Positions 1 through 63,620 of a DNA stretch of 63,620 nt are shown one piece after another. Under the pieces are notes generated by a model, which saw nothing but the letters and a program-made list of their open reading frames with translations, did no database searches and was not told where the DNA came from. Every line of letters starts with the position of its first letter. Positions within the stretch are counted from its first letter, which is position 1. The stretch is from Bacillota bacterium. GTDB taxonomy: Bacteria; Bacillota; Limnochordia; DTU080. The stretch spans positions 1-63,620 of the forward strand of contig DUQB01000159.1 of the NCBI GenBank assembly GCA_012838035.1. Reading direction: 5' to 3'. The translations under genes were made by a program, and so were the position numbers.

Positions 1-152
1 ACCATTTTATACTTTGCCAAACGTTCCGTACTCCCTTGTGGCGCCTATGGAGGCTATATGAGAATCAGTTACTCGACACGACATACCAATCCGCCGTCAT
101 TTATACGCAGCGAAAAAGCACGCACCACATTTCCCAAGGCTTACCCAAATGC

Positions 153-1184
153 TTAACCTGCTTGTGTATAGAGGGAGACGAGCGCCGCCCCGATGGCCTG
201 TGACAGGTCCCCCAACGTGGCCGGGACAATTTGTATACTGTCTCGTTGCGCCTGCCAGAGGAGTGGAGCCGCAGTATCCCTGATAATACGCATATATCGG
301 GAGCGGAACTCCTCGGTGGTAGCCCCCGGATCCATCAAACCTCCGCCGATGACGACATACTGCGGGTCGAGCGCCATAGCCAGGTTCACGATATGTAAAC
401 CCATCGCTTTAGCCTGCAAGTCGAACAGCTCTTGAGCAAGCGCATCACCTTTTTGCGCTAGACCGCGCAGCGTCAAGGCGCGTTCTTTTGGCGCCATCTG
501 AGATTGGGCGAGCTCGTGGTCCGGGTAATCCGCCAGTTTGTCCGCCAGTAAGTAGGGTAACCCGGATAACGATGTATACACCTCAAAACATCCCCAGGTG
601 CGCCCACAACCGCATGGATAAGGATTAACGTTCAACAAATGCAGAGGTGCGGGCATATGCCCCACTTCCATACCGGCCAGATGATCGCCGTCGAGCGGCA
701 GGCCATTGCTGTCGATATAGGCTCCGCCCAGCCCTGAGCCCGGTGCCAACATGACGACGCTGCCCTTACCGGCACCTCGTACCCGTTGCGCTTCCGCCAC
801 GCCGCCGAAGTTGCCGTCATTACCCACGACCAGCGGAACAGTACGTCCCGTGCGCTTTCGTAGAGCCTCATCATATGCTTTGTGCACATCAAATCCGGCA
901 AAGCTTTCCGGCAAATTCGCCGAACGATCAAGAACACCATAACTGCGGTAGGGACCTGGAATAGCCAAGCCTACGCCCTGCACCTGATCCCAACTGAGAC
1001 CGTTGGTTTGCAAAAAGCCGTCCGCAGCGGCAATCCAACTCTCAACCACGGCGTGGGGTCCCAAGTGTGAATTGGTAGGTCGCTGAATAAGTTGTGTGGA
1101 AATAGCGGTGCCATCTTCCCACACTCCGCCCACTTTGGACGTTGTTGCGCCACAATCGGTACCAATATAGATGGCCTTATGCAT
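153..1184 (-). CDS. ROK family sugar kinase (glucokinase-like)
   Basis: N-terminal DCGATT phosphate-binding motif, GNDGN, EVGH and the CGCG..GC zinc motif, plus GGG near the C-terminus, all typical of ROK kinases. Confidence 0.88.
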   Translation of the reverse strand: MHKAIYIGTDCGATTSKVGGVWEDGTAISTQLIQRPTNSHLGPHAVVESWIAAADGFLQTNGLSWDQVQGVGLAIPGPYRSYGVLDRSANLPESFAGFDVHKAYDEALRKRTGRTVPLVVGNDGNFGGVAEAQRVRGAGKGSVVMLAPGSGLGGAYIDSNGLPLDGDHLAGMEVGHMPAPLHLLNVNPYPCGCGRTWGCFEVYTSLSGLPYLLADKLADYPDHELAQSQMAPKERALTLRGLAQKGDALAQELFDLQAKAMGLHIVNLAMALDPQYVVIGGGLMDPGATTEEFRSRYMRIIRDTAAPLLWQAQRDSIQIVPATLGDLSQAIGAALVSLYTQAG

Positions 1185-1287
1185 GATTATCCCTCCTCCT
1201 ACTCTCCAGCAATGTCAGACAGTACAGCCATTACTCATGATACCATGACAACCGACCGACGACGCAAGAAAAACAAGCGCCGAATCC

Positions 1288-2715
1288 CTAAGCCTGATCT
1301 GATTGCTCCGCCGACTCCACCCAGCTTAAGAAGTCTAAGATGCTGGCGCCGGTATGATAACCCGGATCTGCGTCTGCCGTAGATAATAAATCATCTATTG
1401 GTTCACCTGCGGCGGAGCGAACCCGGTAGGCCATAAGGAACAGATCTTTGCGGACATAGTGTTGAACGAAGGCATTATGCGCCGCGCTTAGAATGCGGAG
1501 GATCTCTTCCTTGAGCTCCGATGCGGCCGCGACTTGGGCGGCAAAGGCAGCCGCACGAATCGTTTCGGGCAGGCTCCACCATGGCATGCGCGCGATCTGC
1601 GGTTTTCTGGTGTTCAAGTCGATAAACTCATGTAAGCCGCCCATCTCGTGATCAAAGCCGTTGTGGAAATTGCGAACGAGGATTTGAGGCAATATGTCCT
1701 CCAGATCCTTGATGCGCCGCTGCTGAACAGGGGTACAAGCCCCGCTCCGTTTGGCCGCATGGGTAAAGCGCAGACCTAAGCCTGTACACTCAATACAGTG
1801 GCCCGGGTTGGACAATATTACGCCGTTCTCCTCGTAGGGTAACCCTTCTGCCGTGGCTACTTCCCAAAAATCGGCAGGAAGTAGAAACGGTGCCTTGTTA
1901 TTGAGATTAACATGGGTGGAGATGACGTGCTCCAACAACTGCAGACCTTTTTCAATCCAGTCCGGTGCGCCGCTGCTGCTCACAATGAGCGCCGCCGTGC
2001 CCAGTTGAATCATGTAGGGACCTTGCTGTTGCTGTCCTGTAGGCGGTGGCTGCGGACCGCTCTCCGGATCAACGGCCCGTTCCATTACGGCAAAACGGTT
2101 CTCCAGGATGGCTCGGTTGACCGCCTCACAGTACTCCAATGCCTCGGCTTCCACGTCTTGCCGTTGCAGGTATCTAGCGGCCGCATACATGCCTTTGGCA
2201 CAGAAGAGATCGCTATATGCATAGATTTGGTCCGACCACCGAATTGGTATCGCGGTACCGGTAGTATCTATGGTGAACGGCTTGCCGTCCGGATGCATTA
2301 GAAAGAATATATGGCCGTTATTCTTATCCCTTATGCGACGTAGCGCAGCCAGTACATGAGTAATGACGCTTTCCAAACGAGGGAGCAAGTCCGAGCCTTG
2401 CGCCAAATGCGGATGCGTCCGCAACCATTGACAGTGTGCTACCACCGCTTCCAAGCCTCGGCCTTGTATCCAGCCATAAACGCTTTGCGGACCGCCGTAG
2501 ATGTCGGTGACGGCAAAATCCTTGCCCGTAAGTACATCGATCTTCATATCGATATAAGGATATTCGGGGTGACGTTCATATCGATCAGCCAATACGGACA
2601 TGATGGAAAACAGCATGGCTTCGTAGTCGTGGAAAACTGCATCCAAATCAGCCATGCCGGGTCGCTCCGGCAGCAGCTGACCTTGATACGCGAAACGTGC
2701 GTCGAAGAGGGACAT
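1288..2715 (-). CDS. AGE-family (N-acylglucosamine 2-epimerase-like) sugar epimerase/isomerase
   Basis: WIQGRG, NPGHCIE, GLHE and PWWSLPE motifs resemble the AGE/cellobiose epimerase catalytic Arg/His/Trp motifs; directly upstream of the ROK gene. Confidence 0.65.
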   Translation of the reverse strand: MSLFDARFAYQGQLLPERPGMADLDAVFHDYEAMLFSIMSVLADRYERHPEYPYIDMKIDVLTGKDFAVTDIYGGPQSVYGWIQGRGLEAVVAHCQWLRTHPHLAQGSDLLPRLESVITHVLAALRRIRDKNNGHIFFLMHPDGKPFTIDTTGTAIPIRWSDQIYAYSDLFCAKGMYAAARYLQRQDVEAEALEYCEAVNRAILENRFAVMERAVDPESGPQPPPTGQQQQGPYMIQLGTAALIVSSSGAPDWIEKGLQLLEHVISTHVNLNNKAPFLLPADFWEVATAEGLPYEENGVILSNPGHCIECTGLGLRFTHAAKRSGACTPVQQRRIKDLEDILPQILVRNFHNGFDHEMGGLHEFIDLNTRKPQIARMPWWSLPETIRAAAFAAQVAAASELKEEILRILSAAHNAFVQHYVRKDLFLMAYRVRSAAGEPIDDLLSTADADPGYHTGASILDFLSWVESAEQSDQA

Positions 2716-2840
2716 TGCTCATCTCACTCCCAGTGATTTGATGGTGATGATCAGTTGGTGCCAATTACACGGTTATGGTGCTACATTCATGTTCGCAATC
2801 GAAAGGCATCCCACCTGCTTGATGTTTAGCGGATTGACTT

Positions 2841-2880
2841 AAAAACAAAACGCTCATCTGAACATGCATCAGAAGAGCGT
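2841..2880 (-). terminator. Intrinsic terminator (second one downstream of tRNA-Pro)
   Basis: ACGCTC-TCTGA / TCAGA-GAGCGT hairpin followed by TTTGTTTTT on the minus strand. Confidence 0.65.
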
Positions 2881-2883
2881 AGC

Positions 2884-2911
2884 TGGTCGGGCGGGTATGA
2901 TGCGAGCTTGC
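2884..2911 (-). repeat. Degenerate direct repeat of the tRNA-Pro 3' end (att-like scar)
   Basis: 22 of 28 nt identical to 2984-3011 at an exact 100-bp offset, including the CCA end. Confidence 0.6.
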
Positions 2912-2946
2912 CGGACGCCCGGTATGGTCGATCTATGGACGGTAGG

Positions 2947-2984
2947 ACAAAAACCCGCATAGCCTTTAGCCATGCGGGTTTTGT
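2947..2984 (-). terminator. Inverted repeat / intrinsic terminator abutting the tRNA-Pro 3' end
   Basis: Perfect 11-bp arms AAAACCCGCAT (2950-2960) and ATGCGGGTTTT (2972-2982), with a U-tract on the minus strand. Confidence 0.7.
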
Positions 2985-3062
2985 GGTCGGGCTGACAAGA
3001 TTCGAACTTGCGACCTCTTGACCCCCAGTCAAGCGCGCTAAACCAAACTGCGCCACAGCCCG
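2984..3062 (-). tRNA. tRNA-Pro (anticodon GGG)
   Basis: Cloverleaf with acceptor stem CGGGCTG/CAGCCCG, anticodon arm CTTGA-CTGGGGG-TCAAG, T-loop TTCGAAT, and encoded ACCA end. Confidence 0.97.
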
Positions 3063-3103
3063 AAATATGTTGCTGATAGATTTGATTGCTACCAGCAAAC
3101 ATT

Positions 3104-3132
3104 AGGATACCACAATCGCAAGTAAAGCACAA
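3104..3132 (-). promoter_or_regulatory. Putative sigma-A promoter for tRNA-Pro
   Basis: TTGTGC-N17-TATCCT with an extended -10 TG. Confidence 0.4.
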
Positions 3133-3192
3133 GAGCACGCACGGATTTTAAGTGCTAAAATCTACAGCCTGGTGGACGGCCGGCTATGCCCT

Positions 3193-4425
3193 CTATGCTT
3201 CCATCGACTTTACCGCATCGAGTTGGAACTTTCTGTGTAAGGCTTGTGCCGCACGCTTAATGTGCTCTTCGGCGATCAAGCAAGACACCTTGATCTCAGA
3301 GGTGCTGATCACCTGGATATTGATGTCTTCTTCCGCAAGCGCTTCGAACATACGTGCCGCAACCCCCGGATTGCTCACCATTCCCGCACCGACAATCGAG
3401 ATCTTAGCTACGGTGTCGTCGATCAATACATCACCGGCTCCCAGATCCTGCGCAACAGCCTCAGCTATTTCCCTGACTCTGACCACGTCGTCGCGACTGG
3501 TCGAGAAAACCATATCGGTTACGTTCAGCTCCTTATTGGTCTGGACGATCATATCGACGTTGATTCCCTCTACTGCCAGGCGAGAGAATATGTTGTAGGC
3601 CACGCCGGGGCGGTCGGGAACACTGAGAATAGCAACCTTTGCGACGTTTGTATCGTGAGCCACACCTACTACCAGCATGTCTTTTTCCACTTGGCGTTCC
3701 TCCTGTACAAGGGTGCCCGGATGATAATTATAGCTATTGCGCACACAGAGACGTACTTGGTTCATCGCGGCAAATTCCACTGCGCGAGGCTGTAACACCA
3801 AAGCTCCCAAGCTGGCCATCTCCAGCATCTCCCCATAGGAGATGTCGGTGAGCTTGCGCGCGGTGGATACAATACGCGGATCCGCCGTGTAGACTCCGTC
3901 TACGTCAGTATAAATTTCGCAGACTTCCGCCTGGATTGCCGCAGCCAGTGCGACAGCCGTCGTATCAGAACCGCCTCGTCCTAAGGTGGTGATGTCATTC
4001 CGGCTGTTGACACCTTGAAAACCGGCCACGATGACGATCCGTCCCGCATTAAGCTCTTCTTGGAGTCGCTTGGTGTCCACATGCTTTATGCGAGCCTTCG
4101 TGTGTACGTCATCAGTAAGGATGCCGACCTGCTGTCCCGTCAGCGAGATGACCGGAGCGCCCAGCGCTTCGATGGCCATCGCCAAAAGGGCGATGGAGAC
4201 CTGCTCTCCCGTTGAAAGCAGCATATCCATCTCTCGGCGCGCAGGTTTGCTGTTCACCTGCTTTGCTTTAGCAATGAGCTCGTCCGTGGTGTCACCCATG
4301 GCTGAAACCACCGTGATGACGCTCCACCCATCCTTGTATGCCTTTACAACACGTTCGGCAACTGCTTTTATCCGCTCGGCGTCTTTGACCGAACTACCGC
4401 CATACTTCTGCACTAGAACGCGCAT
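3193..4425 (-). CDS. lysC: Aspartate kinase with two ACT domains
   Basis: [25 protein letters not shown] and [12 protein letters not shown] motifs; C-terminal ACT repeats. Confidence 0.96.
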
Positions 4426-4462
4426 ATGTCTCCCCCATCGAAGCTGTTCAAAGTGTGTACTA

Positions 4463-5389
4463 CTAATGCTCGCGTGCCATCGTCACTACGGAAGCACCTT
4501 TGTTGCAAGGCATCGTCACAAGGTACCGCGCCGATACGCCTGCCGCCGCAAAAGCCGCCGTCATCGCCTCACCAATGGAATCGGCATCTGCGGCATCTGT
4601 GGTCAATGCCATAACCGTAGGGCCGGCTCCCGCCAAGGCTGCACCTAATGCGCCTGCATCTACTGCTGCAAGGCATACCTCTTGCAAGCCGGGAATCAGG
4701 TGCGATCTATACGGTTGATGTAATTTATCTTGCATGGCTTGGGCCAACATCTGCAACTGCCCCGTACACAGCGCAGCCACCAGTAGACTGACGCGACTCA
4801 CGTTGTGAGCAGCATCAGCAAGAGGTACATGACTAGGCAGCACCTGTCGCGCCAGCGCGGTATTTACCGTAAAAGCAGGTACGGTGAGTACAACGTAACA
4901 CGGATCAGGTAATGGTATACTGATGTAGGTTACCTGATTCGTATCAAACACGCAGGTGACAAGGCCGCCCACCAAGGCAGGCACCACGTTGTCGGGATGA
5001 CCTTCAATGACGGTCGCCGCGTGCAGCAACTGTTGGGCGCTTAAAGGTTCTCCCGCCACCGCATTCGCCGCCAGCACGCCGGCTGCCACAGCAGTCGCAC
5101 TGTTGCCTAAGCCCCCGGCAAAAGGCACTTGATTATGCTGCCTGAGGTGGAATCCCGGCGGCGCCTCGCGCCCCAAGCGCCTTAAGGTCGCAGTATATGC
5201 GCGATAGACCAAATGTTGATCATTTTTTGGCAACAGGTCTGCGCCTTCACCCGAGATCTTGATACTGACACCCGGTTGATCGCTGATGGTAAAACTGTAA
5301 CGATTATACAGCGCGACAGCCATGCCTAAGGCATCGAAACCGGGGCCGAAGTTGGCTACGCTCGCCGGTACTTCCAGTGCAATATTCAT
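4463..5389 (-). CDS. thrB: Homoserine kinase
   Basis: [23 protein letters not shown] (GHMP kinase motif), EGHPDNV, LHQPYR. Confidence 0.95.
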
Positions 5390-5415
5390 AGGATTTTCGC
5401 CGCCTCAACGTGTCT

Positions 5416-6477
5416 CTACAACTCTGCCAGAACGGCTTTCTCAACTGCCGCCATGGTTGCATCCAGAATCACGGGTTCCGCAGACTCGGCAATAGCTCTA
5501 TCCGGATCTTTCAAACCATGACCTGTAAGTACGCAGACTACCGTAGGTCGGCCTGTAAAAAAACCGCGGCGACTCAGCTGAATTACGCCGGCAACCGAAG
5601 CTGCCGAAGCCGGTTCGCAAAAGACGCCTTCATAGCGAGCCAACAGTTTGTAGGCTTCCACAATCTGATCGTCAGTGATCGCCTCTATCAGCCCACCTGA
5701 TTCGTCCCGTGCCGCAACCGCTTTTTCCCAACTGGCCGGATTGCCGATTTTGATCGCGGTAGCCAAGGTCTGCGGATCCTCAATGGGATGTCCTGCAACG
5801 ATGGGCGCTGCCCCGGCCGCTTGAAACCCGATCATCTTAGGTGTACGCGTGCTTTTTCCTGCTGCCCGGTACTCTTTGAATCCCTGCCAATAAGCCGTAA
5901 TATTACCGGCGTTGCCGACGGGAATGGCCAGGTAATCCGGCGCTTCACCCAACGTGTCCACAATCTCGAAAGCAGCCGTTTTCTGCCCCTCTATACGAAA
6001 CGGGTTGATGGAGTTCACTAAAGTGATGGGATACTCATCGGTCAATTTGCGTACCAATTGCAGCGCAGCATCAAAGTTGCCTCTAATAGCCAGCACTTTG
6101 CTGCCATGCATGACGGCTTGGCTCAGTTTCCCCATTGCGATGGAACCTTCAGGAATGAGAACAATGGCGGATATTCCGGCACGAGCGGCATAAGCAGCTG
6201 CAGACGCCGACGTGTTGCCTGTAGAGGCGCACATGATCGCCTTAGATCCTTGCTCTACCGCCTTGGATACGGCCATAGTCATGCCGCGGTCCTTAAACGA
6301 ACCTGTCGGGTTTAATCCTTCATACTTAAAATAGAGCCGGCCTGGAAAGTCGATCGCCTTGGCCAAGTTCACAGCTGGAACCAAAGGCGTGTTTCCTTCC
6401 TGCAGTGTGACCACCGGTGTTTTTTCGCTTACGGGCAAATATTGTCGGTACTCCTCAATGAGGCCTCGCCATGCCAT
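5416..6477 (-). CDS. thrC: Threonine synthase
   Basis: [13 protein letters not shown] (PLP lysine), [17 protein letters not shown]; Bacillus-type short ThrC. Confidence 0.96.
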
Positions 6478-7775
6478 TATGCTTCACCTTCAACTCGAAT
6501 GACGTTATAAATCTCTCGCACCACAGGCAGGTCCTTAATGCGGTCAAGAGCGGCTTGTAGGTCGCGCTCGATCACTTGGTGAGTAACAAACGCTAAGGTG
6601 ACCGGATCTTGCTTCTGACCTTTTTGGATCATAGACTCTATACTTACGTTCGATTCGCCGAAGACTGCCGCAATTGTCGCTAATACGCCCGGGCGATCAA
6701 CTACACGGAGATTGATGTAATACCGGGAGGATGTTTCCGTAATGGATTTCAATTTGCTTGGCTCGCGATGACCGTTCCGAGGAGCACTTACGCCGCGGCG
6801 AATATTGTGGGCGGCGTCTATACAATCCGCCACTACCGCGCTGCCGGTGGGGAGGGAGCCTGCGCCTCGCCCGTAAAACATCAGGTCGCCTACGGCATCG
6901 CCTTGTACAAACACAGCGTTAAAAACATCATTTACGCTCGCCAGGGGATGTTTAGCCGGAATCATGGTTGGATGCACGCGAGCCTCAATAGCATCACCAT
7001 CGGATTTGGCGATAGCCAACAGCTTAACCACAAAGCCCAGTTGCTCGGCATACGCCAAATCCTCGGGAGTGATCTTGGTGATCCCCTCACGATACACTTG
7101 GTTCACGTCGATATCGGCCTCGAATGCGATTGAAGCCAAAATGGCCAGCTTATAGGCAGCATCGTCGCCTTCCACATCCGACGTAGGATCCGGTTCCGCA
7201 TAGCCCAACCGCTGCGCATCAGCCAGGACATCCGCAAACGACAAACTTTCGTTAGCCATGCGGGTCAACATATAGTTGGTCGTCCCATTGATGATACCCA
7301 TAAGGGTTTGCGTCTTGTTTGCCGCCAACGACTCCTTAAAGGCCTTAATGATGGGAATACCGCCTGCCACTGCCGCTTCGAAGTATAAGCCGCCCCGGCC
7401 TTCAGCCAAGGCCGCATACAACTCGTTGGCGTGTTTGGCCAAGACTTCCTTATTGGCTGTAACAACATGCTTACCGGCTTTCAGCGCCGCGATGATATAA
7501 CTGCGGGCCGGTTCCGTGGTGCCGCCGCTGCATCCAATCGTTTCGACAATGATGGGAATCTCCGGGTCGTTTATCAACGACCAGGCGTCGGTTGTCAACA
7601 AAGACCGCGGTACGACAACCTGCCGCGGTTTGTCGATTGAGCGCACCAATACCCCCGCTACCTCCAAGCTACCGGCGGCCCGCCGTGCAATTTGCTCGCT
7701 GTTGCGTTGGAGTATCTCCCACACGCCGCTACCAACATTTCCCAAGCCTAACAGCCCGACTTTAATAGGGTCCAA
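6477..7775 (-). CDS. hom: Homoserine dehydrogenase with C-terminal ACT domain
   Basis: GLGNVG Rossmann motif, [29 protein letters not shown]; TTG start after a GGAGG SD. Confidence 0.96.
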
Positions 7776-7810
7776 AGGCTTTCCCTCCGCATGTGCATAA
7801 CTAAGTTGAT

Positions 7811-7840
7811 ATTATAGCACACATCAGCAGATCAGGTAAA
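7811..7840 (-). promoter_or_regulatory. Putative sigma-A promoter of the hom-thrC-thrB-lysC operon
   Basis: TTTACC-N18-TATAAT with extended -10 TG, about 35 nt upstream of the hom start. Confidence 0.5.
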
Positions 7841-7923
7841 TCATAGGAAGTGAGTCGCAGGTCTTCCGGCAGAAAAACCACGTTTGCGTCATAACCGGCG
7901 CGCAAAACGCTATCCGCTAAGGA

Positions 7924-7971
7924 CAACAAAAGCCCGACTCAGCCGGTATTCACAACCAGTTGATCGGGCTT
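7924..7971 (-). terminator. Intrinsic terminator after hup
   Basis: AAGCCCGA...TCGGGCTT hairpin with inner pairing, followed by TTGTT. Confidence 0.7.
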
Positions 7972-7998
7972 GACAAGGATATTTCTCTTACGTTGAAA

Positions 7999-8271
7999 CT
8001 ACTTCACAGCATCCTTGAGCAACTTACCGGGCCGAAACACAGCAGAAGCGCGAGCTGGAATGATGATTTCCTCACCGGTCTGCGGATTGCGACCACGCCG
8101 TTCGTCTCGCTGACGCACCTCAAATGTGCCGAAACCTGTCAATTGTACCTTATCACCTTCCGCCAAAGCGCGACTAATGCAGTCAAGCATAGCGTCGACG
8201 CCGGCGGCGGCAGCCTTTTTCGTCATATTGGCGCGTTGAGCAACATCATCAATCAGTTCAGCTTTATTCAT
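7999..8271 (-). CDS. hup: HU DNA-binding protein
   Basis: MNKAELID, VQLTGFGTF and GRNPQTGE signature. Confidence 0.97.
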   Translation of the reverse strand: MNKAELIDDVAQRANMTKKAAAAGVDAMLDCISRALAEGDKVQLTGFGTFEVRQRDERRGRNPQTGEEIIIPARASAVFRPGKLLKDAVK

Positions 8272-8565
8272 CTGCCCACTCCTTCTTCATAGCTTTGGCG
8301 AACGAATGCGAACCACTACCACCATTGCCGTCGTTTGAAAGCCGCCGAACTTGCCGGCTCCTCAGGTCATTGCCATGGTGATCATTTTGTTTGCGGACCT
8401 CTCCCGGGGATATGCATTTTGCACCCAAAACCCACACTTCTGCCATGCCATACGCTCATAGCCTTACCAGGAGTGGGCGTGAATATGCCAAAACCGTGCG
8501 GATTTTGCCGCACAACGCCCATTTTTGCACATCTCGCCTACGCCATTCCCTGCACATAAGTAAGT

Positions 8566-8605
8566 AAGCACCAAGGCGTCGGTGAAGCCTGACGCACTGG
8601 TGCTT
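8566..8605 (-). terminator. Hairpin in the spoIVA-hup intergenic region (possible spoIVA terminator)
   Basis: AAGCACCA/TGGTGCTT outer stem and GCGTC/GACGC inner stem; weak U-tract. Confidence 0.4.
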
Positions 8606-8741
8606 CCGGGGGGATGGAGAGCCTTGGCATACAATAGCTATCCATAAGGGAGGCCTTTGTTCTTTAGTTCCCAGCCGGTATCACTCCGAACAGTGAGCGA
8701 TTTCGGCGACAAGGCACGCATAACCGCCGTACGCCGTCAGG

Positions 8742-10223
8742 TTACAGTATGATACAGATCAACCCTCCACTACCCTCGTTCACAATCTTGGTCAGCGTAT
8801 CTTGTAACTTATGCTGCGCATTGTCCGGCATCCGCGTCAGTTTGCTTTGAATGCCTTCACGAATGAGATCCTGCAGCGACTTGCCCAGAAAGTCTGAGTT
8901 CCAAACCTTGTTGGGGTCCTTCTCGTACTCCTCGGTAAGGAAGCGTGCTAGTTCTTCACCTTGCTTCTCGGTACCTACAAACGGCGTCACTTCCGTCATG
9001 ATATTTGCACGCACCATATGAATCGACGGCGCGCTCGCCCTTAGCTTAACCCCAAACTGACCACCCTTGTGGATGATCTCAGGTTCGTCGAAAGTGATAT
9101 CTTCCAATGCGGGCGCCACAATGCCATAACCATGTTTATCCACCTGTTCTAATGCTTCCGCCACTTTGTCATACTCGCGTTTAGCCAATGCCAATTCGGT
9201 CATCAGGCGCAACAGATGATGGTCGCCGGTAATCTCGAAACCGGTGGTCTCTTGCAATACCTCGTAGAACAAGCCTTCTTCCACGGTCATCTGTAATGTT
9301 GCCCTACCCGTGCCCAATTCCATGTCGACCAGCTTGACGCTGGCGATATGCTCAGCTGAGGAGAGCGCTTGCAGCGCATCATCGATGTCGCGCAACCGCC
9401 GGATCGGCTCGACAGCTTCGGCAGCAGCCTGCAGAAACGCTTCTTGTAGCCGATGTCCCTGCTCCAGCTCTTGCACCCATGCCGGCAAGCGTACGCCGAT
9501 TTCACGTACTGGGAACTCAAAGAGCACTTCGTGCAGTAAACCTAGGATATCTACCTGAGTCATTTCAAGACAGTTGACAGGTACTACGGCGACACCGTAC
9601 TTCTTTTCCAACGCCAAAGCCAGTTCCTGGGCAGACCGGCTTTCAGGCTGCGTCGAATTGAGGATCACCAAGAACGGTTTCCCCAGTTCCTTCAGCTCAT
9701 TGATCACACGTTCTTCAGCAGCAACATAAGCCTCTCTCGATATGTCGGTAATAGTACCGTCCGTTACCACAACCAAGCCGATGGTTGAATGCTCAGCCAC
9801 CACCTTGCGCGTGCCGATCTCCGCTGCTTCCGCAAAGGGGATCGGTTGTTCAAACCAGGGCGTACGCACCATCCGGGGACCTTCCTCATCGGCGAAGCCC
9901 TTAGCGCCCTTAACCGGGTAGCCTACGCAATCGACCAATCGCACGTGAAACGTCACGTTGTCCTGCATGGTCAAGGTGACGGGTTCATCGGGCACAAAGT
10001 GCGGCTGCGTGGTCATAATCTGCTTTCCTGCGCCGCTTTGCGGCAGCTCATCCTGAGTGCGCTCTTTCTCATGCACATCCTTGATATTCGGTACCACCAA
10101 CAGATCCATAAATCGCTTAATAAACGTTGATTTCCCGGTGCGAACCGGCCCGACGACGCCGATATATACGCTACCTCCGGTCCGCTCCGTAATATCCCGG
10201 AAGATGTCGAACTTCTCCACCAA
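8742..10223 (-). CDS. spoIVA: Stage IV sporulation protein A
   Basis: YIGVVGPVRTGKSTFIKRFM, ELPQSG and C-terminal GSGGLICIIL signature. Confidence 0.98.
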   Translation of the reverse strand: MVEKFDIFRDITERTGGSVYIGVVGPVRTGKSTFIKRFMDLLVVPNIKDVHEKERTQDELPQSGAGKQIMTTQPHFVPDEPVTLTMQDNVTFHVRLVDCVGYPVKGAKGFADEEGPRMVRTPWFEQPIPFAEAAEIGTRKVVAEHSTIGLVVVTDGTITDISREAYVAAEERVINELKELGKPFLVILNSTQPESRSAQELALALEKKYGVAVVPVNCLEMTQVDILGLLHEVLFEFPVREIGVRLPAWVQELEQGHRLQEAFLQAAAEAVEPIRRLRDIDDALQALSSAEHIASVKLVDMELGTGRATLQMTVEEGLFYEVLQETTGFEITGDHHLLRLMTELALAKREYDKVAEALEQVDKHGYGIVAPALEDITFDEPEIIHKGGQFGVKLRASAPSIHMVRANIMTEVTPFVGTEKQGEELARFLTEEYEKDPNKVWNSDFLGKSLQDLIREGIQSKLTRMPDNAQHKLQDTLTKIVNEGSGGLICIIL

Positions 10224-10304
10224 GCGTCCCTCCTTGGTACTACACGTGCGTCGGTCACCCCATTCCCCCCAGGCAGAATGTGGGCATACCTCGTAAAGTG
10301 ATAC

Positions 10305-10334
10305 ATGTATATGGACGCCCGGTCCTCATTATGC
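10305..10334 (-). promoter_or_regulatory. Sigma-E-type promoter of spoIVA
   Basis: GCATAAT-N14-CATATACAT matches the sigma-E consensus and spacing; spoIVA is sigma-E dependent in B. subtilis. Confidence 0.6.
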
Positions 10335-10357
10335 GTACAGCTTGCCGCATGCGTAAA

Positions 10358-10407
10358 AACAAAACGAAGCGAGAGTGCTGACGTTCGCCAGATCCCACTC
10401 TCGCTTC
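10358..10407 (-). terminator. Intrinsic terminator after der
   Basis: 12-bp arms GAAGCGAGAGTG/CACTCTCGCTTC followed by GTTTTGTTTT on the minus strand. Confidence 0.75.
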
Positions 10408-10430
10408 ACATCCACATTATGGAAATTTCC

Positions 10431-11768
10431 TCAATAGCCTTCGTCTCTGGTTGAGCGGACCTTGATGCGTAAAGGCGTACCGACAAAACCGAATGCGGCG
10501 CGCAACTGGTTTTCCAAATAGCGCTCGTACGAGAAGTGCATCAAATCGGGGCGGTTAACGAAGAGTACTATGGTAGGCGGCTTAACGCTCACCTGTGCGC
10601 CATACATAATGCGCAGGCGCACGCCTTTGTCGTGTGGAGGTTCCCGCAAAGCGACGGCTTCATGTATCACCTCATTAAGGCGTCCGGTCGGCACTCTCAA
10701 GGCATGTTGCTGAGCCACATACTCAATGAGATCAAGCACGTCCTGTACACGTTTCCCCGTGAGCGCAGAGATGTAGACGATAGGTGCATACTGCATAAAA
10801 CGCAGATCCTGCCGAATACGTGCATCGTACGCTTTCATGGTGTTGCTGTCTTTTTCCACCAAATCCCACTTGTTTACTACAATTACACATGCTCGTCCGG
10901 CTTCATGGGCATTGCCCGCAATTCGGGCATCTTGTTCGGTAACGCCCTCGGTTGCGTCTATGATGACCAGACAGACGTCGCTGCGATCGATGGCCTTAAG
11001 AGCTCGGAGCACGCTATAATGCTCGACTGCTTCGTCTACCTTGGCACGGCGCCGTATACCCGCCGTATCAATTAGTGTGAAATGAGTGTCGCCTCGGCTG
11101 AAATCGGTGTCGATCGCATCGCGCGTGGTGCCGGGAATATTGCTGACGATGACGCGCTCGCGTCCCAAGATGGAGTTGATGAGAGAAGACTTACCTACAT
11201 TGGGTCTACCGATTACCGCCACCCGGATACGTTCATCTTCCTCCAACTGCGCCGGTTGCTCGGGAAGGTGACTGAATGCGGCATCGAGCATATCTCCTAT
11301 TCCGCGACCATGCGTGGCTGAAACGGTAATAGGGTCGCCGATGCCTAAGCTATAGAACTCGTAACTGTCCGCCTCAAGCTTGAGGTTATCCACCTTATTG
11401 ACCACCAAAAGAACCGGTTTTTGCGTTTGCCTTAACACTTGGGCTACTTCCCGGTCGGCAGAGGTAACCCCGTCTTTCACATCCACCACGAAGATGATGA
11501 TATCGGCTTCTTCTATAGCGAGCCTGGCCTGATACAGCGTTGCCGCCTCTATATCTCCCGTATCACCGAGTAAGATGCCTCCGGTGTCGATGAGCATGTA
11601 CGGGCGATTTAGCCACATACACTCTGCGTAAATACGATCCCGGGTAACGCCCGGTTGATTTTCCACAATAGAGATGCGCTCACCGGCCATTCGGTTAAAG
11701 AGCTCCGACTTACCCACATTGGGTCTGCCTACGATGGCAATAACTGGCTTCTGTTGCATGACGCTCAC
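10431..11768 (-). CDS. der: Ribosome biogenesis GTPase Der (EngA)
   Basis: Two tandem G domains (GRPNVGKS twice, DTGG and DTAG, NKVD and NKWD) and a KH-like C-terminal domain. Confidence 0.97.
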   Translation of the reverse strand: MSVMQQKPVIAIVGRPNVGKSELFNRMAGERISIVENQPGVTRDRIYAECMWLNRPYMLIDTGGILLGDTGDIEAATLYQARLAIEEADIIIFVVDVKDGVTSADREVAQVLRQTQKPVLLVVNKVDNLKLEADSYEFYSLGIGDPITVSATHGRGIGDMLDAAFSHLPEQPAQLEEDERIRVAVIGRPNVGKSSLINSILGRERVIVSNIPGTTRDAIDTDFSRGDTHFTLIDTAGIRRRAKVDEAVEHYSVLRALKAIDRSDVCLVIIDATEGVTEQDARIAGNAHEAGRACVIVVNKWDLVEKDSNTMKAYDARIRQDLRFMQYAPIVYISALTGKRVQDVLDLIEYVAQQHALRVPTGRLNEVIHEAVALREPPHDKGVRLRIMYGAQVSVKPPTIVLFVNRPDLMHFSYERYLENQLRAAFGFVGTPLRIKVRSTRDEGY

Positions 11769-11814
11769 TCCAAACTCCGTGCTGCAACCAATGCTTCTTC
11801 ACTATACCATTTTC

Positions 11815-13131
11815 TTACACGAACAAATGATCGATTAATTCTCGTGCACCGACTAACACGCGAACAGGCACCCCTAGCGCACTCTCTAATTGCGATACGG
11901 AGATTCCGTCTAGAAACACCGCAGCCCCGTGACGTCGTACCATCACTTCAGGAATTACCACTTCATCGCCCAGCGGTTGTCCGGCCAGTTGGTTGATGAT
12001 ATCTCCTCCGGTAACCAACCCTGTGGCGGTAATACTTTCACCAAAGAATTTGTTATTGACGATATGCATCCTGACCGGCGCGCCGAGACTTTGCAGCTGG
12101 TCCACCAAGTTACGCAATACTTTGGCGCCGAGTACGCCGGTTATTATACTTACGTTCTTATCGATAGGCGCCCTTCTTGCCATATCAGCGAGGGTTGTCT
12201 GCGTTTCTTGTAGAAAGAGGCGTGTAAGCCCCACTCCATTCTCAGCCTGTGGGAGAGACTCGTAAATGTCACGATCAGGTAACGGCAGATCGTGCTGCAC
12301 ATAAATTTCGTCAGCCGACCAGACAAAGCGGGTACCCAGTGTATGGACATACTCTGCCTGCCATTGCTCTACGCTCTCAACAAGCCTCTTTGCCTCGGCC
12401 TTTTCTAGAGGACGGAGCGTCGGTAATCCTGCGCGAAACCGGGTGATTCCGGCCGGTACAATGGCTACCGATTGTACTGTAGGGTAAAAACCGGCTAACT
12501 GCGTAATGGTGTAGGTCAGATGCTCACCATCGTTTATGTCGGGACAAAGGACCACCTGGGCATGAATTTGTATACCGTGCTTTTTGAAGAAATCCAGGTG
12601 TTCTACGATATGAGCGGCCCGCGGCGATTGCAGCATCTTGGCGCGCAATTCAGGTTCCATCGCGTGCACCGATACATATAAAGGAGAAAGACGGAGCTGC
12701 GCGATGCGTTGCCAATCCCGTTCGCGTAAATTGGTCAAAGTAATGAACTGCCCGTAGAGAAACGATAGCCGGTAATCATCGTCATACTCATATAGCGACT
12801 CGCGCAAATGAGTTGGGTTTTGATCGATAAAGCAGAATATGCAGCGGTTCGCGCAACGCCGCATGGCATCAAAGGTAGCCGCCGTAAACTCTATACCTAA
12901 ATCATCATCGTACTCTTTCTCAATCTCGATCTCCCATACGTCACCATTCGGCTTCAGTACGGTGATAGTAAGGTTCTCTGCGCTGGTGAGAAACTTATAG
13001 TCAATAAGGTCCTCCATCGTCCGGCCGTCTACATATACGATCCGGTCTCCCGGGGTGATCCCGACCTCTGCTGCGATCGAACTATCCGCTACTCCGGCCA
13101 CTACTGCGCCATGGCACGCTCTTTCTTGCAT
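11815..13131 (-). CDS. DUF512 / PDZ-containing putative radical-SAM Fe-S protein
   Basis: N-terminal PDZ-like segment, CANRCIFC (CxxxCxxC) motif, DDDYRLSFL, ENGVG. Confidence 0.85.
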   Translation of the reverse strand: MQERACHGAVVAGVADSSIAAEVGITPGDRIVYVDGRTMEDLIDYKFLTSAENLTITVLKPNGDVWEIEIEKEYDDDLGIEFTAATFDAMRRCANRCIFCFIDQNPTHLRESLYEYDDDYRLSFLYGQFITLTNLRERDWQRIAQLRLSPLYVSVHAMEPELRAKMLQSPRAAHIVEHLDFFKKHGIQIHAQVVLCPDINDGEHLTYTITQLAGFYPTVQSVAIVPAGITRFRAGLPTLRPLEKAEAKRLVESVEQWQAEYVHTLGTRFVWSADEIYVQHDLPLPDRDIYESLPQAENGVGLTRLFLQETQTTLADMARRAPIDKNVSIITGVLGAKVLRNLVDQLQSLGAPVRMHIVNNKFFGESITATGLVTGGDIINQLAGQPLGDEVVIPEVMVRRHGAAVFLDGISVSQLESALGVPVRVLVGARELIDHLFV

Positions 13132-13176
13132 ATGCCGCCTCCTGATTGCCGTTAGAGGCGAATTCTCCCTAACCTA

Positions 13177-13845
13177 TCACGACTCCTCTTTCTCCGTTTT
13201 TGCGTTTATCATCAGAACGCCCGAGGGTAATTCCGGCAGCAACCCGCGCTTAACTGCGCGTTCGGCCACCACACCGATATCGCTACCGTCAGAGGCCGTA
13301 ATGCCCGGTTGTTCCGCATGTTGCCGCACAGCTTCCTTCACCTCCGTTACAAACCGCACCAGCTGGGGAAATGCTTTGCGTGTACCGTAGAGTACCAACG
13401 GCCGGCCTATGGGTATCCATCCAAGCGCACGTGAAAGAAAACCGCCGATGCGCATCCACCAATTCACTGTGGGCAGAGTATTAAAGAAACGGATGCTACC
13501 AGGATCTCCTCCTACCAGGGCAATACCGCCGGCTAAAGCCCGTTCCACCGTTACGGCGGACGGTCCGCGCCCTAGTACATAGATACTGTGCCCTTCGCTA
13601 TCGACACCTACAAAGATGAGACACCCGTGGTGCTCTTTCGTAATACGATCAAATAACGGCAAAGCAAGTAACTCCTCATTGGTCGGCGTACGCTCAGGCT
13701 TCAGCACGCCTAAATGTATCGCCGCGGCAACTTGAGTGGAATGGGCGCCGCCGTAATCATCGTAAATGATCTTGATAGCATACCATACCTTTCCCGCAAG
13801 AAATAGGCCGATGACAGGAGCGCCGGCCTGCCATCCGATGCGCAC
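13177..13845 (-). CDS. DUF3189 family protein (start uncertain; the domain begins near 13776)
   Basis: KIIYDDYGGAHSTQVAAAIHLG and RIGGFLSR motifs typical of DUF3189. Confidence 0.75.
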   Translation of the reverse strand: MRIGWQAGAPVIGLFLAGKVWYAIKIIYDDYGGAHSTQVAAAIHLGVLKPERTPTNEELLALPLFDRITKEHHGCLIFVGVDSEGHSIYVLGRGPSAVTVERALAGGIALVGGDPGSIRFFNTLPTVNWWMRIGGFLSRALGWIPIGRPLVLYGTRKAFPQLVRFVTEVKEAVRQHAEQPGITASDGSDIGVVAERAVKRGLLPELPSGVLMINAKTEKEES

Positions 13846-13853
13846 GCCGTCCG

Positions 13854-14069
13854 CTAGTGTTTTACTACGATATAGGTGCCGTTGTCGAGATCATGCACCA
13901 TCCCCAAGGTAGCTTTGGCGATATATGTAGCCACCTTGACCAACTCCTCTTTATCCTTCACATAAAAAATAGGTACGCCGCCTTCTACCTTCTGGGTATG
14001 CATGGTGATGGCCGCGACGATATTATGCTTAATATCAATCTCCACTCTGCATTTCCCCTCTATGTTCAA
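13854..14069 (-). CDS. YIEGIA-associated small 'capping' protein
   Basis: 71 aa, GGVPIF motif, directly downstream of the YIEGIA gene. Confidence 0.75.
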   Translation of the reverse strand: MNIEGKCRVEIDIKHNIVAAITMHTQKVEGGVPIFYVKDKEELVKVATYIAKATLGMVHDLDNGTYIVVKH

Positions 14070-14089
14070 TTGCTCGGATGCTAATCCGC

Positions 14090-14992
14090 CTAATCGACCA
14101 GACGCCCGGCACGAGAGGCCAAGGGTTTTTTGCGAGCGCCCTCCAGAATAGGCACGTTGCGCACCGCCGTTAACAAGGCTTCAGGCTGAGGTTCGGAAGG
14201 GACGATCGCCATCACTACGCACCCGGTCGATATCTGACGTCGTACGAGCGGCGTATAATCCGGTTCGTCAATATCCTTGTGAATGCCTAGTTGACCTGCG
14301 GCATCATGGGCGATAGCTTGGCGCTGCCCTACATTGGCCAAGGTAGCTGTGGCATTAGGGTTTCTCGGTTTGATGATCACCCCTAGACCTTGTTTCCGAT
14401 ACACCTGGCGTACCGTTTCCAATCCAATATTCATGATGCGTACATCAGCTACAATCAGCATCGGCCCGTCAAACTCAATAGGTGCTATCTCTACATCCGC
14501 CACATCGCCGATCACTTGTCCTTGTACGACCGGTCTGATCAGCACCGGCAAAAGTGCGCCGAAAATCAGTGCGCACCCAAACTTAACGGCAGTGGCGCCA
14601 GGTGTAAGATAAGCTGTAAGCGAGGTTAGTAAAGCCGTTAATAAGGCGAGGTAATTGCGCGCCTCAAAAACTCGGGCAATTCCTTCGATGTACGCCTTTC
14701 CGCGGGGGACCAACTCCGTAGCTTCCATATTGCTCAGCGTCTCTCGTTCCAAGGTGCGTATTTCACGGAATTGCGTAGCAGCCAAAGCCAGAAATGTGGC
14801 TGCCTGGTAATCCTTGCTGATAATCGCCGGTACGGCTACCGCTCCTAAGAAAGCAGCGATCGCACCGAGCATCACATGGATGACGTAGCCTTGCGGATAG
14901 CTCGGATAGATGCGATAGTCGATCCGTAACAGGTAAATGCGCGCCCAAGTACCTGTAAGGATGGAAAGCACCACGACAGGTACCGAATTCAT
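14090..14992 (-). CDS. YIEGIA family membrane protein
   Basis: Literal YIEGIA motif, DYRIYPSYPQG, several transmembrane segments; ATG at 14992 follows a GGGGAG SD. Confidence 0.9.
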   Translation of the reverse strand: MNSVPVVVLSILTGTWARIYLLRIDYRIYPSYPQGYVIHVMLGAIAAFLGAVAVPAIISKDYQAATFLALAATQFREIRTLERETLSNMEATELVPRGKAYIEGIARVFEARNYLALLTALLTSLTAYLTPGATAVKFGCALIFGALLPVLIRPVVQGQVIGDVADVEIAPIEFDGPMLIVADVRIMNIGLETVRQVYRKQGLGVIIKPRNPNATATLANVGQRQAIAHDAAGQLGIHKDIDEPDYTPLVRRQISTGCVVMAIVPSEPQPEALLTAVRNVPILEGARKKPLASRAGRLVD

Positions 14993-15054
14993 AGCCTCAC
15001 TCCCCGGACAGCGGCAAGGTGCCACGCCATCTACGACAGACGATCAAATCACTT

Positions 15055-16182
15055 TTACTCTTCATCAGTCGACTGTTTTTCACCGGCTTCGCCCTGAGAG
15101 CCCAAACTCCCACCGACTTTGGCACCTAACAAGCCGCGTAATCCCTCTTTGTTGAGTAAGGCAAAACCGACAATGCCGACTAGAGCGATGCCTAAAACCC
15201 ACCAAAACGTACGCATAGCGCCGGAACCAATCTCTTTTTCCGCGGCCTCGGCGGTACCAGGAGCCATGCCTGCCGCAATCGGCAGCACCTTAGCCATCAG
15301 CTCAGCCGATTTCTTTGCTTCCTCCAAGGTGGTGGTGTGCGTACCGAACTCCAGCAATATGGTACGCGGGCCTATATCCTGGTTGTAGTTGCCTCGCGCA
15401 TGAAATATCCCTTTGATTAATCCCGGATACTCCTCGTCGGCAACAGCTTTAATCCGTTTGGCATAGGCCAAATTGGCATCACGGTTCTGATTTTGTTTAC
15501 CGACGACCAAACGGATCTGTGACATCTGCTCGCCATTAACGGTAGCGCGATACGAATTCGGATCAGGAATTGCATCACGGTGCACGTCTAGAATGGTTTG
15601 TGGCCGTGCTTTGGCGAACTCTGCAGCTACCCGACGGGAGCGAACATAAGCTTGCCCGTCATGGGGTAAAAAGACATCCTGGGAATAATCAACGTTGTAG
15701 CCTTCTTTTTCCAGTGCTTCGGCTAAAGCTTTTCCCACTTCATAGATATCCCCGCGCGGTGTCTTAGACTCCGTGCCACTGGTGGGTTTATACGATTCGG
15801 CGCTGTGAGTGTGATAGATCGCCACAGTGTTCTTATTCTGTTTGTTCTTGGCGCCGCCGACGGCGCTCACAGCCCACTCCAAGAATGCCGCAAGGCCCCC
15901 CTTAGGAGTGACGTCAGGCATTTTCTCCTTGCCGTCATAGCGTGCATAAACCGTATCGCCATCGAAGCGGTCTATGATGTAACGACTGTTGTCCTCAGCG
16001 ATGTACAAGTCACCTTTGCCGATGTCCCAAGCCGTCTCTGTTATAAACCTGCCATCTAAGTCCACTATGCGGTAGTACCCGCCGTCCGGACGTTCACCCC
16101 ACTCCTCTGCGATCTGGGCTTCGGCCTTTCCCATCAGGAAGACCAGACTCAAGCATACCAACCACAGACGGCATATCTTCAT
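15055..16182 (-). CDS. spoIIP: Stage II sporulation protein P (engulfment amidase/endopeptidase)
   Basis: IYHTHSAESY, LDVHRDA, YNQD and LLEFG motifs; N-terminal signal and a C-terminal TM helix. Confidence 0.88.
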   Translation of the reverse strand: MKICRLWLVCLSLVFLMGKAEAQIAEEWGERPDGGYYRIVDLDGRFITETAWDIGKGDLYIAEDNSRYIIDRFDGDTVYARYDGKEKMPDVTPKGGLAAFLEWAVSAVGGAKNKQNKNTVAIYHTHSAESYKPTSGTESKTPRGDIYEVGKALAEALEKEGYNVDYSQDVFLPHDGQAYVRSRRVAAEFAKARPQTILDVHRDAIPDPNSYRATVNGEQMSQIRLVVGKQNQNRDANLAYAKRIKAVADEEYPGLIKGIFHARGNYNQDIGPRTILLEFGTHTTTLEEAKKSAELMAKVLPIAAGMAPGTAEAAEKEIGSGAMRTFWWVLGIALVGIVGFALLNKEGLRGLLGAKVGGSLGSQGEAGEKQSTDEE

Positions 16183-16910
16183 GAGCGATCACCTCCGTCA
16201 TCAGATCCGAACTTATTGCTCTCAGCTTCATCCGCAACGCCTTCATCGACACGTAATGCAAGAGGCCGATCAGCGCCTAGTTCCGGACCACCTTGGATGC
16301 GCTCCCGCGATTCGCCAATCAATTCCGCTAACCCGACAGCAATTACGCCTGCTAACACCGTCGCGTCGAGTACGCCCGCGCCGCCTAAAGCGACCGTGCT
16401 GGGTAAACCGCGCAGTAACACCTGAGTAAGGTAGACCAGATCCGCTAAGATGATGCCCAGCGTTCCCGCCACAAAGGCAGCACGCCGAGAACGACCCAAA
16501 ACGTAGGCCACTAAGCCGCCGATAAGACTATATAGCCAAAGGGAGTCGATAAATCCGGTTTGCCCACCTTCTGGTCCAAAATCGGTGATGGACGCGATCC
16601 CCCAAATAGCGGCGCTGGTACCTACGGCTGCCAGCAGGGAGCGCACACGTTCCCAGGTGGTACCAGCTTTTACAATGAGGTACACGGCAATGGCCAGTGG
16701 GACAGCAAACCCCCCTAGGTTTATCGACACCTGCGCTTGTCCGGCGGGTATGGAGATAGAAACGAAACTACCCAAGATCATTAGCGCCAGAAAGAGTATC
16801 GCCTGCGTGTCCGTAAGGCGCATTCGATCTAGTATCCGCTCTGCAAAACCAAAGTAGACTGCTACTGTTAACACAAACAGAAGGATCAATCCGAACGACA
16901 AAGACGTCAC
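16179..16910 (-). CDS. DUF1614 family membrane protein
   Basis: SINLGGFAVP, GTLGIILAD and LGGAGVLD motifs; multi-TM. Confidence 0.75.
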   Translation of the reverse strand: MTSLSFGLILLFVLTVAVYFGFAERILDRMRLTDTQAILFLALMILGSFVSISIPAGQAQVSINLGGFAVPLAIAVYLIVKAGTTWERVRSLLAAVGTSAAIWGIASITDFGPEGGQTGFIDSLWLYSLIGGLVAYVLGRSRRAAFVAGTLGIILADLVYLTQVLLRGLPSTVALGGAGVLDATVLAGVIAVGLAELIGESRERIQGGPELGADRPLALRVDEGVADEAESNKFGSDDGGDRS

Positions 16911-16970
16911 ATCCTCCCTTTTAGCCTTGATATGATTTAGCTTTACCAGGGAAACGCAAGGTTAGCCAAC

Positions 16971-17015
16971 AAAAAAGTCAACCCGGACACCAACTGGTGT
17001 CCGGGTTGCTTTTTT
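16971..17015. terminator. Bidirectional-type intrinsic terminator after rpsA
   Basis: 12-bp arms AACCCGGACACC/GGTGTCCGGGTT flanked by A and T runs. Confidence 0.8.
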
Positions 17016-17037
17016 ACTATTATTCCAGACTGACGAC

Positions 17038-18438
17038 CTATTGCTCGTCTTGTTCGTCGTCGTCCTGATTCTCCTCGATATATGCGGACAGACCGGGGAA
17101 ACGATCACCGATGGTCTCTTGTCCGGCATCGCCGAAAGTGGTCTGTTCCGGTTCCCGTGCCTTACCCCTGCTCCCCTTCGCCGCTTTGGTTTCTTTGTTC
17201 TCTTTGGGCTCCCGCTCGGTCTTGGGGAGAGCTTCGCGTATGGAGAGACCAATGCGGCGTGCCCGCTCGTCCAGGGACACAATCTTAGCGGTTACGACGT
17301 CGCCCGGTGATACTACATCGCCGGCGGCGTTGACGCGATAATCCGCCAGTTGCGAAATATGGACCAAGCCTTCAATACCGTCCGCCAGTTTGACGAAAGC
17401 GCCGAAGTCCACCACCCGGGTAACTTCGCCTTCTACAATTTCACCAACCACGAACTTCTGACCTACGGTCTCCCAAGGATCGGGTGTGGTCTCTTTCAGT
17501 GACAAGGAGATGCGTTCGTTCTCGCGATCTACCTTAAGGACCATGACGTCAATAACATCACCTTCATTGACGACATCCGACGGATGTTTGACCCGGCTCC
17601 ACGCCATTTCACTGACATGGAGGAGTCCTTCAACGCCTGAACCGATATCCACAAATGCGCCGAAGTCGGTGATTCTGCGCACGGTTCCCTGCACAATGGT
17701 ACCCTCGGTGAGATCGGCAAAGGTTGCTTCCTTGGCGCGAGCGTACTCTTCCTCGAGGACCAGCTTATGCGAGAGCACGACATTGTTGCGCTGCTTGTCG
17801 ATTTCAATAATCTTAAAGAGCAAAGTCTGCCCGACATACTTCTCAAGGTCTTCCACATAGCCGCGAGACACATGAGAGGCAGGAACGAATCCGCGCACAC
17901 CGACGTCAACCAGTAATCCGCCCTTAATACGTCCGGTGACGGTGGCTTCTATGGATTCGTCCGCTTCTTTGGCAGCTTCCAGCTTCTCCCAGACAACGCG
18001 GCTGAGAGCACGCCTTCTGGACAAGACTACGCTACCCTCTGCATCTTCTTCGACTTGCAGCACCATAACATCGATCTCGTCATCGACATTGACGACGTCC
18101 GATGGTTTTTGTCCGCTACGCAGGCCCAGTTCTGCCAGGGGGATACGACCCTCTGACTTGTACCCGACATCGACCATTACTTCGTCCTCGCTTACCAGAA
18201 TGACGCGGCCTTTTACGATACTGCCGGCTTCTAAAGCGGGAAAAGCCTCGTCGTACTGCCCGGAAGCGGTGTCGCCAGCGTCTTCGTCGCTCACACCCTC
18301 TGCGGGAGGTTCGCCTGTGGGAGCTACATCCGCTTCCGCAGGAGCTTCGGCGATTTGGCTTTCTTGTACTACATCTTGGCTTTCGCCTGCTGTAGTGACT
18401 TCTGCTTCCTTCTCAAGTTCGTCGCGTACATCAGTCAT
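17038..18438 (-). CDS. rpsA: 30S ribosomal protein S1 (four S1 domains, acidic extensions)
   Basis: Repeated S1 motifs (KGGLLVD.GVRGFVP, DFGAFVDIG..EGLLHVSE, DFGAFVKL..GIEGLVHISQ). Confidence 0.93.
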   Translation of the reverse strand: MTDVRDELEKEAEVTTAGESQDVVQESQIAEAPAEADVAPTGEPPAEGVSDEDAGDTASGQYDEAFPALEAGSIVKGRVILVSEDEVMVDVGYKSEGRIPLAELGLRSGQKPSDVVNVDDEIDVMVLQVEEDAEGSVVLSRRRALSRVVWEKLEAAKEADESIEATVTGRIKGGLLVDVGVRGFVPASHVSRGYVEDLEKYVGQTLLFKIIEIDKQRNNVVLSHKLVLEEEYARAKEATFADLTEGTIVQGTVRRITDFGAFVDIGSGVEGLLHVSEMAWSRVKHPSDVVNEGDVIDVMVLKVDRENERISLSLKETTPDPWETVGQKFVVGEIVEGEVTRVVDFGAFVKLADGIEGLVHISQLADYRVNAAGDVVSPGDVVTAKIVSLDERARRIGLSIREALPKTEREPKENKETKAAKGSRGKAREPEQTTFGDAGQETIGDRFPGLSAYIEENQDDDEQDEQ

Positions 18439-18567
18439 GTTCGTTCATTACCCCCTAAACCTTACCTAAAAAACTTTGTCCGGTTGTTGCTCATTTCCGA
18501 GATCTCACTCGGGCACCCACGCGTAGTATGCGCCTGAGTCATAAAAAATGTTACATTCCTGCTTCCT

Positions 18568-18592
18568 ATTCGTCCTTTAGAGGCGGACTCCT
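18568..18592 (-). promoter_or_regulatory. Sigma-H-like promoter upstream of rpsA
   Basis: AGGA-N17-GAAT. Confidence 0.45.
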
Positions 18593-18631
18593 TCCTAATA
18601 AAGCAAATCAGTTGGATTCACAAAGGAAATT

Positions 18632-19252
18632 TTAACGTTTCTTCCGTTTCGGTATCATAGCCTCAATGGCCTCTATGATTCTTGCACTGGCTGACGCTAC
18701 TATTTCATGATTGACTTTATCGACCTTTGTAAAATATATCGGTGCCCCAAATCGTACGCCGATGCGTACAGGCTTGGGAAAATGCAGCCAACCGTCCACT
18801 CTATCGGTACCCCAGATGGCCGCCGGCACTACGGGTACATCGGCCTTGAGCGCCAACATGGCGGCGCCGCCTTGTGGGGTAAGCAATTCACCGGTATCCG
18901 AGCGATTGCGTGTGCCTTCAGGAAACACCCCAAGAACATCGCCACGCATTAATATATCCAGACCTTTGCGAATAGCTTGCCGGTCTGCGCCTCCTCTGCG
19001 TACGGGAAAAGCCCCCAGACGAACGGCAACCTGCTTAATAACGGGAATCTTAAAGATTTCAGCCTTCGCCATGAAGTACACTTGGCGGCTACATCCTACA
19101 CCCATCACAAAAGGGTCCAGATAACTCATGTGATTTCCGGCGAGCACAAAACCACCTTCGGTAGGGATGTGCTCAGCTCCTTCAACCGACATGCGAAAAT
19201 ATGTACGTAAGAAAATGTTTACAAGCCCGCGGCAAAATCGGTAAAAGCGCAA
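18632..19252 (-). CDS. plsC: 1-acyl-sn-glycerol-3-phosphate acyltransferase
   Basis: NHMSYLD (HxxxxD), FPVRRG, FPEGTRN; TTG at 19252 is 7 nt after GGAGG. Confidence 0.92.
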   Translation of the reverse strand: MRFYRFCRGLVNIFLRTYFRMSVEGAEHIPTEGGFVLAGNHMSYLDPFVMGVGCSRQVYFMAKAEIFKIPVIKQVAVRLGAFPVRRGGADRQAIRKGLDILMRGDVLGVFPEGTRNRSDTGELLTPQGGAAMLALKADVPVVPAAIWGTDRVDGWLHFPKPVRIGVRFGAPIYFTKVDKVNHEIVASASARIIEAIEAMIPKRKKR

Positions 19253-19283
19253 AATGCAACCTCCCAGGCGGATGATCCCGGGT

Positions 19284-19964
19284 TTATTCGGGCATCCGCG
19301 ATTGACAAAGCGCCAACACACGCTCAATCACTGCGTCGAGCGAGAGAGCGGTGGTATCTATGAGCACGGCATCAGGCGCCTGTACTAAGGGCGATACGGG
19401 TCGGCGACGATCTGCTTCGTCCCGAGCGGCGATCTCCTGAACAATATTCGTTCGATCGCGCAAAATTCCTCTATCTGCCAATTCAATTTGGCGCCGCCGC
19501 GCTCGTTCTTCCAGCTGAGCCGTGAGGAATATCTTCACTTCCGCCTGGGGAAATACAACGGTACCGATATCGCGGCCATCCATAACCACGCCGCCTTGTC
19601 GTGCGAGGCGACGTTGCTCGGTAAACAGGAGTTCGCGGACGGCCCGATATCCGGAAACGGTAGCCACTGCGGCAGTAACCGCCGCATCACGCAGGTGTCC
19701 GGTTACATCCTCGTCATTGACCAGCACCCGGAAAGTGTCACCTTCTGCCATCATATCGATACGATAATCGGCTATCGCCTGCTCTACTCGCTCTTCTACC
19801 GAAATATCCACTCCCGCTTGCAGCAGCTTAAAGGTAAGCGCCCGATACATTGCGCCCGTATCGATGTGCACATACCTCAGCCGTTTGGCTACTGCCTTGG
19901 CCACCGTGCTCTTTCCGGCGCCTGCCGGGCCGTCGATGGCCACCACGATGCCTCGCTTAGTCAC
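19284..19964 (-). CDS. cmk: Cytidylate kinase
   Basis: IDGPAGAGKST, DTGAMYR, VMDGRDIGTVVFP; GTG start after a GGGGAG SD (the ORF track over-extends the N-terminus). Confidence 0.96.
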   Translation of the reverse strand: MTKRGIVVAIDGPAGAGKSTVAKAVAKRLRYVHIDTGAMYRALTFKLLQAGVDISVEERVEQAIADYRIDMMAEGDTFRVLVNDEDVTGHLRDAAVTAAVATVSGYRAVRELLFTEQRRLARQGGVVMDGRDIGTVVFPQAEVKIFLTAQLEERARRRQIELADRGILRDRTNIVQEIAARDEADRRRPVSPLVQAPDAVLIDTTALSLDAVIERVLALCQSRMPE

Positions 19965-19980
19965 CCTAACTCCCCCATAC

Positions 19981-21084
19981 TCAGCGCCTTCTACATGTGT
20001 AATCGGCTGCCTCCAGAATCCGCAAAGCTTGCGCAACTGCCTCTTCCCCGGCCAATGCCAGTCTGAGAGTACCTCCCTCTCCTTCTCGCACTCGCATGAT
20101 CTCAATGTCCAGGATGTTCAGGCCTGCTTCAGCCAACAACCCCGTCACGCGATGTATGGACCCAGGAGCGTCGACGATCATCACGGTCAGTTCGTGGACC
20201 GCACTAATGAGCCCGCGCTTTTTAGCCGGAATCGCCGCCCGTGCTTCCCGTGCCTGCGCCAACAGGCTCTCCAAACCGTTTTCGTCCGCTGCGGCGATAG
20301 CCTGTTCAAAGCGCCGGAGTTCAGACTGCAACAGGCGCAACACCTGCAAAATGGCCGTTTGATTGGTCATACAGATGTCGCGCCACACCGTCTCTGATCC
20401 GCCCGCAATGCGTGTCGTGTCACGAAAGCCGCCTGCGGCGAGCTGTAGAACGCAGCCTTCTCCTGCATCCTGCGCAGCGACCGTATTCACCAACGCCGCG
20501 GCTGTCAGGTGAGGAACGTGGCTCACTGCCGCCACTATTAAATCATGCATCTCTGGCGTTAACTGCAAACTGCGAGCTCCGGTCGCCTCTACCAACTGCA
20601 GCGCCAAACGCCATGGCGGCGCCTCCGCGGTCATCCCTGCCGGAGGAGTTAAACAATAGACCGCATTTTCAAATAAATAAGGATCAGCCGCAGCTACGCC
20701 TGTCAGTTCCGAACCGGCCATAGGATGACCTCCTATGAAGGTGACGCCGTCCGGTAATTCGGTCCAAAACTGCCGACAGATATCGGATTTGGTACTGCCG
20801 ACATCGGTGATGATCGCACCGGGTTTCATATACTGTGCCGCTTGCAACCCTAGCGGCACGATTTGTCGCACCGGCGTGCAAAGCACCAACACGTCCGCTT
20901 CCTGCGCCGCCTCAGCCAAATTGGTGGTCCCCCGGTCGATCGCGCCGACGGCCAAGCTTTCTGCGATGCTTTCTTCCCGCCTGAACACGCCTATTACTTC
21001 CGCCGCGTCGGCGCGCCGCCAGGCCATACCTAAGGATCCGCCGATAAGACCTACGCCGACAACCGCCACCTTTGGTCTGCCCAT
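19981..21084 (-). CDS. tyrA: Prephenate dehydrogenase with C-terminal ACT domain
   Basis: GVGLIGGS, TDVGSTK, GGHPMAGSE, SHVPH, GGFRDTTRIA. Confidence 0.93.
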   Translation of the reverse strand: MGRPKVAVVGVGLIGGSLGMAWRRADAAEVIGVFRREESIAESLAVGAIDRGTTNLAEAAQEADVLVLCTPVRQIVPLGLQAAQYMKPGAIITDVGSTKSDICRQFWTELPDGVTFIGGHPMAGSELTGVAAADPYLFENAVYCLTPPAGMTAEAPPWRLALQLVEATGARSLQLTPEMHDLIVAAVSHVPHLTAAALVNTVAAQDAGEGCVLQLAAGGFRDTTRIAGGSETVWRDICMTNQTAILQVLRLLQSELRRFEQAIAAADENGLESLLAQAREARAAIPAKKRGLISAVHELTVMIVDAPGSIHRVTGLLAEAGLNILDIEIMRVREGEGGTLRLALAGEEAVAQALRILEAADYTCRRR

Positions 21085-21085
21085 G

Positions 21086-22099
21086 TCATACCTCCCGTCC
21101 CACTGCGGCGGCTATGGGCTTCAGCTTGGCCATCATATCGGCAAAAACCTGTGGCCGCAGGCTTTGCGCTCCATCGGACAAGGCCTCTTCCGGACGCGGG
21201 TGTACTTCCACCAGCAATCCATCGGCCCCCACAGCGACAGCCGCCAACGACATGGGAGTGACATAACGCCATTTACCTGTGCCGTGCGAAGGATCAGCTA
21301 TTACCGGTAGGTGCGAAAGGTGATGTATAGCCGCGATAGCGCTGAGATCAAGGGTATTGCGCGTCTCGGTTTCATAGGTGCGAATTCCGCGTTCACACAA
21401 TACTACCTGATCGTTGCCCGCCGAAATGATGTACTCGGCAGCCATGAGCAACTCATTGACGGTTGCCGACAACCCTCGCTTCAGCAGAATCGGCTTACGG
21501 GCCAAACCGGCCTCATGCAGCAATGTAAAGTTCTGCATGTTGCGCGCCCCGATCTGCAGCATGTCCGCGTGTTCAGCCACGTCGTCCAGGTCGCGGGGAT
21601 TAACCACTTCCGTGACTACAGGCAGGCCGGTAAATCGTTTCGCTTCGGATAGGATGCGGAGTCCTTCTTTGGCCAACCCTTGAAAGGCATAGGGTGAAGT
21701 GCGCGGTTTATAGGCTCCGCCGCGCAGCATTGTGGCCCCATATTGCTTCACCAATTGTGCGCACTCCAAAAACTGTTCTTCCGATTCGATGGCACAAGGA
21801 CCGGCGATCACCGGTACATGGGTACCGCCGAAGACACATGAGCCTGCCTTTACCAGCGAGCGCTCCTGTTTGAACTCACGCCCGGCCAGCTTGAACGGTT
21901 GCAGAATAGGTACGATTTTCTCTACTCCAGGCGAAACCTCAAGCAGTTGAATCGTCGCCGCCGTTTTCTCGCCGATGGCGCCGATAATCGTCCGTTCGAC
22001 GCCTTCGGAAAGATGTGTACGAAAGCCGAACTCGTGCAAGCGCTCGACCATAGCCTTCACCTGATCCGTGCTCGCACCTTTCTCCATGACCACAACCAT
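21086..22099 (-). CDS. aroF: DAHP synthase (type I-beta with N-terminal regulatory domain)
   Basis: IAGPCAIE, RGGAYKPRTSPY, QIGARNMQNF, LKRG, DPSHGTG. Confidence 0.95.
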   Translation of the reverse strand: MVVVMEKGASTDQVKAMVERLHEFGFRTHLSEGVERTIIGAIGEKTAATIQLLEVSPGVEKIVPILQPFKLAGREFKQERSLVKAGSCVFGGTHVPVIAGPCAIESEEQFLECAQLVKQYGATMLRGGAYKPRTSPYAFQGLAKEGLRILSEAKRFTGLPVVTEVVNPRDLDDVAEHADMLQIGARNMQNFTLLHEAGLARKPILLKRGLSATVNELLMAAEYIISAGNDQVVLCERGIRTYETETRNTLDLSAIAAIHHLSHLPVIADPSHGTGKWRYVTPMSLAAVAVGADGLLVEVHPRPEEALSDGAQSLRPQVFADMMAKLKPIAAAVGREV

Positions 22100-22198
22100 T
22101 GTTTTTCCTCCCTCAAAGTGTTTCTACTGTCCTACCGTCCTGTCATACCACACTGTGGTTTGGGAGAGTCTTTTCTCTTAATTGGAAACCGCCGGCCC

Positions 22199-23299
22199 TT
22201 AGTGGAGATTCTGAAGCACCTGTTTCAACACGGTACCCAACCTTTGGTTCTCATGTTCTTGTCCGATAGTGACGCGCAACGCGTTGGGGCGGTTAAATGC
22301 GGCTCCGGACCGTAAAATGATCCCTTGTTGTAATACCGCTTCATACACCGGCTGACTGGGGCGTCCGACATCGACGAAGATGAAGTTGCTTTGGCTAGGC
22401 CAACACCGTAAACCCAGTTCATCAAAAATCGCATAAAGTTGTGCTTTGCCTGCTTGATTCATCCGGCGACTCTTTTCGACATGCTCCTGATCTTCCAGAG
22501 CGGCTATGGCGGCTGCTTGTGCCGGCGCATTGACGTTAAAAGGTTGCTTAATCCGGTGCAAATCGGCTACTACGGCCTCCGGTCCGATCAGATATCCGAC
22601 TCGCAGACCGGCTAGACCATAGATTTTGGAAAAGGTACGCACGGTGGCAACCGGGTATCCCTGGGCGAGCAACCCCAATACATCCGGGAAATCAGGCGCA
22701 TCCGCATACTCGACGTAAGCTTCGTCGAAAACGACTAAAACGCCGGGAGGTACGCCGTCCAGAAACCGCTGCGCCGCATCGGCATTCACATACGTTCCGG
22801 TGGGATTATTGGGGTTACAGATGAAAACCAACTTGGTGTTCGGCGTAATCGCCGCCAACATCGCGTCGAGATCGAACGTTTCATCCTTTAAGGGTACCGC
22901 GATCTCTTTCGCCCCCAGCACTCTGGCTGCATAGGCGTATTCACTAAAGGTAGGCGTCCCATACATGATCGCATCGCTCGGTTCCAGATAGGTGGTTGCC
23001 AGGAGTAACAGCACCTCGTCCGACCCATTGCCGACGATGACCTGTTCCGGTAAAACGTGCCAGTGTGTGGCAATCGCTTGCCGCAGAGCACGGGCCGCGC
23101 CGTCCGGATAGATATGAGCTGCGCCTAAAGTCTCCTGCATGGCCAGCACTGCTTTTGGCGATGGACCAAGGGGGTTTTCGTTAGACGCCATCTTTATCAC
23201 GTCTGTTAATCCCAGTTCCTCTTGCACTTCGGCAATGGGTTTTCCGGGTATGTAAGGCTCTATACGTGCCAAGGCGGCGCGGCTTTTAGGGAGTTGCAT
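22199..23299 (-). CDS. hisC: Histidinol-phosphate / aromatic amino acid aminotransferase
   Basis: KMASNENP, GNGSDE, CNPNNPTG, DEAY, RTFSKIYGLAGLRVGY. Confidence 0.92.
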   Translation of the reverse strand: MQLPKSRAALARIEPYIPGKPIAEVQEELGLTDVIKMASNENPLGPSPKAVLAMQETLGAAHIYPDGAARALRQAIATHWHVLPEQVIVGNGSDEVLLLLATTYLEPSDAIMYGTPTFSEYAYAARVLGAKEIAVPLKDETFDLDAMLAAITPNTKLVFICNPNNPTGTYVNADAAQRFLDGVPPGVLVVFDEAYVEYADAPDFPDVLGLLAQGYPVATVRTFSKIYGLAGLRVGYLIGPEAVVADLHRIKQPFNVNAPAQAAAIAALEDQEHVEKSRRMNQAGKAQLYAIFDELGLRCWPSQSNFIFVDVGRPSQPVYEAVLQQGIILRSGAAFNRPNALRVTIGQEHENQRLGTVLKQVLQNLH

Positions 23300-23343
23300 T
23301 CCTGGTACCTCCTATGAATCTGTTGGCTCGGGATCAAACCTGT

Positions 23344-23742
23344 CTATTGCTCGGCAGGCGCCAAATCGGGTCTTAAAACCTTGGCTCCGCGGAGGTAGAC
23401 ATGGTTGATCTCACTTTGCGTCAAGTCAGTATTTATATGCATTAAACAACGAATACACTTAGGTAGACTACCGGGTACCGGAATCTCCAAAGCATCCATC
23501 AGCGGCACTAGCGTCAACCCCAACCGTCTGGCGCCTAGAGCGGGAAATGCGGCATTTAGGTCAGGCGTCACGGTAAAAAGGATGCTGACAATCTCCTCGC
23601 TAGACAGCTTGTTTTGTTCCATGATGGCGGCCACAAGTTCTGCTGTCGCCGTCACGATCTCTTCCCTATCGTTGTGCGTTACGGTAGTAGCGCCGCGAAT
23701 GGCTCTGGTAACCCATCGGCGCTGCGGCTCGGATGCCACCAT
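23344..23742 (-). CDS. aroH: Chorismate mutase, AroH type
   Basis: RAIRGATTV, FTVTPDL, FPA, HVYLRGAKVLRPDL. Confidence 0.93.
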   Translation of the reverse strand: MVASEPQRRWVTRAIRGATTVTHNDREEIVTATAELVAAIMEQNKLSSEEIVSILFTVTPDLNAAFPALGARRLGLTLVPLMDALEIPVPGSLPKCIRCLMHINTDLTQSEINHVYLRGAKVLRPDLAPAEQ

Positions 23743-23758
23743 GATGAACCCGCCTCCC

Positions 23759-24193
23759 CTACTTAGATGCCGGCACGGCGCGATGCCCCAAACCTAACGC
23801 GACCTCGTCCAAATGCAACAAGCCGACGCCGAAGAAGAGCGCTACGGCGATATGGTCGCCGCTACGGGCAATACCGACCTTGCCGCCGATGTTTAATCCT
23901 ATAGCCTTCAGCGCCAATTGCTGCAAGGCTTCATGTGCAGCCCCGGCTACGGCGCCCTCTTCCGCATGAGTAGGCGCAATGACCGCTTCTCGCTTGGCCG
24001 CGACCACGGCTCGTTCTATCACGCGCGAGACAGCCGTCAGATAGTCGCCGCCGTAGTCGGCAGCGGCAGCTCGGATACTCTGTCTGCTCAACTCAGCTTT
24101 CATGTCGACTTCTGCTTCACGACTACCGGTCAAAGCCATTTTAATAGCTGCTTTGGCAACATCCCTACTGCGACTCGTTTGCATTGTCACCAT
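23759..24193 (-). CDS. hutP: HutP-family RNA-binding antiterminator
   Basis: ERAVVAAKRE, HAEEGAVAGAAHEAL, GGKVGIAR, LGLGHR; start reassigned to an ATG after GAGG. Confidence 0.85.
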   Translation of the reverse strand: MVTMQTSRSRDVAKAAIKMALTGSREAEVDMKAELSRQSIRAAAADYGGDYLTAVSRVIERAVVAAKREAVIAPTHAEEGAVAGAAHEALQQLALKAIGLNIGGKVGIARSGDHIAVALFFGVGLLHLDEVALGLGHRAVPASK

Positions 24194-24204
24194 CCTCGTC
24201 CGAG

Positions 24205-24425
24205 AAAAATGCAAAAAGCGACACCAGATGGGGTCGCAGGATAAACGGTGATAGCCATTATGAGTTAGTAATTGCCAATGCCTTACCGTCTACCGTGCTA
24301 CCGTCCTACTAGTGAATATAACAACCGCCAAAAAGGGAGAACCAACTCAATCTGTCGTTTCGCCTGCTACAGAACCTGTTAGCTGAGGATCGCCGGAGGT
24401 TTGCGTAGCAGAGTGATGTCTTGTC
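24205..24425 (-). ncRNA. Candidate attenuator leader RNA upstream of hutP
   Basis: Promoter, alternative hairpins, (A)CGGUAG repeats and a terminator-like hairpin plus U5 just before the hutP SD. Confidence 0.5.
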
Positions 24426-24429
24426 GCAC

Positions 24430-24458
24430 ATTATACTACACCTACCTTAGCATCACAA
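24430..24458 (-). promoter_or_regulatory. Sigma-A promoter for the hutP-aro operon leader
   Basis: TTGTGA-N17-TATAAT. Confidence 0.65.
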
Positions 24459-24493
24459 GCAGGGAAGCAGTCTCATCCGCCGGCATCATGCCG

Positions 24494-25225
24494 TTACGCC
24501 TCATTCAAACCTACGGCTCGACGCAGATTACCTAGTTCAATATCTGTAAGGCGCCGACTCCGCCCCGCACTAAGTCTGCCCAAGGTGAGCGGCCCCATGC
24601 CGATCCGGCATAATGAGACCACTTGATACCCCAAGGCTGCGCACATGCGCCTGATCTGACGATTCCGTCCTTCATGCAACTCAAAGAGCAACTCAGTCCC
24701 ACCGGATCGGGTTCGCAGCCGCTCAACTCTGGCCGGCAGCGTAGGGCCATCCTCCAGCATCACGCCTTGCGACCAGTGATTAACATCCTCTTTGGTCGGA
24801 AATCCGTCTACAACTACCCGATATACCTTTTTTACCTGGTAGCGGGGGTGGATTAACCGCTGCGCCAGTTCGCCGTCGTTCGTAAGCAGTAACAGCCCGC
24901 AAGAATCGTAATCCAACCTGCCGACCGGATAGACGCGCTCTGTGACATTCCCAAGCAGGTCGACGACGGTACGTCTTCCCCTATCGTCTTTTGCAGTGCT
25001 CAGTACGCCTACTGGTTTGTTGAGCATGTAGTAAACAAACGGCTCGATTCGGGCGAGCAAGCGTCCCTCAACTGCGACTTGGTCATACTCCGGCTCGACT
25101 ATGACCCCCATTTCGCGCACAGTTGCGCCATTAACCGTTACTTTGCCCTCACGAATCAGCCTTTCAGCGCCCCGACGCGAAGCTATCCCACAAGCTGCGA
25201 TGTATTTTTGCAAACGTATGCCCAT
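24494..25225 (-). CDS. rluB: 23S rRNA pseudouridine synthase B (S4 domain)
   Basis: RLQKYIAACGIASRR, YPVGRLDYDS, LHEGRNRQIRRM; follows scpB as in other Firmicutes. Confidence 0.93.
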   Translation of the reverse strand: MGIRLQKYIAACGIASRRGAERLIREGKVTVNGATVREMGVIVEPEYDQVAVEGRLLARIEPFVYYMLNKPVGVLSTAKDDRGRRTVVDLLGNVTERVYPVGRLDYDSCGLLLLTNDGELAQRLIHPRYQVKKVYRVVVDGFPTKEDVNHWSQGVMLEDGPTLPARVERLRTRSGGTELLFELHEGRNRQIRRMCAALGYQVVSLCRIGMGPLTLGRLSAGRSRRLTDIELGNLRRAVGLNEA

Positions 25226-25274
25226 ACTCATCCCTTCTCGTGTTCTTTCGGGTATGCAGAAACCGTCGGTCAAC

Positions 25275-25314
25275 AAAAAGGAAAGACCACCCCGACGACC
25301 GGGAGAGTCTTCCC
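25275..25314 (-). terminator. Intrinsic terminator after ytfJ
   Basis: GGAAGAC..TCCC/GGGG..GTCTTTCC hairpin followed by TTTTT. Confidence 0.65.
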
Positions 25315-25370
25315 TATAACGTGCTGACAATCCTGCTATGCGGCAGGTGAACCGGAAAAACCAGTTTGAA

Positions 25371-25796
25371 CTAGAGGTCCAGATCGGTAAAACCAGCAGG
25401 TACCTTGGACCGGTTGTTCTTCCCGCCACCGATCATACCCTGCAGTTGTTCCAAAATGCGCGGGGCCATATCAATCAGCCGATCGACTACGACATTGCCT
25501 TCAATAGGTAAGAGACGAACCTGGCCCTGACCTACCACTAGAAATGAGACCGGGTTCACCGAAATGCCTGCACCTGCGCCACCGCCAAAGGGGAAGCCCT
25601 TTTGCTCTTTCTTCTCTTCGACTTCGTATTCGGTACCCCCGGCGGCAAAGCCCAAGCTGATGCGCGAAACCGGTACAATTACGCTACCATCAGGTGTTTC
25701 AACCGGATCGCCCAGTATGGTGTTTACATCTACCATCGACTTGATGCTTTCCATCGCCGTCTGCATTAAGCCCTCAATAGGGTGTTTACCCTCCAA
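25371..25796 (-). CDS. ytfJ: Sporulation/germination protein YtfJ (GerW family)
   Basis: HPIEGLMQTAMESIKSMVDVNTILGDPV, GGGAGAGISV.P; TTG start after AAGGAGG. Confidence 0.92.
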   Translation of the reverse strand: MEGKHPIEGLMQTAMESIKSMVDVNTILGDPVETPDGSVIVPVSRISLGFAAGGTEYEVEEKKEQKGFPFGGGAGAGISVNPVSFLVVGQGQVRLLPIEGNVVVDRLIDMAPRILEQLQGMIGGGKNNRSKVPAGFTDLDL

Positions 25797-26568
25797 AGCC
25801 GCCAGCCTCCTTACCTTGCCACCGGTGTGCGGCATCACACACCGCTCGCCACATAATCTGACCTAATGTGAGGTGGAATATGCAACGGAAATCGGTAACA
25901 AACTCCACCGCCTCAAACTCAGGAACCACATCCATTTGCGGTAACTGCGACAGACGGTACCTCTGCTGCAGCAAAGTGCTGAAAGTGGACTTCACCGTCC
26001 AAAGGAGACCTGATCCTAGAGCAGTTGACAAAGCGTCTCCCGTACCCAAGCGAGTGCGCCAGGCTATTTCCACCTGACACACCTGCCGGAGAAACGCTAC
26101 TACGCTACCGGCGAGCAAATGTAACAAGGGGCTGCCTAATGCTCTGGAGCGATTGTCGTTCGGATCGCGGCCGAACAATAAGGTTTGTAGCAGATCAAAC
26201 GCGGCCAAGATACGATGTAAGCCCGATTCCCCCAGTTTAAGTTCCTCTGCCAGTTTTCTCAGGGTGAGCGTTTCTCTCAAGTAACGTCCGCCATGTTCTG
26301 GTTTTAAACCGGCACGCACCCGCAAAGATAATCCACCAGGATTGATACGAATCCAGCGAGTGGGAAGTACGACACGCCAATGGATCAGATGAGCTAGGAC
26401 CACAACCACGCGCACGACGGCGCGACCTTGCGCATAGTGAAATGACACGCCGCAACCGATCGGCGCCAAGCTGATTACAAGCATGCAGATACCTGCAGCA
26501 ATCAGCCGCCAAACCAAAAGGGCACCTCCCATTACGCAGGGTGCCCCAGTTAGTACCCATTTAGTCAA
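25786..26568 (-). CDS. DUF2953 / YtfI-like protein
   Basis: N-terminal TM, C-terminal TRLGTGDA..TA..SG motif, directly upstream of ytfJ. Confidence 0.7.
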   Translation of the reverse strand: MTKWVLTGAPCVMGGALLVWRLIAAGICMLVISLAPIGCGVSFHYAQGRAVVRVVVVLAHLIHWRVVLPTRWIRINPGGLSLRVRAGLKPEHGGRYLRETLTLRKLAEELKLGESGLHRILAAFDLLQTLLFGRDPNDNRSRALGSPLLHLLAGSVVAFLRQVCQVEIAWRTRLGTGDALSTALGSGLLWTVKSTFSTLLQQRYRLSQLPQMDVVPEFEAVEFVTDFRCIFHLTLGQIMWRAVCDAAHRWQGKEAGGFGG

Positions 26569-26587
26569 TTGTTACCATCCGCGTAGG

Positions 26588-27133
26588 TTATGCGTTAAAG
26601 TCCAGCTGCGGCTGGGTTGTCTCGCCGGATTCCAGCGGCGGCAGATCATTTAGAGAGTTCAAGCCGAACTCTATGAGAAAGCGTTGCGTGGTGCGGTAGA
26701 GAATCGGGCGACCGGGCCCCTCTTTGCGCCCGCACTCCTCTACGAGGTCGCGCTCGATTAAAGAGCCGAGGGCGGCTTCAGCCCGAACGCCGCGTATAGC
26801 TTCAATGTCTGCACGTGTAACAGGTTGTTTGTACGCCACAATAGCGAGAGTCTCCAAACCTGCTTGCGAAAGTCCGCCGCTGCGCACCGGCCGCAACAGT
26901 TCGGTAACGAGAGGGGCGTACTCGGGCTTGCTCACCAAACGGACGCCTCCGCCCGCGTAGTCAAGCATAAAGCCGTAATCCGGCGCCTGATACTTACTCT
27001 CCAAATGCTCTAACGCGGCATCGACCAAATTGATGCTGATATTCAAAACGCGCGCCAGCTCCGCAACAGGTACGGGTTCCGCTGCGGCAAACAAAAGGGC
27101 TTCCAAACCTGCGCTGATATGCGGCTCAATCAT
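26588..27133 (-). CDS. scpB: SMC-Scp complex subunit ScpB
   Basis: LEALLFAA.EP, LSQAGLETLAIVAYKQPVTRADIEAIRGV, GRPILYRTT. Confidence 0.95.
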   Translation of the reverse strand: MIEPHISAGLEALLFAAAEPVPVAELARVLNISINLVDAALEHLESKYQAPDYGFMLDYAGGGVRLVSKPEYAPLVTELLRPVRSGGLSQAGLETLAIVAYKQPVTRADIEAIRGVRAEAALGSLIERDLVEECGRKEGPGRPILYRTTQRFLIEFGLNSLNDLPPLESGETTQPQLDFNA

Positions 27134-27914
27134 CATCATCGCCTTCTTCCACTGCCGAATCGGCCGTTGCATATGCATTAGAATCGGCTTCCTCGACAAA
27201 GCGAGACAGCTCGATGTTACCAAAGGGCTCCGCTTGCGCTACGCGCAGCAGTCCCCGTCGTACCAATTCCAGCAATGCCAAAAACGTGACGACGACGTCT
27301 TGTTTGGTAGGATGCTTGGGTAACAGGCTTTGAAAGGTACAATGGGGATACTGCAGTAACATGCTCTCTATAGCCCTAATGCGCCCTTCCACCGTGAGCG
27401 CCCGCCGCGGCACCGCAACCGTAGGTGCCGGAGGTTGATAGGCTTCCAACACCACCTGCATTGCGGCAACCAGGTCTTTTACCGTCGCTTTACCTACAGG
27501 GTGTATAAACAGAGGGCGCATGTCGGCAGGTACAGGCGTAAAACCGCGCGAGTAGAGTTTGTCACGGCCGGCCTGAAACGCGCTGAGCGCCTGTGCGGCA
27601 GAACGGTAACGGCGATACTCCAACAGTCGGTTGACCAGCTCAAGACGCGGGTCGACCTGTATCTCATCAACATCGTCGGAATCGGCAGGAGGCAACAAGG
27701 CGCGCGCTTTAATGGCAAGAAGAGTCGCAGCCATGACTAAAAACTCTCCCGCCAGCTCTAAATCCAACTCCTGCAGAGTCGTTATATAGTCCAGATACTG
27801 CTCGGTGATGCGCGCGATGGGGATATCCCATATCGCCACTTCTTCTTTTTCGATAAGGTGAAAGAGCAGTTCGAAAGGACCCTCAAATATGGGTAAACAG
27901 ACCTGGTAGCTCAT
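27126..27914 (-). CDS. scpA: Segregation and condensation protein A
   Basis: FEGPFELL, ITEQYL, EFLVMAATLLAIKAR.LLP, VTFLALLEL. Confidence 0.95.
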   Translation of the reverse strand: MSYQVCLPIFEGPFELLFHLIEKEEVAIWDIPIARITEQYLDYITTLQELDLELAGEFLVMAATLLAIKARALLPPADSDDVDEIQVDPRLELVNRLLEYRRYRSAAQALSAFQAGRDKLYSRGFTPVPADMRPLFIHPVGKATVKDLVAAMQVVLEAYQPPAPTVAVPRRALTVEGRIRAIESMLLQYPHCTFQSLLPKHPTKQDVVVTFLALLELVRRGLLRVAQAEPFGNIELSRFVEEADSNAYATADSAVEEGDDDD

Positions 27915-27971
27915 ATTCCGATAGTAGCACAAGCCTGTATACCTAGCAATGCGTCCGTAGCCGCACCGGTG

Positions 27972-29420
27972 CTATGGCGCCGCATCGGGGTCTTGCTTAG
28001 CAATTTTCTGCGGTCGTTTAGTGATGGCCGGGATGGGAAAGCGGAGAATAAGGCGTAGCAAGGGTTGCCAAGACAACGGACAAAGCGGCCACAAGTAAGG
28101 CACGCCGAAATTGCCGGTTGAGACCATCAAGAGGAGAATGAGGACGCTGCCGATAACCAAACCGGTCAGCTTCCCGATGATAACAGCCGCCAGGAGCATG
28201 TAACGAAATAATCGTACGGCCAAACCAAATTCGGCACTTGGAATGGCGAAGTAACCTACCGCTGCTACGGCAGAGTACAAGATGGTTTCCGGTACGAACA
28301 GCCCTACTTGAATAGCCAGGTCGCCCAACAATATCGCCCCTACGATACCCAATGACGTGGACAGAGATCCGGGAGTATGAATAAGCGCCATGCGAATGAG
28401 ATCCAATCCCACTTCCAACAAAAGAAACTGGAGGAACACCGGAACGGCGCTCGCCTCTCGAGTGCCGATGAACTGCAACCACTGCGGTAGATCAGGCTTA
28501 CTCAAGTAAAGTGCCAGCCACAATGGAGTGATCCATAAAGCGACGGCGATGCCGATCATCCTCACCCAGCGGAGATAAGTACCTACCAGCGGTGAGTGGA
28601 AGTACTCCTCAGCATGCTGTGTGAAGTGAAAGAGCGTCACTGGTAAAATCATGGCCATCGGCGTCGTATCCACCAGAATGACTACGTGACCTTCCAACAG
28701 GTGTACTGTGGCGACATCGGGCCTTTCAGTATATCGCACGCGAGGCAAGGGGTTAAAGTACCTCTTGAACAGGTATTCCTCCAGGCTCTTGGCTCCCATT
28801 ACCAGCGCGTCGACCTGAATCGCAGCAATCCGACGCTTGATTTGATCAACTATGTCCAAGTTGACGATATCGGCAATGTAACCGATCGCCACATCAGTCT
28901 TGGATCTTGCGCCTACCTGCAGCATTTCGAACCGCAGATTCGGATCGCGCACCCTGCGCCGAATCAGCGCCGTGTTGAATACTACGGTCTCAACAAAACC
29001 ATCGTGCGAACCTCGAGTCACTTTCTCTAAATCCGGCTCTGCAATACTGCGCACCGGATACTCGCGTACATCAAGGATGATCGCTTGCTCTTCACCGTCG
29101 ATCAACAAGGCGGCAGGACCAGCCAAGATTTGATCCACTACCCCTGCCAAGGTATCTACCGTATCGACTTCAAAAGCGGCGATATGTCTCTCCAGCAGCT
29201 TTGTAATTACATTTGATATCAAGTCGGCCCGTTGGATCCATTGCAACGCGGCAATGATGTCCTGGGTCACTTTGTCTTTGATAAAGCCGTCGATGAAGAT
29301 GAGAGCCGCATCTCTGCCGCCGGTGCGGAAAGGTCGCACGATAACATCGAAGCTGACTCCAACCCCTAAGGTTTCTCGCAACAAACGCAGGTTTTCGTTC
29401 AAATGCCGGTCAATCCGCAA
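27972..29420 (-). CDS. spoVAF: GerA-family spore protein, SpoVAF-like
   Basis: EPDLEKVTRGSHDGFVET, NTALIRRRVRD, RYTERPD; C-terminal TM helices. Confidence 0.8.
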   Translation of the reverse strand: MRIDRHLNENLRLLRETLGVGVSFDVIVRPFRTGGRDAALIFIDGFIKDKVTQDIIAALQWIQRADLISNVITKLLERHIAAFEVDTVDTLAGVVDQILAGPAALLIDGEEQAIILDVREYPVRSIAEPDLEKVTRGSHDGFVETVVFNTALIRRRVRDPNLRFEMLQVGARSKTDVAIGYIADIVNLDIVDQIKRRIAAIQVDALVMGAKSLEEYLFKRYFNPLPRVRYTERPDVATVHLLEGHVVILVDTTPMAMILPVTLFHFTQHAEEYFHSPLVGTYLRWVRMIGIAVALWITPLWLALYLSKPDLPQWLQFIGTREASAVPVFLQFLLLEVGLDLIRMALIHTPGSLSTSLGIVGAILLGDLAIQVGLFVPETILYSAVAAVGYFAIPSAEFGLAVRLFRYMLLAAVIIGKLTGLVIGSVLILLLMVSTGNFGVPYLWPLCPLSWQPLLRLILRFPIPAITKRPQKIAKQDPDAAP

Positions 29421-29443
29421 GTAACAGCACCTCTATAAACGAT

Positions 29444-29470
29444 GAAACCCAGGCTCGGAAGCCTGGGTCG
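29444..29470 (-). terminator. Hairpin after the holin-like gene
   Basis: ACCCAGGC/GCCTGGGT 8-bp stem followed by TTCAT. Confidence 0.45.
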
Positions 29471-29483
29471 TAACACCTGTGCG

Positions 29484-29816
29484 TCAACGAATGGTTGTCG
29501 GAATGAACATGTCGATCAACCCGATAACAAATGCAGCCACTAAAGAACCCAGAATGCCTGCATTCATTCCCGGTACGACAAACTGCGTAGCCCAGATAAC
29601 CGCAGCCGATACCAGAAAACCGATTAGCCCGCGGCCATAAGGCGAGACGCGTCTGCCCATCGTCGCTTCGATTACCCAACCTATTGCGGCTATCACTAAA
29701 GCTGCCAGCAGCGCATTCCAAAAACCAAGCACCTGGAAGCCCGGCACGATCAAGCCCACAAACAGTAAAACCAACGCAGAAACGATGAAACGTACAATGG
29801 CTCCAAGCCACTCCAC
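29484..29816 (-). CDS. 4-TM 'phage holin family' (YvlD-like) membrane protein
   Basis: 110 aa, four hydrophobic segments, VPGFQV.GFWNAL motif; no phage genes nearby. Confidence 0.75.
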   Translation of the reverse strand: MEWLGAIVRFIVSALVLLFVGLIVPGFQVLGFWNALLAALVIAAIGWVIEATMGRRVSPYGRGLIGFLVSAAVIWATQFVVPGMNAGILGSLVAAFVIGLIDMFIPTTIR

Positions 29817-29876
29817 CGGTGGTTCACCTCCATGGCAGGCAAACTGCCTACGGTCTAAAGACCTTTACTTCCGTGC

Positions 29877-29907
29877 TAGTTTTGCCCCTGTGTCACGACT
29901 TCTATGC
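29877..29907 (-). promoter_or_regulatory. Sigma-F/G-like forespore promoter
   Basis: GCATA-N16-GGCAAAACTA upstream of the holin-like and spoVAF genes. Confidence 0.45.
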
Positions 29908-29931
29908 AGAGACCGGCAATACGACATGCCG

Positions 29932-30144
29932 CTAGCTTTCCGGTTCTACCACGAAGGCGATCTGCACATCGGCGCGGTAGCTGGTGATGTCACCAGCATC
30001 ACTCACATCGCCTGTCCAGTTGAGCACCTCGACTCCCGTTATATTGCGTACGGTTTTGGCTGCTTCATGTACCGCCGTCTGCACGGCGTCCTCCCATGAC
30101 CTTTCGGATTGACCTACAAGTTCGATAACCTTCACAACGCTCAT
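29932..30144 (-). CDS. Dodecin (flavin-binding)
   Basis: VKVIELVGQSERSWEDAV..AV.EAAKT; 70 aa; AGGAGG SD. Confidence 0.9.
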   Translation of the reverse strand: MSVVKVIELVGQSERSWEDAVQTAVHEAAKTVRNITGVEVLNWTGDVSDAGDITSYRADVQIAFVVEPES

Positions 30145-30217
30145 AACATACCTCCTGCTTCCTAAGGATAATTCAAAGTCAGCAGTAGTATGTCCCAAAC
30201 TGATGATGCTATTGCAG

Positions 30218-31168
30218 TCATCCTCTTTTTGATCCATGGCGTAAGGGCAGCGATTCCTGCAATAGACGCATGAATGCGCCGCCCATAATTTCCCAAGCGA
30301 TCTCTGCTCCGAAGTACCGCGTCAACTGCTCTGCCAAATAGGGTAATGCGCCGACATCGGGCAGATCAGAAGGCGTAATGCCGATTCCGTCGAAATCGCT
30401 GCCTAAACCGACATGACCTCGGCCCATGACGCTTAACATGTGTTCTGCATGGCGGATGACATCGGCGCTGGTAGCCACAACGTTTTGCGTCAAAAACCGC
30501 GGATAAAGATTGATGCCTACTACGCCGCCGGATGCGGCAATCGCCCTTAACTGGTCATCCGACAAGTTGCGCGCATGTGGACATACTGCCCGGCAGTTCG
30601 AGTGCGATGCAATGAACGGGCCTCGACACAACTCGGCCACCTGCCAAAAGCCGAGCTCAGCCAAATGAGATACATCCACCAACATCCCTAAACGGTTCAT
30701 CTCCGCCACAAATTCCTTACCCAAAGGAGTAAGCCCGCCTGCAGCATGGACCTCCACCCCATCAGCCAGCGCGTTGCCGCCGTTCCAAGTGAGACCTACA
30801 ACACGTACGCCTATCCGGTAGAAGGCCTCCAACATGCGCACGTCGGTACCCAGCGGTTCACCGCCTTCTATAGAAAGCAGTCCGCCGGGAGTCTGATTGA
30901 GCGCTGATAAATCCTCCCGCCATAGAACAGGTACTATATAACCTGCGTCCACCGCTTGCCAAAACAACTCCGCCATGAGCAGAGCATCCGCCAGGTGCCC
31001 GTTCACGCTATTTGGATGGGAAAACATAGCAAAAACCTGTAGCGCCACTCCGGCTTGCCGCATACGCTTGGTATCCACCTGGCCTTGCGGCCGTCTAAAA
31101 AGCGTACCGCCTTGGCGCAGCAGGAGACTCAAGGTATCGCAATGAAAATCGATGATCGACGCAGCCAC
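30218..31168 (-). CDS. Membrane dipeptidase (peptidase M19)
   Basis: DFHCDT, LSIEGG, LTWNGGN, DVSH, ASHSN, GLGSDFDG. Confidence 0.9.
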   Translation of the reverse strand: MAASIIDFHCDTLSLLLRQGGTLFRRPQGQVDTKRMRQAGVALQVFAMFSHPNSVNGHLADALLMAELFWQAVDAGYIVPVLWREDLSALNQTPGGLLSIEGGEPLGTDVRMLEAFYRIGVRVVGLTWNGGNALADGVEVHAAGGLTPLGKEFVAEMNRLGMLVDVSHLAELGFWQVAELCRGPFIASHSNCRAVCPHARNLSDDQLRAIAASGGVVGINLYPRFLTQNVVATSADVIRHAEHMLSVMGRGHVGLGSDFDGIGITPSDLPDVGALPYLAEQLTRYFGAEIAWEIMGGAFMRLLQESLPLRHGSKRG

Positions 31169-31190
31169 AAACTCCCACCTCGCAGCGTAC

Positions 31191-31225
31191 AAAATAAAAA
31201 TGAGCCTGACCGAAAGGGTCAGGCT
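31191..31225 (-). terminator. Intrinsic terminator after spoVS
   Basis: AGCCTGACC/GGTCAGGCT 9-bp stem followed by CATTTTTATTT. Confidence 0.75.
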
Positions 31226-31245
31226 ACCATGTCCAATCAGGGAAG

Positions 31246-31509
31246 CTACTTTCTGGGTTGCACCAAGAACTTGATTGCAGTTCGTTCTTCACCATCAATC
31301 GTTACGTCGGCAAAAGCAGGAATGCATACCAAGTCGATTCCACTGGGCGCCATAAAGCCACGAGCAATGGCAATCGCCTTAACCGCCTGATTGATGGCGC
31401 CTGCTCCGATGGCTTGCAGCTCCGCCGTACCGTTTTCGCGCAACACGCCTGCTAGAGCACCTGCTACCGAGTTAGGATTTGACTTTGTCGAGACCTTGAG
31501 TACGTCCAT
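31246..31509 (-). CDS. spoVS: Stage V sporulation protein S
   Basis: LKVSTKSNPNSVAGALA, QAIGAGAINQAVKAIAIARG. Confidence 0.97.
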   Translation of the reverse strand: MDVLKVSTKSNPNSVAGALAGVLRENGTAELQAIGAGAINQAVKAIAIARGFMAPSGIDLVCIPAFADVTIDGEERTAIKFLVQPRK

Positions 31510-31596
31510 GCTGTAAATGCACCCCCTCTATGCAATAGCTCTAGAAGTGCCTAGTATAACCGCAGTATAGCATTTTTTACCAACAAGTCATATACC

Positions 31597-32154
31597 TTAA
31601 TTTGTTGAGCGGTTCTTTGTAAACACCATCACCCGACCAGATTCACGAAAGCCCACTAACTCCTGACGCGGTCCTTCCCCACGAACGTCGGCGAGAATAT
31701 CATCTATCAGCTCATCTTGCAGCAAACGCTCGTCGTCGCGTAAGGCGACTGCGGCTTCCACAACCAAGTTCGTATCGAAATGTTGACGAATCAGGCTGAT
31801 GATTAACGAGAGTTCTTCCCTGGAGAGACTCTCCGCATCGCGAGTAACCTCAACCTGAGTATATTCCCCCAACGTAATGCTCCCTACGCTGAGATGACCG
31901 ATGCGCTGCCCGGATAAATGCGAATATGTCTCCAGATAACTGGACACCATCTGTTCGAAGGCCTGAAAATCGTCTTCCGCATAGCGTTGCCGCACCATGA
32001 AACTAAATGCCAGCTGAGCCTTGCCGGGACGAAAGCGGACGGAGTCGATCTCGTTGTAACGGATTAAGAGTGATACCAACAACGATGCGTGCTGCGAGAT
32101 ACTCTCCCCACTCAACACGACAGACCGGGAATCCGGCAAAACCTCACCCCACAC
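31597..32154 (-). CDS. Conserved hypothetical protein between rny and spoVS
   Basis: 185-aa ORF with protein-like composition, co-oriented with its neighbours; family not recognised with certainty. Confidence 0.75.
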   Translation of the reverse strand: MWGEVLPDSRSVVLSGESISQHASLLVSLLIRYNEIDSVRFRPGKAQLAFSFMVRQRYAEDDFQAFEQMVSSYLETYSHLSGQRIGHLSVGSITLGEYTQVEVTRDAESLSREELSLIISLIRQHFDTNLVVEAAVALRDDERLLQDELIDDILADVRGEGPRQELVGFRESGRVMVFTKNRSTN

Positions 32155-32244
32155 TTCATCTTAAGTACTCGAGAATCAGTGTCATTATAACGCTACCGTG
32201 TAGGAGATACCAGCCTTCCGCGCGTTCTTGCATCATAGCGAGTA

Positions 32245-32278
32245 AGCACATAAGAGCCCGTTTGGGCTCTTATGTGCT
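32245..32278. terminator. Perfect 15-bp hairpin after rny
   Basis: AGCACATAAGAGCCC-GTTT-GGGCTCTTATGTGCT. Confidence 0.7.
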
Positions 32279-32296
32279 AAAGACACGCCGACTCTC

Positions 32297-33829
32297 TTAT
32301 TTCGCGTACTCGACGGATCGAGTTTCTCGAATTACAGTGACCTTAATTTGCCCTGGATATTCAAGCTCAGCTTCAATCCGCTTGACTATATCGCGTGCAA
32401 TTTTGGTTGCAGCGGCGTCATCCACCTTATCCGGTTTGACGATGATTCTAATCTCGCGACCGGCTTGGATGGCATACGACTTCTCTACGCCGTCGAAACT
32501 GTCGGCGATGGCCTCGAGTTTCTCCAAGCGCTTGATATAGTTCTCCAGTGTTTCGCGACGTGCGCCGGGCCGCGCCGCCGAGATGCTGTCCGCCGCGCTG
32601 ACCAGCACAGCTTCTACCGTGTGAGGTTCATAATCGCCGTGGTGACACTCCATGGCATGAATGACTTCACGAGATTCACGGTACTTGCGCAGCAGGTCGC
32701 GACCGATCTCCAAGTGAGTTCCCTCAACCTCGTGATCAACCGCTTTACCTATGTCGTGCAATAAACCGGCACGTTTTGCAACTTGGACGTCGCCGCCTAT
32801 TTCCGCTGCCATAATGCCGGCCAGATGACTCACTTCTATACTGTGTTTAAGCACGCTCTGCCCGTAGCTGGTACGGAAACGCAGCCGCCCCAGAAGCTTG
32901 ATCAACTCCGGATGGAGTCCGTGCACCCCCGTGTCGAAGGTTGCTTGTTCTCCCGTATCGCGGATGACTTGATCAACTTCCTTCTGCGCCTTCTCCACCA
33001 TCTCCTCAATCCGAGCCGGATGAATACGGCCGTCGGCGACCAACTTTTCAAGAGCAATCCGAGCAATTTCACGTCGGATGGGATCAAAACCGGATAGGAT
33101 AACCGCTTCCGGAGTGTCGTCGATAATCAGATCTATGCCCGTGAGTGTTTCCAGAGTGCGAATATTACGGCCTTCGCGCCCGATGATCCGCCCTTTCATA
33201 TCATCACTGGGCAGGTTGACAACCGACACCGTACTCTCGGTAACATGGTCGGCTGCACAACGTTGAATCGCCAAGGAGACAATGTTGCGCGCACGTCTGT
33301 CTCCTTCTTCACGTGCTTCAGTTTCGATCTCTTTAATCTTCATCGCCATTTCATGGCGAACTTCGTCTTCAGTGCGCTTCAGTAGGAAATTCCTAGCCTC
33401 TTCGCCGGTCATGCCGGCAAGCCTTTCCAGTTCTTGCTGCCAGTACTCCGACATGCTGGAGACTTTGGCTTGCGCAACCTCTAATTCTTGCTTTTGTTGC
33501 TCAATCAACCGTTCCCTTATTTCAATCTGTTCAGTCTTCTTTTCCAGACTTTCTTCTTTGTTAATAAGGCGACGCTCATGTTGGTTCAGCTCATTACGGC
33601 GCTCGCGTAGTTCACGCTCGCTTTCGCTGCGCATTTTGTGCACTTCTTCTTTTGCTTCCAACAGAACTTCGCGTTTTTTAGCTTCCGCATCTTGCCCGGC
33701 TTGTGCGACGATTCGTTTGGCCTCCGACTCTGCGGAGCCCAACTTGGCTTCAGCCATAGAGCGACGCACGTAGTAGCCGAGAGCAAATGCAACTATCCCT
33801 ACGACAATGGCTATAACCGTTGCTAATAT
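32297..33829 (-). CDS. rny: Ribonuclease Y (probable ATA start, including the N-terminal TM helix)
   Basis: Coiled coil, KH motif ([12 protein letters not shown]), HD domain ([19 protein letters not shown]); in-frame [22 protein letters not shown] helix upstream of the annotated GTG. Confidence 0.95.
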
Positions 33830-33911
33830 ATTGTTCTACCTCCCTTCACTCAATGATCCGCATTACATTTTCGTCAGGATTACAGGCAGAGACCTGGGAA
33901 ACCGAGGGTTA

Positions 33912-34025
33912 CAAAGAAAGCCGAGCGCATAACTCGGCTTACAGTCATACCATTGGTACTTCCGTATGAGGTGAACCCCGGGAGACGACCCAAGCTGACT
34001 CTACCGTATGGGGAACTAAAGCCCA
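33912..34025 (-). ncRNA. Candidate structured leader or sRNA upstream of rny, ending in an intrinsic terminator
   Basis: P1 AGUCA/UGACU, P2 CUUGGG/CCCGGG, terminator AAGCCGAG/CUCGGCUU followed by UCUUU. Confidence 0.55.
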
Positions 34026-34031
34026 ATGTTT

Positions 34032-34060
34032 ATTTTATTCTGTGTCGGATTGAATGTCAA
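34032..34060 (-). promoter_or_regulatory. Near-consensus sigma-A promoter embedded in the recX 3' end
   Basis: TTGACA-N17-TAAAAT; the -10 element overlaps the recX stop codon. Confidence 0.75.
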
Positions 34061-34685
34061 CATCAGGAACCACCTGCGTTAGGCACCAACGTATGGTTGA
34101 CCAATCGAATCCGCGGCGTTGTAATAAGGCAGCCAAGCGCCGCACCGCCGCATCTCGCTTTTCCGGCGTCGTCGGTCGCCATGCCTTAAGGGCTATTTGG
34201 AGCGCTCTTTGCCGTTCTTCCGCGGCGTCCAGTTCAGATACGACTTCTCGAGCCAGTTCCCGCTCTACGCCGCGACGGGCAAGCTCTTCTTGAATACGGC
34301 GCAGACCAAACTTACCTTGGCGTTGCAGGGAAGCAGCCAGGTTTCTGGCATACGCGGCATCATCGATATAACCCAACTCCTGCACACGCTGTACGGCGGC
34401 CTGACACGCCGCGCAACTGAACCTTTTTTGCCGCAGTTTCTTAAGCAAACCCTGCTTTGATAGAGGCGTGCGTGCAATCATATCGAGCGCGGCTCTACGC
34501 GCCAATATGGTTTCCGCCTGCGCGCCGAGTTCATTGCGCTCCGCTTGCGTTAGTTCGCTTCCCACTCGCAGTTGCCGCGAGACTAGAAGCTCATCGGGAC
34601 ATAGCAACACCGACTCATCATGCCAACTAAGCCGATATAAACCTGGTCTACGCGTCTTCTTAATGCTTATCAGCACACATTTCAT
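34035..34685 (-). CDS. recX: Regulatory protein RecX
   Basis: ALDMIAR, GYIDDAAYAR, I.EELARRGV, LQRRGF motifs; follows recA. Confidence 0.9.
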   Translation of the reverse strand: MKCVLISIKKTRRPGLYRLSWHDESVLLCPDELLVSRQLRVGSELTQAERNELGAQAETILARRAALDMIARTPLSKQGLLKKLRQKRFSCAACQAAVQRVQELGYIDDAAYARNLAASLQRQGKFGLRRIQEELARRGVERELAREVVSELDAAEERQRALQIALKAWRPTTPEKRDAAVRRLAALLQRRGFDWSTIRWCLTQVVPDVDIQSDTE

Positions 34686-34692
34686 GCAGACG

Positions 34693-35742
34693 TCAACCCT
34701 GATCTGAGGTGAACTCCTTAGCCTGTTCGTTTGCCGCGCTGCCTACCGGCTTCCTCATCCCGACTCGCTCCAGCACCCGTGTTTCTATCTCGTTAAGCAC
34801 ATCCGGATTCTGTTTGAGGTAGATGCGAGCGTTCTCCTTGCCCTGTCCCAAGCGGACATCACCATAGGAAAACCAAGCACCGCTTTTTTGCACGACCTCC
34901 AGATCAGTGGCCACATCGATGATACAGCCTTCGCGGGAGATGCCTTCGCCGTAGATGATATCAAATTCAGCTTCCCGGAAAGGCGGCGCCACCTTGTTTT
35001 TCACGACCTTAACCCGAGTGCGGTTACCTATATTTTCTGAGCCTTGCTTGAGCGCTTCCACTCGCCGGACGTCCAGCCGTATGGAAGCGTAGAACTTGAG
35101 AGCCCGCCCACCAGGTGTAGTTTCGGGAGAGCCGAACATGACACCGACTTTTTCTCGGATTTGGTTGGTGAAGATCACCGCCGTATGCGACTTGCTGATG
35201 GCACCGGTGAGTTTACGTAGGGCTTGCGACATCAACCGTGCTTGCAACCCGACATGAGAATCGCCCATTTCACCCTCGATTTCCGCGCGAGGCACCAGCG
35301 CGGCGACGGAGTCGATGACGACGACATCGACGGCGCCGCTACGTACCAATGACTCCGCTATTTCCAAGGCGCTCTCCGCATTATCGGGCTGCGATATCAG
35401 CAGATTATCCGTATCGACGCCAAGATTTGCGGCGTATGTAGGATCAAGAGCATGCTCCACATCGATCATGGCGGCAATACCGCCCGCTTTTTGCGCCTCT
35501 GCCATAACATGCAGCGTAAGTGTGGTTTTTCCGGACGACTCCGGACCGTATATTTCCGTAACTCGACCTCTGGGGATACCGCCGATGCCTAGGGCGATAT
35601 CCAAGGCGAGTGCTCCCGTAGGGATTGCATCCACATTGAATTTAGTGGCTGCTTCACCCAAACGCATGATGGAACCTTTACCATGTTGCTTTTCTATTTG
35701 GGTCAGCGCCATTTCCAATACTTTTTGCCGATCGCCAGACAT
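34693..35742 (-). CDS. recA: Recombinase A
   Basis: [41 protein letters not shown]. Confidence 0.99.
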
Positions 35743-35799
35743 GCTCGTCCTCCTACGTACCGCCTATGTATAGCTCATTGAAATATGCTGCCCTTAACG

Positions 35800-35824
35800 A
35801 TTCGACGCCGGAAGACGCGATCCT
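35800..35824 (-). promoter_or_regulatory. Sigma-H-like promoter upstream of recA
   Basis: AGGA-N17-GAAT. Confidence 0.4.
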
Positions 35825-35844
35825 TCTCCTTCCAACCGTAAAAA

Positions 35845-35858
35845 CGAACAAAGGTTCC
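35845..35858. promoter_or_regulatory. LexA/DinR (Cheo) box upstream of recA
   Basis: CGAACAAAGGTTCC versus the Firmicute consensus CGAACRNRYGTTYC. Confidence 0.8.
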
Positions 35859-35906
35859 GTTTAGATCACTATGCCCAGCTCATATAAGTATAAATCCGCT
35901 TCTACC

Positions 35907-37151
35907 TCACTGTTGCTTGAGGAGATGCAGGCGTAGCATATTCAACGCATAACCGGCCGTTCTGGTTTTGATGCTTTCCCGCTCGCCGCGAAAGCGACAC
36001 TCGGCCGTTTGTACAGTGCCGGCCCCATCCGCCAAAGCGATGTAAACCAAACCTACCGGCTTTGTTGCTGTGCCGCCGGCAGGCCCGGCAATGCCGGTTG
36101 TGGCTAAAGCGTAGGTGGTACCTGCTTCACGCAGAGCGCCCAGCGCCATTGCCTCCGCCACGGCAGGGCTTACCGCGCCGTGCTCCGCGATCAAACCAGC
36201 CGGTACTCCCAGCTCTGTCGTCTTCGCCGCGTTGCTGTAGGTGATCCAACCTCGCATATAATAGGCTGAGCTGCCCGGTATGTTGGTGAGGCGATGCGCC
36301 AATAGACCACCCGAACACGATTCCGCGGTGGCCAAGGTTTGGGAGCGTGCCGACAACAACTCACCGACCACCTGCTCTAGACTGGCTCCGTCAAAGCCGT
36401 AGATATGATCACCGCCGCGGCGACAGATCTCAGTTAGTATAGGCGCAATTAGACGTTCCGCCTCTTCGTCGCTATCGGCGCGGGCCGTAATTCGCAGCCG
36501 CGTTTCCCCTGCTCCGGCATACGGGGCGATGGTCGGATTACCTTGATTGGCAACCAAATCGGCGACCAGCTCTTCCATTGCCGATTCACCTAAGCCGTAA
36601 AAGTGCACTACGCGAGAGCGCGTGACGCGTTTACCTTGCTTGGCCGTTAGGTACGGCAAAACGGTCTGTTCCATCATGCCCCTCATCTCCGTGGGAACAC
36701 CGGGCACGGCAATGATGGTTTTATCCCCATGCTCCAGCAAAATCCCCAGAGCCGTACCGCGTTTGTTGGGGATAGCCAGCGCGCCTTCCGGAAATTGCGC
36801 CTGACGTAGATTGTTACCAGGCATCGGCCGATGCGCGTGTTGAAAATAACGCCTAACATGCTCTTCCGCTTCAGGCAAAACGCGCAACGGCCTACCTGTT
36901 ACGGAAGCGATCACTCCCCGCGTGAGGTCATCTTCGGTGGGGCCAAGACCGCCGCTGATTAAAACAACGTCGGCCCGCTGTAGTGCCTGTGCCAGCACGC
37001 CGACCATGCGCAGCCAATTATCACCGACCGTGCTTTTGAAATAAACATCAACGCCGATTTCCGCCAAATGCGCCGCCAACCATTGCGCGTTCGTATCGAC
37101 AATCTCTCCCAATAAAAGCTCGGTACCGACCATAACCAACTCTACCCGCAT
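35907..37151 (-). CDS. cinA: Competence/damage-inducible protein A (MocF plus NMN deamidase domains)
   Basis: VGTELLLGEIVDTN, GGLGPTEDD, TAESCSGG, ATTGIAGP. Confidence 0.95.
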   Translation of the reverse strand: MRVELVMVGTELLLGEIVDTNAQWLAAHLAEIGVDVYFKSTVGDNWLRMVGVLAQALQRADVVLISGGLGPTEDDLTRGVIASVTGRPLRVLPEAEEHVRRYFQHAHRPMPGNNLRQAQFPEGALAIPNKRGTALGILLEHGDKTIIAVPGVPTEMRGMMEQTVLPYLTAKQGKRVTRSRVVHFYGLGESAMEELVADLVANQGNPTIAPYAGAGETRLRITARADSDEEAERLIAPILTEICRRGGDHIYGFDGASLEQVVGELLSARSQTLATAESCSGGLLAHRLTNIPGSSAYYMRGWITYSNAAKTTELGVPAGLIAEHGAVSPAVAEAMALGALREAGTTYALATTGIAGPAGGTATKPVGLVYIALADGAGTVQTAECRFRGERESIKTRTAGYALNMLRLHLLKQQ

Positions 37152-37209
37152 CCATATTCTCCTCCAAACAACCGTTGCTCGTACCGTGCATACCACCGTT
37201 GTTCTGTGG

Positions 37210-37821
37210 TCAAAGCAGCAACCTCATACCTTGGAACGTCAGAGTGTATAGAACGCTACCTAACCCGCCGAAACGCAATAATAAGAACAGGACCAAGAAC
37301 CCATACGGTTCGAGCGCGGCATATACGGCGGCTAAACGACCCGGCAGCAGAGTGAGGAGAATCTTGGATCCGTCCAGAGGCGGAATAGGAAACAGGTTGA
37401 ACACCGCCAGCATCAAGTTGAGTTGCACGCCGATCAGCAATAGCATAATAAGGGGGTCCTGGTACGTCGCATCGAGTCTCAACAATATCGGGACGGCCAC
37501 TTTGAAAAGAAGGCCGAAAATCACTGCCAGAGCAAGATTGGCCGCCGGACCGGCTACGCTTACCAAAAGCATCCCGGTATTGGGATTGCGAAAGTTTTGC
37601 GGCATTACCTGCACCGGTTTCGCCCAACCTATACCGGCCAGCAGTAGCGTCAGGATACCCGGTAACGAGATGTGAGACATGAAGTTCAAGGTTAAGCGAC
37701 CTTGCCGCTCCGGTGTCGGGTCTCCCAACCTTACCGCCGTATAAGCATGCGCATACTCATGAAAGGAGATCGCCAAAAGAAACACCGGAATGGACAAAAT
37801 GATGTCCGCAATATCGTTCAT
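37210..37821 (-). CDS. Site-2 protease family (M50) membrane metalloprotease
   Basis: HEYAH, VAGPAAN, NLFPIPPLDG. Confidence 0.9.
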   Translation of the reverse strand: MNDIADIILSIPVFLLAISFHEYAHAYTAVRLGDPTPERQGRLTLNFMSHISLPGILTLLLAGIGWAKPVQVMPQNFRNPNTGMLLVSVAGPAANLALAVIFGLLFKVAVPILLRLDATYQDPLIMLLLIGVQLNLMLAVFNLFPIPPLDGSKILLTLLPGRLAAVYAALEPYGFLVLFLLLRFGGLGSVLYTLTFQGMRLLL

Positions 37822-37823
37822 TG

Positions 37824-38297
37824 TTACCTCCCCGAAGCGTCTTCTTTTGTTGCTGTTTCATCAAGCGATTCCGGCGCCTTCGGCGGTTTGCGGTATCCGT
37901 CAAGCCAGTACTTGGCTAAACCAACGCCTAAGGTAATGAAGATGAGACTTGCTCCTTGAGTAGCCATAGGCATGCCCAACACATCGTTAAATACTGCGCT
38001 CTGTACGCTTAGAAACGCCAGTAGAATCACCAGCCACCAGCCGCCCAAATACGCCGTTAAGATAGGATTGACGCGCGGAAAACGCTTTTTGGCGACGGGT
38101 AACGTAATTGAGAGCAGAAAATAGTATGATCCGGCAATGGCCAGTACGCCCAAAACTTGGCTCCACTGGCCGGAAGTGCGAATGATGAGCTCTACTCCCT
38201 CAATCATCGGAGCTATGACATTCCAAAGGAGTATCGCTTCCCACGCCAATACAAACGAGGTGACCACGTCACCGGTCATTCGTTGCCTCCACCTCAT
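37824..38297 (-). CDS. Hypothetical 4-TM membrane protein
   Basis: Four hydrophobic segments; ATG after a GGAGGTG SD; abuts the M50 gene. Confidence 0.7.
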   Translation of the reverse strand: MRWRQRMTGDVVTSFVLAWEAILLWNVIAPMIEGVELIIRTSGQWSQVLGVLAIAGSYYFLLSITLPVAKKRFPRVNPILTAYLGGWWLVILLAFLSVQSAVFNDVLGMPMATQGASLIFITLGVGLAKYWLDGYRKPPKAPESLDETATKEDASGR

Positions 38298-38425
38298 ACA
38301 AACACCTCCGATGCAAGGAAAATTCGCCGTGTTAGGACGCACTACCTTTTGTTTTGTTGCGTGTTGTTATTGTCATAATACAGGGCAGACTAGAAATCAA
38401 CCTGTATTTGGGGAGGTGAATCGTT

Positions 38426-38689
38426 TTGGCGGTTGACGATCAGCTTGTGGTGCTTTTAGCGCAGTTTATTCACGCGGACGAGAACGCCTTGAGCTTGGAT
38501 GATGCGCTTTGGAGCCATGAAGGCGGGCTTTTGGAAGCCGACCGGATTTCGGATTTGATCGATGAGATTGAGGGTGAGTTCAACATTCGCGTGCACCCAA
38601 GTGAACTGGAAAACCTGGATACCGTGGCAGACCTTATCAACCACATACAAGCCCAGGTTCACGATACCAACGGAAATCTTCACCAATAG
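38426..38689 (+). CDS. Acyl-carrier-protein-fold protein lacking the attachment serine
   Basis: EIEGEFNIRV and LDTVADLINHI match ACP helices II-IV; strong GGGGAGGTG SD with a TTG start. Confidence 0.7.
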   Translation: MAVDDQLVVLLAQFIHADENALSLDDALWSHEGGLLEADRISDLIDEIEGEFNIRVHPSELENLDTVADLINHIQAQVHDTNGNLHQ

Positions 38690-38710
38690 TGAAGCGTAAC
38701 GGATAATCAC

Positions 38711-38754
38711 GCTCGATCGCTCCGAGTTCCGGACTCGCCGCGGAGCGATCGAGC
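38711..38754. terminator. 14-bp hairpin between convergent genes
   Basis: GCTCGATCGCTCCG/CGGAGCGATCGAGC. Confidence 0.6.
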
Positions 38755-38777
38755 CTGTTTACGCTTAAGACGACCCG

Positions 38778-39287
38778 CTATGCCTTTTGCGTTTTGGCAC
38801 CCCGGATGTCGACTTGGACGAGCCGGTACGTATCTTCTCCGTCACCGGGGATAGCCTTAAAGAGCGCAATGCCGCCGTCTCTTAAAATGATACCGGAGTT
38901 GGCATCCGGATACTCCGACAAAAAGACGACTTCCCTTACCCCAGCTTGCACTAGTGCCTTAGCGCATCCCGTACACGGGAAATCGGTACAGTACAAGGTG
39001 GAATCGGCACTGCTGATGCCATTAACGGCACACTGTAAAATGGCGTTCAACTCCGCGTGCACCGTGCGAATGCACGAAGGCCGACCATTCTGTTCCACAA
39101 TAAGGCAACCGACATCGTCGCAGTGCGGTCCGCCCTTAACCGAGCCGTTGTAGCCGGTAGCTAAAACGCGGTGATCGCGCACCAACACTGCGCCTACGCG
39201 CCGACGCGGACAAGTAGCCCGTGACGCGGCCAGTTTCGCCATCTGCAGAAAATAATCATCCCATGAGGGACGGCGATGCTCTGCCAT
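38778..39287 (-). CDS. dCMP deaminase (ComEB-like)
   Basis: RPSWDDYF, C.RRRVGA, TGYNG, HAELNA, PCTGCAK zinc motif. Confidence 0.9.
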   Translation of the reverse strand: MAEHRRPSWDDYFLQMAKLAASRATCPRRRVGAVLVRDHRVLATGYNGSVKGGPHCDDVGCLIVEQNGRPSCIRTVHAELNAILQCAVNGISSADSTLYCTDFPCTGCAKALVQAGVREVVFLSEYPDANSGIILRDGGIALFKAIPGDGEDTYRLVQVDIRGAKTQKA

Positions 39288-39332
39288 CCGAAAACCCTCC
39301 TACAAGTGGGTTTTGCTTGTTGTCTACACATG

Positions 39333-40607
39333 TTAATGATAGCTGAAACCCAGTTGCAACGGTCCGTGCGTCCAACAATCGCCTACGGAATACGCATCAA
39401 CGATAACCCAGTCGTTTACGACCTTGATTTTATCCACAATTTCATATACGGCGCTCGGCCGTACGCCGCCAATAGAGCCGTCTGCTTGAGGCATTACTCC
39501 GGCATCAATGACAATCTGCCGAATTTCACCCTGCGCCCAGACGATAACCTGTTCAAAGAGTTGACTGGCGGGCAACCTACCGTCAAACGCATGCGAAGCA
39601 ATGACGGTTTGATCTTTATATACGAGCTTATTTTGGATCAGGTTAAAGTCTGCCAAAATAGGCTCACCATATGCGGCATTCGTGAGTGCGACAACCTGAA
39701 CGATGACGCTTTCAATGTCGGGATAGCTGTGGATCGCCTCTACCACCAAGTTGATCACTGTATCTGTGGTGATCGTTGTCAGCTGGTTATCTACACCGAC
39801 TACAATACGGTCTATGCGCACTCCGGTGTTGCTTTCCACATCTCCCGCGCCGCTACGCAGCACCTGCTCATTAGCCTGCCCCAGTAACCGCTCCAGCTGC
39901 TGTTTGGTATTCTCCGGCGTTTGCCTGGTGTTAATGACTTGGGTGGCAATGACATCCAGAGCGTTATAAATAAAGTGCGCCTGACGCAGGTTGGCGTTCG
40001 CCTGTTGTAGGCGAGTGGCTTGATCGAAATAGTAATCGCCAGCCTTGCGCAACTCCGCCAGTTGCTGAACCAATACATTACGTTCCGATTCCAATCCCGC
40101 CAAGTCCGCCTGCATATTTTGAATACGGCTGGTGAGATGATCGTTCTCGCTGCGCAATTGATCGTTGCGTATCTGCAACTCTGCGTTTTGCGCGCCGAGT
40201 TCCTTTCTCTGCTCTTCCAACTGCGCTTTCTCCATTTGCAGCTGAGTATTCTCGGCATCCGTTCGCAGAACGCTTTCTACCAACCGTTGTCTTTGCTCCT
40301 CCAGCTCGGCCAGCTCGGCATTTTTAACAGTGACGTCGTTTGAGAGCGCTGTAATGGACTTGCGTAGGTTTTCCAAGCCGAAAAGCGCTTCGCGGGCGCT
40401 GCTGCTTATGAGAATAAGGATACCTAACGTAAACGAAACGATGAATATGCCTGTTACCACGGTAATGACCCGCGAAGTATAACGCGGTCGTAAACCGAAA
40501 ATGCTGAGACGTTTGCGGCCTACGATCATGCCCACGCGGTCGCCCCAATAGGCTGTAAAACCGCCCACGACCAACAACAGCATAATCATACCTACGCCAA
40601 ATACCAT
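39333..40607 (-). CDS. DUF3084 domain membrane / coiled-coil protein
   Basis: AYWGDRVG..VGRKRLSIFGLRPRYTS N-terminus, two TM helices, long coiled coil. Confidence 0.85.
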   Translation of the reverse strand: MVFGVGMIMLLLVVGGFTAYWGDRVGMIVGRKRLSIFGLRPRYTSRVITVVTGIFIVSFTLGILILISSSAREALFGLENLRKSITALSNDVTVKNAELAELEEQRQRLVESVLRTDAENTQLQMEKAQLEEQRKELGAQNAELQIRNDQLRSENDHLTSRIQNMQADLAGLESERNVLVQQLAELRKAGDYYFDQATRLQQANANLRQAHFIYNALDVIATQVINTRQTPENTKQQLERLLGQANEQVLRSGAGDVESNTGVRIDRIVVGVDNQLTTITTDTVINLVVEAIHSYPDIESVIVQVVALTNAAYGEPILADFNLIQNKLVYKDQTVIASHAFDGRLPASQLFEQVIVWAQGEIRQIVIDAGVMPQADGSIGGVRPSAVYEIVDKIKVVNDWVIVDAYSVGDCWTHGPLQLGFSYH

Positions 40608-40717
40608 TTACAGTCACCCCCGTTCCCACGTACGGGCGAGAAAAGAGCGCATAACTCGACGCGCCGTTCTACAACTTTCGCCTATAACGTCGCGCATCCC
40701 TTTTTCATGCAGACGAG

Positions 40718-40742
40718 ATTCGAGCCTTATCGCTTAATCCCT
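40718..40742 (-). promoter_or_regulatory. Sigma-H-like promoter upstream of the DUF3084 gene
   Basis: AGGG-N17-GAAT (one mismatch). Confidence 0.3.
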
Positions 40743-41011
40743 ACATTGCCATTTTATCTCATCGGACTGTGATTTGAGTAAAATGCGCCTATACTCAACC
40801 CCCCGCCTGCGCAGAGCCGGCAATCGCGCCGCCTTACTTAAGTGTTCGCATGGACCGCCGCGTTACCACATGATGTGTATTGAGCCGACTGCGACGGTAG
40901 GCGTAGGCACAGTGGTAGGCGACAGCGACTGGATGACGCGCCGCGGCACGTCGGGCGTTTGTCTGCCGCCTTTACTGCTCGGATAGGCCTCAAAGTATGG
41001 CCGCGTTCAGT

Positions 41012-42718
41012 TTACATCTCTTCCGGCGCTTCTAACCCAAGTAGGAACAACCCATTAGCGATCACCGTGCGTGTAGCCCGCAGCAACTCCAGCCGCTCCG
41101 CCTCCAGGTTGCTGCCGACGACGCGGTGTTCATGGTAAAAACCGTTAAAGGCTCTGCAGAGTTCGAGTAGGTAATGGGCGATGCCTGCAGGCTCACGAGC
41201 TGCTTCCGCCGCCTCAACAACGTCGGGGAAACGTTCCAGCTCTTTAATCAAGGTCATCTCTTCAGCTGAGTTCAGCCCCGCATAGTCTAGTTGCGTGCTG
41301 TTACACTCCACTTGCGCCGCCTTGCGCAACACGCTGCCGGCACGAGCATAGGTGTACTGAACATAGGGACCCGTATCGCCCTCAAAGCTCAGTGCTGAGG
41401 CAAAATCGAAGGAGATGTCCTTCATCCGGCTATATACCAGGAATCGGAAAAGTACGGCGCCGATACCGATTTGCTCGGCTACCTGTTCTTTTTGCGCGAG
41501 GTTCGGATTGCGCGCTTCTATAATGGCCAGCGCTCTGGCGCTAGCTTCATTAAGTACATCCTCCAGGAAAACCACATTGCCGCGGCGCGTCGACATCGCT
41601 TGGTCGCCGAACCGGATGGTGCCGAAGGGGATATGTTCGTAGCGATCCACCCACTGCATACCGGCTTTACGCAACACGGCAAACACCTGCTGGAAGTGCA
41701 ATTGCTGCGGAGCGCCCACCACATACAGCACAAACGTCGGCTGATACGTATGCCAACGATAAATGGCGGCTGCTAAGTCACGAGTGGCATACAGCGTCGC
41801 GCCGTCGCTCTTTTGAATTAGGCAAGGCGGCAAATTCTCATCGTCTAGGTTGACGATCTTGGCTCCTTCGCTGGTCTGTAACAGGCCCTTTTCCGTCAAC
41901 ATGGACACGACGGCGGCCATTTTATCTTCGTAGAACGCTTCTCCGTTGTAGGAATCGAAAGTAATGCCCATCCGGGCGTAGATGGTTTTGAACTCCTCAA
42001 TCGATAAGCTGCGAAAACGCTCCCATAGGGCATATATCTCCGGATCGCCCTGCTCCAGTCGGGCGAATGCCTCTCGCGCCGCATCTTCCAATGCCGGATC
42101 CACTTCAGCTTCTTTATGGAAGCGCACATAAAGGCGGAAGAGCTCCTTGATGGGACTGAGCCGCAGTTGCTCTTCATCGCCCCACATCCGGTAGCCGACA
42201 ATCCATTTGCCGCATTGCGTACCCCAGTCGCCCAAGTGATTTACCCGCTCTACCTGATATCCTCGGAAGCTGAAGATACGGGCAAGAGAGTGCCCTAATA
42301 TCGTGGTGCGAATAAGCGCCACACCTACCGGTTTGGCAATATTGGGCGAGGAGAAATCGATCACTACCGTTTTTGGCGTATCTTGCACGGTAGAACCGTA
42401 ACTCTCTTTTTGCGCGGCAATGGTCGTCAACACATCATGCGCTCTTTGGCCCTTCTCGATAAAGAAGTTGACATAGCCGCCCACAACAGCAACCCGCTCC
42501 AGCCACACGGGCTTTTCTATTTCAGCAGCAATATCTTGGGCAATTTGAGCAGGCGCCTTTCGTAAAATCTTCGCCAGACTAAAAGCGGGAAAGGCAAAAT
42601 CGCCCAGCGTCGGATCCGGCGGAACCTCAACAAGCCTGTTCAGATCCAATTCCGCCTGCAGCTCATCGGGTAATGCCTGCCTTATCAGCTCAATGGTCCG
42701 TTCTTTAAAAATGCTCAT
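41012..42718 (-). CDS. argS: Arginine--tRNA ligase
   Basis: DFSSPNIAKP (HIGH-like region), NHLGDWGTQ, YATRDLAA, GDTGPYVQY.YAR. Confidence 0.96.
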   Translation of the reverse strand: MSIFKERTIELIRQALPDELQAELDLNRLVEVPPDPTLGDFAFPAFSLAKILRKAPAQIAQDIAAEIEKPVWLERVAVVGGYVNFFIEKGQRAHDVLTTIAAQKESYGSTVQDTPKTVVIDFSSPNIAKPVGVALIRTTILGHSLARIFSFRGYQVERVNHLGDWGTQCGKWIVGYRMWGDEEQLRLSPIKELFRLYVRFHKEAEVDPALEDAAREAFARLEQGDPEIYALWERFRSLSIEEFKTIYARMGITFDSYNGEAFYEDKMAAVVSMLTEKGLLQTSEGAKIVNLDDENLPPCLIQKSDGATLYATRDLAAAIYRWHTYQPTFVLYVVGAPQQLHFQQVFAVLRKAGMQWVDRYEHIPFGTIRFGDQAMSTRRGNVVFLEDVLNEASARALAIIEARNPNLAQKEQVAEQIGIGAVLFRFLVYSRMKDISFDFASALSFEGDTGPYVQYTYARAGSVLRKAAQVECNSTQLDYAGLNSAEEMTLIKELERFPDVVEAAEAAREPAGIAHYLLELCRAFNGFYHEHRVVGSNLEAERLELLRATRTVIANGLFLLGLEAPEEM

Positions 42719-42768
42719 ATAATCCCTCCATCCGGCGATGCAGAAGCCCTACTCCGCCGCATGATCGT

Positions 42769-42797
42769 ATTATAGCGCTGGAATAACGAAGCGACAA
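42769..42797 (-). promoter_or_regulatory. Sigma-A promoter of argS (short leader, no T-box)
   Basis: TTGTCG-N17-TATAAT about 50 nt upstream of the start. Confidence 0.6.
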
Positions 42798-42885
42798 TGT
42801 ACAAACCATTTTTGCAGCGACTTGTCCATACCTCGCGCATGATAAAATAAAGATACGCTGATCGCCTGATAAGGAGTCGATTTTC

Positions 42886-43413
42886 ATGTCCAAATCGGAC
42901 TATCTCAGTCTGCTGCGCCAATACCTGGATACAGACGCTTTCGCAACCCTATGCGATCTGGTGCGCCGGCGCGAACGTCCTCCCTTCGAGTACGATTCGA
43001 CAACCGCCCGGATTGAACCGGCACTGGACGATATCGATCCCGAAAACGTCGCAGCCGTTGACCTGGACGTCGTACTCACCGCTTGCGATATCCTTAACCG
43101 GCATGCCGATCAATTGGATCTCCAATCGGTGCACACCACGGTGTGCCCCGACAGCGGCATATCTGAACACTCTTTCGACTTTACGCCGGAGGATCCGGAA
43201 TACGCAGCGTTTATGCGGTTGCTCCAACCGATGATCAACGCCGCCGAAATTCAGGTCGCTACCTTTAAGCAACCAGACCTAATCCGTTTGCGCGTGCACC
43301 TGCCGTACTATGGCGAGCACGATTACCAGCAAAAGAAAGAGCAGCTCTATTTTTGCCGCGACCTTGCCCGGCGCAGAGTGAAACAGACACCCTTTCACGG
43401 CACACGCGTCTAA
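42886..43413 (+). CDS. Hypothetical protein
   Basis: 175-aa ORF with an AAGGAG SD, filling a gap divergent from argS; no family recognised. Confidence 0.7.
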   Translation: MSKSDYLSLLRQYLDTDAFATLCDLVRRRERPPFEYDSTTARIEPALDDIDPENVAAVDLDVVLTACDILNRHADQLDLQSVHTTVCPDSGISEHSFDFTPEDPEYAAFMRLLQPMINAAEIQVATFKQPDLIRLRVHLPYYGEHDYQQKKEQLYFCRDLARRRVKQTPFHGTRV

Positions 43414-43474
43414 GGCAGATTCATACGGCGAGCTCGGCAAGTCCCGCTCTTAAGGCTTAGTCCTTGCTTACTAA

Positions 43475-43502
43475 CACATCACCCATCCGGCGGACATACC
43501 AT
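43475..43502 (+). promoter_or_regulatory. Sigma-K-like promoter
   Basis: CACA-N16-CATACCAT upstream of the 115-aa ORF. Confidence 0.4.
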
Positions 43503-43526
43503 GGAAACAGAAAGACCAGGATGTAG

Positions 43527-43874
43527 GTGGTGTTCATGTCCCTGGCCATAGTGGTTGAAACCGCGTGGATTGTCGAGAACCTCCAGTCTGTCGGCGGAGG
43601 CGGTCTTTTTAACTTAGCTTTCAATCTGAGCCAAGTATCTGCCGCCGTGCATGAAGCTTTGGGTCAACCTAATATGCTCAAGCATGCGCCCGTATGTATC
43701 TATAAACTCACGGAAGCGCAACGCGCCGTGCTGGTGGCTGATGGATACCTAGCGGAAATAGTGCTGGTAAACAGCACTTTACGTCTGCATATTCGGTTAA
43801 TTCATGTGTGTCCGTTTGTTGCTCGCAAGACAATTGTCTGGCCGGACGTGAATTTGAGAGTCGCTATCATCTAA
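43527..43874 (+). CDS. Small hypothetical protein (possibly late mother-cell expressed)
   Basis: 115-aa ORF, AGGTG SD, closed by a GC hairpin; alternative ATG at 43536. Confidence 0.55.
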   Translation: MVFMSLAIVVETAWIVENLQSVGGGGLFNLAFNLSQVSAAVHEALGQPNMLKHAPVCIYKLTEAQRAVLVADGYLAEIVLVNSTLRLHIRLIHVCPFVARKTIVWPDVNLRVAII

Positions 43875-43892
43875 TAGTATACCGCACATGCG

Positions 43893-43914
43893 CGCCGGCG
43901 CAGCAGCGCCGGCG
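43893..43914. terminator. GC hairpin between convergent genes
   Basis: CGCCGGCGC-AGCA-GCGCCGGCG. Confidence 0.45.
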
Positions 43915-43935
43915 GGCGTTCTGCCGTTCCACGGC

Positions 43936-44376
43936 TTATCCAAGTTTCTCTGCATGCTCCTTGATACCGGCCAACATCGACTCGCAGTTCTCTTTTACCA
44001 CTAGCTTGGCTACGGGATTGAGCATCGCGGCAAACATCGGAATACCGATTTCGAACTCACAAGTCACCTTCAGCAAGGTGCCTTCCGGATGCGTTTCACA
44101 GGTCCAATCGCCTCTAAACACCTTCAAGTCGCCGGAGAGCAGATCATAGTGAATGCGTAACTCATCATCGTAGGCAATATCTTCCTCGCGCCACTTCATG
44201 GCGGCTCCTTTCAACTTAGCTTCCCACACGCTCACCTGACGACCGGGTTCGCTGGATTCAATGGTGATCTTATCGACTGCCGGCATAAACTCCGGATAAT
44301 CAGCAGTGTTCTTCACCACTTCGTAAACGCGCTGCGGATCAGCCTTTACTACGGTCTCCGCCTCAACATACGGCAT
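43936..44376 (-). CDS. SRPBCC / polyketide cyclase-dehydrase (START-like) protein
   Basis: YPEFMP, WREED, GDLKVFRG.W; about 146 aa; GAGGAG SD. Confidence 0.82.
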   Translation of the reverse strand: MPYVEAETVVKADPQRVYEVVKNTADYPEFMPAVDKITIESSEPGRQVSVWEAKLKGAAMKWREEDIAYDDELRIHYDLLSGDLKVFRGDWTCETHPEGTLLKVTCEFEIGIPMFAAMLNPVAKLVVKENCESMLAGIKEHAEKLG

Positions 44377-44426
44377 CGAACATTCACTCCTCACTCTGAA
44401 ATCCTGCGTCCATCTTAACGCGTATA

Positions 44427-45713
44427 TTAAAGCTCGGCGTCTACTGCAGCCGCCTGCGCCACACCTTTGCTTACAGCATCAAGCACTATGTCGATCTGTT
44501 CATAGGTAATAACTGCGGGCGGCGACAGACGTATGACGGAAGGGTTGTTTAATGAATGGATTACGATTACGTGCTGAGCCGCCAGTTCGGCGATCATGAC
44601 GCCGGAGTGGGCTTCTTTGCCCATTTCCAGACCAATCAAGAGGCCTTTCCCCCGTACATCCCGCAGAACCTGGGGATACTCCTGCCGCAATTGGCGCAGA
44701 CGATTGAGAATGTAGGCGCCTTTTTCCGCAGCTTGCTCAACCAAACCTTCATCTTTTAAAGCTTTAATGGCTGCAATACCTGCTACGCAGGCCAACGGAT
44801 TACCGCCGAAGGTGCTGCTGTGAATGTAAGGATTATCATTGAAAAGCTCGAAAATGGGAGGCTTGGCGGTTATTGCGCCTATAGGCATGACTCCGCCGCC
44901 TAATGCTTTTGCCGTTGTAAGAATGTCGGGCGTTACATCCCAATGGTTGCAGGCGAAGTACTTCCCCGTACGCCCCATGCCGGTCTGCACTTCGTCAAAG
45001 ATTAAGACCAGACCGTGCCGATCACAGACATCGCGCAATCCGGGGAGGTAGTCATCCGGTGGTACGATCACTCCACCTTCCCCTTGGATGGGTTCGACGA
45101 TTACAGTACCGACTTCAGGAGTAACGGCCGCTTCCACCGCTCGCCAATCGCCGAAAGGTACATGAATGAATCCAGGCAACAGTGGATAGAAAGGTTCACG
45201 ATAGAGTTCCCTTCCGCTGGCGGATAGAGCGCCGAAGGTTTTTCCGTGAAAAGCGCCTTTCGTAGCTATGACGCCAGGCTTTTTTGTGAAGGCGCGCGCC
45301 AGCTTCAGAGCGCCTTCGTTGGCTTCAGCCCCGCTATTACAAAAGAACGAATACTGTAAATCGCCCGGCGTAATTTCGGCAAGGCATTTACCTAATGCGG
45401 CGACCCACTTGTGCGGCAACGTACGCCCATGCATCGCCATTCTGTCCAACTGTTCGCGGACCGCCGCTACCACCTGCGGGTGGCTGTGCCCATGAAACAT
45501 TACGCCGTATGAACCGCAGTCTATGTACTCTTGGCCATAGATATCGCTGATTATCGCACCGTTTGCCGCCCACTCCAAGGTTGTTAAACCCATAAAGCGA
45601 TATAGGCGCGCCATGGCGTCATTGACATATGTCCCGTAATCATTCAGCGCTTGCTCCACTACTTGATCGGGATTTGTCACAAACGGTTCGGTGTGGTGAA
45701 GTTCATCTGCCAT
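44427..45713 (-). CDS. Class-III PLP aminotransferase (putrescine aminotransferase-like)
   Basis: FCNSGAEANE, FHGKT, EPIQGEGG, DEVQTGMGRTG, AKALGGG (PLP lysine), STFGGNP. Confidence 0.88.
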   Translation of the reverse strand: MADELHHTEPFVTNPDQVVEQALNDYGTYVNDAMARLYRFMGLTTLEWAANGAIISDIYGQEYIDCGSYGVMFHGHSHPQVVAAVREQLDRMAMHGRTLPHKWVAALGKCLAEITPGDLQYSFFCNSGAEANEGALKLARAFTKKPGVIATKGAFHGKTFGALSASGRELYREPFYPLLPGFIHVPFGDWRAVEAAVTPEVGTVIVEPIQGEGGVIVPPDDYLPGLRDVCDRHGLVLIFDEVQTGMGRTGKYFACNHWDVTPDILTTAKALGGGVMPIGAITAKPPIFELFNDNPYIHSSTFGGNPLACVAGIAAIKALKDEGLVEQAAEKGAYILNRLRQLRQEYPQVLRDVRGKGLLIGLEMGKEAHSGVMIAELAAQHVIVIHSLNNPSVIRLSPPAVITYEQIDIVLDAVSKGVAQAAAVDAEL

Positions 45714-45869
45714 CCTTCATCCTCCCTTAAACTGTAACTATGTACCGCACAAGCATATCCTAAAGGTTTCCGCAATTGCGGCCTGAGACCTCTATGAGTA
45801 CGGGGCATGTCCCTATGCGTACTCCTCTAACATACCATAACTGATCCAAGTTGGTAGCATACAATCAAT

Positions 45870-45906
45870 GAAAAGCGGCCTGTCGGTTTCTATGCTCCGA
45901 CAGGCC
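45870..45906 (-). terminator. Intrinsic terminator after the FtsH-like gene
   Basis: GGCCTGTCGG/CCGACAGGCC 10-bp stem followed by GCTTTT. Confidence 0.7.
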
Positions 45907-45910
45907 GGCA

Positions 45911-47455
45911 TCAGGCAGTCAAGATATGCTCCAGTTTCTTATGCTCCTGAGGTGGAGAAAGGACCAAAGGCATCGTCTCTCCCAATATGTCGCGAAACTC
46001 CTCACCGGTCATTTTCTCCTCGGCTAACAACTGCAGCGCGATGTCATGCAGTTTGTCCTTGCACACGACGATCTGCCTTTTTACATACTCTTCCTGCGAT
46101 TGGATCAGCTTCTTTTGTTCCTCGTGCTTTACCTGTGCAGGCAGAATATCGGGATCTACCACGCCTAAATCCGACAGACCGGCGCGAATGAGCCGCTCCG
46201 CCAAATTGAGTGCTTGCTTAAAGTCACCGGCAGCCCCGGTGCTGCGACTGCCCAAACAAAGCTCCTCCGCCACTGCTCCTCCCAAACAAACTGCCATCTG
46301 ATCGAGAATGTCTTGCTTGGTATAAATATAGCGATCGCTGTCCGGCGCCTGCCGCATGTAACCCATCGCCATGCCGCGCGGTGTGATATTGATGGTAGAA
46401 ACCGATCCAGGTCGCACCATTTCACTGATTAAGGCGTGCCCTGCCTCGTGAAAGGCGATACGTTGCTTTTCATCCTCGGTTGGCCGGCGATCAAGCTTCT
46501 CGCCCATCTGCACTTTATCCATGGCTTCGTGTAAATCAGCGACGCTGATTCGATCTCTGCCGCTGCGCATGGCTAGAATTGCCGCTTCATTCATCACAGC
46601 TTCCAAATGAGCTCCCGAGAAGCCGTAGGTATCCCTCGCTATGTCCTCAAGGTTTACCGTCTCATCTAAGGGATGCTTGCGCGCGTGGATCTTCAAGATG
46701 TGCAAGCGCCCTTCTTTATCCGGCAGATCGACGTGCACGGTGCGATCAAAGCGTCCCGGTCGTAATAGGGCAGGGTCGAGCAAGTCGGCGCGGTTGGTTG
46801 CCGCCACAACCAGAATTTGCACTGCATTGTGGTCGGTACTAATGCCGTCCATTTGCACCAGCAGCTCATTGAGCGTTTGGTCATATTCAAGATGACCCGC
46901 GTGACTCCCGCGTTTACCGCCTAACACTTCGATCTCATCAAAGAAAATGATGGCATGTTTCTTGTGCTGCGCTTCAGCCAAAGCACGCGCATCGCGGAAA
47001 ATCTTCCGGATGCGTTGAGCGCCGACGCCTGCATACATTTCGACAAACTGGCTTCCGGATACGGCGATGAACGCCGAGTTCACAAAGTTGGCTGCTGCTT
47101 TTGCCAACAGCGTTTTACCCGTACCGGGCGGACCTACCAACAGGATGCCTTTAATCGGTCGGATCCCCAGTACGGCTGCCTTTTCCGGCTTTTGTATCAG
47201 CTCCAGCGCTTCTACAAACTCGCGTTTGGCTACCTCCTGTCCGCCGATATCGGCGAACGTGACCGGGCTCCAAGCACCGGCAGACCTAGGTCCGCCTGCC
47301 AACTCAAACCTAGAGCCCATTCCCTTGCCGTCCAGCATCATGCGGAGCATAAAGGCGACACCGGCCAACACTAAAAAAGGTGTAGGATCTACGCCTTGGA
47401 TGACGGCGAAGGCTAAAGCAGCCAAGGCTATACCAATCAGGAACTCTTTTTTCAT
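45911..47455 (-). CDS. FtsH-like AAA+ ATPase / M41 metalloprotease (no extracytoplasmic domain)
   Basis: Short N-terminal TM hairpin, GPPGTGKT, FFDEIE, SRH (ATNRADLLDPALLRPGRFDR), HEAGH. Confidence 0.88.
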   Translation of the reverse strand: MKKEFLIGIALAALAFAVIQGVDPTPFLVLAGVAFMLRMMLDGKGMGSRFELAGGPRSAGAWSPVTFADIGGQEVAKREFVEALELIQKPEKAAVLGIRPIKGILLVGPPGTGKTLLAKAAANFVNSAFIAVSGSQFVEMYAGVGAQRIRKIFRDARALAEAQHKKHAIIFFDEIEVLGGKRGSHAGHLEYDQTLNELLVQMDGISTDHNAVQILVVAATNRADLLDPALLRPGRFDRTVHVDLPDKEGRLHILKIHARKHPLDETVNLEDIARDTYGFSGAHLEAVMNEAAILAMRSGRDRISVADLHEAMDKVQMGEKLDRRPTEDEKQRIAFHEAGHALISEMVRPGSVSTINITPRGMAMGYMRQAPDSDRYIYTKQDILDQMAVCLGGAVAEELCLGSRSTGAAGDFKQALNLAERLIRAGLSDLGVVDPDILPAQVKHEEQKKLIQSQEEYVKRQIVVCKDKLHDIALQLLAEEKMTGEEFRDILGETMPLVLSPPQEHKKLEHILTA

Positions 47456-48003
47456 GAGGCATAACCTCCTGCTACGGATGTGGCTTGCAGAGTTTCCGGC
47501 GAACGCGGTATCAGCTCAAATAGTGTGCTTCCGTCCTTGCTCAATTGCAGATAGACGTACTCTGTATCAACATAAACACGATAGTCGTCCAGTTGCTCTT
47601 GTTTGGCAATTTGCGCCAATCCGACCGCCATCTGCGTGAACTGACCGGTAGCTATCCCTTGCTGAATATGAAAATGCATTTGATAATAGGTCTCTGCAAG
47701 TTCAGCGGAACGATCGTCACGGATGACCACGCCGCCGAACCGTTTACCAAACGCCTCAGCGCCGCATTGATTTACAACGTAATGGACGTCGGGCAAATCG
47801 GCTGACGCTGATAAAGATAGAACAATCCGGCGTTTATTGCCTACGGTGGTAAAGGTAACGTCCTTTACTCCAGTCAACTGGGTTATGCGTGCCAGGAGCG
47901 GGTCGGTTACCTTGTATTGGTAAACATAATAATAGCTTGATAAGGCTGCAGCTAAAGTGATTAAACACGTCAAAACGACGACGCGCATATTCAATCCTTT
48001 CAA
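47452..48003 (-). CDS. Hypothetical protein with N-terminal membrane anchor
   Basis: One N-terminal TM; its stop overlaps the FtsH-like start (ATGA coupling). Confidence 0.75.
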   Translation of the reverse strand: MKGLNMRVVVLTCLITLAAALSSYYYVYQYKVTDPLLARITQLTGVKDVTFTTVGNKRRIVLSLSASADLPDVHYVVNQCGAEAFGKRFGGVVIRDDRSAELAETYYQMHFHIQQGIATGQFTQMAVGLAQIAKQEQLDDYRVYVDTEYVYLQLSKDGSTLFELIPRSPETLQATSVAGGYAS

Positions 48004-48341
48004 ACACCCATCTCCTTAACTAGCCTAAGCATTCAGGTACCGGCTGCTTGGATCAAAGCGTCATGAACTATGGTATTAATGTAGAGCTGGAAAGGTGGTC
48101 CGGAGATTATCGGAACCCTGTATTACGGATGGGTAATCCCCGGAGGGGAGCAAATACATAGCAGCAGCATACCGATGGGTCAATTATAACATAAGCCCAG
48201 CTCAAGCAGGGGTGTTGCGTCCGCGCGCAATTCTGCCGCCTTTGGAGACAACCGGAAGGGGCGCCGAAATATGGTCGACGCTTACAAGCAGTGATGGCGG
48301 TGGGATGAGCGGCAACGGCCGGCTTTTCGGGAGAACGAAAA

Positions 48342-49007
48342 TTAGAAAAAACCGCCGACGGTATAGCCCAACACTGCGCCGGCGATCACATCGCTCGGCC
48401 AATGCCGTTTAAGTTGTACTCTGGACATGCCGACCAGCGCCGCTGCGACATAGTAGGCGTAAGCATGTTTTGGATCATCTTTAGCCAATATCCGCGCCAT
48501 GGCGAATGCGGTCGAAGTGTGACCGCTGGGCATGGAATGGTAGTCGTCGGACAGGCTAAAGCCGTAGTACCTACCCTGACCGTCATCTACATTAGGCCGA
48601 GCGCGTCCCAATACGGCCTTCAGAGAGATGGTGACGGCACTGGCGACGGCAACAGCTTTAGCGGATCGCCAAACCGCCTCCTCATCCTGCGAGTAGAGTA
48701 CCACGTACCCAGTCAGCGTCTCCGTTTTTTCCATGGCTTGAGATGTCGCGTCAACAGACAGAAGCGCCGTATTGTCGGACGTGTCGATCTGCAGCAGACC
48801 GGCGGGCTCATAGTCCAAACCAATGGTTAATAACAACGGTTCCGTACCGGCGCCCGATACTACCCAGGCATCGTCATCAGCAGCGTATACCATTGACGGT
48901 GATATTGGTTCCTCAGCCTGAACCGAAAACAACGGTCCTGCAAATAGGCAGAACCAAACCGCAACGAAGCACAAGCGTTGCCTTTTCATGTAATCCATGC
49001 GGCGCAC
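48342..49007 (-). CDS. PAP2-family phosphatase with signal peptide
   Basis: K....GRARP, SMPSGH, SRVQLKRHWPSDV. Confidence 0.85.
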   Translation of the reverse strand: MRRMDYMKRQRLCFVAVWFCLFAGPLFSVQAEEPISPSMVYAADDDAWVVSGAGTEPLLLTIGLDYEPAGLLQIDTSDNTALLSVDATSQAMEKTETLTGYVVLYSQDEEAVWRSAKAVAVASAVTISLKAVLGRARPNVDDGQGRYYGFSLSDDYHSMPSGHTSTAFAMARILAKDDPKHAYAYYVAAALVGMSRVQLKRHWPSDVIAGAVLGYTVGGFF

Positions 49008-49091
49008 CTACCTTATAAGGCCGTATTTTCTCTGCCTAGCCGCAGTCTACCTGCTTTGGGGAAGCATAGTACAAACTTCCTGCTCAGCCTA

Positions 49092-49121
49092 GCATAAGCG
49101 ACCTGCTCCATGTGAATCTTA
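49092..49121 (+). promoter_or_regulatory. Sigma-G-like promoter of spoVT
   Basis: GCATA-N18-AATCTTA; spoVT is sigma-G dependent in B. subtilis. Confidence 0.35.
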
Positions 49122-49141
49122 CATGTAGGAGGTATCCACAC

Positions 49142-49669
49142 ATGAAGGCAACCGGAATTGTCCGTAGGATAGATGATTTGGGCAGAATCGTCATCCCGAA
49201 GGAGATTCGCCGCACTCTCCGCATTCGGGAACGTGACGCTTTAGAGATCTTCACCGATCGGGACGGCGAAGTGATCTTGAAGAAGTATTCGCCTATAGCC
49301 GATTTGGAAGATTTTGCTCAGGAGTACGCGGATTCGTTGTTTGAATCGACAGGACATGTAGCTTTAATCATCGATCGAGATACGTATATTGCCGTGGCGG
49401 GGACCAGCAAGAAGACCTATCTGGGTAAAACGGTAAGTGATGATATCGCTGATTTGATGGAAGATCGCAAACCTTGGAGCAGCGCCACGGCTAACCGCAA
49501 GTTGGCAATTACCAACTTCGAGGATGCTCACCAAATTTTGGTCCCCATCATTCATGACGGCGATGTGGTCGGTGCGGTGGCATTAGTTTCCAAAGACAGA
49601 CCCTTGGGCGAACTGGAACAGACCTTATGCCAGACGGCGGCGGACTTTCTCGCGAAACAACTTGGCTGA
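49142..49669 (+). CDS. spoVT: Stage V sporulation protein T (AbrB-type N-terminal domain plus GAF)
   Basis: MKATGIVRRIDDLGRIVIPKEIRRTLRIRE, LKKYSP, AADFLAKQ; AGGAGG SD. Confidence 0.95.
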   Translation: MKATGIVRRIDDLGRIVIPKEIRRTLRIRERDALEIFTDRDGEVILKKYSPIADLEDFAQEYADSLFESTGHVALIIDRDTYIAVAGTSKKTYLGKTVSDDIADLMEDRKPWSSATANRKLAITNFEDAHQILVPIIHDGDVVGAVALVSKDRPLGELEQTLCQTAADFLAKQLG

Positions 49670-49673
49670 AGCA

Positions 49674-49714
49674 TAAAAAGAGGCGACTCCCGGATAGCGA
49701 GTGTGTCGCCTCTT
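49674..49714. terminator. Bidirectional hairpin between convergent genes
   Basis: AAGAGGCGAC/GTCGCCTCTT 10-bp stem. Confidence 0.65.
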
Positions 49715-50603
49715 ATAACGTTTCTTGGAAACGCACCTTTACACGTGCTCCGGTAGCTGCAATATAGATATCCACAGTGGACTCCGCATCAAAAAAGTTG
49801 CTGTTATAGTAACCGTCCGCAGATTGCACGAAACCGGTTTCGGCGAGATTATGTGATGTAAGCAGACTATCCAACTTGACTCTTAAGCCCACGGTAACCG
49901 GCAGCACCAAGGTCACCTCCGCAAGCGTGGCATTGATAAACACGTCGGTACGTCGATGCGTTTCTCCCAATCGCAGTTCTATGCGCGCCAACCCGGCGGA
50001 TATGTCCAAAGTACGTAATTGCAGATCGGCAAACGTGACCTCCAACCCGGCTACTGTTGAAGAGATTTCCACATCCAATGGAATGGCCCGCGTTAAGCGC
50101 ATATCCCAAAGTTCAGACAGCCCGCGTAGCCATTTGGGCGCCCGTCTGTCTTCCTGCCGTAATTCGACCATGGCTGCTTGTGGTTGGGGCAACTGTACTT
50201 GGCTCGGTTCAGCGCCGAAAACGCGGAAATCGGCCTCGTACAACCCGGCTCCGCCACTGCCTATACGAATGACGCCCGTGCCGATGTCTAAACGCAACCG
50301 TGCTTCTTTCGCTTCAGCGCTTAAGGGTACTTGCGCGCTAAGCGTCCGTGCTTGCCAATCATCTTGGCGTACGCCGCCGATGCTGACCGCGAACATAATG
50401 AGCAGCAAAGCGAACAATGTGGGCAGAAACCAAAAACGCGTGCGCTGCAAAGCTAGATATAGCCCCAGCACGACCAAGAAAGCCGGCCACCACTGGAGAA
50501 GGTTCCACCACAGATTCCATTCGAGAAAGCCCCAGGTCATCATGAGTAGGAGAAAACCTACCACGACCAGGATAGCTCCCAAGTTAACCCGTCCCGGACG
50601 CAA
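49713..50603 (-). CDS. LiaF/LiaI-like membrane protein (DUF5668-type TM) with extracellular beta-solenoid 'toast-rack'-like domain
   Basis: N-terminal GAILVVVGFLLL...QWWP..LVVLG motif followed by repeated beta-strand patterns. Confidence 0.65.
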   Translation of the reverse strand: MRPGRVNLGAILVVVGFLLLMMTWGFLEWNLWWNLLQWWPAFLVVLGLYLALQRTRFWFLPTLFALLLIMFAVSIGGVRQDDWQARTLSAQVPLSAEAKEARLRLDIGTGVIRIGSGGAGLYEADFRVFGAEPSQVQLPQPQAAMVELRQEDRRAPKWLRGLSELWDMRLTRAIPLDVEISSTVAGLEVTFADLQLRTLDISAGLARIELRLGETHRRTDVFINATLAEVTLVLPVTVGLRVKLDSLLTSHNLAETGFVQSADGYYNSNFFDAESTVDIYIAATGARVKVRFQETL

Positions 50604-50618
50604 AACAGCGTAGCCTCC

Positions 50619-51236
50619 TTACTCCGACAATCCTCGTAATATAAGCACTACGCCAAGACCGATGATAAACACCGGGAATAGGTCGCCAAGACTGAACCAG
50701 GGGAATAAATTGCGTAACACATATAATAATCCGATGCCGATTAAGAGTACGCCGCCCAATCTTTGTCGTCGCGCTCTCTCATCTTCTTCGGTAGTGTCCG
50801 GCGGTCCGCCGACGGCGAGCTCCTCATCATCTATGTCTTCTTGCTCGTCTGCGCTTTGCTCGGTCAGGTCCGATTCCCTCGCCGTTGGCCCCTCTGCGGT
50901 GTCATCGGCTCTCGGTTCGGCATCATCAACCTCCTTGTGCTTCTGCAGACGCGCCTCCACCTGCTTGGCTCCGCGCAGCACTTTCCGCCGCAAGGCTTCG
51001 CTTTTGGCGAACATGGTGGTAGGTTCTTCATTTTGCCCCGGCTCCGGGGGTATGATGACCCAACCTACAAGATAAAGGAACAATCCGGCGCCACCTGGGA
51101 AGACTAATAAGACCATGATCAAGCGAATAATAGTGGGATCTACATCGAAGTATTCGCCCAAACCGCTGGCGATACCCGCGATGATATGATCTCGTTGCGA
51201 CCGATAAAGCCTTTTTTGCACCACGCACACTCCCAT
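50619..51236 (-). CDS. PspC domain protein with acidic linker and C-terminal LiaI-like TM module
   Basis: KRLYRS..D..IAGIASGLGEYF.VDPT.IRL, LYL.GWVIIP. Confidence 0.85.
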   Translation of the reverse strand: MGVCVVQKRLYRSQRDHIIAGIASGLGEYFDVDPTIIRLIMVLLVFPGGAGLFLYLVGWVIIPPEPGQNEEPTTMFAKSEALRRKVLRGAKQVEARLQKHKEVDDAEPRADDTAEGPTARESDLTEQSADEQEDIDDEELAVGGPPDTTEEDERARRQRLGGVLLIGIGLLYVLRNLFPWFSLGDLFPVFIIGLGVVLILRGLSE

Positions 51237-51432
51237 ACCGACACATGGTACGCCATGGACTTAGGTCACTGAACAGCATGTCGCTGCCGAAGCCGCGGCT
51301 TAACCGTGTTTACCCCATTCTCCCTCCTATAACAATAGGCCATTTGTCTTTGGAATTCAACGCAAGGTTACACGACCTACTCTCTGTAAACAAAAACTTA
51401 ACGCGGCACGGTCCAATAGAGCGGTCTTCAAA

Positions 51433-51461
51433 TTGACCTGTCCACGTCCACATTCTATGAA
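51433..51461 (+). promoter_or_regulatory. Putative sigma-A promoter about 290 nt upstream of the HTH gene
   Basis: TTGACC-N17-TATGAA. Confidence 0.4.
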
Positions 51462-51758
51462 TAACTTTATGCCTTCTTGAACATAAAATAATAAGGATGT
51501 AGAAACGCCGTCCGCTCCAACTGCTGCGTCATCAGACCACCTAACCGGCATCGTCTATGTTTGAGCAGACATCTAATCAAGTTGCATCTGGAGATCAGCT
51601 GTTCTCCAGATCTGCGCCGGCGATCTCTATTGCAGGTCGACAATTCCGCTGGTCGGGCTTCTGTGCCGCGCAGCAACAGGTAATAGACGGCATCGTAAGC
51701 CCTCTCACCGCCCTGCTTGCGCTCGAAGTACGAAACAGATCGAGAAGGAGGAGACCTT

Positions 51759-52451
51759 ATGAATGATAAACAGCGTTACTATGCCAGTCTGGAGCGGCAA
51801 CGCGCTGCGGAGGCATCGCTTGGCAACCCGCCCGTTGCAGGGCCTGATGCCGGGCTACTGGACGCTCTATATGCAGATATGGGGATGCGAGCCTTCGCCG
51901 CGTTTCAAAATTGTCTTGATTGGTTAGGATCCATAGGTCACAGACAGACACGGCTATCATGCAGAGAAGGTGATCCGGCTGTGGATAAAGTCATTACAGA
52001 CCATCTGCGAGAGATAAACGCGACTATGACCGAACTAAAGGAACAGTTGTCGGCGCTTGAAACCAGCATGTCGAATTTAGAGGCCGGCATGCGCCGGATT
52101 GACAAATATACGCTGGATGCCTTCAGGCAGTTGGCTGAACTGGATGCCGCTCGTATGGCGGGAACGCGGCAGGATCTTGACACGCAGCCGGGTAACAGGC
52201 GTTTAGCAAAGGAAGAAGCCATGCATTTGGCTATTGAGGCGGCTAAGGAAATGGCCAAAGCGGGGCAGTCGCTCTCGCTGGCGGCTGTAGCCAGAAGAGC
52301 CGGACTGAAGTACGGACAGATCGTATACGCATTTGGTAACAAAGAGACCTTCATGGCGAAACTGCAAGCCATCCAAGAGACGGAAGCACAAAGCAAATCA
52401 CCGCCTCAAACAGAGGTTGCCGCAACCGGGGAGCGCGAAGCGGCCTCATAA
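51759..52451 (+). CDS. Coiled-coil protein with C-terminal TetR-like HTH
   Basis: AAGGAGG SD; heptad segment; SLAAVARRAGLKYGQIVYAFGNKE resembles a TetR HTH. Confidence 0.7.
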   Translation: MNDKQRYYASLERQRAAEASLGNPPVAGPDAGLLDALYADMGMRAFAAFQNCLDWLGSIGHRQTRLSCREGDPAVDKVITDHLREINATMTELKEQLSALETSMSNLEAGMRRIDKYTLDAFRQLAELDAARMAGTRQDLDTQPGNRRLAKEEAMHLAIEAAKEMAKAGQSLSLAAVARRAGLKYGQIVYAFGNKETFMAKLQAIQETEAQSKSPPQTEVAATGEREAAS

Positions 52452-52537
52452 TAAGTGGTACGGCTAGCGGTGCAGCTGGGACATCCGATGTGAAGGCGCC
52501 GCCACATCTTACAAAGAACGGCATAGAGGTTTTAACT

Positions 52538-52606
52538 GTAGCGTGCACGGTAACGTTAATGCCGGGTCCGGCCGCCATGGACCGCTAAGGTAACCGTGCA
52601 CGCTAC
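52538..52606. terminator. Long hairpin between convergent genes
   Basis: Perfect 14-bp arms GTAGCGTGCACGGT/ACCGTGCACGCTAC with an inner GGTCC/GGACC stem. Confidence 0.6.
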
Positions 52607-52618
52607 GAATGCAGGTGT

Positions 52619-53671
52619 TTATACATTGAAACGGAAGTTTACGATATCGCCGTCCTGCATGACATACTCTTTACCTTCTAAGCGCAACACGGCGTGCTCT
52701 TTCAGCTTCTGCCCGCCATACGCGGTAAAATCATGATACGACACGACTTCAGCCCGAATAAAGCCCCGTTCGATATCCGAGTGTATCTTGCCTGCTGCCT
52801 GCTTGGCGGTTGTCCCTTGTCTGATCGTCCAAGCCTTCACTTCATCTTCTCCTACCGTAAAAAACGAGATTAGGCCCAAATGAGCATACGCAGCCCTGGC
52901 CAACCTGGCCAGACCGCTCTCGGTAATGCCTAGGTCTTGCATGAAAGCCTGTCTATCCTCTTCAGGCAGTTCGGCAATCTCCATTTCCACCTGCGCGCAG
53001 ATCTCTAAATACGGCGCATGTTCCGCTTCGCACCACGCCGCCACATCCATCTTGCCCGGATACTGGCCCGATAGGAGTTCCTCTTCATCCGTATTGACTA
53101 CGACAATTAAGGGCAAATCGCTATAGAAAGTGATGCCTTGCAGTTGGAGCCGCTCCTCTTTAGTTAGAGATTGCCGCCTTAACGGCACGCCTTGCTCCAA
53201 TTGCTCGGCTATACGGGTAAAAAGAGCGATATCTTGCGCGGTCTGAGCCTGTTTCGCCCCTTTGCGCAGGCGAGATAGACGCGTATCGGCCATAGCCCAG
53301 TCGGTGATCGTCAGTTCATTGATCACCTCATGCAACTCGGCATACGGGTTGATCCCATCCTCAAACCGAGTCGGTACATGCTGCGCTTCAAAGGCGCGCA
53401 AGACTACAACCATGGCGTCGATATCCTTTAGCGCCGAAAGGAACTCGCCGCTGCGACCGGGCTCCAGACCTGGGATATCTGTAACGTTGATTTTCGCATA
53501 TGTAGTTTTACGCGGTCTATAGAACGCCGAGAGGTAATCGATCCGCGCATCAGGCACCCGAGCTATGCCGACAGTCGCCTTTCCCTTGCTCGCTTCAGGT
53601 TCGGTTTGGGTAAGTAAGCGGTAGAAGGTAGACTTCCCCACCTGTGGCACACCGACAATCCCTATGTTCAT
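52619..53671 (-). CDS. ychF: Obg-family ATPase YchF
   Basis: GIVGVPQVGKST, DIPGL, L.SFFTVGEDEVKAW, AGKIHSDIERGFIRAEV. Confidence 0.92.
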   Translation of the reverse strand: MNIGIVGVPQVGKSTFYRLLTQTEPEASKGKATVGIARVPDARIDYLSAFYRPRKTTYAKINVTDIPGLEPGRSGEFLSALKDIDAMVVVLRAFEAQHVPTRFEDGINPYAELHEVINELTITDWAMADTRLSRLRKGAKQAQTAQDIALFTRIAEQLEQGVPLRRQSLTKEERLQLQGITFYSDLPLIVVVNTDEEELLSGQYPGKMDVAAWCEAEHAPYLEICAQVEMEIAELPEEDRQAFMQDLGITESGLARLARAAYAHLGLISFFTVGEDEVKAWTIRQGTTAKQAAGKIHSDIERGFIRAEVVSYHDFTAYGGQKLKEHAVLRLEGKEYVMQDGDIVNFRFNV

Positions 53672-53802
53672 CTATGGTATCCTCCTTAATGCAATAACCG
53701 AACGTAAGCCGCGCAGAACAGCCATGCTGTTCCGGCGTGGAATTGCGCCGCCTGCGCATAACCGGGCTTAACCAAGCGGCAGGTTCTATGCGCCTCAATC
53801 TC

Positions 53803-54711
53803 TTACAAAATGAAACTCAGCGACCGCTGCTCCAGGTCCAGCGTTGCTCTACTCCCTAAAACAACTGCGCTGTTGTATGTGCCGTGCCCTATGGGCAGAC
53901 CCATGAGCGCCGGCTTTTGGACCCGTTTTAACCAGTCGACGACCACATCTGTTGCTGTTATGTCCGGTGCCCAATCTGATGGTAAACAACCGGTGAAAGT
54001 ACCTATGGCGATACCGACTGCAGCCTGCAGTTTGCCGGCCAAGTATAGTTGCGAGAGCATCCGATCCAGTCTGTAGGGCTCTTCCTCTACGTCCTCCAGA
54101 AGCAGAATGGCTCCCCTGGCGTCAATTTCCTCAGGCGTTCCCAGTAAGGCGCATAACAGACTCAAGTTGCCGCCAACCAACCGGCCGGTAACTTTTCCAC
54201 TTCCCCAGAGGATGGGATTAGGCTCAGCGCAAGTTAAAACCCCGCGCCCAGATCCCTCAAGTATGGCAAATAGGCTGTTTTCCCCGTACCGATCATCATC
54301 GGTACGACCTAACTGACTTAGCACCGGTCCGTGGACGACGACCATTTGACGCCTAAGAAAGCCGCAATGTAAAGCGGTGATATCACTGTAACCCACCAAC
54401 CATTTAGGTGTAGCGCTGATGAACCGCCATGGCATTTGCGCCAGCAACCGCTGACTACCATAACCTCCACGAGCGCACAACACGGCCTTAGCAGGTGAGC
54501 GCCACGCCCAGAGCAAATCCTCCAGCCGCTTGGCATCATCGGCAGAGAACAAACCATCACGTTCAAATAAGTGCGGCGCTAACAAAACCTGATAGCCGCG
54601 TCGTTCAACACAATCTATACCTGCCTCTATTTCCTCCGGTGCGACAAACTTGGCGGGAGCAATAACCGCGACCGCATCGCCCGGCATTAATGGCTGAGGT
54701 TTCCAAGCCAC
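53803..54711 (-). CDS. ldcA: LD-carboxypeptidase (peptidase S66)
   Basis: RGGYGS, GYSDIT (Ser), GGNLSL, LEDVEE (Glu), IGHG (His). Confidence 0.9.
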   Translation of the reverse strand: MAWKPQPLMPGDAVAVIAPAKFVAPEEIEAGIDCVERRGYQVLLAPHLFERDGLFSADDAKRLEDLLWAWRSPAKAVLCARGGYGSQRLLAQMPWRFISATPKWLVGYSDITALHCGFLRRQMVVVHGPVLSQLGRTDDDRYGENSLFAILEGSGRGVLTCAEPNPILWGSGKVTGRLVGGNLSLLCALLGTPEEIDARGAILLLEDVEEEPYRLDRMLSQLYLAGKLQAAVGIAIGTFTGCLPSDWAPDITATDVVVDWLKRVQKPALMGLPIGHGTYNSAVVLGSRATLDLEQRSLSFIL

Positions 54712-54814
54712 CGTTACACGCTCCTACTCATACTCCTCTCCCTTCTTTTACTTGACGGCAGGAGAGTATATGACCACCTGATTTATGTTGTAATCATCGC
54801 TGCCAAGTCGCACC

Positions 54815-55324
54815 TTAGTGCAGGTAACGTTGCGCTTTAAGGAAGTAATCCACCCCGGATCCTACGGTCATGATTAGGGCAAACAGCATGAGTATCTGTG
54901 CTCCGGGCATCTGAATCAGCGTAGCCGCGATAGCCACAATCTGGCTTACAGTCTTCAGTTTGCCCCACTGGCTGGCCGGTATGACGACGCCATCGGATAG
55001 GACAAGCAAACGTAAGCCGGAGACGGCGAACTCTCGCCCCATAATCACCACGGTGGTCCAAGCCGACACCCGTCCTAGTTCTACTAAAGCGATGAGAGCA
55101 GAAGAGACCAGCAGTTTATCAGCTATAGGATCCATCAACTGACCAAACTTCGTCACTTCCTTGCGCGCTCGAGCTGCATACCCGTCTAAACCATCGGTTA
55201 TGGCAGCCAAAATGAACACAACGGTAGCCCAATACGCTCCGTGGGGCACGTTCTCCAGGAGTAGGGTGAGAAAAACAGGTACCAGAAAAATTCGTGTGAG
55301 GGTGAGCGCTGTAGCCAGATTCAC
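54815..55324 (-). CDS. pgsA: CDP-diacylglycerol--glycerol-3-phosphate 3-phosphatidyltransferase
   Basis: TDGLDGYAAR...T.FGQLMDPIADK CDP-alcohol phosphotransferase motif. Confidence 0.95.
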   Translation of the reverse strand: MNLATALTLTRIFLVPVFLTLLLENVPHGAYWATVVFILAAITDGLDGYAARARKEVTKFGQLMDPIADKLLVSSALIALVELGRVSAWTTVVIMGREFAVSGLRLLVLSDGVVIPASQWGKLKTVSQIVAIAATLIQMPGAQILMLFALIMTVGSGVDYFLKAQRYLH

Positions 55325-55379
55325 AAAAGGTCCCTCTCTAGGCACTTGCCTAGTACCATTCGGAGAATATCCGGAATGA

Positions 55380-56717
55380 CTACTCTACAACCGCCGTTAA
55401 ATCATAATCACTTGCGCTTAAAATGCGCGCCCGTACCATATCGCCTACTTGCAGACGGCGACCTTTCACATACGTTATACCATCGATCTCCGGAGCTTGG
55501 CGGCGTGTGCGACCTATACAAACGGAATCAGTCACTCGGTCGACCAGCACGTCGGTCACTTGTCCCACGCAACCTTCATTCTTAGCCCGCGAAATCCTCT
55601 GTTGTATGGCCAACAAACGCTGTCTACGCTCTTCTTTCACTGCTTGCGGTATCTGGTGAGGCATTTGCGCGGCAGGCGTGCCTTCTTCAGCTGAATAGGT
55701 AAACACGCCTACATGATCAAAGCGTTTTTCAGTGACGAAATCGCAAAGCGCGGCAAAGTCGGCTTCAGTTTCTCCAGGATAGCCGACAATAAACGAAGTG
55801 CGCAGCGTCACATCCGGGATAATCTGCCGAATCCTGTCTATCAATCGGTTGATGTAGGCGCCGTCTCCTTGCCTGTACATAGCGCGCAGGACGGTATCGC
55901 TCACATGCTGCAACGGTAGCTCCACATATTTGCATATATTGGGTTGCTCGGCTACGACTTGCAGAACGTCATCGCTCAAATGCGTGGGATAAGCATACAG
56001 CAAACGCAGCCAATGGAGCCCTTCCACAGCGGCAACCCGCCGTAGCAGATCGGCCAAACGACTTTCACCGTAAATATCGCGCCCATACCAGGTGGTGTCT
56101 TGGGCAATCAGGATGATCTCTTTAGCGCCATTGCGTACCAGTCGGCGTGTTTCCGCGACAATGGAGTTCAGCGGACGACTGCGATAACTTCCACGTATAC
56201 TGGGGATGACGCAAAAAGCGCATCGATGATTACACCCTTCAGCTATCTTAACGTATGCGCTATGAGGCGATGTCGTTAGTAGCCTAGGCATTTGTTCGTC
56301 ATACAGAAACAGCGGTTCAGCCGTAGTTGCAAAACGTTCACCAGAGAGCACACGTTGTGCAATTGCAGCCACATTACCCACATCGCCGGTACCTATGATC
56401 GCGTCCACTTCAGGCAACTCGGCAAGCAGTTGCTCTTTGTATCTTGAACCCATGCATCCGGCGAGGATCAGCGCTTTACAACGGCCCCGCTCTTTGTACT
56501 GAGCCATTTCCAGCACGGCGTCGATCGATTCGCTGGTAGCCGACTCAATAAAGGTACAGCTGTTCACAATAATGACATCAGCCTCTAAAGGATCCGCAGT
56601 AAGGTCAAATCCCTGTTGTCGCAAAATACCCAGCATCACTTCAGAGTCAATGCGGTTTTTGGCGCAACCCAGCGACACCATGCCCACCTTGAACGGTTGA
56701 GTAACCTGTGCACCCAA
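55380..56717 (-). CDS. rimO: Ribosomal protein S12 methylthiotransferase
   Basis: SLGCAKNRIDSE, NSCTFI, CNHRCAFC radical-SAM motif, RQAPEIDG TRAM domain. Confidence 0.95.
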   Translation of the reverse strand: MGAQVTQPFKVGMVSLGCAKNRIDSEVMLGILRQQGFDLTADPLEADVIIVNSCTFIESATSESIDAVLEMAQYKERGRCKALILAGCMGSRYKEQLLAELPEVDAIIGTGDVGNVAAIAQRVLSGERFATTAEPLFLYDEQMPRLLTTSPHSAYVKIAEGCNHRCAFCVIPSIRGSYRSRPLNSIVAETRRLVRNGAKEIILIAQDTTWYGRDIYGESRLADLLRRVAAVEGLHWLRLLYAYPTHLSDDVLQVVAEQPNICKYVELPLQHVSDTVLRAMYRQGDGAYINRLIDRIRQIIPDVTLRTSFIVGYPGETEADFAALCDFVTEKRFDHVGVFTYSAEEGTPAAQMPHQIPQAVKEERRQRLLAIQQRISRAKNEGCVGQVTDVLVDRVTDSVCIGRTRRQAPEIDGITYVKGRRLQVGDMVRARILSASDYDLTAVVE

Positions 56718-56853
56718 TAGCTTCCTGATCTCCTTACTGAATAATCTTGCCGGAATTACTGCGAATCAACCTGGTTTGATCCTATGCGACATTCTGAACG
56801 GTTCGGGCTGTTCGAACTGACGTTTTGCCGTATTATACAAGTGGCGAGACTCA

Positions 56854-58401
56854 TCAGGCTTGTCCCTCTTTTGCTTCGCAAAGCTCATCCATAACAGCCA
56901 AAGGACTAATGCTGTCCGAAGTATAATTCAGCCGCAGCTTACGCATGCCTTCCTCGTCGCCGTGACTGGGAATATGCGTAACATGCATTTCGCAGCCGCG
57001 TAAATCTGATAGATGCTGTACGGACAGCTCAGCGGGAGGACTTACCGCTGCGCTGATTGCCAAAACGATGAGCGTCTCTTCCAAATTCAGGCTGGCGGAA
57101 CGTCTGCCGCTGATCGTCTCTTTCAGCTCGTTGATATTGGTGATTAGGTGTTGAGGAATCAGATCGATATGATCTGCAATTCCCGCCAATTGTTTGACCG
57201 CATTAAGCACGGCTGCGGACTCGGCATGCATTAGAGACGAGTTTTTACCGGTCACCATTCTGCCGTCAGGCAACTCGATCGCCGCGCCGCAAACAACCCC
57301 GGCATAACCTTTTCCTTCAGCTTTAGCTTGGGCGGCAGCCGCACGTGCCGCGCCGACTACTCGTCGGTCGGTGTGTTTTAACCCTAGTTTACGCAACAAC
57401 ATCTCAGCCCGTTCTGCAGTCTCTGGTTTTTCTATGCCCTCAAGCACTTCCGCCCGATATTGAAAAGCCCGTCGAATAACCTCTTGCTTGCCGGCTTCCC
57501 GCACTACGTCATCGTCGATAATTCCGGCCGCGACCATATTCACGCCCATATCGGTAGGTGAAAGATATTGGTTCACGGGATTGGATTCATCGGCAATCCG
57601 TTTGAAGAGACGCTTGAGGACGGTGAAGTTATCGATATCTCGGTTATAATTGATCGTCACTTGATTATACCCTGCCAGATGAAACGGATCCACCATATTG
57701 ATGTCGCCCATATCGGCCGTAGCTGCTTCATAGGCGATATTGACCGGATGGTCGAGGGGCAGGTTCCAAATGGGAAAGGTCTCAAACTTGGCGAAACCCG
57801 CACTGATCCCTCGCGTCGTCTCATGGTAAATTTGCGACAGACAAACCGACATCTTGCCCGAGCCGCCGCCCGCACCGGTAATGATGACGATCGGCTTTTC
57901 TGTAGGTAGATAAGGCTGTGCCCCATATCCTTTTTCAGAAACGATGAAGTCTAGATCCAGAGGATAATTGGGGATTTCATTATGGACATACACCTGATAA
58001 CCGCGATTCGTCAGCTTTCGCCAAAAGCGCTCCGCCATTATCTCGTGTTCAAATCGAGTGATGACCACTCCGGACACCGCCAAGCCGTGTTCCCTTAGGT
58101 TTTCCAAATCGCGTAGAGCCTGTTGATCATATGTAAGACCAAAATCATGACGTACTCGCCCGCGTTGGATATCCTTAGCGCTGACACAGTAGAAGATCTC
58201 CGACATCCTGGCTAGTTCGCGCAGTACTTGGATTTTCGCATTCGGGTCGTACCCCGGCAACACGCGTGCGGCATGGAAGTCGTTGGTCAGTTTACCGCCA
58301 AACTCCAGATACAGCTTCTTGTCAAACTTGGCAACACGCTCTTTAATCGTCTTTGTCTGGATTGAGACATACTTCTCTGTGTCAAAACCAACTTTATACA
58401 T
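56854..58401 (-). CDS. DUF1846 (UPF0371) family protein
   Basis: KLYLEFGGKL, HAARVLPG, GSGKMSVCLSQ, KFETFPIWN, PTDMGVNM. Confidence 0.9.
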   Translation of the reverse strand: MYKVGFDTEKYVSIQTKTIKERVAKFDKKLYLEFGGKLTNDFHAARVLPGYDPNAKIQVLRELARMSEIFYCVSAKDIQRGRVRHDFGLTYDQQALRDLENLREHGLAVSGVVITRFEHEIMAERFWRKLTNRGYQVYVHNEIPNYPLDLDFIVSEKGYGAQPYLPTEKPIVIITGAGGGSGKMSVCLSQIYHETTRGISAGFAKFETFPIWNLPLDHPVNIAYEAATADMGDINMVDPFHLAGYNQVTINYNRDIDNFTVLKRLFKRIADESNPVNQYLSPTDMGVNMVAAGIIDDDVVREAGKQEVIRRAFQYRAEVLEGIEKPETAERAEMLLRKLGLKHTDRRVVGAARAAAAQAKAEGKGYAGVVCGAAIELPDGRMVTGKNSSLMHAESAAVLNAVKQLAGIADHIDLIPQHLITNINELKETISGRRSASLNLEETLIVLAISAAVSPPAELSVQHLSDLRGCEMHVTHIPSHGDEEGMRKLRLNYTSDSISPLAVMDELCEAKEGQA

Positions 58402-58471
58402 TGTTTTCACCTCAATGGATTAGGTTGCCGGACCTGACTAACTGACACAGACCGCATTTGTCATCACACAG

Positions 58472-58580
58472 AAAAGTGCCCCAGTCTTAGGATTACACTG
58501 GGGATTGACTAAACACGAGATTACGGTGTAAAAGCGTTTCCCACCGCTGGTGTTCCGCGGAGGTGGGAGCGCAGTCCACT
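58472..58580 (-). ncRNA. Candidate riboswitch/attenuator leader of the DUF1846 gene
   Basis: Three-stem arrangement followed by a CCCCAGU/ACUGGGG terminator and UUUU. Confidence 0.45.
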
Positions 58581-58585
58581 TGGTC

Positions 58586-58613
58586 ATTATACCATTCGAT
58601 TCAGCTTCGGCAA
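58586..58613 (-). promoter_or_regulatory. Sigma-A promoter for the DUF1846 leader
   Basis: TTGCCG-N16-TATAAT with extended -10 TG. Confidence 0.6.
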
Positions 58614-58828
58614 GGTATACACGGCCGGATCCGCAACGAAGTACAGACTAAGCCTACCAAAAAGTTGGCGATCCACCTTGATAATCCTGCCATATTACCC
58701 CAATAAATCGTAGAGCATAACTTGACCTATACGCCCTAAACAAGCAGGAACCGGGAGCACAATGCTGAAATGAGTGAGGTTGTCCATCGCCCACCGCTTA
58801 CCTCGCTGAACTCGTAAGGAGTGGTCCC

Positions 58829-60184
58829 ATGACAAGCACGCTCAGGAAAAACATATGGCTTGGCAGCTTAATATCCATCGGCAGCGTTGTAGCAATCATT
58901 TTTTTATATGCCGTAGCACACGAAGGCGGACACGCGCTGGCCGTTCTTCTATTCGGCGGTGAAGTGACTCGTTTTGAGGTAAACTTCCTGAGGAGCTCGC
59001 CTAGTATCAGCTATATAGGCATAGTCCGCCCCCTGCAAAAGGCTATGGTAAGTTTGGCAGGTCCCATATTCCCTCTTCTTTTTATGCCCTTCTTAGTGAG
59101 GTTACTACCCAAAACGAAGAACCTCATTCTGCGTAGCGCTTTACTGAGCCTGCTTTCGGCTCTGCTGTTTACCATCGTCAGCTCCATGATCATCGCCGCA
59201 GCCTATGGTTTAGGCGCACAGCTTTCCAGGGAAGATATCGTCAAGTTCATTTCGTATTCCGGCGCTCATCCTTTTGCTGTGGCGGGCGCTTTTTTGCTGC
59301 TACTGGTCTTATCGGCGGTTCTACTTGTGAAAGTGGGACGGATTATGGAGGTGTTGCACGCACTAGGGCAAGACTTGCGTCGGATTGCTTCTCCTGCCAA
59401 ACACGTCGTCCGGGCAAAAGTTTTTACCATACTGGTCGTCTTGGTCATCGGCGCCATAGCACTGTCCAACGCGGTTAGTCGTACGCCGAGCAACAGCGCT
59501 CTAAGTTTCCAAACTAAGCTTTCTCTGGATTTTTTCGGACCTACCCAAATCTATGCATTCCAAGTGTCGGAGCCGACCACGTACAATTTTATGTATTCCT
59601 TGAACACCGACTCCAAAGTCACGCTTCGTCTTACCAACCTGGATGGTATTCCTCTCCCCTTTAACAACGAAACGTCAATCGTCATGTATCAGGGCGGTGA
59701 GGATGTCCAACAAGCGTACTTTACGGGGTTTCTACTCTCGGAAGGCAATTATGCGGTGGAAATGATCACAGCGGGACAAGGCTCAATCAAAATGCAAATC
59801 GGCACGGAGGAACCAGGTCCTGCGCAACTTCAGTATCACGCCTTACTTGAGCGGATCAACGCCGGTACCTTTACCGCCGAGAGCTACCATGAGCCCGGAT
59901 ACGAGCTGATTCATCACGAACAAGTTAAACCGGGAACAGATCAACTGTTGGTGACACTACCCGGAACCAAAAACCAAAGGCAAGCGTCCGTCTTTATCGT
60001 AGGTGACTATAAGGATGTAGAAGTGGTTTATGTAGCCGACGGCGAAAGACGCACTCTCCTCAATGGTTTCTTTCGTGCCACCATTGGGTATGGCCTACCC
60101 GCACATCAAAGCATAGGCGAGTTCAGGTTGACTGCGGTGGACCCAAACGCAGAACTATACCTGTTTCTGCATGAGGATGAGTAA
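58829..60184 (+). CDS. M50-like membrane metallopeptidase with large C-terminal extracellular domain
   Basis: HEGGH, VSLAGP, about five or six TM helices, then a beta-rich soluble region; AAGGAG SD. Confidence 0.7.
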   Translation: MTSTLRKNIWLGSLISIGSVVAIIFLYAVAHEGGHALAVLLFGGEVTRFEVNFLRSSPSISYIGIVRPLQKAMVSLAGPIFPLLFMPFLVRLLPKTKNLILRSALLSLLSALLFTIVSSMIIAAAYGLGAQLSREDIVKFISYSGAHPFAVAGAFLLLLVLSAVLLVKVGRIMEVLHALGQDLRRIASPAKHVVRAKVFTILVVLVIGAIALSNAVSRTPSNSALSFQTKLSLDFFGPTQIYAFQVSEPTTYNFMYSLNTDSKVTLRLTNLDGIPLPFNNETSIVMYQGGEDVQQAYFTGFLLSEGNYAVEMITAGQGSIKMQIGTEEPGPAQLQYHALLERINAGTFTAESYHEPGYELIHHEQVKPGTDQLLVTLPGTKNQRQASVFIVGDYKDVEVVYVADGERRTLLNGFFRATIGYGLPAHQSIGEFRLTAVDPNAELYLFLHEDE

Positions 60185-60212
60185 CAGACATAATAAGCCT
60201 GTTGGTCGGAAA

Positions 60213-60259
60213 TAAAAAGATCCGAGTTCTGATCTAGACAGGTCAGAGCTCGGATGTTT
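60213..60259. terminator. Hairpin terminator between the M50-like gene and tRNA-Ala
   Basis: ATCCGAG-TTCTGA/TCAGAG-CTCGGAT stem flanked by A and T runs. Confidence 0.7.
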
Positions 60260-60264
60260 GTGCT

Positions 60265-60340
60265 TGGTGGACCTGAACGGGATCGAACCGTCGACCTTTC
60301 GGATGCGAACCGAACGCTCTCCCAGCTGAGCTACAGGCCC
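60265..60340 (-). tRNA. tRNA-Ala (anticodon CGC)
   Basis: 76 nt cloverleaf, G3:U70 identity pair, anticodon arm TTCGG-TTCGCAT-CCGAA, TTCGAT T-loop, ACCA end. Confidence 0.97.
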
Positions 60341-60352
60341 TCAGCTCATCCT

Positions 60353-60381
60353 ATTATACATCAGAAACGCGCATCCGCCAA
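60353..60381 (-). promoter_or_regulatory. Sigma-A promoter of tRNA-Ala
   Basis: TTGGCG-N17-TATAAT. Confidence 0.65.
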
Positions 60382-60664
60382 GCATCTTATGTAAATCATC
60401 TCGGCAATCTTTCCCAGGGTAATCAGCCGTGGCCGACAAGATCTCCTGTTTTGCATTGCGTACTCGCAATTAGCCCAAAGAAGATCACTGCAACAGGTGC
60501 CGGATCATGCCAAGATTTCAGCTCGTGAGATAGTACCTGCGGCACTTCATTTGAGCGCATATCGGCAGCCATACCGGTGGCATGCTATCTAATGCCGTGT
60601 TTGCCGGCTGTTGTTGTGTCCATTACTCAGTATGGAGCTTGACTGGGGAGGTTTACGGTTTTCT

Positions 60665-62545
60665 ATGGTGCTCGAAAACGATGTCGACGTAGTGATCCCG
60701 GATAAGAACCTCATTCCACTGCGCACCTTCCCCATCACCGTTCCGATACTGACATTCCAATTTGATAGCTTGTATCAGCCTCCTCCCGAAGAGGAGTTCA
60801 CTCCGGAGGTACCCGTCACCGAACATTTCGGAGCAGCATTTTCCCGGAGTTCCGTGATGGAGATATTGGAGCGGATCAGCCAAAGGCGCTGGGCGCCGCT
60901 AGATTGGTATCTACTCGCGCACCAGGCGGAGCAGTTGTCACTGCTGACTTCGCGGCACGAATCTCTCTTGGTTCTGACCAATCTGCAAAACCGTTGGAAG
61001 AAAGCCGGCGTAGTAGCCTATCCACACCAAATTGCGGCGACCGAACAGGTGATCAAAGAGATGAACGGCTGCGCCATTCTAGCCGATGAAGTCGGTCTAG
61101 GCAAAACCATCGAAGCTTGTATGATCATGAAGGAGTACATGCTGCGCGGTATGGTGAGCCGTGTTCTTATTCTGACGCCGGCAGGCCTTTGTTGGCAGTG
61201 GTATGGTGAGCTTAAGGAGAAGTTCGGCGTCTTGGCCACGATACAGCGCAGTGAGTACGATTGGGAGCGTAGTCGCGTGATCATCGCCAGCATGGATCGA
61301 GCCAAACGAAATCCACATCGTGAGATCATCCATAGCCTTACCTACGACATGGTGATTATAGACGAAGCCCATAAACTCAAGAACCATAAGACCATGAACT
61401 GGCAATTCGTCAACGGCATCAAAAGGAAGTACACTTTAATGCTGACCGCGACGCCCGTACAAAACGATCTGAGTGAACTCTATACGCTGATTACGCTGTT
61501 AAAACCAGGGCAACTAGGCACCTACCGAGAGTTCAAACGCCACTTCGTCCTGGATAAACGCCTGCCCCGCCAATCCGAAAGACTACGCTGCTTACTATCT
61601 CAGGTAATGATACGCAATCGTCGCGCTACAACCAGCGTGGAATTCACTAAACGCCATGTGCAATCAGTTCCAATTCAATTCTCGCCCGAAGAGGACGCTC
61701 TGTACAAATGCGTGACCTGTTACATGCAGGACAGCGTGCGTGAACTAGGTTATGCGGCGCAGAACGTTTTGGCGCTCATCACGCTGCAGCGCGAAGTCTG
61801 CTCCACGCCGTTAGCCGCAGCCGTCACCTTAGAACGACTCATAGGCAAGTACTCTGAGCCTAAGATGCGCGCCAGGCTGGAACAGTTGCACGCCATGGCC
61901 ATTTCGTGTAGTACGTGCAGCAAAGCGGATCGCCTTATCGAGTTAGTCAACCGCATCGGCGATAAGGTCCTGGTTTTCACTGAGTACCGCGCCAGTCAGC
62001 AGTACCTGCGTTGGCGCTTAGAACAGCATGGTCTGGTTACGCTGGGATTCGACGGAAGCCTTTCAAGCAGCAGAAAGGATTGGGTGCGAGAACTGTTTCG
62101 TCGGCAAGGTGACGTGCTGGTTAGTACGGAGTCGGGTGGCGAAGGTCTCAACTTCCAATTCGCATGTCACGTCATCAACTACGACCTACCCTGGAATCCG
62201 ATGCGCTTGGAGCAACGTATCGGCCGAGTACACCGACTCGGACAAACACGCCCTGTTTACGTCTATAACATGGCTACCGCCAACACCATCGAAGAGCACA
62301 TCCTTTATCTTCTCTATGAGAAGATAAACATGTTTAATCTGGTCATCGGCGATTTAGAGTTGATTTTGGCGGAACTGGGCAATGCTGATAAACTGGAAGC
62401 TCGTTTGTATGAAATAGTCGCGGAAACCGCTCATGACCCCGAAAGACTGCGTCACGCACTGGAGCATTTGGCTCAGGAATTTGCCGGTGCACAGGCTCAA
62501 GTACGCGCACAAAAAGAAAAGATAGATAGCTGGCTGACATGGTAA
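60665..62545 (+). CDS. yqhH: SNF2-family helicase, YqhH-like
   Basis: ILADEVGLGKT, IIDEAH, LTATPVQN, GGEGLNFQ, DLPWNPMRLEQRIGRVHRLGQ; start uncertain. Confidence 0.85.
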   Translation: MVLENDVDVVIPDKNLIPLRTFPITVPILTFQFDSLYQPPPEEEFTPEVPVTEHFGAAFSRSSVMEILERISQRRWAPLDWYLLAHQAEQLSLLTSRHESLLVLTNLQNRWKKAGVVAYPHQIAATEQVIKEMNGCAILADEVGLGKTIEACMIMKEYMLRGMVSRVLILTPAGLCWQWYGELKEKFGVLATIQRSEYDWERSRVIIASMDRAKRNPHREIIHSLTYDMVIIDEAHKLKNHKTMNWQFVNGIKRKYTLMLTATPVQNDLSELYTLITLLKPGQLGTYREFKRHFVLDKRLPRQSERLRCLLSQVMIRNRRATTSVEFTKRHVQSVPIQFSPEEDALYKCVTCYMQDSVRELGYAAQNVLALITLQREVCSTPLAAAVTLERLIGKYSEPKMRARLEQLHAMAISCSTCSKADRLIELVNRIGDKVLVFTEYRASQQYLRWRLEQHGLVTLGFDGSLSSSRKDWVRELFRRQGDVLVSTESGGEGLNFQFACHVINYDLPWNPMRLEQRIGRVHRLGQTRPVYVYNMATANTIEEHILYLLYEKINMFNLVIGDLELILAELGNADKLEARLYEIVAETAHDPERLRHALEHLAQEFAGAQAQVRAQKEKIDSWLTW

Positions 62546-63369
62546 ATGCCACACCAATAGAGAGAAATCAGCTAAAACAATTCACCGTGAACTACTTCAC
62601 GTTACTCGGCGCCGCAGTTACGGAACAAGGCGATTTGTTGCGCGTCGAACTGCTTCCAGATCAACTCGCCGAATTAGAGGGACGCGCTTGGCCGCAATCC
62701 AGCTACTGGCTAAATCAACCCGAAGAAGGCATTACCGTGTTATATCTGGCCTTCGATGCCGCAAACGTATCCCAACACGAACAAGCGGAACTGGTGGCTC
62801 CAGGCAGTCACCGCCTGGAGCAGATGCTTACCTCCGCAAGGAAACATGGGCAGCTGGCCATTTTGCGCTTAGTTCCGCCGGGAACGCCTTGTAGCAGACA
62901 CCAGCCCCACCACCCCTATCTTCTCTTTGTCTTTCGCATTGCGCTCGAAGGGCAACGCAAAACGGAACAGCTATGCACCATCTGCATTGATATGTTGAGC
63001 GGCGAACCATGTCCTCAGCTTTTGCAACACATAAAACAGACTCCGCTGGTGGATAAAGCGGTCAAAAACGTCTTGCCGCGACAAATCAGCTTCCAAACGT
63101 CTTGGCAGACCGCGTGTGCGGAGGTACTGCGGCAGTTGGAACGTCAAGATGACGGATGGGCTCGGGAGTCGCTGTTAGCTTTAGCTCAAGAGCGACGTCT
63201 GGTCGATCTTTTCTATACGGAGCAGGCGCAGAAAGACGCCGGCCGGGCGACTGAGTGGCAAGAACGTGTCGCGGAAGCCGAACGGCGGGTACGGCCGCGA
63301 GCCCTGATCCGTACTGTGCAGTGCGCACTCGTTTTAACGCCGGAAAGCATAGCCAGTACCCTGAACTAA
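62539..63369 (+). CDS. yqhG: YqhG-like protein
   Basis: F..NYF..LGA.V.E N-terminus, GS.RL.Q motif; coupled to the SNF2 gene as yqhG is to yqhH in Bacillus. Confidence 0.65.
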   Translation: MVNATPIERNQLKQFTVNYFTLLGAAVTEQGDLLRVELLPDQLAELEGRAWPQSSYWLNQPEEGITVLYLAFDAANVSQHEQAELVAPGSHRLEQMLTSARKHGQLAILRLVPPGTPCSRHQPHHPYLLFVFRIALEGQRKTEQLCTICIDMLSGEPCPQLLQHIKQTPLVDKAVKNVLPRQISFQTSWQTACAEVLRQLERQDDGWARESLLALAQERRLVDLFYTEQAQKDAGRATEWQERVAEAERRVRPRALIRTVQCALVLTPESIASTLN

Positions 63370-63378
63370 GTGTCTTTC

Positions 63379-63585
63379 TCACTTAACGTCTTCTCGGCGC
63401 CTCTTCAGCCTGGCTATCTGCTGACGCAGAAGTCGCTCCGTGTTCTCAGAAAGCGGCGGTGCCTGTGCACGCTCTATCTCCTCTTCAAGATCAGCAACAG
63501 GCCCTTCAGGCGGCAGCGAAACCAACGGTCTCTTCTTCCGGCGAGGTTGGTAGGGCTCACGTTCAAGTAGAGAGTGTAGAATCAC
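63379..63585 (-). CDS. Small hypothetical protein
   Basis: 68-aa ORF, TAAGGA SD with GTG start, helical charged C-terminus. Confidence 0.45.
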   Translation of the reverse strand: MILHSLLEREPYQPRRKKRPLVSLPPEGPVADLEEEIERAQAPPLSENTERLLRQQIARLKRRREDVK

Positions 63586-63620
63586 TAATGCGGCTTCCTT
63601 ATCGGGGATGCGCCCTTTTG

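Follow-up and report, generated by a model that had tools for sequence, protein, structure and literature searches.

To our knowledge, few amino-acid-sensing RNA-binding attenuation proteins have been described, TRAP and HutP being the textbook cases, and the only role of the latter known to us is antitermination, activated by histidine, in a catabolic operon of Bacillus. In the B. subtilis protein, His73, His77 and His138 reportedly constitute the L-histidine/Mg2+ site, with His73 and His77 said to serve as the Mg2+ ligands. A comparable case from a biosynthetic operon is provided by PyrR and the pyr attenuators, where the ligand-activated protein binds the leader and shifts it from the antiterminator to the terminator state, much as in the mechanism advanced below; PyrR, however, has a phosphoribosyltransferase fold and recognizes a structured stem-loop, as against the single-stranded tandem repeat considered here. 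TRAP (MtrB) is an 11-mer ring that, in the trp leader of B. subtilis, reads 9–11 NAG triplets separated by 2–3-nt spacers. These triplets form the 5' strand of the antiterminator, such that binding results in the formation of the terminator, and extra TRAP sites over ribosome-binding sites provide translational control. HutP of B. subtilis forms a D3 hexamer, each face of which binds three XAG triplets separated by 4 nt, i.e., at a triplet period of 7 (PMC2425495). In a 2025 review of RNA-binding antiterminators, HutP is given a role in hut alone.

Here, we report on a leader within a 63,620-nt stretch of DNA (the window, which denotes the whole stretch that was analysed), for which we think it reasonably probable, from its sequence and predicted folding, that it is a TRAP-like negative attenuator run by a paralogue of HutP, the probable ligand of which is an aromatic amino acid. 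A full-text literature search recovered no paper connecting the HutP family with aromatic genes and no description of such a TRAP-like switch.

The HutP-like protein and its operon

The leader precedes a gene of the HutP family (PF09021) on the minus strand, which encodes a protein of 141 aa (23759–24184; ATG at 24184, with the ribosome-binding site GAGGA at 24197–24193) and which, like hutP in B. subtilis, is the first gene of its operon. The genes of the two operons are otherwise quite different: hut genes are the neighbors there, whereas none is found beside the hutP-like gene of the window. Instead, after a gap of 16 nt, Pfam matches identify on the same strand aroH, coding for a type I chorismate mutase (23742–23344), a hisC-type aminotransferase gene (23299–22199), aroF, coding for a DAHP synthase with an FXD domain (22099–21086), and tyrA, coding for a prephenate dehydrogenase with an ACT domain (21084–19981), with cmk located downstream of tyrA. 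The gene order hutP-like, aroH, hisC, aroF, tyrA is conserved in relatives. In those from the same order or class, the synteny extends upstream (ytfJ, rluB, hutP-like, aroH, hisC), and aroH lies at most 250 nt after the hutP-like gene in 115 of 149 related loci.

The PF09021 match covers profile positions 1–128 of 128 with a score of 150.2 bits against a cut-off of 25, as compared to 111 bits for B. subtilis HutP itself, and no other gene of the genome matches this profile. At the level of structure, the computed AlphaFold2 monomer model (pLDDT 93, pTM 0.88) is predicted to adopt the HutP fold: ranks 1–11 of a Foldseek search are all HutP chains (TM 0.65–0.77; E down to 4e-8), with the B. subtilis structures (PDB 1VEA, 1WMQ and 1WPV) at a TM of 0.72–0.77. 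The lengths of the two proteins are likewise similar (~140–150 aa); their sequence identity is only 19–25%. Searches of the PDB sequences, by phmmer with the protein and with a profile of its clade, found no HutP; the link to it needed hhalign and the fold comparison. Similarly, the NCBIfam HutP equivalog model NF002838, which B. subtilis HutP matches with 253 bits against a cut-off of 155, does not match the window protein.

In the hhalign alignment (25% identity), His73 and His77 of B. subtilis HutP correspond to Gly77 and Gly81 of the window protein, which are invariant in 62 members of the clade; the alignment of the C-terminal His is unreliable. The clade comprises 4948 clusters at 90% identity (E<=0.001), is unusually conserved, with members being ~60–70% identical, and is spread across Limnochordia, Peptococcaceae, Desulfotomaculales, Carboxydothermus, Syntrophomonas and Heliorestis. 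By analogy, we assume the hexamer and the RNA contacts to be as in B. subtilis HutP, and we presume from the genomic context that the HutP-like protein is the trans-acting RNA-binding regulator of the operon. The same genome also encodes TRAP (MtrB, PF02081, 133 bits; C51:8930–9127, plus strand, outside the window). A strict regular expression specifying at least seven (G/U)AG triplets with 2–3-nt spacers retrieved no array in this genome.

Leader layout and a repeat with a period of 8 nt

The leader spans ~230 nt of the minus strand between a promoter and the HutP-family gene, with rluB, whose 3' end is at 24494, lying upstream of the promoter. The original prediction, made from the letters of the sequence, had placed a sigma-A promoter at 24430–24458, and a sigma-70-type promoter is indeed found there (TTGTGA at 24458–24453, a 17-nt spacer and TATAAT at 24435–24430; 10/12 consensus matches). 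The promoter pattern alone is at chance level (one found versus 1.0 expected); the promoter is 93% identical in L103, the locus of the closest relative, which has 88% protein identity. The transcript probably starts near 24423.

Two stems that had been pointed out in the leader were likewise recovered by an inverted-repeat scan of the minus strand. The 5' hairpin, I2 (24364–24411), has the perfectly complementary 7-nt arms CUGCUAC/GUAGCAG (24411–24405 with 24370–24364); it is stable and present in every predicted fold. The second, I1 (24261–24349), is a 9-nt stem (24349–24341 with 24269–24261; 89% complementary) that encloses the repeats. The claim that it loops them out agrees with the predicted fold with repeats blocked, in which I1 forms, and finds no counterpart in L103, where the leader alignment retains neither I1 nor I2. 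Conservation, which had been named as a check on both stems and repeats, is thus seen for the repeats, which are 88% identical in L103 and recur in other relatives, and not for the stems.

Folding further predicts an intrinsic terminator (24205–24237, minus strand), wherein GCGAC (24237–24233) pairs with GUCGC (24222–24218) and 24231–24230 with 24225–24224 around an AUCU loop, followed by U5 (24217–24213), GCA and a second U5 (24209–24205). It is weak (dG ~ -9 kcal/mol) with an internal mismatch, because of which it falls below the consensus of a terminator scan that called no terminator in the leader. The terminator-like hairpin followed by U5 had also been foreseen, and its GUCGCUUUU is invariant in five out of five related leaders. 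The leader as a whole folds no better than shuffled sequence (z -1.2).

The original prediction saw neither a T-box nor a familiar riboswitch, and both were rejected on running the Rfam check: the covariance models gave no relevant match at E<=10 in 23000–25500, and Rfam 15 gave no relevant family at E<=1 in 15 related loci. We also observed a 23-codon ORF, MAITVYPATPSGVAFCIFLGRGW (24188–24256 of the window, minus strand; AUG near 24256), which crosses the terminator and includes Tyr, Phe and Trp codons. Since it is without a ribosome-binding site and its AUG is missing in L103, it is probably untranslated, and a leader peptide was rejected as a candidate. An upstream counterpart of site I was sought in the window leader, where only irregularly spaced NAGs were found (24370–24343).

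The leader further contains the array UAG-UAGGACGG-UAGCACGG-UAGACGG-UAAGG (24281–24311, minus strand), a putative HutP-like binding site that is also predicted to provide the 5' strand of an antiterminator. Its triplets are UAG at 24311–24309, 24308–24306, 24300–24298 and 24292–24290, and AAG at 24284–24282. The last four are exactly 8 nt apart, with their AG dinucleotides at 24307–24306, 24299–24298, 24291–24290 and 24283–24282. Thus, the UAG-containing repeats that had been noted upstream of a hutP gene are borne out, with the addition of a regular spacing. As with HutP, the predicted target consists of at least three regularly spaced NAG triplets; the period is 8 here versus 7 in B. subtilis, and the array lies upstream of the regulator gene, in contrast to the regulatory RNA of the hut operon, which lies downstream of it, between hutP and hutH.

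Several statistics set this repeat apart from chance occurrences. The pattern AGNAYGGNAGNAYGGNAG, with at most one mismatch, occurs twice in the window against an expectation of 0.06, and none of 100 shuffles reached two; in the entire 3.7-Mb genome, this leader alone has a 14/14 match to the core. Comparisons across many Clostridia-type Bacillota give the repeat consensus G-YAG-R-AYGG, present in at least three copies and confined to the sense strand, in front of hutP-like, aroF or aroH genes. The 17-position pattern, at a threshold of at least 14/17, has 65 sense versus 0 antisense positions in 102 loci, and the 14-position core, at a threshold of at least 13/14, has 63 versus 2 in 167 related loci (978 kb). 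All but three of these 63 sense matches (60/63) fall within 400 nt upstream of aroF (31), a hutP-like gene (25) or aroH (4). A pattern-free test on 179 upstream regions points the same way: triple AG dinucleotides are enriched at period 8 only (52 observed versus 15.7 expected; z 7.4), with no AG-triplet enrichment in these regions at the periods 5–6 of TRAP or 7 of B. subtilis HutP.

The exact pattern matches in relatives adjoin a hutP-like gene in 7/7 genuine cases; a further one, in G048, was rejected as a false positive, being a purine-rich simple repeat away from aromatic genes. Most relatives from the same order or class have three tandem NAGGAYGG units in the leader (e.g., CAGGACGGCAGGACGGCAGG). 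Of 61 relatives from the class, 53 have TRAP and 22 have the hutP-like gene; the occurrence of the period-8 motif follows that of the latter gene, beside which the motif lies. A look-alike of the motif, CAUUACGGUAGAACGGAAY (12/14 of the core), was observed within the aroH coding sequence of L017, L032, L040, L042, L049, L050 and L053, at about +456 to +514 from the hutP-like start; the sequence codes for ITVERN, a conserved motif of AroH, and is to be excluded from site scans.

The predicted switch and the sign of regulation

In the minimum-free-energy fold of the window leader, the repeats (24302–24276) pair with 24260–24232, and the terminator is absent. The predicted antiterminator 3' strand, or anti-arm (24232–24260, minus strand, from the predicted pair list), includes the 5' arm of the terminator. 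With the repeats constrained to remain single-stranded, as a mimic of bound protein, the terminator forms, with the ensemble probability of its pairs rising from 0.005 to 0.96. A sliding 27-nt block restored the terminator only if it covered 24324–24271 or the anti-arm, and never when placed over the 5' hairpin region.

A similar behavior is predicted for several related leaders: in L103, L086, L089, L090 and L091, the terminator is absent from the minimum-free-energy fold and complete with the repeats blocked, and in L094 it is partly formed (9/14 pairs) until they are blocked. A counter-example is L105, in which the repeat helix abuts the terminator without overlapping it. In many Peptococcaceae aroF leaders, the terminator is formed in both predicted states. 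In family f3, the third repeat unit has become GGAGAGC, thereby matching the 5' arm GCUCUCC of that clade's terminator.

Against L103, the identity by segment is 93% for the promoter, as noted above, 54% for the 5' part (24423–24312), 88% for the repeats, 57% for the linker and 84% for the anti-arm and terminator together. Two substitutions in the antiterminator helix of L103 preserve pairing (A-U to G-U and U-A to U-G), both of them one-sided, such that the conservation of this helix is judged from one-sided substitutions in one close relative. The material for covariation in the window-type helix consists of L103/L104 and L105–L107; a public metagenome scan for closer relatives returned none above 67% protein identity. 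A relative at 73% protein identity (L108:2560–2640 and L109:1550–1630) was observed to have a very short leader with only one UAG and a strong terminator, GCGACGG-UUG-CCGUCGC followed by U5, which has its 3' arm and U-tract in common with the window through conservation.

Starting from the computed features, namely the sequence elements, their conservation, the specificity for aromatic leaders and the HutP fold, we infer the binding, sign, ligand and oligomeric state in the following plausible mechanism. In the free RNA, the period-8 array (24311–24281) would pair with 24260–24232, hiding the 5' arm of the terminator and allowing read-through. The product of the first gene, the HutP-fold protein, would be activated by a compound at the end of the pathway, with tyrosine and/or phenylalanine as the most likely candidates, and would bind the NAG triplets and keep them single-stranded. 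The terminator (24237–24218, followed by the U-run) would then form, with transcription stopping near 24213. The site upstream of aroF (22142–22124) would add further repression, probably at the level of translation, of DAHP synthase, with which the pathway begins, and the HutP-like protein would also regulate its own synthesis. The regulated genes, comprising the pathway entry, chorismate mutase, aminotransferase and prephenate dehydrogenase, suggest Tyr and/or Phe as the ligand.

As for the sign, on which the original prediction took no position, the dereplicated sites number 53. Thirteen of these overlap a ribosome-binding site or start codon, be it that of aroF, of aroH or of the hutP-like gene, and hence binding at these should repress; 32 are more than 60 nt upstream with an intervening U-run, and 7, from high-GC genomes, are without one, there being high-GC relatives with the repeats present and the U-rich terminator absent. 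This occupancy of ribosome-binding sites, taken with the folding result, points to negative control as in TRAP and opposite to B. subtilis HutP, i.e., predicted termination and translational repression rather than antitermination. The proposed system resembles TRAP in silico in having NAG triplets as the antiterminator 5' strand, binding that leads to the terminator, additional sites over ribosome-binding sites and a target in aromatic amino acid metabolism. It differs in the unrelated fold (PF09021 versus PF02081), in having 3–5 triplets with 5-nt spacers and in being directed at the common pathway and the tyrosine branch (aroF, aroH, tyrA) as opposed to the trp genes.

An opposite sign would follow if the protein were a positive regulator in the manner of B. 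subtilis HutP, its binding promoting read-through or translation, for instance on a build-up of chorismate or prephenate. All characterised HutP proteins are antiterminators (PMC12591593), a copy of the motif at C90:101 is placed HutP-style in the 3' arm of a terminator-like hairpin, and the aroF ribosome-binding site is paired in both predicted states in the window and in L103, so that binding could in principle open rather than close it. Yet the free window RNA already favors the antiterminator, and it is the blocking of the repeats that creates the terminator; moreover, a protein bound at the sites overlapping ribosome-binding sites or start codons would block initiation, and end-product repression is the norm for biosynthetic operons. 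We therefore see positive regulation as unlikely. Alternatively, the repeats might be read by TRAP or an unknown protein, with the hutP-like gene being merely a neighbor; after all, the genome encodes TRAP, a regulator of aromatic genes in Bacillus that recognizes (G/U)AG triplets. However, TRAP needs many triplets with 2–3-nt spacers, in place of the 4–5 triplets with 5-nt spacers found here, periods 5–6 are not enriched, and TRAP is far more widespread among the relatives than the motif, which follows and adjoins the hutP-like gene. On the grounds of spacing, copy number and phyletic pattern, TRAP itself was rejected as the reader, and the probability left for this reading as a whole is very slight.

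Within the leader, the original prediction had proposed a complete anti-antiterminator/antiterminator/terminator logic, with GUAGCAGG (24370–24363) and CCUGCGAC (24240–24233) forming the antiterminator and the 5' hairpin serving as the anti-antiterminator; on this scheme, the repeats would be a landing pad for the protein only. The 7/8 complementarity between the two octamers is real and the hairpin perfect. The 5' segment is nonetheless only 54% identical in L103, with neither an equivalent hairpin nor a complementary octamer there; no predicted conformer has the hairpin open, and the terminator is never released by blocking it; and an 8-bp helix closing a ~120-nt loop is far weaker than the ~23-bp helix between the repeats and the anti-arm. 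The poor conservation and the lack of an effect of blocking leave the anti-antiterminator role of the hairpin unsupported, and this scheme appears highly improbable to us. What survives of the proposed logic is a leader with a terminator and an antiterminator, wherein the UAG repeats are the likely site of the HutP-family protein encoded directly downstream, a view strongly backed by the comparative data. No greater probability attaches to a protein-independent element, be it a riboswitch for a small molecule, an attenuator with a leader peptide or simply a leaky terminator at which read-through from rluB would also end. In its favor, the terminator is 280 nt downstream of rluB, and the small ORF with its Tyr, Phe and Trp codons crosses it. 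Against it, the leader has its own conserved promoter, the ORF has no ribosome-binding site and loses its AUG in L103, neither the window nor the 15 related loci have an Rfam match, and the conserved part is a simple tandem repeat found in varied contexts, both in attenuators and over ribosome-binding sites, rather than a folded aptamer core.

Returning to TRAP-like negative attenuation by the HutP-like protein, a wider proposition, which we hold to be about evenly poised, is that this large, highly conserved HutP branch constitutes a hitherto undescribed type of RNA-binding attenuation protein, one that serves the common aromatic pathway by sensing an end product, probably Tyr and/or Phe, in functional convergence with TRAP. 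It would read G-YAG-R-AYGG at an 8-nt period and repress its own synthesis along with that of DAHP synthase and chorismate mutase, either through the terminator or through occlusion of ribosome-binding sites. It would also split the pathway with a coexisting TRAP, the latter taking the Trp branch and the HutP-like protein the entry and the Tyr branch. If this is true, the role of most of the HutP family would be to regulate aromatic pathway entry negatively, in the manner of TRAP, across a very wide range of anaerobic Bacillota, with differences in ligand pocket and repeat spacing and with control of both transcription and translation. Thousands of genes labeled "hut operon positive regulator" would then need reannotation, the control of DAHP synthase and chorismate mutase in Clostridia would be explained, and a compact pair of a 141-aa protein and a ~25-nt RNA would be at hand for the study of opposite regulatory outputs from one fold.

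The aroF site and further occurrences of the motif

The second repeat site of the window, CAGGACGGUAGGACAGUAG (22124–22142, minus strand), is 9 nt upstream of the aroF ribosome-binding site, GAGGGAGG (22114–22107), and 43 nt before the start codon (ATG at 22099). With 13/14 of the core, it is among the next-best matches in the 3.7-Mb genome after the leader. In both the window and L103, a hairpin is predicted that has the repeats in its loop and the ribosome-binding site within its stem, and the latter is predicted to be paired with or without the repeats blocked. G002 and G005 have a different GC-rich closing stem at the equivalent position. Repeats in a loop closed by a stem thus look like a recurrent predicted layout, with which stem I1 in the blocked conformer fits, although L103 does not retain this stem.

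The aroF site is conserved in L103, L106 and L109. Among genomes of the same family, the three with an examined hisC–aroF junction (G001, G002 and G005) have a four-unit aroF site merged with the ribosome-binding site. The hutP-like leaders of G001, G002, G004 and G005 (L082–L085, L170–L172) are short and without repeats, and hence the leader site is not universal. Since G001, G002 and G005 keep the aroF site despite their repeat-less leaders, the aroF site looks like the ancestral core of the regulon, with the leader attenuator being a lineage-specific addition, as judged from these sequence comparisons.

Beyond these, a set of Peptococcaceae/Desulfotomaculales aroF leaders (L005, L006, L008, L013, L015, L016, L020, L030, L034, L036, L044, L062 and L068) shares a conserved layout of one or two repeat clusters, ~70 nt apart and ending in YAGGGGGGCGAUA, followed by a small hairpin, a terminator CACUCC-loop-GGAGUG and a U-run. 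The two clusters resemble sites I/II of the B. subtilis hut RNA and make these leaders a good candidate for an Rfam-style family; the pairing of clusters at this distance in Peptococcaceae aroF leaders is compatible with a protein having two RNA-binding faces. In Pelotomaculum-type loci (e.g., L007, L012, L015, L019, L023, L026 and L027), the hutP-like leaders are without repeats, and a hairpin CACUCC-loop-GGAGUG followed by UAUUUUAAUU is found 40–70 nt upstream of the hutP-like gene, resembling the terminator of their aroF leaders.

Elsewhere in the genome, outside the window, UAGGAUGGUAGAAAGGAAG (C205:43643–43661, plus strand; 13/14 of the core) overlaps the ribosome-binding site of a gene of the tryptophanase/tyrosine phenol-lyase family (NCBIfam PRK13238, 516 bits); the match could be due to chance, or the regulon could have a third member here. 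A hairpin resembling a terminator, UGUGCCGUCCUACC...GGUAGGAUGGCACA followed by UCAUUUUU, is likewise seen outside the window, at C90:80–135 (plus strand) and C234:1–50 (minus strand), upstream of a gene for a thioredoxin-like/DsbD-like membrane protein. Its 3' arm matches the repeat motif at 13/14, a layout like that of HutP in having the site inside the terminator. Finally, pheA was located at a contig end (C209:91).

Follow-up and report, generated by a model that had tools for sequence, protein, structure and literature searches.

A weak ATA codon as the almost certain start of an RNase Y gene with a very strong Shine-Dalgarno sequence, and the clade-structured spread of such predicted starts in the Firmicutes

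The window analyzed here, 63,620 nucleotides of contig DUQB01000159.1, carries on its minus strand a gene for RNase Y (rny) whose neighbors are recA, recX, and spoVS, the usual Firmicute context of this gene. Between rny and spoVS lies an open reading frame (ORF) of 185 residues (31597-32154, minus strand) without a Pfam match; the gene at the corresponding position in Bacillus subtilis is ymdB. Taken from an ATA codon at 33827-33829 to its stop codon, the rny coding sequence occupies 32297-33829 of the minus strand and encodes 510 residues with a transmembrane helix, a coiled coil, a KH domain, and an HD domain. By reverse complement and translation, the minus strand around this codon reads ...GAGTGAAGGGAGG TAG AAC AAT ATA TTA GCA ACG GTT ATA GCC ATT GTC GTA GGG ATA GTT GCA TTT GCT CTC GGC TAC TAC GTG CGT CGC.... 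The in-frame TAG (33836-33838, minus strand) closes the frame upstream and overlaps the 3' end of an extended Shine-Dalgarno (SD) sequence, GAAGGGAGGT (33838-33847, minus strand), which forms a duplex with the canonical Firmicute anti-SD and whose GGGAGG core (33839-33844) is separated from the ATA by a spacer of 9 nt (33838-33830). The first canonical codon downstream of the TAG is a GTG at 33767-33769 (minus strand), which is an internal valine codon in this frame and the start chosen by a mechanical ORF caller. The ATA is the sole in-frame ATN at a working distance from the SD, and not one ATG, GTG, TTG, or CTG stands between the TAG (33838-33836) and GTG 33769. A stretch of 22 codons lacking a canonical start has a chance of about 1 in 4 and is unsurprising taken alone; what lies beyond chance, as judged from the sequence comparisons below, is the homology of this stretch to the N-terminus of RNase Y, the strength and spacing of the SD, and the retention of the arrangement in relatives.

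The sequence-only reading had described this layout, namely, that the listed ORF of rny opens at GTG 33769 and lacks the membrane anchor, that the upstream frame is an RNase Y transmembrane helix bounded by the TAG, that no canonical codon intervenes, and that a strong GGGAGG SD stands 9 nt before ATA 33829. All of this holds: the reverse-complement read agrees, the SD positions are exact, and the helix is borne out both by its hydropathy and by a profile match that begins at position 2. The N-terminal anchor (codons 2 to 20; 33770-33826, minus strand) averages 3.0 on the Kyte-Doolittle hydropathy scale over 17 residues, aligns to the first 18 to 20 positions of TIGR03319 and PF12072, and ends in a G-Y-x-V-R-R junction, a motif conserved in relatives. 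Against the RNase Y equivalog profile TIGR03319, the protein begun at the ATA scores 783.5 bits (curated cut-off, 454.35), with residues 5 to 510 on positions 2 to 514 of 514, a full-length match; the form begun at GTG 33769 scores 14.4 bits lower and starts at profile position 19, with the first 18 positions lost. Pfam domains on the ATA-start protein follow the expected order, with RNase_Y_N (PF12072) at residues 4 to 195 (profile positions 3 to 201 of 201), KH_1 (PF00013) at 205 to 261, and HD (PF01966) at 326 to 418. The architecture of RNase Y, a single N-terminal transmembrane helix followed by the RNase_Y_N coiled coil, KH, and HD, is thus present, the anchor only with the ATA start, and the predicted ATA-start product is a complete membrane-anchored RNase Y.

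The SD before the ATA is exceptional within its own genome. Its duplex with the anti-SD is 10 bp long (GAAGGGAGGU, with one G-U pair) and has a free energy of -17.4 kcal/mol, where the anti-SD is taken to be the canonical Firmicute one because this metagenome-assembled genome (MAG) has no 16S gene; only 0.7% of 1,643 long ORFs of the same genome have an equal or stronger SD. Where relatives have GGAGGTG with an in-frame GTG, the window has GGAGGTAG, and a start at a GTG embedded in the SD is therefore excluded here. Comparison of the window spacer, GGAGGT-A-GAACAATATA, with that of one relative, GGAGGTGAACAATATA in L010, locates one extra base in the window, through which the embedded GTG is destroyed and the TAG is created. 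An indel is tolerated in this spacer, as would be expected of untranslated sequence. The predicted fold of the 259-nt leader was no more stable than that of shuffled sequences (z = -0.49), and we therefore give no weight to a structure that sequesters the SD.

To place this start in a wider context, rny loci were sampled from 40 relatives of the window's genome, 80 named genomes across the Firmicutes, and 80 metagenome contigs; each start was classified by finding the strongest SD before the transmembrane helix and listing the in-frame codons 4 to 14 nt downstream of it. In the window's family, the start position holds ATA in four of the six species and ATT in the other two. A stop directly precedes the ATA in the window (TAG) and in L004 (TGA), L005 (TAA), and L006 (TAA), and in a fifth species, L003, the GTG within the SD lies in another frame than rny; in five of the six, therefore, only ATA, ATT, or ATC (hereafter ATH) can start the anchor. 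An in-frame stop between or over the SD and the ATH was also found outside the family in three unrelated lineages, represented by L032 (Lutisporaceae), L072 (Syntrophomonadaceae), and L126; at these loci, as in the window and L004 to L006, no other start gives the conserved anchor. Relatives outside the family mostly carry an in-frame GTG inside GGAGGTG, and for them the ATH start is assigned by SD geometry and nothing else.

The sequence-only reading had called for rny starts to be compared in relatives, and across the window's class the homologous codon is ATA, ATT, or ATC in 23 of 30 genomes and ATG in 5, with 2 unclear. The 28 classified loci of the class divide into 8 ATA, 8 ATT, 7 ATC, and 5 ATG, while the two codons before this position and those after it occur in 14 to 19 different forms, with stops among those before. 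Two fixed bases and a free third in such unconstrained surroundings are what a start codon decoded by initiator tRNA should show, and not what a conserved isoleucine should, although the count is partly circular since the classifier looks for ATN. Counted fairly, 28 of the 30 class loci have an ATN among the approximately three in-frame codons at a working distance, against a background of 11% per codon.

Across the Firmicutes, 179 rny loci could be classified, with ATH starts at 57, CTG at 2, ATG at 64, GTG at 40, and TTG at 16; near-cognate starts therefore make up about one-third of the sampled loci (59/179). They sit at a tightly defined distance, a spacing of exactly 8 nt from the SD core being shared by 43 of the 59, whereas ATG starts, which occupy the same position in orthologues, are spread over 4 to 14 nt from the SD. 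The two CTG loci (L045 and L121; GGAGGTGAGGGGT CTG) have this codon where others have ATH or ATG, another near-cognate start. Among named genomes, ATH starts were found in all six Negativicutes (Veillonella, Propionispira, and Selenomonadaceae) and all three Syntrophomonadaceae but in none of 16 Bacilli (canonical, mostly ATG), 8 Lachnospiraceae (mostly GTG), or 5 Oscillospiraceae. Species with the ATH start that can be cultured include Veillonella parvula (ATT), Propionispira raffinosivorans (ATT/ATC), and Syntrophomonas zehnderi or S. wolfei (ATA/ATT). Altogether, the lineages with an ATH start of rny comprise all sampled Negativicutes and Syntrophomonadaceae, 9 of 11 families of the window's class, Lutisporaceae, and some Eubacteriaceae and Peptococcaceae. 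Two further observations concern individual groups. The rny of Veillonella (L063/L192) is on record with a start at the GTG within the SD (M-N-T-I-L-E-Y..., 515 amino acids), and the form begun at ATT (512 amino acids) is not on record among the gene calls. In rny of the Lachnospiraceae type (L066, L074, L090, L094 to L096, L133, L137, L147, L150, and approximately 30 more), the initiation region is a near-invariant TAAGGAGGTGCTCCTGTG with GTG 7 nt after GGAGG, and its conservation greatly exceeds that of the coding sequence downstream.

On the RNase Y tree, start type changes 19 times, against 49.6 times (minimum, 42) with shuffled labels, so that by this comparison the near-cognate start of rny is a clade-structured trait. 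Changes between ATH and ATG number 14, against 16 among ATA, ATT, and ATC. As ATH-to-ATG changes are about as frequent as those within ATH, what these counts indicate is the persistence and tolerance of a weak start rather than selection against ATG at this position.

We weighed four other accounts of this N-terminus. Initiation might fall on an inner near-cognate codon or on several codons, giving a shortened anchor; ACG 33820, ATA 33814, and ATT 33808 exist in frame and near-cognate initiation can be imprecise, but these codons are 18 to 30 nt from the SD, outside its working range, whereas the near-cognate starts of relatives lie 8 to 9 nt after the SD in 48 of 59 loci and profile coverage already begins at residue 4 or 5 of the ATA-start protein, and we consider this account improbable. 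That translation begins instead at GTG 33769, yielding a soluble RNase Y without an anchor and leaving the upstream open frame as a relic, is more doubtful still. The GTG is the first canonical codon and the choice of ORF callers, and a detached RNase Y is reported to be tolerated by B. subtilis, with altered expression (PMC11313650). However, the GTG is not preceded by an SD (-1.7 kcal/mol, weaker than approximately 90% of the ORFs of the genome), the homologous valine codon is GTT or GTC in relatives, and one of the strongest SDs of the genome would then serve no ORF; moreover, the 20 codons upstream match the RNase Y family profile and keep the hydrophobic helix and the G-Y-x-V-R-R motif intact across species that are only 80% identical.

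An assembly or sequencing error, in which the true codon is ATG or an indel hides a canonical start in frame, can be considered in the light of the same relatives. The genome is a 253-contig draft, and no independent contig of the same species was found by an exact-protein look-up, by an exact DNA pattern in which the key bases could vary, or by a protein-guided scan of metagenome contigs (best match, 70% identity). Against an error, the upstream out-of-frame ATG and GTG codons all reach stops within a few codons; ATA or ATT occupies the same place in five other species of the family that were assembled independently, three of them with an upstream stop; and numerous lineages, as well as metagenome contigs, display this layout again. 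We regard such an error as very unlikely. A short upstream ORF from TTG 33853 to TAG 33836 (TTG AGT GAA GGG AGG TAG, in frame with rny), followed by re-initiation at the ATA or by readthrough of the TAG, can be practically dismissed, as the TTG has no SD, the mini-ORF is not conserved in the family (L004 to L006 have no in-frame start upstream), and the frame of the ATH relative to the SD differs from one relative to another. We likewise rejected, by reasoning, an A-to-I editing that would turn AUA into AUI, because the codon lacks the UACG context of TadA-type editing and the ATT and ATC of relatives cannot be edited to a G-like base.

Translation of rny from AUA 33829 is, with high probability, the best explanation of these data, in keeping with the proposal of the sequence-only reading, and SD, profile coverage, and relatives all support it. 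The marks of a near-cognate start are present together: no canonical codon is able to give the conserved N-terminus, an in-frame AUA lies at the optimal distance (a 9-nt spacer) from a strong, extended SD, and the codon is conserved in orthologues (6/6 in the family, 23/30 in the class, and 59/179 overall, with clade structure). The gene thus almost certainly has no normal start codon and begins at a weak ATA behind a very strong SD, and the comparative sequence evidence indicates that the near-cognate start is tied to this gene and spans the lineage; it did not arise by accident in this assembly.

The leader of rny carries two further elements. In the window, a promoter-like TTGACA-N17-TAAAAT (34060-34032, minus strand) is followed by a terminator-like hairpin, AAGCCGAG..CTCGGCTT plus a T-tract (33940-33910, minus strand). 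A near-consensus sigma-A promoter (TTGACA-N17-TAnAAT), then 67 to 118 variable nucleotides, and then the hairpin recur at at least 22 loci of several families, among them the window, L003, L004, L010, L017, L018, L022, L029, L030, L039, L072, and L112; over all 179 loci, 36 have the hairpin and 22 the promoter. The hairpin lies 23 to 97 nt upstream of the rny SD, and families share its stem in sequence as well as in shape (RGCCGAGU-loop-ACUCGGCUUUCUUU). A search of positions 33600-34200 against Rfam returned no family at E values up to 1. The hairpin may be an attenuator or a protein-binding element. In raw counts it accompanies 29 of 59 near-cognate loci but only 7 of 120 others; this link to the start codon disappears when phylogenetically independent pairs are compared (median P = 0.5), and we do not uphold it.

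To see how the rest of the genome behaves, we scanned it for GGAGG followed after 6 to 10 nt by any codon that opens a long frame without a nearby canonical start. At this position ATG, GTG, and TTG were far above background, while ATT (4), ATC (3), and ATA (at most 2) were no more common than ordinary sense codons. The idea that this organism uses ATH starts generally was therefore dropped, there being no genome-wide excess and nearly all candidates being out-of-frame noise; among the hits inspected, the only clear ATH cases were rny and infC. The latter, outside the window on contig C200 (approximately 4314-4871, plus strand), starts at an ATT 9 nt after GGAGG (TGGAGGTGGCCAGCT ATT), and its initiation region, TGGAGGTGG CCAGCT ATT, has no canonical codon before the conserved N-terminus. 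As a separate observation, a 425-codon frame on the minus strand of contig C248, near 5391 and also outside the window, begins IEQNPPFEAIVRENQQWLLRYAAQIVG... and resembles an ECF sigma factor; a perfect GAGGAGGTGATCACCT precedes an ATC in it and no canonical start occurs for 34 codons, which makes this ATC a possible third start of the near-cognate type.

Near-cognate starts behind strong SDs are a known kind, represented by infC, pcnB, and a set of genes in Staphylococcus aureus, and rny is not among the described cases that we found. In the largely open-access literature searched on RNase Y start codons and autoregulation, there was no published near-cognate start of rny. The start of rny resembles that of infC (AUU or AUA in Escherichia coli, B. 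subtilis, and S. aureus) in being a near-cognate AUH that follows a strong SD at the optimal distance and is kept from lineage to lineage, and infC of the same genome has the layout GGAGGTGG-N6-ATT. The weak codon of infC closes an autoregulatory loop, since IF3 acts against initiation at the very codon from which it is itself made. RNase Y does not belong to the initiation factors, and any IF3 dependence of rny would therefore be feed-forward, unlike the autoregulation of infC.

In S. aureus, AUA and AUU starts with extended SDs (infC, ccpN, citZ, and cvfC1) yield approximately 10% of the output of AUG, and 30% in rich medium (PMC13009471, 2026), and those of ccpN (AUA), cvfC1 (AUU), and citZ (AUA) have been mapped by Ribo-Ret (PMC13009471). 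The rny of the window is like these three in being a Firmicute gene with an extended SD and a conserved AUA or AUU start. Neither rny nor RNase Y is mentioned in that paper (PMC13009471), and the case of rny differs from the S. aureus set in coming from other Firmicute lineages and being known from sequence, the rny of Bacilli having a canonical start in 16 of 16 sampled genomes. Another parallel is E. coli pcnB, which encodes poly(A) polymerase I and has an AUU start (Binns and Masters 2002, as cited in PMC13009471 and bioRxiv 10.1101/063800). Like RNase Y, this is an RNA-decay enzyme harmful in excess, and its synthesis is limited by an inefficient start codon; unlike RNase Y, it is an unrelated protein of a different phylum, and in other phyla the pcnB start switches between AUG, GUG, and UUG (Hecht et al.), whereas rny keeps AUH in whole clades.

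The closest comparison for the gene itself is B. subtilis rny, whose SD, at -17.5 kcal/mol, is among the strongest in that genome (PMC10303841) and is matched by the -17.4 kcal/mol of the window. A ribosome at this SD stops RNase J1 at about position -15, and RNase Y lowers its own mRNA by cleaving the leader and the early ORF (PMC10303841). A long leader with its own promoter has been described for B. subtilis rny (PMC10303841) and is predicted in the window. The start codons differ, sampled Bacilli being canonical; AUC occurs in the B. subtilis study only as an artificial mutation, which lowered expression to a low but still detectable level (PMC10303841). In E. coli reporters, AUA, AUC, AUU, and CUG give 1 to 2% of the expression of AUG (bioRxiv 10.1101/063800), IF3 tolerates a mismatch only at the third base of the codon (PMC10158994), and initiation at non-AUG codons responds with particular sensitivity to ppGpp and to a shortage of nutrients (PMC5499595).

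The sequence-only reading had suggested that low or IF3-sensitive translation could tune the main mRNA-decay nuclease, which is plausible by analogy with the systems above. In such a scheme, the 30S subunit would be held by the 10-bp SD/anti-SD duplex, whose 3' end lies 8 to 9 nt upstream of the AUA, an optimal distance. From what is known of initiation biochemistry, initiator fMet-tRNA would read the AUA with a third-base mismatch, and the protein would begin with fMet. Proofreading by IF3 against AUA complexes would then keep output per mRNA at a small fraction of that of AUG, and by analogy rny output might rise when IF3 is scarce and fall under ppGpp or nutrient limitation. As the B. subtilis work suggests (PMC10303841), a ribosome parked at the strong SD may also shield rny mRNA from 5'-exonucleolytic inactivation by RNase J, which is encoded in this genome (636.8 bits). 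A strong SD combined with a weak codon would in this way keep the message stable while holding down, in a condition-sensitive manner, the yield of a nuclease that does harm when overabundant. The parts assigned to IF3, ppGpp, and RNase J are drawn from these other systems and remain conditional on the analogy. In its widest form, the proposal would see in the AUH start of rny a long-established throttle, maintained by selection and paired with a near-maximal SD, in which the SD-bound 30S subunit guards the message from RNase J while IF3 together with ppGpp or nutrient state gates the passage into elongation, coupling the level of RNase Y and global mRNA half-life to the state of translation, with infC and rny as a two-gene IF3-sensing set; we advance this version tentatively and consider it somewhat unlikely as a whole.

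The assignment of these starts has direct consequences for annotation. Gene callers that accept only ATG, GTG, and TTG cut off the anchor (490 versus 510 residues here) or start at the GTG embedded in the SD, and predictions of RNase Y localization from annotated proteomes would be wrong for clades with near-cognate starts. RNase Y initiates most mRNA breakdown and sets mRNA lifetimes in Firmicutes, and to our knowledge control of its amount has been described for B. subtilis alone, where it acts through mRNA decay. If true, conservation of a weak start would add a translational control point to this nuclease in lineages with tractable or important members such as Veillonella, relatives of Selenomonas, and syntrophs.

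Follow-up and report, generated by a model that had tools for sequence, protein, structure and literature searches.

A conserved structured leader RNA predicted upstream of the RNase Y gene rny in a Limnochordia bacterium

The window considered here is the whole 63,620-nucleotide stretch of DNA analyzed, from contig DUQB01000159.1 of a Bacillota bacterium of the Limnochordia (DTU080). The sequencing runs that contain this sequence come from anaerobic digesters and biogas reactors. On the minus strand, cinA (37196-35907), recA (35742-34693) and recX (34685-34035) are followed, after a 205-nt gap, by rny, a 185-aa ORF (32154-31597) and spoVS (31509-31246). The identities of RecX, RNase Y and SpoVS are backed by Pfam, and the match to the RNase_Y_N profile begins at residue 4 of the extended rny reading frame. 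The 185-aa ORF in the rny-spoVS interval is uncharacterized and has no Pfam match; loci of the same clade carry a gene of 175-200 aa at the same place, and in B. subtilis this position is taken by ymdB.

Comparative material was obtained in two ways. A scan with the Rny protein gathered 80 rny loci, whose sources are Clostridia and Negativicutes, and the clade of the window was found through closer Rny proteins. By protein identity, the clade members are L081 (95%), L087 (85%), a group at 81-83% (L085, L001, L088, L089, L090 and L083) and L093 (78%). All keep the order recX, leader, rny, with the exception of L087, a short contig that covers only part of the leader. The leader of a further locus, L214, equals that of L090 over the stretch compared. 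Searches of the 80 rny loci with the leader of the window, using blastn and nhmmer, matched a terminator-like hairpin alone. The preliminary description had recognized no named riboswitch in the gap, and cmscan of 33600-34300 against Rfam 15, on both strands and with permissive filters, agrees with it, giving no match at E values up to 10. Full-text literature searches turned up no published account of an rny leader that contains a terminator.

A sigma-A promoter is predicted within the end of recX, where it had been placed from the first (Table 1). TTGACA-N17-TAAAAT matches the sigma-A promoter at 11 of 12 positions and is the top promoter-like site in 19 kb, and an equivalent of the form TTGAC[AT]-N16-18-TAnn[AC]T precedes rny in 74 of 81 loci. 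Transcription is predicted to start at about 34025 (34024-34027). The GGGCUU at the start of the transcript is conserved in the window and in L081, L085, L001, L088, L089 and L090; the local hairpin P0 has an energy of -3.3 kcal/mol in the window and of -3.7 to -9.1 kcal/mol in relatives. A leader peptide was considered for a 48-aa ORF (33880-34026) and set aside, its frame being broken by a 1-nt length difference in L081. In the Negativicutes, the rny leaders of L002, L013, L014, L015 and L020 have a motif of their own in common, CCAAUCGUGUAA, in the first ~20 nt right after the promoter.

Table 1. Features of the predicted rny leader, in the order of transcription
Feature	Position	Strand	Remark
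-35 box TTGACA	34055..34060	-	within last recX codons
-10 box TAAAAT	34032..34037	-	overlaps recX stop TAA (34037-34035)
5'-terminal motif GGGCUUUAGUUCCCC, weak local hairpin P0 (GGG/CCC)	34010..34024	-	begins about predicted start
Candidate antiterminator strand	34014..34023	-	pairs with 33946-33936, 10 bp, one bulge
P1 5' strand (UACGGUAGAG)	33999..34008	-	long-range helix
P2 hairpin CUUGGG-UCGUCU-CCCGGG	33977..33994	-	CUUGGG 33994-33989, CCCGGG 33982-33977; -8.2 kcal/mol
P3 hairpin UACGG-AA-GUACC-AAU-GGUAU-GA-CUGUA	33940..33966	-	minimum-free-energy fold, window and L081
P4 terminator-like hairpin AAGCCGAGU-UAUGC-GCUCGGCUU (GCCGAG/CUCGGC)	33918..33940	-	9 pairs, 5-nt loop
U-rich tail UCUUUGU	33911..33917	-	highest conservation in the family at CUCGGCUUUCUU
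C-rich post-terminator segment (AACCCUCGG UUUCCCAGG)	33893..33910	-	site of the best SD-complementary element of relatives
P1 3' strand (CUCUGCC-U-GUA)	33881..33891	-	pairs with 34008-33999
A/U-rich linker, folded domain to SD	33848..33880	-	CUGACGA(A/G)AAUGUAAUG common to window and L081
Shine-Dalgarno (SD) AAGGGAGGU	33838..33846	-	relatives: GAAGGGGGUG at the same place
AUA start codon of rny, non-canonical	33827..33829	-	probable

The dominant conserved helix of the leader is P1, a long-range pairing around the terminator-like hairpin that the structural model of the preliminary description had missed. In the window, U34008-G33999 pair with C33891-A33881, with U33884 bulged, and the helix closes a 128-nt domain (34008-33881) that encloses the hairpin. 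The 134 nt from 34010 to 33877 fold at -53 kcal/mol, compared with -36.8 +/- 3.9 kcal/mol for shuffled sequences (z = -4.17), and the corresponding z scores of seven relatives are -4.87, -2.89, -2.91, -4.56, -3.47, -5.52 and -1.60. P1 is found in every minimum-free-energy fold of the window and the seven relatives, is predicted by RNAalifold unguided, and is unbroken in 9 of 9 sequences of the pair table. Its positions vary as A-U versus G-C (window versus all others), U-A versus A-U, C-G/U.G/U-A and A-U/G-C/G.U/C-G; between the window and L081 there is a clean double change (CAUACGG/CCUGUA versus CAUGCGG/CCUGCA). Cognate strands pair at -14.8 kcal/mol and non-cognate strands at -11.4 kcal/mol, a difference equaled by one of 20,000 permutations.

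A covariance model of the whole domain was seeded with L085, L001 and L087 only, which align well, because MAFFT alignments across subclades misplaced the 3' strand of P1 and the 5' arm of P4; the remaining sequences were realigned by the model. It matches L081, L090, L089, L088 and the window at full length, with E values of 3e-9 to 6e-6 that are rough owing to a short calibration. The match in the window, which contributed no sequence to the model, spans 33876-34010 on the minus strand and model positions 1-138 (35.2 bits, E = 6.4e-6). The model finds nothing comparable in the other rny loci, and it misses L083, L093 and L157, though hairpin and SD complement are present there. Pairing on the model alignment, which leans towards the model, reaches 92.2% of cells, compared with 28-52% if the partners are shifted; for P1 the figure is 98.2%, with changes on both sides in three of seven pairs. 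The covariation score is 0.211 versus 0.174, with 19 of 500 shuffles as high. With only 8-9 distinct sequences to draw on, covariation in the leader family is modest.

Inside P1, the local hairpin P2 had been drawn correctly from the start: it is kept in all relatives, with its arms swapped outside the window and L081, and a U-to-C change in L081 replaces a G.U pair by G-C. RNAalifold pairs the 5' arm of P2 with a distal CCCGG; this was rejected, since by hand pairing the same L081 change is a mismatch there and strengthens the local hairpin. In P3, an A-to-G change in L081 keeps a G.U pair, and beyond these two sequences P3 aligns without confidence in more distant relatives. All elements of the preliminary description are in the sequence at the coordinates given, but only some go beyond chance; its five-base-pair helix (AGUCA/UGACU), its antiterminator and its anti-SD pairing do not. 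At -3.7 kcal/mol, the five-base-pair helix is invariant in L081 and absent outside the two closest sequences. It overlaps long-range P1 and P3 and is incompatible with the helices present in the minimum-free-energy fold.

P4 has the appearance of an intrinsic terminator, as had been claimed: five of its nine pairs are G-C, it folds at -13.5 kcal/mol and is followed by a U-rich tail, it is among the two best terminator-like sites in 19 kb, and it recurs before rny in relatives. A G+C-rich hairpin with a U-rich tail thus lies between transcription start and SD, which is the layout of an intrinsic-terminator attenuator. Among the 74 rny loci with a promoter, 27 have a terminator-like hairpin between promoter and SD; one of the 27, L030, has an upstream gene that is unlike recX by eye. 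Distant Clostridia and Negativicutes also have the stem CCGAG...CUCGG before rny. P4 is paired in 100% of its cells on the model alignment, but the stem hardly varies, and covariation therefore gives no proof of its pairing. In a metagenome scan for GCCGAGN{3,14}CTCGGCTTTCTT, one of the 120 matches listed adjoins rny (L157), which marks the stem as a common terminator form that is not specific to rny and makes a poor probe. A second copy of the 3' arm of P4 is seen ~20 nt downstream of it on the minus strand (CCUCGGUUU at 33902-33908 versus GCUCGGCUUU at 33920-33926); similar second copies occur in relatives, and in read-through RNA such a copy could pair with the 5' arm.

These features also bear on the possibility that the gap is an ordinary gene boundary, with P4 serving as the terminator of recA-recX, the rny promoter placed before it by coincidence, and no regulatory role for the remaining pairings. 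Such an arrangement would fit with the lack of any other terminator between the recX stop and P4, with the common occurrence of the form GCCGAG...CUCGGCUUUCUU elsewhere, and with L037, where a hairpin of the type found in the rny leader (AAAGCCGAG...CUCGGCUUUU, 2993-3020) is also present after the rny stop codon. It sits poorly with the order of promoter, ~100 nt, terminator and SD, which recurs across many lineages, with the strongly negative z score of the 128-nt domain and the compensatory changes in P1, and with a whole-domain model that finds relatives outside its seed. A simple boundary is regarded as quite unlikely.

If P4 does halt transcription, its action may be controlled from upstream. 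The antiterminator first proposed, AGCUUGG/CCGAGUU, is present in the window at -8.8 kcal/mol and drops to -4.2 kcal/mol in L081 through a C-A mismatch, which by hand pairing comes from the same U-to-C change as in P2. The best upstream partner of the terminator 5' arm is instead 34023-34014, whose partner stretch 33946-33936 takes in 5 nt of that arm and which pairs at -11.2 kcal/mol versus -13.5 kcal/mol for the terminator in the window. In general, the terminators (-12 to -15 kcal/mol) are stronger than the 5'-terminal pairing, and local P0 also competes. Across 28 rny leaders with a terminator, the best partner of the terminator 5' arm falls in the first ~30 nt in 14, versus 5.1 expected (p about 1e-4, by a statistic that ignores relatedness). 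The 5' motif resembles the terminator 3' arm, and the two vary together: in L083, the 5' motif and the terminator arms read GGGU, ACC and GGU where others have GGGC, GCC and GGC, and L085 has GGCUUC in 5' motif and 3' arm alike. From these sequence patterns, the 5'-terminal GGGCUUUAGUU is a better-supported antiterminator candidate than the one proposed before, with its function being putative.

A promoter-proximal folded domain followed by a terminator is also the classical layout of an attenuator of the riboswitch type, in which binding of a metabolite or of some non-RNase protein to the domain would determine termination at P4, with no RNase feedback involved. The conservation and stability of the domain could be read in this way, as could the different folded domains and strong terminators found upstream of rny in other Clostridia. 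Against this, P1 encloses the terminator, which means that the 3' strand of P1 is transcribed only once termination has been decided; no conserved junction core of the aptamer kind stands out in the leader, its most conserved stretch being the terminator 3' arm and tail; and Rfam returned no match. Ligand sensing of this kind is considered unlikely.

Downstream of P4, a very strong SD is combined with a weak start. The ATA start codon of the preliminary description is probable: it fits the frame, and nine clade members carry AUA or AUU at 8-10 nt behind GGNGG and show no canonical start ahead of the membrane anchor. Such a start is apparent in the window, L081, L085, L001, L087-L090 and L083. 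A weak start codon on a strong SD recalls infC. Candidate starts differ elsewhere, being AUU, AUC or AUA at 4-12 nt in Negativicutes (L002, L013-L015) and L030, UUG at 8-10 nt in loci of the Desulfitobacteriaceae type, AUG in L011 and GUG in L093.

Masking of the SD by upstream RNA had been suggested for the pair GUUCACCUC/GAGGUAGAAC. This pairing exists in the window (-12.5 kcal/mol), but the corresponding L081 strand, GAUAUCUC, reaches only -6.7 kcal/mol with the SD unchanged, and four other segments of the leader match the SD about equally in the window (-11.7 to -13.1 kcal/mol). Over ~3 kb, the best SD complement falls 3-40 nt after P4 in 6 of 11 loci. The C-rich segment of the window pairs weakly with the SD (-9.1 to -9.9 kcal/mol); in the window and L081, the best SD-complementary segment after P4 is the P1 3' strand, in which UCUGCCU (33890-33884) can pair with AGGUAGA (33840-33834) at the SD (-12.5 kcal/mol). 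The P1 5' strand contains GGUAGAG, a near-repeat of the GGUAGAA found at the SD, which makes P1 and SD masking mutually exclusive. Cognate specificity of the anti-SD pairing is weak, with 529 of 20,000 permutations as good (p about 0.03). The post-terminator strand is thus a better candidate for SD masking than the earlier pair, and in the window no better than several alternatives.

Ten metatranscriptome runs contain the region, as assembled contigs only, in which RNA ends are not mappable. In 8 of the 10, contigs cover the leader from end to end, continuing past P4 as far as the SD or the rny ORF; none ends at P4 (33912-33918), and contigs cannot reveal partial termination. In six runs a contig stops at 33985-34006 without entering recX, and four runs have contigs that connect recX to the leader. 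The contig ends at 34005/6, 33844-48 and 33766/7 are confounded by strain differences and low depth, and readings of them as a 5' end (34005/6) or as a cut at about -15 were rejected, with depth at 2-8x and the ends at 34005/6 lying 1-2 nt from position 34007, which differs between the window and L081. Contig ends were not taken as RNA ends, because the strain difference at 34007 breaks assembly graphs and runs labeled 'DNA?' break nearby, at 34009-34016 and 33852-33871. Four runs labeled 'DNA?', at 82% likeness, yielded no sequence variants.

The contigs and the comparative data both bear on a further reading, in which the product is a stand-alone sRNA of ~114 nt, running from 34025 to about 33912 and acting in trans or on rny mRNA from the same promoter, or in which the long-range duplex is a target of RNase III, providing cross-regulation between RNases. 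An own promoter and a terminator-like 3' end would suit an sRNA, and B. subtilis RNase III cuts long-range intramolecular duplexes, with sites detected within RNase transcripts (PMC11780869). However, the element stands directly before rny in every relative, as do all matches of the covariance model, so conservation independent of the downstream gene is not found; conservation also passes the terminator (P1 3' strand, C-rich element), which makes the functional unit longer than the short RNA, and contigs run through P4. For RNase III, P1 is short, at 10 bp with a bulge. Both versions are judged quite unlikely.

Taken together, conservation, the covariance model, fold z scores and the empty Rfam search uphold the outline of the preliminary description, a promoter-driven structured leader of rny with a terminator-like hairpin, while most of its specific pairings have been replaced. 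To judge from sequence and predicted structure, the gap holds a real, conserved and uncatalogued structured non-coding leader of rny. The favored reading (probability roughly 0.6) is a cis-acting leader of about 195 nt that would combine partial termination with control of translation or stability, with RNase feedback as its favored, putative logic.

By computation, the sigma-A promoter in the end of recX gives a transcript with a predicted start near 34025 that opens with the GGGCUU motif and continues into the 128-nt domain, with P1 as the closing helix, P2, P3 and P4 inside it, and a UUUCUUU tail. The A/U-rich linker, the very strong SD and the weak, probable AUA start follow. Under the favored reading, P4 would halt part of the transcripts from the leader's own promoter, as well as recA-recX transcripts, and pairing of the transcript 5' end (34023-34014) with the P4 5' arm would favor read-through. 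In read-through RNA, P1 would occupy the post-terminator strand, which could otherwise pair with the SD. Loss of the 5' leader, through RNase Y cleavage or RNase J trimming, would then lower both read-through and translation, which would amount to negative feedback on RNase Y synthesis. A more specific version is offered tentatively and may well be wrong: the leader could sense its own 5' end, such that an intact ~12 nt (GGGCUUUAGUU) allows read-through, its removal by RNase Y or RNase J during transcription leaves the terminator to form, and loss of the P1 5' strand in finished RNA leaves the SD masked, with sequence-unrelated versions of the same device across Firmicutes.

Among known systems, the closest is the 5' UTR of B. 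subtilis rny, which has a length of 164 nt, a sigma-A promoter and one of the strongest SDs (PMC10303841). RNase Y autoregulates there by cutting within the first 50 nt of the UTR and within the first ~100 nt of the ORF, and RNase J1 is blocked near -15 (PMC10303841). The two leaders are alike in gene, sigma-A promoter, very strong SD, A/U-rich 5' region and 5'-proximal stem-loop, and probably in purpose, namely feedback on the level of RNase Y; at about 195 nt, the present leader has the own sigma-A promoter, the UTR of about 160-200 nt and the very strong SD of the B. subtilis type. They differ in start codon, which is AUA here, and in the partner of the SD, which is the first 13 codons in B. 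subtilis and one of the upstream candidates here. A long-range helix around a terminator was not found in the published description of B. subtilis rny, and the word 'terminator' has 0 occurrences in Korobeinikova et al. 2023 (PMC10303841), which makes the analogy one of function, not of structure.

Other comparisons are more partial. Leaders of E. coli rne (Rfam rne5, RF00040), rnc and pnp are likewise cis-acting structured elements through which a ribonuclease controls its own mRNA; these operate by mRNA decay, not by a promoter-proximal terminator, belong to other enzyme families, and gave no cmscan match. Attenuators and riboswitch platforms of Firmicutes share the hairpin with U-rich tail before the SD and an upstream strand that competes for the 5' arm. 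Here, in contrast, competition comes from the extreme 5' end of the transcript and the closing helix spans the terminator; unlike riboswitch platforms, the rny leader has neither an aptamer-like conserved core nor a known ligand. Stabilizers with a strong SD as their basis, namely the STAB-SD of cryIIIA and the aprE and hbs leaders, resemble it in a very strong SD and a 5' stem-loop possibly blocking RNase J1, as has been proposed for B. subtilis rny (PMC10303841); such stabilizers are without an internal terminator or a long-range domain.

A different common folded domain is seen in the rny leaders of Desulfosporosinus/Peptococcaceae type (L007, L008, L009, L017 and L027; about 1230-1500). 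UAACCUU/AAGGUUA closes this domain, which also has a second, competing copy of AAGGUU and a conserved UUCUUAUAGAU; a strong ACUGG...CCAGU(7-10) terminator comes after it. This looks like a separate, riboswitch-like family of rny leaders.

RNase Y begins the decay of most Firmicutes mRNAs, and its level sets mRNA lifetimes globally. To our knowledge, control of that level is known for B. subtilis only, and there only as mRNA cleavage. With its terminator, closing helix, strong SD and weak start, a conserved leader of this build would bring both transcription and translation into the control of RNase Y, and it would give concrete, mutable base pairs for studying how cells sense their RNA-degrading capacity. 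If the tentative 5'-end sensor is true, the leader of the main decay nuclease would itself serve the cell as a direct gauge of its RNA-degrading activity. Terminator-containing rny leaders are present in many Clostridia (27 of 74 loci) and may represent a widespread, as yet uncatalogued theme among regulatory RNAs.
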